The notes below the pieces were generated by a model. That model saw nothing but the letters and a program-made list of their open reading frames with translations, was not told the DNA's origin and made no database searches. The position numbers were made by a program, and so were the translations under genes. Positions 1 to 4,689 of a stretch of 4,689 nt of DNA are shown here, piece by piece. How positions within the stretch are numbered: position 1 is the stretch's first letter; each line of letters begins with the position of its first letter. Source of the stretch: a virus (lineage: Duplodnaviria > Heunggongvirae > Uroviricota > Caudoviricetes); the IMG/VR virus record IMGVR_UViG_2667527792_000010; one strand, 5' to 3'.

Positions 1-399
1 ATGTACGTGATGCTGTGGCGCATTGATGCCGGAGATTATGCAGGGGCGCTGGAGATCGGGCGTCATGCCCTGCGTCATGGCTGGGTGATGCCGCTGGGTA
101 ACCGCAACGTGCAGACCGTGCTGGCAGAGGAAATGGCAGACGCGGCGCAGAGCGCAATGCTTGCCGCCACCGGCTTTGATGCCGATCTGTTGCTGCAGAC
201 GCTGGAGCTGACAGACGGTCTGGATATGCCGGACCAGTCACGGGCGCGTCTGCATAAAGCGATTGGCGCTGTCCTGAGTGAAAGCAACCCGGCTTCCGCC
301 CTTAATCATCTCAACCATGCGTTACAGCTCGATCCTCGCTGTGGCGTGAAAAAAGACAAACAGCAGCTGGAGCGCAGACTGCGCAATGACAGCCGCTGA
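1..399 (+). CDS. M: Phage terminase endonuclease subunit (P2 gpM-like), C-terminal part; probably 5'-truncated by the window edge
   Basis: Open frame from position 1 to TGA at 397-399. The translation resembles the C-terminal region of P2-family terminase small/endonuclease subunits, and the gene sits directly upstream of gpL and gpX homologs as in P2. The window happens to begin with ATG, but the expected protein is longer (about 240 aa), so the true start is likely upstream. Confidence 0.7.
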   Translation: MYVMLWRIDAGDYAGALEIGRHALRHGWVMPLGNRNVQTVLAEEMADAAQSAMLAATGFDADLLLQTLELTDGLDMPDQSRARLHKAIGAVLSESNPASALNHLNHALQLDPRCGVKKDKQQLERRLRNDSR

Positions 400-404
400 C
401 AGAA

Positions 405-429
405 CGTGCCCCCGCGCACGGGCGGCACG
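405..429 (+). other. GC-rich nested inverted repeat (potential RNA hairpin) in the M-L intergenic region
   Basis: Seen directly: CGTGCC (405-410) pairs with GGCACG (424-429), and CCCG (411-414) pairs with CGGG (419-422), around a CGCA loop with a one-base bulge. There is no downstream U-run, so it is not a canonical intrinsic terminator. Confidence 0.3.
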
Positions 430-494
430 GGGTGGCGAAAGGCACTGCCACATCAAAACCCCGTCCACCGCCCTCTATTTCAGGAGAAAGCAGC

Positions 495-959
495 ATGAAG
501 TTTGTTGCGCCAGAACAGGCACCAGAACAGGCGGAAATCATCAGGAATACGCCGTTCTGGCCTGATGTGGACCTGTCGGAGTTTCGCAGCGTGATGCGCA
601 CTGACGGCACGGTGACGCAGCCGCGTTTAAAGCAGGTTGCGCTGTCGGCAATTTCGGAGGTCAACGCAGAGCTGTATGAGTTTCGCAGACGCCAGCAGAT
701 GCTGGGGTATGCCTCGCTGGCAGAAGTTCCGGCGGAACAGCTGGACGGCAAAAGTGAGCGCATTCAGCACTATTTCAACGCGGTTTACTGCTGGGCACGC
801 GCCATGCTCAACGAACGATACCAGGACTATGACGCCACGGCGTCCGGTGTGAAGCGGGGCGAGGAACTGGCGGAAGCAAGCGGTGATTTGTGGCGTGACG
901 CCCGCTGGGCCATCAGCCGGGTGCAGGATGCGCCGCACTGCACAGTGGAGCTTATCTGA
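495..959 (+). CDS. L: Phage head completion/stabilization protein (P2 gpL-like)
   Basis: ATG at 495 is preceded by AGGAG (483-487) at 7-nt spacing; stop TGA at 957-959 overlaps the next start (TGATG). Position between M and X matches P2 order. The ORF track extends the frame to a GTG at 432, which lacks an RBS and lies immediately after the hairpin, so the 495 start is preferred. Confidence 0.7.
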   Translation: MKFVAPEQAPEQAEIIRNTPFWPDVDLSEFRSVMRTDGTVTQPRLKQVALSAISEVNAELYEFRRRQQMLGYASLAEVPAEQLDGKSERIQHYFNAVYCWARAMLNERYQDYDATASGVKRGEELAEASGDLWRDARWAISRVQDAPHCTVELI

Positions 960-1162
960 TGAAAGTGCGTGCGCATCAGTATGACACGGTGGACGCGCTT
1001 TGCTGGCGTCATTACGGGCGCACGCAGGGGGTCACGGAGCAGGTACTGAAGGCAAATCCGGGGCTTGCCGAATACGGCCCCTTTTTACCTCACGGGCTGC
1101 AGGTGGAGCTGCCGGACATTCCGACCACCACCACCGTGCAGACCGTCCAGCTATGGGACTGA
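959..1162 (+). CDS. X: Phage tail protein X (P2 gpX-like)
   Basis: 67-aa ORF, the same length as P2 gpX as I recall it, with a Phage_tail_X-like N-terminus (MKVRAHQYDTVDALCWRHYG). Start overlaps the L stop; conserved position before the lysis cassette. Confidence 0.8.
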   Translation: MKVRAHQYDTVDALCWRHYGRTQGVTEQVLKANPGLAEYGPFLPHGLQVELPDIPTTTTVQTVQLWD

Positions 1163-1165
1163 ATT

Positions 1166-1381
1166 ATGACGCTTGAGCGAATCAGCGCCTTTATCACGTA
1201 TTGCATCGCCGTCGTGCTGGCCTGGCTGGGCGATTTGTCCATCAAGGATGCCTCAACGCTGGGCGGTCTGATGATTGGTGTACTGATGCTGGCTATCAAC
1301 TGGTACTACAAACACAAATCCTACCTGCTTCTGCGCGACGGGCAGATCTCGCGGGAGGACTATGAATCCATCAATCGTTAA
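1166..1381 (+). CDS. Small class-II holin, candidate pinholin
   Basis: 71-aa product with two hydrophobic segments (SAFITYCIAVVLAWLG and LGGLMIGVLMLAINWYY) and a charged C-terminal tail (RDGQISREDYESINR). It lies immediately upstream of, and overlaps by 20 nt, a SAR-type endolysin gene. Size and topology resemble the phage 21 S21 pinholin class rather than the 93-aa P2 Y holin. Confidence 0.6.
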   Translation: MTLERISAFITYCIAVVLAWLGDLSIKDASTLGGLMIGVLMLAINWYYKHKSYLLLRDGQISREDYESINR

Positions 1382-1874
1382 ACGCTGCCTTGTCGGGGCC
1401 GTGCTGGCTATTGCTGCCACGCTGCCGGGTTTTCAGCAGCTTCACACCTCCGTGGAGGGGCTGAAACTGATTGCTGATTACGAAGGCTGTCGTCTGCAGC
1501 CGTATCAGTGCAGCGCGGGTGTCTGGACCGACGGCATTGGTAATACATCGGGCGTCATTCCCGGCAAAACAATCACGGAACGACAGGCAGCAGAAGGGCT
1601 GATCTCCAACGTGCTGCGTGTGGAGCGGGTACTGGAAAGGTGTGTGAAGCAACTGCCACCACAGAAGGTGTATGACGCTACGGTGTCGTTTGCCTTCAAC
1701 GTGGGGACGGGCAATGCCTGCAGCTCCACGCTGGTGAAATTGCTCAATCAGCGGCGCTGGGCGGATGCGTGCCGACAGTTGCCGCGCTGGGTTTATGTAA
1801 AAGGTGTGTTTAATCAGGGGCTGGATAACCGCCGTGCGCGGGAGATGGCCTGGTGTTTACAGGGAGCAAACTGA
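1362..1874 (+). CDS. SAR endolysin, T4 E-like lysozyme of the P1 Lyz / phage 21 R type
   Basis: GGGAGGA precedes the ATG at 1362. The N-terminus is a weakly hydrophobic, Gly/Ala-rich signal-anchor-release segment (KRCLVGAVLAIAATLPG). This is followed by a lysozyme catalytic region (VEGLKLIADYEGCRLQPYQCSAGVWTDGIGNT, with candidate E32/D39/T56 triad) and a C-terminal FNVGTGN...TLVKLLNQ...W motif, all closely resembling P1 Lyz and R21. Confidence 0.85.
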   Translation: MNPSIVKRCLVGAVLAIAATLPGFQQLHTSVEGLKLIADYEGCRLQPYQCSAGVWTDGIGNTSGVIPGKTITERQAAEGLISNVLRVERVLERCVKQLPPQKVYDATVSFAFNVGTGNACSSTLVKLLNQRRWADACRQLPRWVYVKGVFNQGLDNRRAREMAWCLQGAN

Positions 1875-1875
1875 A

Positions 1876-2253
1876 ATGAAAAAGAAATTAATCAGCGGAC
1901 TGTTTCTGATGTTATGGATGGCGCTGTTAATCGCAGCAATGGTGTATCCGCAGGGGATTTTTCCGGTACTGGCAGCGTCCGGCGTTTGGGTAGCCTGTTT
2001 GCTGACATGGGCGGTAATTCCGGTAGCACTGGCTGCGTTAATTAAGAATGGCCCGCTCTGGCAGGAGTTAAGGGCATCTTTACTGAAGACAATTACCCGA
2101 AAAGAAAACGTATTTATCAGTTGGGTGATGCGATTGCTGATTGTTGTAAGTCTCGCCTGGACGGGGTGGGCTATTACCCTGGTCTTTTATCTACTGACCG
2201 TTATTGCCTTCTGGATCACCCGTAATCAGATGGCGCAACAGGTAGCAGCATGA
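1876..2253 (+). CDS. lysA: LysA-like polytopic membrane protein (putative lysis-timing regulator or antiholin)
   Basis: ATG at 1876 (MKKKLISG...) lies 1 nt after the lysozyme stop, with GGGAG at 1862-1866. The product is 125 aa with about four hydrophobic transmembrane segments. Its position between endolysin and spanins matches P2 lysA. The ORF-track start at 1804 would overlap the lysozyme and lacks support. Confidence 0.55.
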   Translation: MKKKLISGLFLMLWMALLIAAMVYPQGIFPVLAASGVWVACLLTWAVIPVALAALIKNGPLWQELRASLLKTITRKENVFISWVMRLLIVVSLAWTGWAITLVFYLLTVIAFWITRNQMAQQVAA

Positions 2254-2678
2254 ACCGGTTGCTGCTGGTTGTGCTGGCGTTATTACTGGCGGCGCTGGGC
2301 TGGCAGACGTGGCGGCTGGCTGATGCCAGCCAGACCATTAGCACGCAGGCAGACGAGCTGCAGAGCAAAAGCCAGGCACTGGCAAAGAGCAACAGCCAGC
2401 TTATCAGCCTGTCCATTCTGACTGAAACCAATAACCGGGAGCAGGCGCGGCTCTATGCCGAAGCAGAACAGACCAGCGCGCTGCTGAGACAACGACAACA
2501 CCGGATCGAGGAACTGAAACGTGAGAACGAGGATTTACGCCGCTGGACTGATACTCCTTTGCCTGCTGACATTATCCGGCTGCGGGAACGTCCGACGCTC
2601 ACCGGAGGTGCAGCTTATCGTCAGTGGTTGTCCGCGAGTGACACCGTGTCGGCTGGATCAGGCAGAGCCGCGCACTAA
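2250..2678 (+). CDS. lysB: LysB, Rz-like inner-membrane spanin (i-spanin)
   Basis: ATGA overlap with the lysA stop. N-terminal transmembrane anchor (LLLVVLALLLAALGW) followed by a long charged, Gln/Glu/Arg-rich predicted coiled-coil region. 142 aa; position matches P2 lysB. Confidence 0.7.
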   Translation: MNRLLLVVLALLLAALGWQTWRLADASQTISTQADELQSKSQALAKSNSQLISLSILTETNNREQARLYAEAEQTSALLRQRQHRIEELKRENEDLRRWTDTPLPADIIRLRERPTLTGGAAYRQWLSASDTVSAGSGRAAH

Positions 2679-2811
2679 CGGTGATCTGAACGCGTTGTTG
2701 GATGAAACGGAGGCCGCCTGGGCGGTCTGTGCAGACAAAGTGGACATGATTATTGCGTGTCAGGAGCAAAACAGTGAACAAACCACAATCCCTGCGCCAC
2801 GCCCTCAATAA
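2521..2811 (+). CDS. lysC: LysC, Rz1-like outer-membrane lipoprotein spanin (o-spanin), in an alternative frame overlapping lysB and R
   Basis: GTG at 2521 is preceded by GAGGA (2508-2512). The product opens with a lipoprotein signal peptide (MRTRIYAAGLILLCLLTLSG|C) with lipobox L-S-G-C, and the mature part is Pro/Cys-containing. The frame starts inside lysB and ends at TAA 2809-2811, inside the start of R. Confidence 0.65.
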   Translation: MRTRIYAAGLILLCLLTLSGCGNVRRSPEVQLIVSGCPRVTPCRLDQAEPRTNGDLNALLDETEAAWAVCADKVDMIIACQEQNSEQTTIPAPRPQ

Positions 2812-3205
2812 AGCGGTGCCTTATGTCCGCAATAACCCGGACAAACTGCATCTGTTTGTGGATAACGGTTCGCTGGTTGCCACGGGGGCCAGCTCCATGT
2901 CGTGGGAGTACCGTTACACCCTGAACGCGGTGATTGAGGATTTCAGCGGCGACCAGAATCTGCTGATGGCCCCGGTTTTGCTGTGGCTGAGGGATAACCA
3001 GCCCGATGCCATCAATAACCCGGCGTTACGGGAAAAACTATTCACCTTTGAGGTGGATATTCTGCGCAACGATGTCTGTGATATCAGCCTGAACCTGCAA
3101 CTGACGGAGCGTGTGCTGGTCAGCACTGACGGTAGTGTGTCGAGTGTTGAAGCTATAGCGGAACCTGATGAACCTGAAGAAATGTGGACGGTGAAACGTG
3201 GCTGA
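2774..3205 (+). CDS. R: Phage tail completion protein R (P2 gpR-like)
   Basis: GTG at 2774 with AGGAG (2762-2766) at 7-nt spacing. The N-terminus (VNKPQSLRHALNKAV...NPDKLHLFVDNGS) resembles P2 gpR as I recall it. Conserved position after the lysis cassette. The ORF-track TTG at 2753 is an in-frame upstream alternative, less likely. Confidence 0.8.
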   Translation: MNKPQSLRHALNKAVPYVRNNPDKLHLFVDNGSLVATGASSMSWEYRYTLNAVIEDFSGDQNLLMAPVLLWLRDNQPDAINNPALREKLFTFEVDILRNDVCDISLNLQLTERVLVSTDGSVSSVEAIAEPDEPEEMWTVKRG

Positions 3206-3644
3206 ACTGCAGAAGGTGGACGACTGGCTGAGTGCCTTGCTGGCGAATCTGGAACCAGCCACGAGAAGCCGCATGATGCGCCAGCTGGCGCAGGAACTGC
3301 GCCGGACACAGCAGCAGAATATCAGGATGCAGCGCAATCCAGATGGCAGCAGTTATGAACCGCGCAGGGTAACAGCACGCAGCAAGAAGGGGCGCATCAA
3401 ACGTCAGATGTTTGCAAAGCTGCGCACCACAAAATACCTGAAAACTGCCGCCAGCACCGACTCTGCCAGCGTGCAGTTTGAAGGCAAGGTGCAGCGCATT
3501 GCCCGCGTTCACCATTACGGCCTGCGAGATCGCGTCAGTCGTAAGGGACCGGAGGTGCGTTACGCAGAGCGTCGCCTTCTGGGTGTAAATGATGATGTTG
3601 AGGCAATGACCCGCGACATGATTCTGCAATGGCTGGCGGGGTGA
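3198..3644 (+). CDS. S: Phage tail completion / virion morphogenesis protein S (P2 gpS-like)
   Basis: GTG at 3198 overlaps the R stop by 8 nt. The 148-aa basic product is close to the roughly 150 aa I recall for P2 gpS. Position between R and V matches P2 order. The exact start is uncertain because the RBS is weak. Confidence 0.75.
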   Translation: MAELQKVDDWLSALLANLEPATRSRMMRQLAQELRRTQQQNIRMQRNPDGSSYEPRRVTARSKKGRIKRQMFAKLRTTKYLKTAASTDSASVQFEGKVQRIARVHHYGLRDRVSRKGPEVRYAERRLLGVNDDVEAMTRDMILQWLAG

Positions 3645-3648
3645 TCTT

Positions 3649-3666
3649 TGTATCAGCACTGATACA
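3649..3666 (+). promoter_or_regulatory. TGT-N12-ACA dyad, candidate Ogr/Delta-type activator site of the P2 late promoter for the V-W-J operon
   Basis: Seen directly: TGT (3649-3651), 12 nt (ATCAGCACTGAT, itself palindromic), ACA (3664-3666), in the 68-nt S-V gap. P2 late promoters are reported to carry a TGT-N12-ACA element centred near -55 and to lack a -35 hexamer; the S-V gap is the expected location of the V promoter. Confidence 0.5.
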
Positions 3667-3712
3667 AGTTGCAGCACTGCCGCCTTTCTTCCCCTGATGG
3701 CAACCTTTCCCT

Positions 3713-4291
3713 ATGAACGCACAATTAACCGAAATCATGCGCCTTATCACCAACCTGATCCGCACAGGGGTAGTCACCGAAGTGGACAGGGAAAACTGGC
3801 TTTGCCGGGTGAAAACGGGCGAGCTTGAAACCAACTGGATCAGCTGGCTGACGCTGCGTGCCGGGAATGCCCGTACATGGTGGCGACCATCGGAAGGTGA
3901 GCAGGTGGTGCTGCTGAGTCTGGGCGGCAATCTGGAAACCGCCTTTGCGCTGCCCGCTGTCTATTCGAATCAGTTCGCACCACCGTCGACGTCGGCGGAC
4001 GCCTGCGTGACAGAACATCCTGACGGTGGCTGGTTTGAATACGAACCCGCCACCGGGCGCTGGTATGTCAGGGGCATCAAATCCATGGTCATTGAGGCTG
4101 CTGACAACATCACCATGAAAACCAGTGAGTTTGTACTGGAGGCTGACCGCACGCGCATTAACAGCGAAGTGGTGATCAATGGTGGCGTTACCCAGGGCGG
4201 CGGAGCGATGAGTTCTAACGGGATCGTGGTTGATGCGCATCAGCATACTGGCGTCCTGAAAGGCGGCGATACAACCGGAGGCCCGATATGA
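3713..4291 (+). CDS. V: Phage baseplate assembly protein V (P2 gpV-like baseplate spike)
   Basis: 192-aa ORF. The N-terminal region (LIRTGVVTEVDRENWLCRVKTGELETNWISWLTLRAGNARTWWRPSEGEQVVLL) is characteristic of the Phage_base_V family and resembles P2 gpV as I recall it. The first in-frame start is ATG 3713, immediately after an in-frame TGA; no Shine-Dalgarno sequence is visible upstream. Confidence 0.85.
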   Translation: MNAQLTEIMRLITNLIRTGVVTEVDRENWLCRVKTGELETNWISWLTLRAGNARTWWRPSEGEQVVLLSLGGNLETAFALPAVYSNQFAPPSTSADACVTEHPDGGWFEYEPATGRWYVRGIKSMVIEAADNITMKTSEFVLEADRTRINSEVVINGGVTQGGGAMSSNGIVVDAHQHTGVLKGGDTTGGPI

Positions 4292-4689
4292 CGCTTTATA
4301 GCGGGATGAACAATACCAGCGGCAAAGTCATTACTGATATTGATCATCTGCGCCAGTCGGTGCGGGACATTCTGCTGACACCGCAGGGTAGCCGTATTGC
4401 CCGCCGGGAATATGGTTCCCTGCTGTCGGCACTGATAGATCAGCCACAAAATCCGGCATTACGCCTGCAGGTCATGTCGGCAGTGTATGTGGCGCTGAGT
4501 CGCTGGGAGCCACGGTTGACGCTGGATTCCATCACCATCAACAGCAATTTTGACGGTTCAATGGTGGTGGAGCTGACCGGGCGGCGGAATAACGGTGTGC
4601 CTGTGTCCCTTTCCGTATCGGCTGAAAGGCAGCCAGAAAATCAGTGCCACAAACAAAGCAATGAGCCAGAACAGCGGATCGCGCAACAT
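4288..4689 (+). CDS. W: Phage baseplate protein W (GPW/gp25 family), 3' end beyond the window
   Basis: ATG at 4288 overlaps the V stop (ATGA). The translation ([46 protein letters not shown]...) matches the GPW/gp25 family. The frame stays open for 134 codons to the window end, so the stop is not observed. Confidence 0.8.

Follow-up and report, generated by a model that had tools for sequence, protein, structure and literature searches.

The window, a 4,689-nucleotide stretch of viral DNA (IMG/VR record IMGVR_UViG_2667527792_000010), contains a five-gene lysis cassette that probably belongs, with good confidence, to the late 'O-operon' of an E. coli prophage of the P2 family (Peduoviridae; Fels-2 / Elveevirus / Wadgaonvirus clade); the same confidence attaches to the mechanism and the evolution proposed for it below. 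Sequence comparison indicates that the holin and lysozyme genes of the cassette form a module that has no homology to the Y/K pair of P2, takes the place of that pair in the operon and has moved between lineages of Peduoviridae by exchange. The exchange is old and clade-wide rather than particular to the window.

Layout of the cassette and the surrounding operon

The cassette and the two genes that flank it are arranged as follows.

959-1162, + strand: tail gene X, left flank of the exchanged module (PF05489 at 2.2e-34)
1166-1381, + strand: holin gene, intact open reading frame (ORF) of 71 aa
1362-1874, + strand: lysozyme gene, intact ORF of 170 aa, with a 20-nt overlap with the holin gene
1876-2253, + strand: lysA, intact ORF of 125 aa
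2250-2678, + strand: lysB, intact ORF of 142 aa
2521-2811, + strand: lysC, intact ORF of 96 aa, GTG start, +1 frame relative to lysB
2774-3205, + strand: tail completion gene R, right flank (PF06891 at 5.9e-46)

The five lysis genes (1166-2811) are co-oriented and lie between P2-type X and R genes. In BLASTP comparisons X has 61% amino acid identity to P2 X, with all 67 residues covered, and R has 53% identity to P2 R. The spacing between X and the holin gene is 3 nt, which equals the X/Y spacing of P2. The initial annotation had placed the cassette among structural genes that follow P2 synteny, and this is borne out by the flanking genes, which match the Pfam profiles of the P2 families GPL, Tail_X, GpR, Tail_S and Base_V, and by the 39-61% identity of the L, X, R, S, V and W proteins to those of P2. 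The gene order M-L-X-[lysis]-R-S-V-W, together with the P2-family profiles, is that of a Peduoviridae (P2-like) late operon. P2 orf30, which is found between S and V in P2, is absent from the window and likewise from 186 and PSP3.

The lysis genes are not chance ORFs. They have strong family matches and are 100% identical to their counterparts in an annotated, apparently complete prophage of E. coli A28. Promoter-like sites in the window number 3 against 2.2 expected from a shuffled background, and no internal regulatory element is claimed; terminator-like sites number 7 against 3.9 expected from the same kind of background, none of them standing above it.

State of the prophage

The identity of the window to intact prophages stops exactly at position 4619; the stretch that follows, 4620-4689, corresponds to the 5' end of yehW, a chromosomal gene, which lies here on the opposite strand. 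This copy of the prophage appears to be truncated in the baseplate gene W, where it abuts yehW. Since W appears truncated, the cassette may have no part in releasing virions from this copy, and the break at 4619 with yehW beyond it could mean that the cassette resides in a defective prophage remnant, which releases no phage and has at most a suicide or cryptic module. This is rather unlikely. None of the five lysis ORFs is disrupted, and all match the E. coli A28 prophage throughout. The W'/yehW junction did not turn up in a search of 5,426 complete E. coli genomes. An exact-match search of the GTDB species-representative genomes did not find it either, nor is it on the contigs that carry an identical gpV, all of which have an intact W. 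Because the junction was found nowhere else, it may be an artefact of the assembly or of the window.

The lysozyme

The product of the second gene is, according to sequence comparison and structure prediction, a SAR (signal-anchor-release) endolysin of the P1 Lyz type, in which the active site is caged by a disulfide. Its features are the following.

1362-1874, + strand: SAR endolysin, GH24 muramidase (PF00959 6e-39, 133.7 bits, GA 22.3; phrog_7)
1386-1433, + strand: predicted SAR domain, codons 9-24 (CLVGAVLAIAATLPGF); KD 2.11, 44% G/A/S/T
1386-1388, + strand: Cys9, the first residue of the SAR domain
1482-1529, + strand: catalytic and caging residues, placed by HMMER alignment to 1XJT
1482-1484, + strand: Glu41, equivalent to Glu42 of P1 Lyz
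1488-1490, + strand: Cys43, equivalent to Cys44 of P1 Lyz
1509-1511, + strand: Cys50, equivalent to Cys51 of P1 Lyz
1527-1529, + strand: Thr56, equivalent to Thr57 of P1 Lyz

The top PDB sequence match of the lysozyme is P1 Lyz (1XJT, E 5.5e-26), and R21 (3HDE) matches at 4e-17. The initial description of the lysozyme as T4 E-like (GH24), with a SAR-type domain at its N-terminus, agrees with this result, P1 Lyz and R21 being the best solved relatives. The HMMER alignment with 1XJT pairs yEGCrlqPYqCsAGVWTDGIGNT with aEGCRRDPYMCPAGVWTDGIGNT. The two proteins are about 35% identical and have in common the GH24 domain, a Cys-bearing SAR helix and the EGC...C...T motif. Cys9 is out of strict register with Cys13 of P1 Lyz: it precedes the catalytic Glu by 32 residues, 3 more than the 29 in P1. 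Cys9, E41 and C50 do not vary among close homologs, where C43 is conserved to at least 90%. Across 61 diverged sequences E41 is again invariant, and conservation of T56 reaches 90% or more. R21 differs from the window lysozyme, which has the P1-Lyz Cys-caging pattern and a Cys instead of an Asp at the second catalytic position. The regulation of R21 is by Cys-independent refolding.

The AF2 model of the lysozyme, calculated with the 61 diverged sequences in the alignment, has a pLDDT of 94.1. A model from an alignment of just 20 close sequences (80% identity or more) had a pLDDT of 48.8 and was discarded. In the retained model the N-terminal helix, residues 11-26, is packed on the catalytic domain with a pLDDT of 93-97. 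The best Foldseek match is the active form of P1 Lyz (1XJT), with a TM of 0.85 over 173 columns that include the N-terminal helix. The full-length SAR endolysins RrrD and R21 (TM 0.79 for R21) come next, and the truncated secreted form of P1 Lyz (1XJU) has a TM of 0.56.

The N-terminal segment is preceded by Lys7-Arg8 and has no lipobox. Its composition is comparable to that of the P1 Lyz SAR domain (KD 2.07, 53% G/A/S/T), a likeness based on composition only. A Cys in the N-terminal TMD is found in 22 of 23 lysozymes that have the EGC motif and in 0 of 5 that do not (Fisher p = 6e-5), as counted on 50%-identity cluster representatives bearing an N-terminal TMD. This co-occurrence argues that the N-terminal domain is retained. 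The sequence and the model provide indirect support for a domain that would be released on depolarisation rather than cleaved. It is very improbable that the segment is instead a cleavable Sec signal peptide and that the enzyme is simply secreted, its activity being controlled by other means. The segment does have an n-region (K7, R8) and an h-region of 13-16 residues, and the small residues A16, A18, A19, T20 and G23 could conceivably provide a weak cleavage site; however, there is no canonical AxA following a full h-region. A conserved Cys9 that tracks the caging motif makes no sense in a discarded peptide, and both the packing of residues 11-26 in the model and its closer fit to full-length active P1 Lyz than to the truncated secreted form count against cleavage.

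The enzyme is unrelated to P2 K, a lambda-R-like protein without a strongly hydrophobic N-terminal segment. BLASTP of the lysozyme against P2 K gives nothing better than E 0.4, and the two belong to different PHROG families, phrog_7 and phrog_90.

The holin

The first gene of the cassette encodes a small membrane protein with two predicted transmembrane domains.

1166-1381, + strand: class II holin, HP1 family (PF16080 33.0 bits, GA 28.8; phrog_20 at 8.9e-26)
1181-1231, + strand: TMD1, residues 6-22, from hydropathy
1256-1309, + strand: TMD2, residues 31-48, from hydropathy

The TMD calls are based on hydropathy. An identical protein is named 'HP1 family phage holin' in RefSeq. The C-terminus is basic (KHK...R), and the distribution of charge suggests an N-in/C-in orientation. 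The protein is unrelated to P2 Y, a 93-aa holin with three hydrophobic segments: the BLASTP match is not significant (E = 0.011 over 52 aa), and the PHROG families are phrog_20 and phrog_175, respectively. The earlier claim that neither the holin nor the endolysin is an ortholog of P2 Y or K is upheld by the lack of significant BLASTP similarity and by the different PHROGs of both proteins.

Its sequence and setting make it plausible that the holin is a pinholin; the initial prediction of pinholin-type lysis was more definite than the evidence allows. Phrog_20 is common to the window holin, the prototype pinholin S21 and HP1 hol. The window holin is colinear with S21, with 'ERIS..I.Y' corresponding to 'DKIS..IAY' at the N-terminus and 'NWYYKHK' to 'NLYFKIK' after TMD2. 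In phage 21, as in the window, a small two-TMD holin gene is located directly upstream of a GH24 SAR endolysin gene and overlaps it, and pinholin genes usually adjoin SAR endolysin genes (PMC9025707). These likenesses speak against an ordinary large-hole class II holin, which we regard as a doubtful but substantive alternative in view of several differences from S21. The Pfam family of P21 S (PF04971) scores the window holin at 22.2 bits, under its GA of 26, and hhalign of the window holin family against the S21 family gives a probability of 45% (E 2e-4). TMD1 of the window holin is more hydrophobic than TMD2. Its values are those of a normally hydrophobic helix (KD 2.12, 35% G/A/S/T); TMD1 of S21, by contrast, is SAR-like (KD 0.52, 55%). 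There is no dual-start motif, the stop codon of X being in the same frame two codons upstream, and no second Met occurs before residue 36. Furthermore, the SAR endolysin of P1 works with the canonical holins LydA and LydC and also with a pinholin (PMC9025707). The P1 context differs from that of the window in that lyz sits with lydD, and LydD was tested by co-expression with lambda R (PMC9025707). The SAR domains of the endolysins likewise have a KD of about 2.1, so that hydropathy alone cannot exclude the release of TMD1. A large-hole holin would still form a functional pair with the SAR lysozyme, because any lesion that depolarises the membrane activates a SAR endolysin; lysis would then not be of the 'pinholin type'.

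Among close homologs of the holin, conservation of Cys13 is 90% or higher. A functional link between this residue and the thiol chemistry of the endolysin was considered and dropped because Cys13 is absent from the holins of Midge and YenM_56.17.

The spanins

The last two genes of the cassette encode the spanins.

2250-2678, + strand: lysB, i-spanin (Rz-like; TIGR03495 172 bits, cut-off 92.75; phrog_89 at 1e-44)
LysB residues 4-19, + strand: N-terminal TMD, a hydrophobic segment
2521-2811, + strand: lysC, o-spanin (Rz1-like) lipoprotein (PF23793 5.2e-16; NF038368 124 bits, cut-off 27)
2572-2583, + strand: lipobox LSGC of LysC, residues 18-21, from the sequence

LysB is 33% identical to P2 LysB in its C-terminal half. 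LysC is 41% identical to P2 LysC from residue 1 on and belongs, as in P2, to phrog_456/952. The lysC gene starts inside lysB in the +1 frame and ends 133 nt past it, within R. This is the 'overlapped' architecture, which is also that of the P2 spanins and for which the Fels-2 spanin orthologues are curated (PMC6139136). GAGGA is found 8 nt upstream of the GTG at 2521, which is the start of lysC; the RefSeq start is shorter and is to be corrected.

LysA and its variable slot

The gene between the lysozyme and the spanins occupies a slot that varies within the clade.

1876-2253, + strand: lysA, putative lysis-timing regulator/antiholin (phrog_162 at 8e-44; NF038378; PF28015 'LysA')

LysA is a membrane protein of 125 aa with four TMDs predicted from hydropathy, and its NF038378 score is 123.6 bits (cut-off 40). 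P2 LysA is in phrog_162 too, at 1.8e-67, but the pairwise similarity of the two proteins is weak (23% identity, global alignment z = 5.8). The label 'endolysin' that PHROG gives to phrog_162 is wrong for LysA. A BLASTP match of LysA to P2 L (E 8e-4) was set aside as compositional, the proteins being unrelated. All three downstream products, LysA, LysB and LysC, are in the same families as their homologues in P2, in keeping with the retention of these genes that had been noted at the outset.

The GC content of lysA dips to 0.484. Across the clade its slot is empty in Cartapus and RE-2010, holds a 41% identical gene in MLG42 and, in Fels-2, a phrog_7356 gene that is split into two ORFs. From these sequences, the lysA slot is best described as a second module, exchanged separately within the clade. 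LysA is kept beside two unrelated holin-endolysin pairs and is freely lost or replaced, so that it could be a timing factor that is independent of the holin. In that event it could act on membrane energisation or on the release of the SAR endolysin. The broader proposal, in which the holin is a distinct class II subtype unlike S21 and LysA a holin-independent timing factor rather than a specific antiholin, is improbable.

Proposed pathway of lysis

By homology, the lysozyme would be exported by Sec via its SAR domain (residues 9-24) and held in an inactive form, tethered to the inner membrane. A Cys43-Cys50 disulfide would occupy the catalytic Cys50, as in P1 Lyz. Meanwhile the holin is expected to build up in the inner membrane, where holes formed at a set time would collapse the proton-motive force. 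The holes are most probably of the small, 'pinholin' type, although this is not established. On depolarisation the SAR helix would exit the bilayer, and Cys9 would attack the caging disulfide to form Cys9-Cys43, leaving Cys50 free. The SAR helix would then pack on the catalytic domain, and the muramidase would degrade the murein. LysB in the inner membrane and LysC, as an outer-membrane lipoprotein, would disrupt the outer membrane, a step again modelled on their homologues. The least certain step is the last, in which LysA may tune the timing of lysis.

Exchange of the holin-lysozyme module

The exchange of the module is demonstrated independently by the Escherichia phage Midge (PV287706), which has P2-like flanks yet carries a holin and a lysozyme of the window type. 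Between X and the spanins, Midge has a 'holin class II', a 'SAR endolysin' and a 'putative antiholin' that is P2 LysA-like. Its lysozyme is 63% and its holin 29% identical to those of the window. The Midge L, X, LysB and LysC proteins are closest to P2 (61-75% aa; L 67%, X 75% and LysB 61%), and the nucleotide similarity between Midge and P2 breaks off no more than 4 nt from the end of X, to return within lysB. The modular exchange suggested by the initial annotation is confirmed by Midge, but its restriction to the holin-endolysin pair is not, since the lysA slot has been exchanged separately. The two kinds of pair, Y/K or HP1-type holin with SAR lysozyme, exist both with and without lysA. 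The four combinations are represented by P2, 186/PSP3, the window and Cartapus; 186 and PSP3 have the P2-type Y/K and no lysA. The idea that PSP3 carries a SAR endolysin was rejected because its record shows the P2-type Y/K.

The GC content of the holin gene (0.53) and of the lysozyme gene (0.57) is close to that of the flanks and gives no sign of a recent import. The exchange may have run in the reverse direction, the HP1-type holin and SAR lysozyme being older in Peduoviridae and P2, 186 and PSP3 having gained Y and the lambda-R-like K. We give this possibility somewhat less than an even chance. The deep-branching Haemophilus phage HP1 has a phrog_20 holin, the family of the window holin, and its SAR lysozyme is Lyz-like and shows the same set of Cys residues (34% identity, E 3.7e-25). 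The pair is also widespread, occurring in 84 phage records across Klebsiella, Yersinia, Escherichia, Salmonella and Erwinia. This breadth and the GC values are further points in favour of the reverse direction. The Y type, however, is at least as frequent, with 129 records. The HP1 pair, moreover, does not share the position seen here but follows the genes for the tail sheath and tube, and so may have been acquired independently.

Related phages and earlier descriptions

The arrangement found in the window is common and is already annotated or published in Fels-2, in KP12 (PMC9902359) and in Midge. Fels-2, RE-2010, Cartapus, 500465-1, KP12 and 4LV2017 (Felsduovirus, Elveevirus, Wadgaonvirus) have the same gene order, X-hol-lys-(lysA)-lysB-lysC-R. 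At the DNA level 500465-1, Klebsiella phage KP12 and 4LV2017 are 97-98% identical to the window, and Fels-2 is 84-86% identical over the aligned parts. The holins of these Fels-2-type relatives are 82-97% and the lysozymes 91-98% identical to those of the window. Within the cassette they differ from it only in the lysA slot, and outside the cassette the window differs in its apparently truncated W. P2-like phages of Burkholderia (PMC3091744) are a further described case of P2-like late operons in which the holin and endolysin have been replaced in mosaic fashion while the LysB/LysC spanins were kept.

The practical value of the analysis is in correct annotation, the 170-aa product being best recorded as a SAR endolysin of the P1 Lyz type that contains Cys9, Cys43 and Cys50. 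The RefSeq notes for Fels-2 already read '2 transmembrane domains; putative holin' and 'similarity to P1 Lyz'. The KP12 endolysin has been modelled on 1XJT, has a conserved SAR domain and was purified, and its bacteriolytic activity was reported (PMC9902359).

The exchange of the holin-endolysin pair noticed in the initial annotation is real and was mostly read correctly. As a Peduoviridae lysis cassette it is of an ordinary kind that has been documented before, and both the naming of its holin as a pinholin and the part played by LysA are inferred.

Gene order and closest relatives

All genes of the window are co-oriented and form a single string on the + strand:

1-399, + strand, M' (profile/PHROG assignment)
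495-959, + strand, L (profile/PHROG assignment)
959-1162, + strand, X (profile/PHROG assignment)
1166-1381, + strand, holin ORF, 71 aa
1362-1874, + strand, lysozyme (endolysin) ORF, 170 aa
1876-2253, + strand, lysA ORF, 125 aa
2250-2678, + strand, lysB ORF, 142 aa
2521-2811, + strand, lysC ORF, 96 aa, GTG start, +1 frame
2774-3205, + strand, R
3198-3644, + strand, S
3713-4291, + strand, V
+ strand, W, first 110 codons

Over positions 1-4619 the window matches a prophage of E. coli A28 at 100% identity; at 97-98% it matches Escherichia phage 500465-1 (Peduoviridae, Wadgaonvirus) as well as the Klebsiella phages KP12 and 4LV2017. Because the string matches known prophages, and on the basis of gene calls and profile matches, the ORFs and coordinates first proposed are correct.

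The start of lysC differs from that in RefSeq, which is an internal TTG at 2563 (5563 in locus L001) giving 82 aa, with the signal peptide mostly lost. A GAGGA stands 8 nt ahead of the GTG at 2521, whose product, MRTRIYAAG..., aligns from residue 1 with P2 LysC (MRTKIFAAG...) and carries the lipobox LSGC at residues 18-21. The lysC annotation of phage 500465-1 is a 38-aa fragment only.

The gap between S and V (3645-3712) is just 68 bp and is likewise short in 186 and PSP3. P2 has the non-essential orf30 (786 bp, opposite strand) at this place; the window, 186 and PSP3 are without it.

Comparison with P2

The window was compared gene by gene with P2 (NC_001895). Identity to the P2 counterpart is 39-61% for L, X, R, S, V and W, 38-41% for LysC and, in the C-terminal half, 33% for LysB. 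Comparison of P2 Y and K with the 71-aa and 170-aa products gave no significant similarity, and the PHROG families differ, which bears out the view that the holin and endolysin are not of the P2 type.

PHROG assignment of the lysis proteins in the window and in P2
Holin: window phrog_20; P2 phrog_175 (Y)
Endolysin: window phrog_7; P2 phrog_90 (K)
LysA: window phrog_162; P2 phrog_162
LysB: window phrog_89; P2 phrog_89
LysC: window phrog_456/952; P2 phrog_456/952

The downstream genes were said to be retained and indeed are: they share their PHROGs with P2 and exceed the curated NCBIfam cut-offs for LysA (NF038378), LysB (TIGR03495) and LysC (NF038368). The 125-aa product is PF28015 'LysA' in current Pfam. 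Its pairwise identity to P2 LysA is just about 23%, with a global alignment z of 5.8 over shuffles, and the two have in common an N-terminal MKK...YPQ and a C-terminal GW..T..YL motif. In both the window and P2 the holin ATG lies 3 nt after the X stop.

Mosaicism of the cassette

The same holin (80-97% identity) and lysozyme (91-98%) occur throughout the Fels-2/Elveevirus/Wadgaonvirus clade, and the Y/K pair is found in 186 and PSP3, both without lysA. Exchange of the holin-lysozyme module is clearly evident in phage Midge, whose L, X, LysB and LysC have their closest counterparts in P2 (67, 75, 61 and 73% identity). The nucleotide similarity of Midge to P2 (71-73%) ends a few bases from the X stop and restarts inside lysB. 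The interval encodes a class II holin and a SAR lysozyme, 29% and 63% identical to those of the window, and a LysA 43% identical to that of P2. HP1, a distant member of the Peduoviridae, has a holin from the same family together with a SAR lysozyme that is Lyz-like and shares the cysteine set, but at another genome position. In a tblastn search over phage records the window-type holin was found in 84 and the Y type in 129. Each type of pair (Y/K, or HP1-type holin plus SAR lysozyme) exists both with and without lysA, which makes four combinations.

The slot between endolysin and lysB is hypervariable in the clade (1876-2253 in the window; 1744-2119 and 1724-1754 in the related loci L004 and L005). 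In the window it holds LysA (phrog_162); in Fels-2 it holds a phrog_7356 gene with no relation to lysA, annotated as two ORFs and probably split by a frameshift. The similarity of Fels-2 to the window breaks at 1881 and restarts precisely at the lysB ATG (2250). Cartapus and RE-2010 have no lysA; in MLG42 LysA is 41% identical to that of the window and the adjoining genes are 76-94% identical. The GC content of lysA, 0.484, is the minimum of the window (0.53-0.61 elsewhere). By these sequence comparisons lysA is a second module, independent of the holin-lysozyme pair. The earlier proposal that only this pair was exchanged holds for the window against P2 but understates the mosaicism of the cassette, in which the lysA slot also varies. 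PHROGs names phrog_162 'endolysin', apparently in error for a membrane protein with four TMDs. The role of LysA is putative.

The endolysin

The 170-aa endolysin is a GH24 enzyme (PF00959, 6e-39). Its best solved relative by sequence is P1 Lyz (1XJT, E 5.5e-26), followed by R21 (3HDE, 4e-17). The segment E42-G-C44...C51...T57 of P1 Lyz aligns with E41-G-C43...C50...T56 of the window lysozyme, whose N-terminus has K7-R8 and then C9-LVGAVLAIAATLPGF. In the tethered form of P1 Lyz a Cys44-Cys51 disulfide reportedly cages the catalytic Cys51, and after release Cys13 of the SAR domain is said to isomerize the disulfide (Xu et al. 2005, Science).

Among cluster representatives (at most 50% identity) with an N-terminal TMD, a cysteine is present in the TMD in 22 of the 23 with the EGC motif and in 0 of the 5 without it (Fisher p = 6e-5, kinship ignored). 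Close homologs all have C9 and C50, and at least 90% of them have C43. An AF2 model built on an alignment of 61 diverged sequences has a pLDDT of 94.1 (93-97 for residues 11-30). It best matches full-length active P1 Lyz (TM 0.85 over 173 columns, which take in the N-terminal helix), next the full-length SAR endolysins RrrD and R21 (0.74-0.79), and 1XJU, the inactive, truncated, secreted form, at just 0.56. The co-occurrence and conservation of the cysteines and the predicted fold support P1 Lyz-type logic of caging and isomerization, and together make a cleavable signal peptide on this lysozyme unlikely. The description of a T4 E-like lysozyme with an N-terminal SAR domain is thus upheld, the helix being predicted to pack as in active Lyz.

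Some database proteins join the lysozyme to another product. Dozens, of 276-296 aa (P0014, P0018 and P0019 among them), are lysozyme-LysA fusions created by frameshifts at varied positions near the lysozyme stop (about 1840-1876), which run into the lysA frame where it extends upstream (ORF 1804-2253). Nearly all are singletons, many of them in read-level assemblies, which makes sequencing errors or prophage decay the probable source, not a programmed fusion. Two further proteins are related to the region 1166-1874. In P0001 a frameshift has fused holin and lysozyme. In P0051 (288 aa, E. coli) the lysozyme is joined to a Phage_GPD (late control D) domain, which points to remnants of prophages that lost a large internal stretch from lysozyme to gene D.

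The holin

The holin scores 33.0 bits against the Pfam HP1 holin family (threshold 28.8) and 22.2 bits against the phage 21 S family (threshold 26). S21, the window holin and HP1 hol share phrog_20. Profile-profile comparison of 40 relatives each of the holin and S21 (the S21 sequence used being 100% identical to a database entry) was colinear over 51 columns at just 45% probability. The TMDs at residues 6-22 and 31-48 and the basic C-terminus fit a class II holin architecture, and the charge distribution suggests an N-in/C-in orientation.

Pairing with a SAR endolysin is a ground for expecting a pinholin (PMC9025707, PMC6139136). Two hallmarks of S21 are, however, missing or unclear. The window holin has no dual start, because the X stop lies in frame two codons upstream. 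TMD1 is more hydrophobic than TMD2; its KD of 2.12 and G/A/S/T content of 35% do not match the SAR-like TMD1 of S21 (0.52 and 55%). From that pairing, a pinholin is a reasonable expectation.

A more distant relative, the holin of Yersinia phage vB_YenM_56.17 (L017, 1795-2016), is annotated with the N-terminus MGLKMEKISS, possibly an S21-like dual start, Met1...Lys4-Met5. This phage is without lysA, and such an extension is impossible for the window holin; a trade-off between dual-start and separate-gene antiholins is possible.

Previous descriptions

In the Fels-2 RefSeq record the holin is noted as putative, with two TMDs, and the endolysin as resembling P1 Lyz. The LysB and LysC of Fels-2 have been curated as overlapped spanins (PMC6139136). 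For KP12, whose DNA is 97% identical, a lysis cassette of P2 architecture has been described, with an endolysin that models onto 1XJT with the SAR domain conserved and shows bacteriolytic activity when purified; the question of a partner pinholin is raised there as well (PMC9902359). Midge is annotated with 'holin class II / SAR endolysin / putative antiholin'. Lynch et al. (2010) reported P2-like Burkholderia phages whose holin, endolysin and antiholin are not those of P2; of the three phages, KS14 and KL3 have P2-like LysBC (PMC3091744).

The right end of the window

The phage sequence breaks off inside the baseplate gene W at 4619/4620. The last 70 bases (4620-4689) match the 5' end of chromosomal yehW, a glycine betaine ABC permease gene, on the opposite strand. 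The junction was found in 0 of 5,426 complete E. coli genomes and in none of the GTDB species representatives or contigs with identical gpV; it results either from a rare deletion that truncated the prophage or from a chimeric assembly. It yields a chimeric 43-aa ORF on the minus strand (4558-4689).

Follow-up and report, generated by a model that had tools for sequence, protein, structure and literature searches.

Probable assignment of a common enterobacterial prophage endolysin to the disulfide-regulated P1 Lyz subclass

Three regulatory subclasses of SAR endolysins, exemplified by P1 Lyz, Lyz103 and R21, are established. In P1 Lyz, a cysteine replaces the aspartate of the T4-lysozyme-type triad. 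This class of mechanism is said to have been defined in 2005, when Xu et al. reportedly described a switch in which C13 attacks the C44–C51 disulfide. P1 Lyz has the GH24 fold, with one cysteine in its SAR segment and seven in all (13, 44, 51, 91, 118, 150 and 178), and its two structures in the PDB are titled ‘active form’ (1xjt) and ‘secreted inactive form’ (1xju). The switch is backed in outline by these titles and by a further paper, in which the triad motif is described and the triad cysteine of P1 Lyz is blocked by a disulfide (PMC3556154). Lyz103, from Erwinia phage ERA103, is also a SAR endolysin of the GH24 family, with one cysteine in the SAR segment and another at Glu+2. It keeps the aspartate of the triad and reads D-C-E-G-C around the catalytic glutamate, which an inhibitory disulfide cages between the two flanking cysteines. 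R21 of phage 21 and RrrD of DLP12 (3hde, 3hdf, 4zpu) are SAR endolysins with the same fold, activated by refolding alone. R21 has an E-D-T triad, reads E-G-V, and carries cysteines only at positions 52, 71, 132 and 160, thus none in the SAR segment or at Glu+2.

Haemophilus phage HP1 is a temperate, P2-like myovirus. In HP1 the holin family was characterised as a pinholin, acting together with a SAR endolysin (PMC7312051). The latter enzyme, HP1 Lys, is 49% identical to P1 Lyz and has an N-terminal helix; the paper makes no mention of cysteines (PMC7312051). Another described enzyme, KP12.peg.319 of Klebsiella phage KP12, has been purified and is lytic in spot tests; it was presented as structurally P1 Lyz-like, with a TM-align score of 0.83 and a SAR domain that is conserved (PMC9902359). 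The words ‘disulfide’ and ‘cysteine’ appear only in reference titles of that paper, and neither the cysteines nor the regulatory subclass are discussed (PMC9902359). The endolysin analysed here is identical to KP12.peg.319 at 167 of 170 positions, the three substitutions being A13T, L98Q and T107V. All seven cysteines are the same, as is the lysis cassette. The Fels-2 endolysin is 91% identical to it.

The window and its lysis cassette

The window, that is, the whole stretch of 4689 bases analysed (IMGVR_UViG_2667527792_000010, Caudoviricetes), is, judging from its sequence, the late region of a P2-like prophage (Peduoviridae; Wadgaonvirus/Fels-2-type). Escherichia phage 500465-1, a Wadgaonvirus of the Peduoviridae, is 97.7% identical to the window over positions 1–4619, and identity to many records of Klebsiella prophages and phages is 97.1–97.4%. 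The gene order below was established from open reading frames and profile matches.

1–399: small terminase gene, end only
495–959: gpL, head completion
959–1162: gpX
1166–1381, + strand: class II holin, 71 residues, two hydrophobic segments (PF16080 ‘holin family HP1’, E 5.9e-8; PHROG 20 ‘holin’, E 9e-26)
1362–1874, + strand: endolysin, 170 residues, muramidase of the GH24/T4-lysozyme type with an N-terminal SAR-like segment (PF00959; PHROG 7; 1xjt)
1876–2253, + strand: LysA-like membrane protein, 125 residues, four hydrophobic segments (hydropathy windows; PHROG 162, E 8e-44)
2250–2678, + strand: LysB-type i-spanin (PHROG 89 ‘Rz-like spanin’, E 1e-44)
2521–2811, + strand: LysC-type o-spanin, overlapping the i-spanin gene (PF23793 LysC, E 5e-16, residues 16–84; PHROG 952, E 2e-29; PHROG 456, E 5e-19)
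2774–3205: gpR
3198–3644: gpS
3713–4291: gpV
From 4288: gpW, truncated

The endolysin gene starts with the ATG at 1362, preceded by a Shine-Dalgarno sequence (GGGAGGA, 1353–1359), and this start overlaps the final 20 nucleotides of the holin gene. The arrangement expected around a SAR endolysin, with a holin beside the gene and a lysis cassette, is thus present: the holin overlaps its start and the spanins lie downstream. The holin matches the Pfam family named after HP1, with a weaker Pfam match to PF04971 ‘P21 holin S’. In this respect the locus departs from P1: the cassette around the endolysin is of the P2 type and its class II holin belongs to the HP1 family, whereas P1 uses LydA/LydB (PMC9025707).

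The LysA-like protein encoded just downstream is an accessory of the lysis cassette and not an enzyme. Its precomputed family is PF28015, a local Pfam scan gave no match for it, and both PHROG 162 and the RefSeq record NC_049342 label it ‘endolysin’. For the o-spanin, the GTG at 2521 is probably the start, as it yields both a signal peptide and, with Cys21, an LSGC lipobox; shorter reading frames without the lipobox are annotated in related records. A perfect TGT-N12-ACA dyad lies at 3649–3666, upstream of gpV; it looks like the activator site that P2 late promoters carry. An Rfam scan of the whole window gave no matches. The last 70 bases (4620–4689) are the start of E. coli yehW, 23 codons in minus-strand orientation, and abut the truncated gpW; this gpW–yehW junction was found in no complete E. 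coli genome of the collection searched.

Catalytic residues and cysteines

The Pfam profile PF00959 (Phage_lysozyme) matches residues 39–161 with 133.7 bits, for a cut-off of 22.3, and PHROG 7 ‘endolysin’ matches with an E-value of 6e-67. A sequence search of the PDB returned both P1 Lyz entries as best matches, 1xjt (E 5.5e-26) and then 1xju, and BLASTP gave 38% identity to P1 Lyz (E 2e-33). The identity to R21 is 37% in BLASTP, for the catalytic domain only (residues 41–168). For these comparisons the P1 Lyz and R21 sequences were verified to be identical to 1xjt_A and 4zpu_A, and Lyz103 was taken from the Era103 genome record. The GH24 triad Glu-X8-(Asp/Cys)-X5-Thr is found at its exact spacing as E41, C50 and T56, within residues 41–62 of the endolysin (EGCRLQPYQCSAGVWTDGIGNT, nucleotides 1482–1547). 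The residues relevant to catalysis and to its possible control are as follows, with conservation given for the alignments A1 and A2, the latter of 22 sequences.

1386–1388, + strand: TGC codon of C9, single cysteine of the SAR segment and proposed attacking thiol (at least 90% of A2)
1482–1484, + strand: GAA codon of E41, catalytic glutamate (aligned with P1 E42, R21 E35 and the Lyz103 glutamate; invariant in A1 and A2)
1488–1490, + strand: TGT codon of C43, equivalent of P1 Lyz C44 and proposed pivot of both alternative disulfides (at least 90% conserved in A2)
1509–1511, + strand: TGC codon of C50, triad cysteine in E-X8-C-X5-T, equivalent of P1 Lyz C51 (invariant in A2)
1527–1529, + strand: ACC codon of T56, triad threonine (aligned with P1 T57 and R21 T50; invariant)

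The HMMER, BLASTP and MAFFT alignments all place E41, C43, C50 and T56 on E42, C44, C51 and T57 of P1 Lyz, and the P1 Lyz motif E-G-C-x6-C-x5-T is the same in both enzymes, residue for residue. A reading of the DNA from its sequence only had singled out C9, C43 and C50, with codons at the positions listed above, as the three-cysteine pattern of P1 Lyz, and had proposed alignment with P1 Lyz and R21 as a check. The codons and residues are right, and the alignment does put the two cysteines of the catalytic region on the regulatory positions of P1 Lyz, R21 having none there. The likeness is exact for C43 and C50 but looser for the third cysteine, as C9 falls off the C13 column, 32 residues before the glutamate compared with 29 in P1 Lyz, although its spacing is fixed within its own clade. 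The description of C43 and C50 as flanking the catalytic region needs correction: C43 comes two residues after E41, and C50 belongs to the triad itself, in the middle position. The protein also contains four cysteines besides the three first noticed, at positions 94, 120, 137 and 165, hence seven in all, the same number as in P1 Lyz. Two of them, C137 and C165, align with C150 and C178 of P1 Lyz and with the two C-terminal cysteines of R21. As they are invariant in the alignment with P1 Lyz, Lyz103 and R21, they are not specific to any regulatory class.

C9 is the only cysteine upstream of E41. The three residue features of the P1 Lyz subclass are all found in the endolysin, namely a triad cysteine (C50), a cysteine at Glu+2 (C43) and a cysteine in the SAR segment (C9). 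The R21 pattern, with its E-D-T triad and with no cysteine either in the SAR segment or beside the glutamate, does not fit an enzyme in which C9, C43 and C50 are present. The suggestion, made in the same sequence-only reading, that the cysteines indicate the regulatory class is therefore supported at this level: the P1 Lyz pattern is the only one that fits, those of R21 and Lyz103 being absent.

The N-terminal segment and the diagnostic cysteine

The N-terminal region has the composition of a SAR segment, that is, a weakly hydrophobic stretch rich in Gly, Ala, Ser and Thr which follows basic residues.

1386–1433, + strand: SAR-like hydrophobic segment C9–F24 (CLVGAVLAIAATLPGF), 16 residues, after K7 and R8 (composition and hydropathy)

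Gly, Ala, Ser and Thr make up 44% of this segment and its mean Kyte-Doolittle hydropathy is 2.11, to be compared with 53% and 2.07 for the SAR segment of P1 Lyz, and 65% and 1.99 for that of R21. Several differences from P1 Lyz are observed. The hydrophobic segment has 16 residues versus about 19; its cysteine directly follows the basic residues (K-R-C), unlike that of P1 Lyz; and an 11-residue insertion which P1 Lyz has after the FNxG motif is missing.

The AlphaFold model of the endolysin, built on alignment A2, has a mean pLDDT of 92.9. Residues 11–30, predicted with a pLDDT of 93–96, do not form a single transmembrane helix but two short helices (11–18 and 22–26) packed in the globular fold, and R8 makes a beta-bridge. 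A Foldseek comparison with the PDB ranked the active full-length P1 Lyz (1xjt) at the top, with a TM score of 0.85 over 173 columns; the R21/RrrD structures score 0.74–0.79 and the inactive P1 Lyz (1xju) 0.57. The model thus resembles the enzyme after release and refolding, when the former membrane segment has been taken into its body. Since the segment is predicted to be packed into the fold, it looks therefore as expected of a SAR segment, and not of a discarded signal peptide. By homology with P1 Lyz, the enzyme would be tethered to the membrane and would escape signal-peptide cleavage.

How far the cysteines are diagnostic was evaluated among homologues. The endolysin was scored against 1.84 billion cluster representatives, which gave 16,062 matches at E <= 0.001, and the best 150 of these were classified by the region upstream of the glutamate and by residues 43, 50 and 56. 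In the 105 usable diverged representatives among these best 150, a cysteine occupies position 43 in 53 cases and position 50 in 74. Both cysteines are found in 19 of the 59 soluble enzymes sampled; these 19 have about 14 residues before the glutamate and no hydrophobic segment, and 18 of them have no upstream cysteine. A further nine soluble homologues combine Cys43 with Asp50. C43 and C50 taken alone are thus weak evidence, because many soluble relatives carry both.

The upstream cysteine behaves differently. Among the diverged homologues (38–63% identity) which have a hydrophobic N-terminus and both other cysteines, 14 out of 15 have a single upstream cysteine, located at the start of the hydrophobic stretch and always 30–32 residues before the glutamate. 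The exception, P0152, starts abruptly within the hydrophobic stretch, perhaps because the gene call is truncated. None of the six homologues with a hydrophobic N-terminus but no triad cysteine (five have Asp, one Pro) has an upstream cysteine. Fisher's exact test on these counts (14/1 versus 0/6) gives p = 1.3e-4, a value which is indicative only, because the sequences are homologues and not independent samples. In A2, C9 alone is well conserved within the hydrophobic segment: it is retained in at least 90% of the sequences while the neighbouring hydrophobic residues vary freely. By these comparisons the N-terminal cysteine, conserved clade-wide, is the informative one. Virtually all of the 120 closest database clusters show the complete pattern C9/E41/C43/C50/T56; those that do not are gene-fusion artefacts and one C43G variant. 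This variant, P0080, is a natural one with Gly43 and keeps C9 and C50. A search of viral contigs with A2 for related loci returned only loci 95–100% identical.

Activation, alternatives and gene variants

Taken together, the triad, the three cysteines and the N-terminal segment point to a GH24 muramidase of the SAR kind which probably belongs to the P1 Lyz regulatory subclass and is activated by disulfide isomerisation. According to this scheme, the segment K7-R8-C9…F24 would direct export by Sec and tether the enzyme to the inner membrane; C9 would lie where the bilayer meets the cytoplasm, beyond the reach of periplasmic oxidants. The tethered form would be inactive, its catalytic C50 being locked in a C43–C50 disulfide. 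The adjacent class II holin, of the HP1/phage 21 type, is presumed to be the trigger of SAR release: depolarisation of the membrane by this holin would let the SAR segment exit the bilayer. The C9 thiol could then attack the C43–C50 bridge, with formation of C9–C43 and release of C50, and packing of the N-terminal segment into the globular body would yield the active muramidase. The two alternative disulfides (C43–C50 in the inactive form, C9–C43 in the active one), as well as any involvement of Dsb enzymes, are what we infer by homology with P1 Lyz.

Several observations count against this mechanism. C9 stands next to the basic residues, and its distance from the glutamate is 32 residues instead of 29. 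The pair formed by C43 and C50 is frequent among soluble GH24 relatives which have no N-terminal cysteine, so that it can exist without a regulatory role. The variant P0080 retains C9 and C50 despite its Gly43. Other disulfides could also form, given C94, C120, C137 and C165. The P2-like clade might use a disulfide circuit unlike that of P1 Lyz, with a different connectivity or number of exchange steps, because the SAR cysteine is located at the extreme edge of its segment, about one helical turn further from the glutamate, and four more cysteines are present. More broadly, the Glu+2/triad pair might be a general redox switch or a self-limiting device predating SAR regulation, since it is present in 19 of the 59 soluble representatives. 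This departure from the P1 Lyz scheme, in its narrow or broad form, looks quite improbable.

Activation by refolding alone, as for R21, would assign other roles to the same residues: C50 would be a variant nucleophile, C43 would be structural and C9 would be unneeded for activation. The fold shared with R21 (TM 0.78–0.79) agrees with this possibility, and so do the natural variant without C43 and the soluble homologues that do without an N-terminal cysteine, among the 19 with both cysteines and the nine with Cys43 and Asp50. It leaves unexplained why an N-terminal cysteine is kept at a fixed spacing in 14 of the 15 homologues with both cysteines and in none of the six without the triad cysteine, and why C9 should be the sole well-conserved residue of its segment. 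An unprotected pair of active-site cysteines seven residues apart would moreover be expected to oxidise in the oxidising periplasm. Refolding alone is for these reasons considered unlikely. The caging of the catalytic glutamate between two flanking cysteines, as in Lyz103, finds some echo in the SAR-segment cysteine and the cysteine at Glu+2, which the endolysin also has. The local sequence speaks against it, because the C-E-G-C arrangement is absent: the residue before Glu41 is Tyr40 and not a cysteine, and the triad position is held by Cys50 and not Asp. The comparison of Y40-E41-G42-C43 plus C50 with C-E-G-C plus Asp leads to rejection of such caging at the level of sequence, and its likelihood appears close to negligible.

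The N-terminus might also be a cleavable Sec signal peptide, in which case the mature enzyme would be soluble in the periplasm, would have lost C9 and would be controlled by other means. A 16-residue stretch after basic residues, with the small-x-small sequence A16-I17-A18, is compatible with such a peptide, and there is a precedent in T4 RI, of which the supposed SAR domain proved to be cleavable (PMC8385771). According to the same paper, neither P1 Lyz nor R21 has its SAR domain efficiently cleaved in PhoA fusions (PMC8385771). In the endolysin, the A-x-A sequence lies inside the hydrophobic core and not in a polar c-region, and motif inspection found no small-x-small motif conserved after the core in A2. 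A cysteine kept at a fixed, conserved spacing makes little sense in a peptide to be discarded, and AlphaFold packs residues 11–30 into the enzyme body, as in full-length active P1 Lyz. The shortness of the stretch and its A16-I17-A18 sequence leave some room for signal-peptidase cleavage, which seems nonetheless very improbable.

The P1 Lyz assignment, preferred here, gives a very common endolysin of enterobacterial prophages a place in a regulatory subclass that is already defined. Members of the family are found in P2-type prophages, Fels-2-like and Wadgaonvirus-like, of E. coli, Klebsiella, Salmonella and Citrobacter, and the databases contain thousands of copies. The assignment of this common prophage enzyme is correct at the level of sequence, and the subclass is a known one, the P1, Lyz103 and R21 subclasses being already established and a near-identical protein, that of KP12, published. 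It opens no new question, the similarity to P1 Lyz being already in print for that protein. For expression as an antibacterial, as for the 98%-identical KP12 protein, the redox state of C9, C43 and C50 should be expected to determine activity, as should retention of the N-terminal segment.

Some variants of the gene are seen in the databases. Rare fusions of the endolysin and LysA-like reading frames, 277–296 residues long, arise where one base is deleted, at any of several sites within about the last ten codons. The dominant junction reads RRARRWPGVYREQTEM; one allele is present on 30 contigs. Programmed frameshifting into the downstream reading frame was considered and rejected as unsupported, because the fusion positions are several, the fusions are rare relative to the intact form and there is no slippery heptamer. 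A 10-nucleotide direct repeat, TGCTGGCTAT, is found both in the second hydrophobic segment of the holin (1287–1296) and in the SAR segment of the endolysin (1402–1411), and accounts for rare holin–endolysin deletion fusions of 196–197 residues, which do not contain C9.

Cysteines in soluble GH24 endolysins and in a natural variant

In the P1 Lyz-like switch proposed for the endolysin, C43 (at Glu+2) and C50 (the middle residue of the E-X8-C-X5-T triad) would form a blocking disulfide, which would be relieved by C9 of the SAR segment. Soluble GH24 endolysins, too, commonly have Cys at both Glu+2 and the triad position: of 59 such representatives sampled, 19 carry this pair. These proteins, such as the representatives P0165, P0170, P0177, P0182 and P0187, do not have any N-terminal membrane segment. 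Nine more of the 59 combine a Cys at Glu+2 with an Asp in the triad. Once released, soluble Cys-pair GH24 endolysins would have to withstand oxidation in the periplasm.

A natural variant is found in P0080, a relative from Dryocola sp. LX212 that is 87% identical to the endolysin, in which C43 is replaced by Gly while C9 and C50 are kept. If functional, this protein would provide a natural test of the need for the blocking disulfide.

Gene fusions on either side of the endolysin

The following features are relevant to the fusions:
1166-1381, holin gene
1287-1296 and 1402-1411, exact 10-nt direct repeat
1362-1874, plus strand, endolysin gene
1840-1876, region of the one-base deletions
1876-2253, gene of the LysA-like membrane protein

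The direct repeat, TGCTGGCTAT, has its two copies 115 nt apart, one in hydrophobic segment 2 of the holin and the other in the SAR segment of the endolysin. Loss of the DNA between them yields exactly the holin-endolysin fusions of 196-197 amino acids found in databases (P0038, P0050 and P0098), all of which lack C9.

Fusions of the endolysin to the LysA-like protein, 277-296 amino acids long, form about 45 database clusters (P0006, P0014, P0018, P0019 and others). They are caused by a one-base deletion within the approximately 10 final endolysin codons, the frame of the downstream LysA-like ORF being open from 1804. Their junctions vary, the dominant one being RRARRWPGVYREQTEM, with one G lost from CGGGAG. 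The P0014 allele is seen on 30 contigs. The fusions are rare compared with the intact endolysin, whose clusters range in size from hundreds of members to 1753, and decay or sequencing errors probably account for them. Programmed frameshifting was also considered as their source, and no evidence for such a mechanism was found.

Annotation of the LysA-like protein and the o-spanin

The LysA-like protein (125 amino acids, four hydrophobic segments) has no muralytic domain. PHROG 162 and the RefSeq entry for phage 500465-1 both call it an 'endolysin', a label that looks like a propagated annotation error.

The o-spanin (LysC) ORF, 2521-2811, probably starts at GTG 2521, which is preceded by GAGGAA. 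A protein begun there has a signal peptide and an LSGC lipobox (Cys21); in the same numbering, its match to Pfam LysC runs from residue 16. Starts in related records are equivalent to 2638 or 2695 and leave the lipobox out. A second lipobox-like site, VSGC, lies at residues 34-37.

The gpS-gpV gap and the right end of the window

3649-3666, perfect dyad TGT-N12-ACA in the gpS-gpV gap
4620-4689, minus strand, start of E. coli yehW

The dyad, TGTATCAGCACTGATACA, lies 47 nt upstream of the gpV start codon. It resembles the Ogr-type activator site found at P2 late promoters and is a candidate for such a site.

The 70 terminal bases correspond to yehW codons 1-23, read from the window's end; yehW encodes a glycine betaine ABC transporter permease. 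At 4619/4620 this stretch directly abuts the gpW gene, which lacks its 3' end. Every one of the best-ranked matches listed from 5426 complete E. coli genomes ends at 4619, so that none of these genomes appears to have the yehW stretch beside phage DNA. The junction is explained either by an assembly chimera or by a prophage remnant or rearrangement located in yehW. The yehW stretch itself is found in about 4900 of the 5426 genomes.

Follow-up and report, generated by a model that had tools for sequence, protein, structure and literature searches.

The segment at 2250-2811 very probably encodes the distal end of the lysis cassette of a P2-like prophage, with overlapped lysB and lysC spanin genes that run into the tail genes. 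We put the probability of this reading at about 0.93. The window, meaning the whole 4,689-nucleotide stretch of DNA that was analysed, covers late genes of a P2-like (Peduoviridae) prophage of Escherichia coli (Table 1). The lysB/lysC/R arrangement is real and conserved, and it is ordinary: it is already known for P2-like prophages and is not new. The layout has been known for P2 for two decades, curated HMMs for LysB and LysC exist, and in about a fifth of complete E. coli genomes the locus already carries the names lysB and lysC from the NCBI pipeline.

Table 1. Genes and signals in the window (frames and start codons as read in the sequence).
Feature	Position	Strand	Evidence and remarks
Terminase endonuclease subunit gene, 3' end	1-399		
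L	495-959		
X	959-1162		
HP1-family holin	1166-1381	+	Pfam PF16080 / PF00959 for holin and lysozyme; NCBIfam NF038378 in cassette
Lysozyme	1362-1874	+	Pfam PF16080 / PF00959 for holin and lysozyme; NCBIfam NF038378 in cassette
Multi-pass membrane protein gene at lysA position	1876-2253	+	Hydropathy
lysB	2250-2678	+	ATG to TAA, 142 aa, frame 0; ORF list, TIGR03495
lysC Shine-Dalgarno-like GAGGA	2508-2512	+	8 nt before GTG 2521, within lysB Glu-Glu codons
lysC	2521-2811	+	GTG to TAA, 96 aa, frame 1 (+1 relative to lysB); NF038368, PF23793
LysC lipoprotein signal peptide	2521-2583	+	n-region M-R-T-R, hydrophobic core, lipobox
R Shine-Dalgarno AGGAG	2762-2766	+	7 nt before GTG 2774, within lysC codons
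R	2774-3205	+	GTG start, 143 aa, frame 2; PF06891, PHROG 65
S	3198-3644		PF05069; 8-nt overlap with R
V	3713-4291		
W	from 4288 onward		

The prophage of E. coli A28 is 100% identical across positions 1-4619 of the window, and in that identical prophage PGAP names the three genes lysB, lysC and phage tail protein. Klebsiella and Escherichia phage records are 96.6-98.4% identical over 2250-2811, and 1014 of 5426 complete E. coli genomes contain a match to this segment. The order of the lysis cassette, Y-K-lysA-lysB-lysC-R-S, matches that of P2, and the stop codon of the membrane protein gene at the lysA position overlaps the start of lysB (ATGA). A scan of the whole window against Rfam returned nothing credible, the sole match having E = 0.5. 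The prophage in the window is truncated within gene W and fused to yehW. The lysis cassette in this host may be part of a defective prophage and may never be used.

The genes lysB, lysC and R each occupy their own forward frame, three in all. The lysB/lysC overlap spans 158 nt (2521-2678) and encodes LysB residues 91-142 together with LysC residues 1-53. The next 95 nt (2679-2773) encode lysC alone (LysC residues 54-84), and the final 38 nt of lysC (2774-2811) encode LysC residues 85-96 and the first 12-13 codons of R. On re-reading the sequence, the coordinates, the frames and the 133-nt and 38-nt figures given in the earlier note proved exact throughout. The "three-way overlap" that it described is a chain of two pairwise overlaps; no base lies in three genes, 2679-2773 belonging to lysC only. 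The overlapped Rz/Rz1-type spanin architecture and the gene identities that it proposed are upheld by curated family models, a conserved lipobox and the same layout in P2. As defined by Summer 2007 and Kongari 2018, this is an "overlapped" two-component spanin, in which lysC starts in the +1 frame inside lysB and ends past it. It is not an "embedded" pair of the lambda Rz/Rz1 kind, since the last 133 nt of lysC lie downstream of the lysB stop.

LysB matches the NCBIfam equivalog TIGR03495 phage_LysB ("Rz-like lysis system protein LysB") with 172 bits (6.7e-51, cutoff 92.75) and falls into PHROG 89, "Rz-like spanin". Its hydrophobic segment is N-terminal only (15-aa windows starting at residues 1-6), and a single-sequence AlphaFold2 model predicts one helix over residues 2-101 with a pLDDT of at least 89, the C-terminal part being less confident. 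We infer that LysB is a type II i-spanin with an N-terminal transmembrane segment and a long periplasmic helix, the orientation in the membrane being a predicted one. A search of the PDB for sequence relatives of LysB and LysC found none with an E-value < 0.2.

The product of R aligns over residues 1-131 to positions 1-133 of Pfam PF06891 P2_Phage_GpR (159.7 bits, cutoff 25, 5.6e-47) and belongs to PHROG 65. It is the P2-type tail completion (tail terminator) protein, and its gene sits between the lysis genes and S. The GTG start at 2774 is also annotated in KP12, 500465-1 and E. coli A28.

Related loci were fetched with the R protein as the only query, blind to lysC, from one genome per species. 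The hits come from Escherichia, Citrobacter, Enterobacter, Klebsiella, Raoultella, Pantoea, Tatumella, Rosenbergiella and others, and the resulting alignment contains the window and 32 R-selected loci (33 sequences, 50-97% nucleotide identity). Stops in the lysC frame of relatives that keep lysB and R, which the earlier note had said would count against the gene, do not occur: the frame is open in all 32 R-selected loci and in the window, that is, in 33/33 aligned sequences. Every R-selected locus that contains the region has the open frame; its start lies 253 nt ahead of R in nearly all, and in most the product has 96 aa. Indels are numerous in lysA and in the 5' part of lysB but absent from the alignment between about 2472 and about 3180. 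Minus-strand ORFs in 2216-2808 (49-72 aa) were also considered as genes and rejected, being open in only 4, 17, 18 and 26 of 33 relatives.

LysC is recognized by two curated profiles. NCBIfam NF038368 "P2_Rz1" matches with 124.4 bits (cutoff 27, 1.5e-36) and aligns residues 5-88 to profile positions 2-85 of 85, and Pfam PF23793 LysC matches with 58.8 bits (cutoff 27, 5.2e-16). The N-terminus, M-R-T-R-I-Y-A-A-G-L-I-L-L-C-L-L-T-L-S-G-C21-G, contains two arginines, 14 uncharged residues and the lipobox L18-S19-G20-C21 (2572-2583). By a self-coded pattern rule of the PROSITE PS51257 type, LysC has a lipoprotein signal with Cys21 as the predicted lipidated residue. The signal expected for this frame is thus present by that rule, and it is conserved across loci: the lipobox reads [LI/M]-S-G/A-C at this position in all of them but two from Tatumella (L-P-G-C). 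The residue at +2 is Gly22 in the window and Gly, Ala, Thr or Ser in relatives, with no Asp. The rule for outer-membrane sorting, which turns on an Asp at +2 after the lipidated Cys, is established knowledge. LysC would be sorted to the outer membrane because its +2 residue is Gly and not Asp.

Mature LysC has 76 aa, 9% of them proline. Its conserved core lies in the stretch that encodes lysC alone and comprises the motifs E64, W67, C70-A71, K73-V74-D75 and C80-Q81-E82. Four periplasmic cysteines (37, 43, 70 and 80) are invariant. LysB in the window has zero cysteines, so any disulfide-linked dimerization must lie on the LysC side. LysC had been described as longer than typical Rz1 proteins, which is true relative to lambda Rz1, whose precursor of 60 aa is much shorter; 96 aa is, however, the length of P2 LysC and the norm of the family, most loci encoding 96 aa.

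An in-frame stop two codons upstream, at 2515, makes GTG 2521 the first possible ATG/GTG/TTG start of lysC. The motif GAGG before it is kept in 30 of the 33 aligned loci, the start codon is GTG in 31 sequences and ATG in 2, and the ATG of P2 lysC aligns with GTG 2521. At least five different starts of lysC are in use in public records (96, 94, 82, 58 and 38 aa), and some records annotate no lysC. LysC might accordingly begin downstream, with a smaller lysB overlap or none, at CTG 2563 (82 aa), GTG 2638 (58 aa) or TTG 2695 (38 aa); PGAP, KP12 and 500465-1, respectively, annotate these starts on DNA that is identical or 97-98% identical. We consider this very unlikely. From 2563, M-L-T-L-S-G alone precedes the Cys, leaving neither an n-region nor a hydrophobic core. 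From 2638 or 2695 the entire lipobox is lost, which rules out an outer-membrane lipoprotein as the product. The conservation at the upstream site (GTG or ATG in 33/33, GAGG in 30/33, the P2 ATG aligned there) also argues against the downstream starts, as does the NF038368 alignment, which already begins at residue 5 of the 96-aa form. Judged from these sequence features, the shorter forms in public records appear implausible, and GTG 2521 is the preferred start. PMC6139136 reports wrongly called starts as a general problem in the annotation of overlapped o-spanin genes. Because the 82-, 58- and 38-aa calls cut away part or all of the lipoprotein signal, automated o-spanin searches based on signal peptides miss these genes.

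Selection was estimated separately for each frame as pN/pS, using pooled Nei-Gojobori estimates across all sequence pairs. The lysC-only stretch (2680-2772) bears directly on whether LysC exists as a protein. The lysC frame could be a chance open frame in GC-rich DNA that is kept by the constraint on lysB and R, and alternative open frames are indeed common here, including several minus-strand ORFs of 49-72 aa, one of which is open in 26/33. Within the lysC-only stretch, however, pN/pS is 0.28 in the lysC frame (pS 0.43), compared with 1.80 in the lysB frame and 1.13 in the R frame, which serve as controls. An excess of variability at third positions appears in the lysC frame only (permutation p = 1e-4), and LysC is therefore under purifying selection. 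A chance frame also fits poorly with an open frame in 33/33 sequences with conserved lipobox, start codon and Shine-Dalgarno motif, with the strong matches to curated LysC HMMs and with the genetic definition of lysC in P2 (Markov et al. 2004, as related in PMC3091744). The selection pattern excludes the chance-ORF reading, to which we give practically no probability, and lysC is retained as a gene.

The lysB/lysC overlap is truly dual-coding. The pN/pS ratio is below 1 in both frames, at 0.54 in the lysB frame (pS 0.25) and 0.68 in the lysC frame (pS 0.22), with 1.83 in the third frame as a control, and there are no indels. In the lysB-only part, the lysB frame has a pN/pS of 0.50 and a pS of 0.47, so that pS in the overlap is about half that of single-coding sequence. 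Nucleotide diversity is 0.165 in the overlap versus 0.294 in the lysB-only part, and the third-position excess is flattened in both frames.

The lysC/R overlap behaves differently in this respect. Over its 11 codons, R evolves as in its single-coding part (pN/pS 0.18 and pS 0.46 in the overlap, 0.18 and 0.545 in the R-only part), and the lysC frame resembles a non-coding control (pN/pS 1.90). The "strong dual coding constraint" proposed for both overlaps therefore holds for lysB/lysC, where pS is halved, and is not supported for lysC/R, where the pS of R is 0.46 vs 0.545 on only 11 codons. Residues 87-96 of LysC vary between loci; E85 and Q86 do not, but only because their bases are shared with the GTG-AAC of R. 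The distance from the R start to the lysC stop also differs between loci (35, 38, 47 or 71 nt). The 38-nt extension of lysC into R looks like a tolerated read-on, and the last ~10 residues of LysC seem to be free of constraint, as far as the 11 codons of the overlap report.

The exact overlap length of 38 nt in P2, Fels-2 and most loci examined could instead point to a function, either a coupling or balancing of o-spanin and R translation or a need for the C-terminal tail of LysC. The Shine-Dalgarno motif and GTG of R lie inside lysC and are conserved, with CAGGAG before R in 32/33 aligned loci and CAGGAA in the remaining one (L020). Such a function is nonetheless very improbable in our estimate. 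Synonymous sites of R are as free in the overlap as elsewhere, the lysC frame is without constraint there, and the tail of LysC varies. In some loci lysC stops 35, 47 or 71 nt after the start of R; in phiCTX the overlap is 17 nt, and PMC3091744 gives 8 bp for Burkholderia KS14 and KL3. The kinship of the loci explains the constant 38 nt well enough. Ribosomes that finish lysC across the R start might also set the ratio of tail completion protein to spanin, and lysis would then be tied to tail assembly through translation. Such a translational effect is compatible with these data because it needs no codon-level signature; we nevertheless think it improbable to much the same degree, as a specific lysC-R mechanism fits poorly with overlap lengths of 8-71 nt and with a LysC tail that shows no constraint. 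The tolerated read-on remains the preferred reading. Taken together, the lysB/lysC overlap with its dual constraint and the lysC/R overlap that lacks it offer a small, clean example that gene overlap need not constrain both products.

We also considered an RNA element in lysC, where the P2 record has a putative transcription attenuator. It is unsupported here. A 7-bp GC-rich hairpin at about 2711-2729 lies near the position of the P2 attenuator and has no U-tract, the folding z-score of the region is ordinary (-0.07 for 2679-2790 and -1.15 for 2700-2750), and the hairpin is lost in more distant loci without compensatory changes.

The gene identities suggest a mechanism in which the lysB product would serve as the inner-membrane spanin subunit. 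The outer-membrane subunit would come from lysC, translated in the +1 frame from a GAGGA/GTG site of its own within lysB. The LysC precursor is predicted to be exported, lipidated on Cys21 and cleaved by signal peptidase II. By analogy with lambda Rz/Rz1 and P2 LysB/LysC, the two proteins may join via their periplasmic ends, through the peptidoglycan mesh, and so span the periplasm. With the peptidoglycan removed by the holin and lysozyme, the LysB/LysC complex would disrupt the outer membrane, probably by fusion with the inner membrane, as the presumed final step of lysis. The localization of the two proteins, the formation of their complex and the membrane fusion are thus proposed by analogy, following the published spanin model (PMC6139136, PMC3091744). 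The layout itself probably represents a compact late operon from the common ancestor of P2-like phages.

The closest experimental reference is P2, the tested example of an "overlapped" two-component spanin (PMC6139136), in which lysC starts in the +1 frame within lysB and stops out of frame within R (PMC3091744). In the P2 RefSeq record NC_001895, lysB occupies 7922-8347, lysC 8202-8492 (96 aa) and R 8455-8922. P2 thus shares with the window the gene order, the three-frame layout, the length of LysC and the 38-nt lysC/R overlap. The two LysC proteins are 42% identical over 92 aa in a gap-free alignment and have cysteines at the same positions (21, 37, 43, 70 and 80). LysB is less similar, with only about 33% identity (C-terminal half), and P2 LysB has two C-terminal cysteines that LysB in the window does not have. 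Further differences concern the lysC start codon (ATG in P2, GTG in the window), the lysB/lysC overlap (146 nt versus 158 nt), the hairpin of the putative P2 attenuator, which is not conserved in the window, and the HP1-type holin and the endolysin, which are from other families than those of P2.

The lambda Rz/Rz1 genes resemble those of the window in that they encode overlapping inner-membrane and lipoprotein subunits, the lipoprotein being in the +1 frame (PMC6139136, PMC3091744). Rz1, however, is fully contained in Rz, whereas lysC continues past the end of lysB. The proline-rich region of lambda Rz1 includes a penta-proline stretch (PMC6139136), which LysC of the window lacks, and neither LysB nor LysC matches the lambda-type Rz or Rz1 families in Pfam.

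The same overlapped layout recurs in other phages and prophages. Burkholderia KS14 and KL3 have the lysB/lysC/R arrangement with an 8-bp overlap into R (PMC3091744), shorter than the 38 nt of the window, and in phiCTX (orf12 / orf12.5 / orf13) lysC likewise ends in R after a shorter overlap of 17 nt. Fels-2 has the 38-nt lysC/R overlap of the window. Prophages of the Wadgaonvirus, KP12 and Fels-2 types in Escherichia, Klebsiella and Salmonella are 83-98% identical over 2250-2811 at the nucleotide level and have an identical layout; their records differ from the window only in where, or whether, lysC is annotated.

The start of lysC, which occupies 2521-2811 in the window, differs among public records on identical or near-identical DNA (see table), and the gene is left unannotated in several others, for example the GenBank records Cartapus, RE2010 and 4LV2017. 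The 82-, 58- and 38-aa calls lose the lipoprotein signal peptide partly or wholly. Both lysC (2521) and R (2774) begin with GTG in 31 of the 33 aligned loci, and the S start in the window is a GTG too. Weak start codons seem to be the rule here for genes that start within another gene.

Features discussed in this section, with the coordinates of the window or of the comparison record in which they lie
Feature	Location	Strand	Annotation or source
Membrane protein gene, lysA position	window 1876-2253		NF038378 'DNZ54_00345 family'; PHROG 162
5' end of chromosomal yehW (glycine betaine ABC permease), final 70 bases	window 4620-4689	minus	
lysC, 82 aa, CTG start	L004 (E. coli A28 prophage) 4063-4311		PGAP annotation
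lysC, 58 aa	L001 2889-3062		KP12 record
lysC, 38 aa	L002 2946-3062		RefSeq 500465-1 record
lysC, 94 aa	L040 878-1162		Fels-2 record
Hairpin, 'putative transcription attenuator'	L003 2900-2918		P2 record

LysC carries four invariant periplasmic cysteines (37, 43, 70 and 80). P2 LysB has two cysteines near its C-terminus, whereas LysB of the window lineage, encoded at 2250-2678, has none. A GC-rich hairpin lies at 2711-2729 inside lysC, near the site annotated as an attenuator in P2. The window and P2 hairpins share no base-for-base homology; both lack a U-tract on the 3' side, and the window hairpin is lost in distant relatives.

The gene at the lysA position encodes a product that consists of hydrophobic segments, and the label of its PHROG, 'endolysin', seems to be a mislabel for this membrane protein. 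No other gene of the block comes close to it in variability. The diversity of 0.51 across the 33 loci, together with numerous indels and the near absence of codon periodicity, suggests that the gene has been replaced by non-homologous or very divergent alleles.

At 4619/4620 the prophage breaks off within gene W, 28 nt short of the normal W stop, and gives way to yehW sequence that is found at 98.6% identity in approximately 5000 E. coli genomes. The W/yehW junction itself occurs in none of 5426 complete E. coli genomes. It either marks a deletion that cut the prophage short or is a chimera of the assembly or window. A real junction would mean a defective prophage, one without J and the tail genes that follow it.

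The lysozyme (PF00959, 1362-1874) has a hydrophobic, Gly/Ala-rich N-terminal segment spanning residues 4-24 or so, and its gene overlaps that of the HP1-family holin (1166-1381) by 20 nt. Lysozyme and small holin look like a signal-anchor-release endolysin with its holin. The pair differs from Y/K of P2, whereas lysB, lysC and R of the window are P2-like. If this reading of the holin and endolysin holds, the lysis cassette would be a mosaic.

Follow-up and report, generated by a model that had tools for sequence, protein, structure and literature searches.

Late gene transcription of phage P2 proceeds from four Ogr-dependent promoters, for which TGT-N12-ACA has been described as the consensus (PMC3931495). 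In the RefSeq record of P2, the distance between activator site and transcription start is 55–58 nt at these four promoters, and the resulting leaders are 40 nt long at O, 23 nt at P, 25 nt at F and 0 nt at V. The zero-length leader of V follows directly from the annotation: the feature designated “activator binding site; activation of pV promoter” (10239–10266, centre 10252.5) is located 55.5 nt from the V start codon, and transcription of the V operon starts at 10308, i.e. at the first base of the V coding sequence (10308–10943). Thus, V of P2 is annotated as a leaderless gene. The start mapping behind this annotation dates from the 1985 era and could be off by 1–2 nt. P2 has also been listed, with reference to Christie & Calendar 1985, as one of a small number of origins of E. 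coli leaderless genes (PMC4633059).

Here we report that the region between genes S and V of a P2-like prophage is very probably the ortholog of the P2 late promoter PV, with the V mRNA starting at A3713 and V being translated without a leader. A first-pass annotation, which was made from the sequence alone, had proposed a late promoter at this place. As the proposal matches both the P2 RefSeq record and the literature, it re-derives documented P2 biology: a PV promoter with leaderless V is a correct reading, already known from P2 and encountered here in a lineage of the Fels-2/500465-1 type. Comparison of sequences adds that the leaderless geometry appears to have survived dozens of independent exchanges of the promoter module, in phages of Gamma- as well as Betaproteobacteria.

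The S-V gap and its palindrome

The window, as we call the entire stretch of 4689 nt that was analyzed, represents the late region of a P2-like (Peduoviridae) prophage, as judged from the sequence and the list of open reading frames. It comprises, in this order, the 3’ part of M, followed by L, X, holin, endolysin, a lysA-like gene, lysB/lysC, R, S, V and most of W. The open reading frame at 3198–3644 (plus strand) is a homolog of the tail completion / virion morphogenesis gene S (Pfam Phage_tail_S, E = 6.9e-42); its TGA stop codon occupies 3642–3644 and it is the last gene upstream of the S-V gap. Gene V (3713–4291, plus strand) encodes the baseplate spike of 192 aa, recognized by Pfam Phage_base_V and the GpV Apex motif, and is followed by a 3’-truncated W gene (4288–4619, plus strand) for the gp25-like baseplate wedge (Pfam GPW_gp25). 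The order of S, V and W matches that of P2 and 186, which have the V-W-J... operon order in common. Over positions 3100–4300, the closest annotated phage is Escherichia phage 500465-1 (98.3%), followed by a large set of Klebsiella phages (95–97%) and by Fels-2 and SopEPhi (~83%). At the protein level, V of the window is 99.5% identical to V of phage 500465-1 and ~43–46% identical to V of P2 and 186.

The sequence and the list of open reading frames confirm that S and V are separated by 68 nt (3645–3712), with the ATG of V at 3713. However, this is not the only sizeable gap, as the first-pass annotation had it, since 95 nt are left between the stop codon of M at 399 and the ATG of L at 495. This M-L gap (400–494 of the window; 99 nt at the comparable place in P2) contains the GC-rich, hairpin-forming sequence GTGCCCCCGCGCACGGGCGGCAC (~407–429), which is followed by no T-run.

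Within the S-V gap, the TGT-N12-ACA dyad noticed earlier is indeed present at 3649–3666 (TGTATCAGCACTGATACA; centre ~3657/3658), and it is the sole match to this pattern in the window. It is part of a longer perfect palindrome with arms of 9 bp, TTGTATCAG-CA-CTGATACAA (3648–3667, without strand assignment), whose centre at 3657.5 is 55.5 nt away from A3713 of the V start codon. Based on its sequence, its positional conservation and the consensus TTGTRY..RYACAA, this palindrome is predicted to be the binding dyad of an activator of the Ogr/B/Delta type. The bare pattern TGT-N12-ACA is expected 1.11 times per window and occurred at least once in 141 of 200 shuffled sequences. As it is thus expected about once per window by chance, its significance must come from the context.

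A second repetitive element had been pointed out in the gap, namely the direct repeat CAGCACTG. Its two positions (3654–3661 and 3672–3679) are correct, but neither its significance nor its conservation held up: 8-nt direct repeats are found in 2.4% of shuffled sequences and in 8% of the real 68-nt windows of the same sequence, and the element is absent from the homologous gaps of Fels-2-type phages. Being unremarkable by chance and missing from these gaps, the repeat was rejected as a functional element; its second copy (3672–3679, plus strand; -41 to -34) is probably incidental.

Conserved promoter geometry upstream of V

The region upstream of V was compared between 142 loci, consisting of the window, reference phages, 80 relatives from IMG/VR and 49 genomes of different species. 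The first scan of viral contigs yielded only relatives with V proteins of 97–100% identity, many of which have differing promoter and cargo modules; the scan of genome contigs was carried out with a narrow alignment of three V sequences. The S-V gap is 68 nt long at 77 loci, and about 40 of the 142 loci carry inserts of 550–1900 nt at this place, usually with a gene on the reverse strand. These cargo inserts bring their own DNA up to the ATG of V, and therefore clustering of the 45 nt preceding V resolved the 142 loci into 51 independent variants, which are unrelated at the 80% level.

TGT-N12-ACA centred between -54.5 and -57.5 (A of the ATG = +1) is present in 40 of the 51 variants, and in 26 of them it is centred at exactly -55.5. 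From the background density of the pattern, 0.027 would be expected. The dyad is conserved in related prophages. Apart from the key positions described below, the DNA between dyad and ATG cannot be aligned across the variants. Aeromonas LPM4 and Ralstonia RSA1 possess an N13 version of the dyad at -56, and Burkholderia vB_SR3 has one at -57. When cargo is located between S and V, as is the case for orf30 of P2 and in Cartapus, SEN8, RE-2010, RSA1 and others, the dyad remains beside V.

Reverse-strand cargo genes cluster at the S-V junction, a hot spot of insertion even among phages whose V proteins are at least 97% identical. The cargo includes genes for FRG-domain and PIN-domain proteins, a DNA methyltransferase (Burkholderia vB_SR3) and many hypothetical proteins; examples are found in loci L084 (2057–2587), L085 (2063–2998), L086 (2046–2897), L088 (540–1406) and L095 (304–1245). 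The right-hand boundary of the swapped DNA is located at the ATG of V or within ~13 nt of it.

An A at -11 and a T at -7 are invariant in all 26 variants with the dyad at -55.5 (26/26). The variants had been selected by means of the dyad, and these two positions played no part in the selection. In a sigma-70 -10 hexamer, it is these two bases that are critical, and they stand in the register that a transcription start at the A of the ATG would predict. When all 40 dyad-bearing variants are considered, A-N3-T is present in register 0 or -1 in every one of them (40/40; background 8.4% per position), and position -1 is a pyrimidine in 32. The sole conservation in the -35 region across the variants is a weakly conserved T at -35 (65%).

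In the window, the conserved A(-11)/T(-7) pair defines the predicted core promoter TGgCAACCT (3698–3706, plus strand). It contains the -10 hexamer CAACCT (3701–3706), in which A3702 and T3706 occupy positions -11 and -7, and a TG in front of the hexamer at -15/-14; only two of the six bases of the hexamer match the consensus, namely both key bases. The sequence at the -35 position, TGCCGC (3678–3683, plus strand), agrees with TTGACA at one of six positions, which means that, by comparison with the consensus, V is preceded by essentially no -35 element. In addition, a sigma-70 consensus scan called a promoter nowhere in the S-V gap. Both the missing -35 element and the missing promoter call are what would be expected for an activator-dependent promoter. 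The distance of 55.5 nt between the dyad centre and the ATG and the register of A(-11)/T(-7) fit a +1 position at A3713. From this geometry and from the annotated P2 start, transcription is predicted to begin at A3713, generating a leaderless mRNA with a 5’-terminal AUG (3713–3715, plus strand).

Predicted start site and translation of V

The first-pass annotation had noted that V is preceded by no Shine-Dalgarno (SD) sequence. Indeed, the calculated anti-SD duplex energy of V is -1.8 kcal/mol, the weakest value among the 11 genes of the window, whereas the other genes range from -3.8 to -10.3 kcal/mol and the W start exhibits a strong SD sequence (-9.5 kcal/mol). The same holds for the 40 dyad-bearing variants, in which anti-SD pairing in front of V (mean -1.64 kcal/mol) is close to that of shuffled sequences (-1.70 kcal/mol), as compared to a mean of -9.5 kcal/mol at the adjacent W start. 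V starts with ATG in 51 of 51 variants. A V start close to the transcription start implied by the dyad, which had been brought forward as pointing to possible leaderless translation, agrees with the position of the P2 transcription start on the first base of V. Leaderless translation, offered there only as a possibility, is already on record for P2.

The region between S and V contains no evident intrinsic terminator, and transcripts reading through from the upstream operon therefore probably also carry V. Since there is no SD sequence and the stop codon of S is 68 nt away, V should be poorly translated from such transcripts. The V protein (gpV) forms a trimeric spike, of which few copies are needed per virion. 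This low demand would fit inefficient leaderless translation.

In the proposed mechanism, a zinc-finger activator of the Ogr/B/Delta family would bind the palindrome centred at -55.5 and bring in the sigma-70 RNA polymerase of the host, for which the core promoter would be too weak on its own. In P2, recruitment proceeds through the C-terminal domain of the RNA polymerase alpha subunit, as defined by the rpoA109 mutation. Transcription from A3713 would then generate a V-W-J... mRNA for baseplate and tail-fibre proteins, which opens with the AUG of V. V would be translated by the leaderless route without an SD sequence, while W and the later genes would use their ordinary SD sequences. For the phage of the window, we infer the start nucleotide, binding of the activator and leaderless translation, whereas the sequence features with their positional conservation, the missing SD sequence, and the activator gene and matching promoters of a near-identical phage were observed directly.

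The reading closest to this mechanism also invokes a PV late promoter, but places the start a few nucleotides upstream of the ATG, so that V would have a leader of 1–5 nt and not be strictly leaderless. Start-site choice by RNA polymerase is flexible by ~1–2 nt, which speaks for such a short leader, as do the P2 -10 sequence (CAATCT), which is one nucleotide further away from the ATG than that of the window, and 9 of the 40 variants, in which A-N3-T occurs in register -1 only. However, in the window and in 25 other variants both the -10 sequence and the dyad are in exact register for an A at +1. Moreover, +1 is always an A and -1 is mostly a pyrimidine, which is the preferred context for initiation, and in the P2 record the start coincides with the A of the V start codon. 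Altogether, we consider a start upstream of the ATG unlikely, with a leader of 1–2 nt being conceivable above all in the register -1 variants. Even so, a leader of 1–5 nt has no room for an SD sequence and translation would still be SD-independent.

Much less probable is that the palindrome acts at the RNA level, as a hairpin or intrinsic terminator of the O-to-S operon, with V being expressed through read-through or reinitiation. The transcribed palindrome could form a hairpin of 9 bp, the window additionally allows an outer GC stem followed by UUUCUU, and a terminator is annotated after S in P2. Yet, the palindrome folds no better than shuffled sequences (z = -1.23; equalled by 23 of 200 shuffles), it is followed by no U-tract, and a terminator scan returned a weak candidate inside S only. 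The outer stem is not conserved in 10 relatives in which S directly abuts V; pairing is confined to the dyad, and the covariation term is +0.17. In addition, it is V rather than S that the dyad accompanies when cargo is inserted, and reinitiation across a gap of 68 nt without an SD sequence is unlikely. A search of the window for known RNA families (cmscan, E <= 1) produced only a chance snoRNA-like match at 3184–3233. We give next to no credence to the remaining view, according to which the dyad is a functionless chance match to a short degenerate pattern. It may appeal to the 1.1 chance matches expected per 4.7 kb, but it is refuted by the comparative data, i.e. by positional conservation in 40 of 51 variants; furthermore, the palindrome extends past the six specified bases and has counterparts at other late promoters of a near-identical phage. 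The PV promoter with leaderless V remains the most probable reading.

Exceptions to this architecture fit a simple rule: when the dyad is absent or displaced, an SD sequence appears. In loci L109 and L123 the dyad is located 13 nt further upstream, TATAGT occupies -25 to -20, and the predicted 13-nt leader contains a GAGGA SD sequence. Locus L119 lacks the dyad and has a GGGGG SD sequence. Where S overlaps V, as in the three phages 3LV2017, P88_4B11 and phiT5282H, the dyad is missing and SD sequences with pairing energies of -7.9 to -9.7 are present; in P88_4B11, where V is translationally coupled to S, the start codon is GTG. In the Xenorhabdus loci the dyad is centred at -81.5 relative to the V start, but an in-frame ATG located 27 nt upstream restores the spacing of -54.5 and the A(-11)/T(-7) register. 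V of these phages may carry an N-terminal extension of nine residues. In L137, L139 and L140, the upstream ATG arises because the first ~6 codons of V are duplicated in part (ATGAACACACAACTGAC...). True deviants are 186 and PSP3, which have a left half-site alone in the S-V gap and AGAGG at -18. The architecture is thus not universal.

The conserved leaderless geometry extends from enterobacterial phages to phages of Aeromonas, Ralstonia and Burkholderia. These comparisons suggest that leaderless initiation of the baseplate operon could be under selection across the family. Whether leaderless V is a deeply conserved, actively selected design of the Peduoviridae rather than a peculiarity of P2, a design in which P perhaps shares, we regard as evenly poised. 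If true, leaderless initiation would be functional, e.g. by keeping the dose of gpV low or by tying translation of the late genes to the translational state of the host. The swapped promoter modules amount to a natural mutagenesis, which leaves TTGTRY..RYACAA, A(-11), T(-7) and the ATG at +1 in fixed spacing as the key positions. In practical terms, prophages of the Fels-2/500465-1 type can be annotated with a PV late promoter in their S-V gap, and the V start at 3713 can be trusted despite the absent ribosome-binding site, which gene callers may penalize. The locus also lends itself to the study of leaderless translation in enterobacteria, since it is well defined and can be induced by an activator.

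Activator supply and comparison with known systems

Phage 500465-1, whose S-V gap does not differ from that of the window, encodes an Ogr_Delta protein of 72 aa (29211–29429; Pfam E = 9e-21) just after its homolog of tail gene D. This protein aligns with Ogr of P2 and B of 186 and exhibits the same spacing of four cysteines. In regions that correspond to DNA outside the window, 500465-1 carries further dyads, one between P and O and another preceding the sheath gene. The -10 sequences of its sheath (F; CAACAT) and scaffold (O; CAACCAT) promoters have the same distance to the dyad as CAACCT of V. The sheath and scaffold genes are preceded by leaders of ~30 nt containing AGGAGG and GGAG, respectively, as opposed to V, which has none. 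Judging from these sequences, the V promoter plausibly depends on an activator of the Ogr kind.

The dyad shared by the P and O promoters is centred, in phages of the Fels-2 lineage, exactly 55.5 nt away from the annotated ATG of P, the gene of the terminase large subunit (L097, 10194–10270, in 500465-1; L147, 1606–1750, in Fels-2; L148, 3667–3811, in Cartapus). Upstream of P in this lineage, TAGGTT/TATGTT occupies the A(-11)/T(-7) register, and anti-SD pairing is only weak (-3.6 to -5.6). In contrast, the same P/O dyad is centred at -78.5 in P2 and 186, resulting in a leader of 23 nt with an SD sequence. On sequence grounds, leaderless late genes of the Fels-2 lineage may include P in addition to V.

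The prophage copy in the window appears incomplete. Homology to all relatives stops at 4619 inside W, ~26 nt before the normal W stop codon, and the adjoining segment (4620–4689, minus strand) is the 5’ end of the host gene yehW, as it matches this gene of 4901 E. coli genomes at 98.6% identity. Either the prophage is truncated in W and joined to yehW, or an assembly artefact has created the junction; among the complete E. coli genomes of the collection, no match spanning the junction (4619/4620) was found. The window contains no Ogr_Delta gene, and in relatives the activator gene is located far downstream of W. Therefore, a copy truncated at 4619 has probably lost its Ogr gene, its activator probably has to come from another element, and the promoter may be silent in this genome. 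With its own activator lost, the promoter would be active only when an activator was provided by another P2-like phage or by a P4-type satellite, as the biology of P2 and P4 would lead one to expect.

The closest counterpart of the locus is PV of P2. In both phages, the activator site, annotated in P2 and predicted in the window, is located just upstream of V and centred 55.5 nt from the ATG; both have a weak core promoter, an SD sequence is absent before V, and V heads the V-W-J... order. Alignment with the P2 V promoter, which had been suggested as a check, bears out the geometry, but the sequences themselves cannot be aligned outside the key positions. The PV site of P2 is imperfect (TGT-N11-ACA or N14), whereas that of the window is a perfect palindrome with 9-bp arms including TGT-N12-ACA; the other P2 late sites (PO/PP, PF) differ as well, reading TGT-N12-CCA. 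Furthermore, P2 has the cargo gene orf30 between S and V, where the window has a bare gap of 68 nt, and the two V proteins are only ~43% identical. The known model of P2 late gene control remains unchanged by these data.

The annotated activator sites are located at 3057–3087, 10239–10266 and 17555–17583 in P2 (L001) and at 3798–3817 and 14091–14110 in 186 (L002). Those of 186 also read TGT-N12-CCA, and strict TGT-N12-ACA is present at none of the annotated late promoters of P2 or 186. The sites of the Fels-2/500465-1 lineage are much more symmetrical than those of P2 and 186.

Phages 186 and PSP3, which employ the activators B and Pag, resemble the window in having an activator of the family found in its relative 500465-1, an S-V gap of 68–69 nt and a -10-like element, GGCATTCT, before the V homolog. 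They differ in possessing only the left half-site (TTGTGTGAACCACCACC), accompanied by AGAGG at -18, where the window has a full dyad, and the 186 record annotates a promoter nowhere in the S-V gap. A search of the available literature on leaderless V or late promoters in P2-like phages and on p32 of 186 returned nothing directly relevant.

Beyond the P2-like phages, the predicted V mRNA resembles those of lambda cI, transcribed from PRM, and tetR of Tn1721 (PMC4633059): all derive from mobile elements, lack an SD sequence and have a 5’-terminal AUG, which for V is a prediction. However, cI and tetR are low-level regulatory genes expressed from lysogenic or constitutive promoters, whereas V of the window opens a late structural operon, the downstream genes of which have normal SD sequences.
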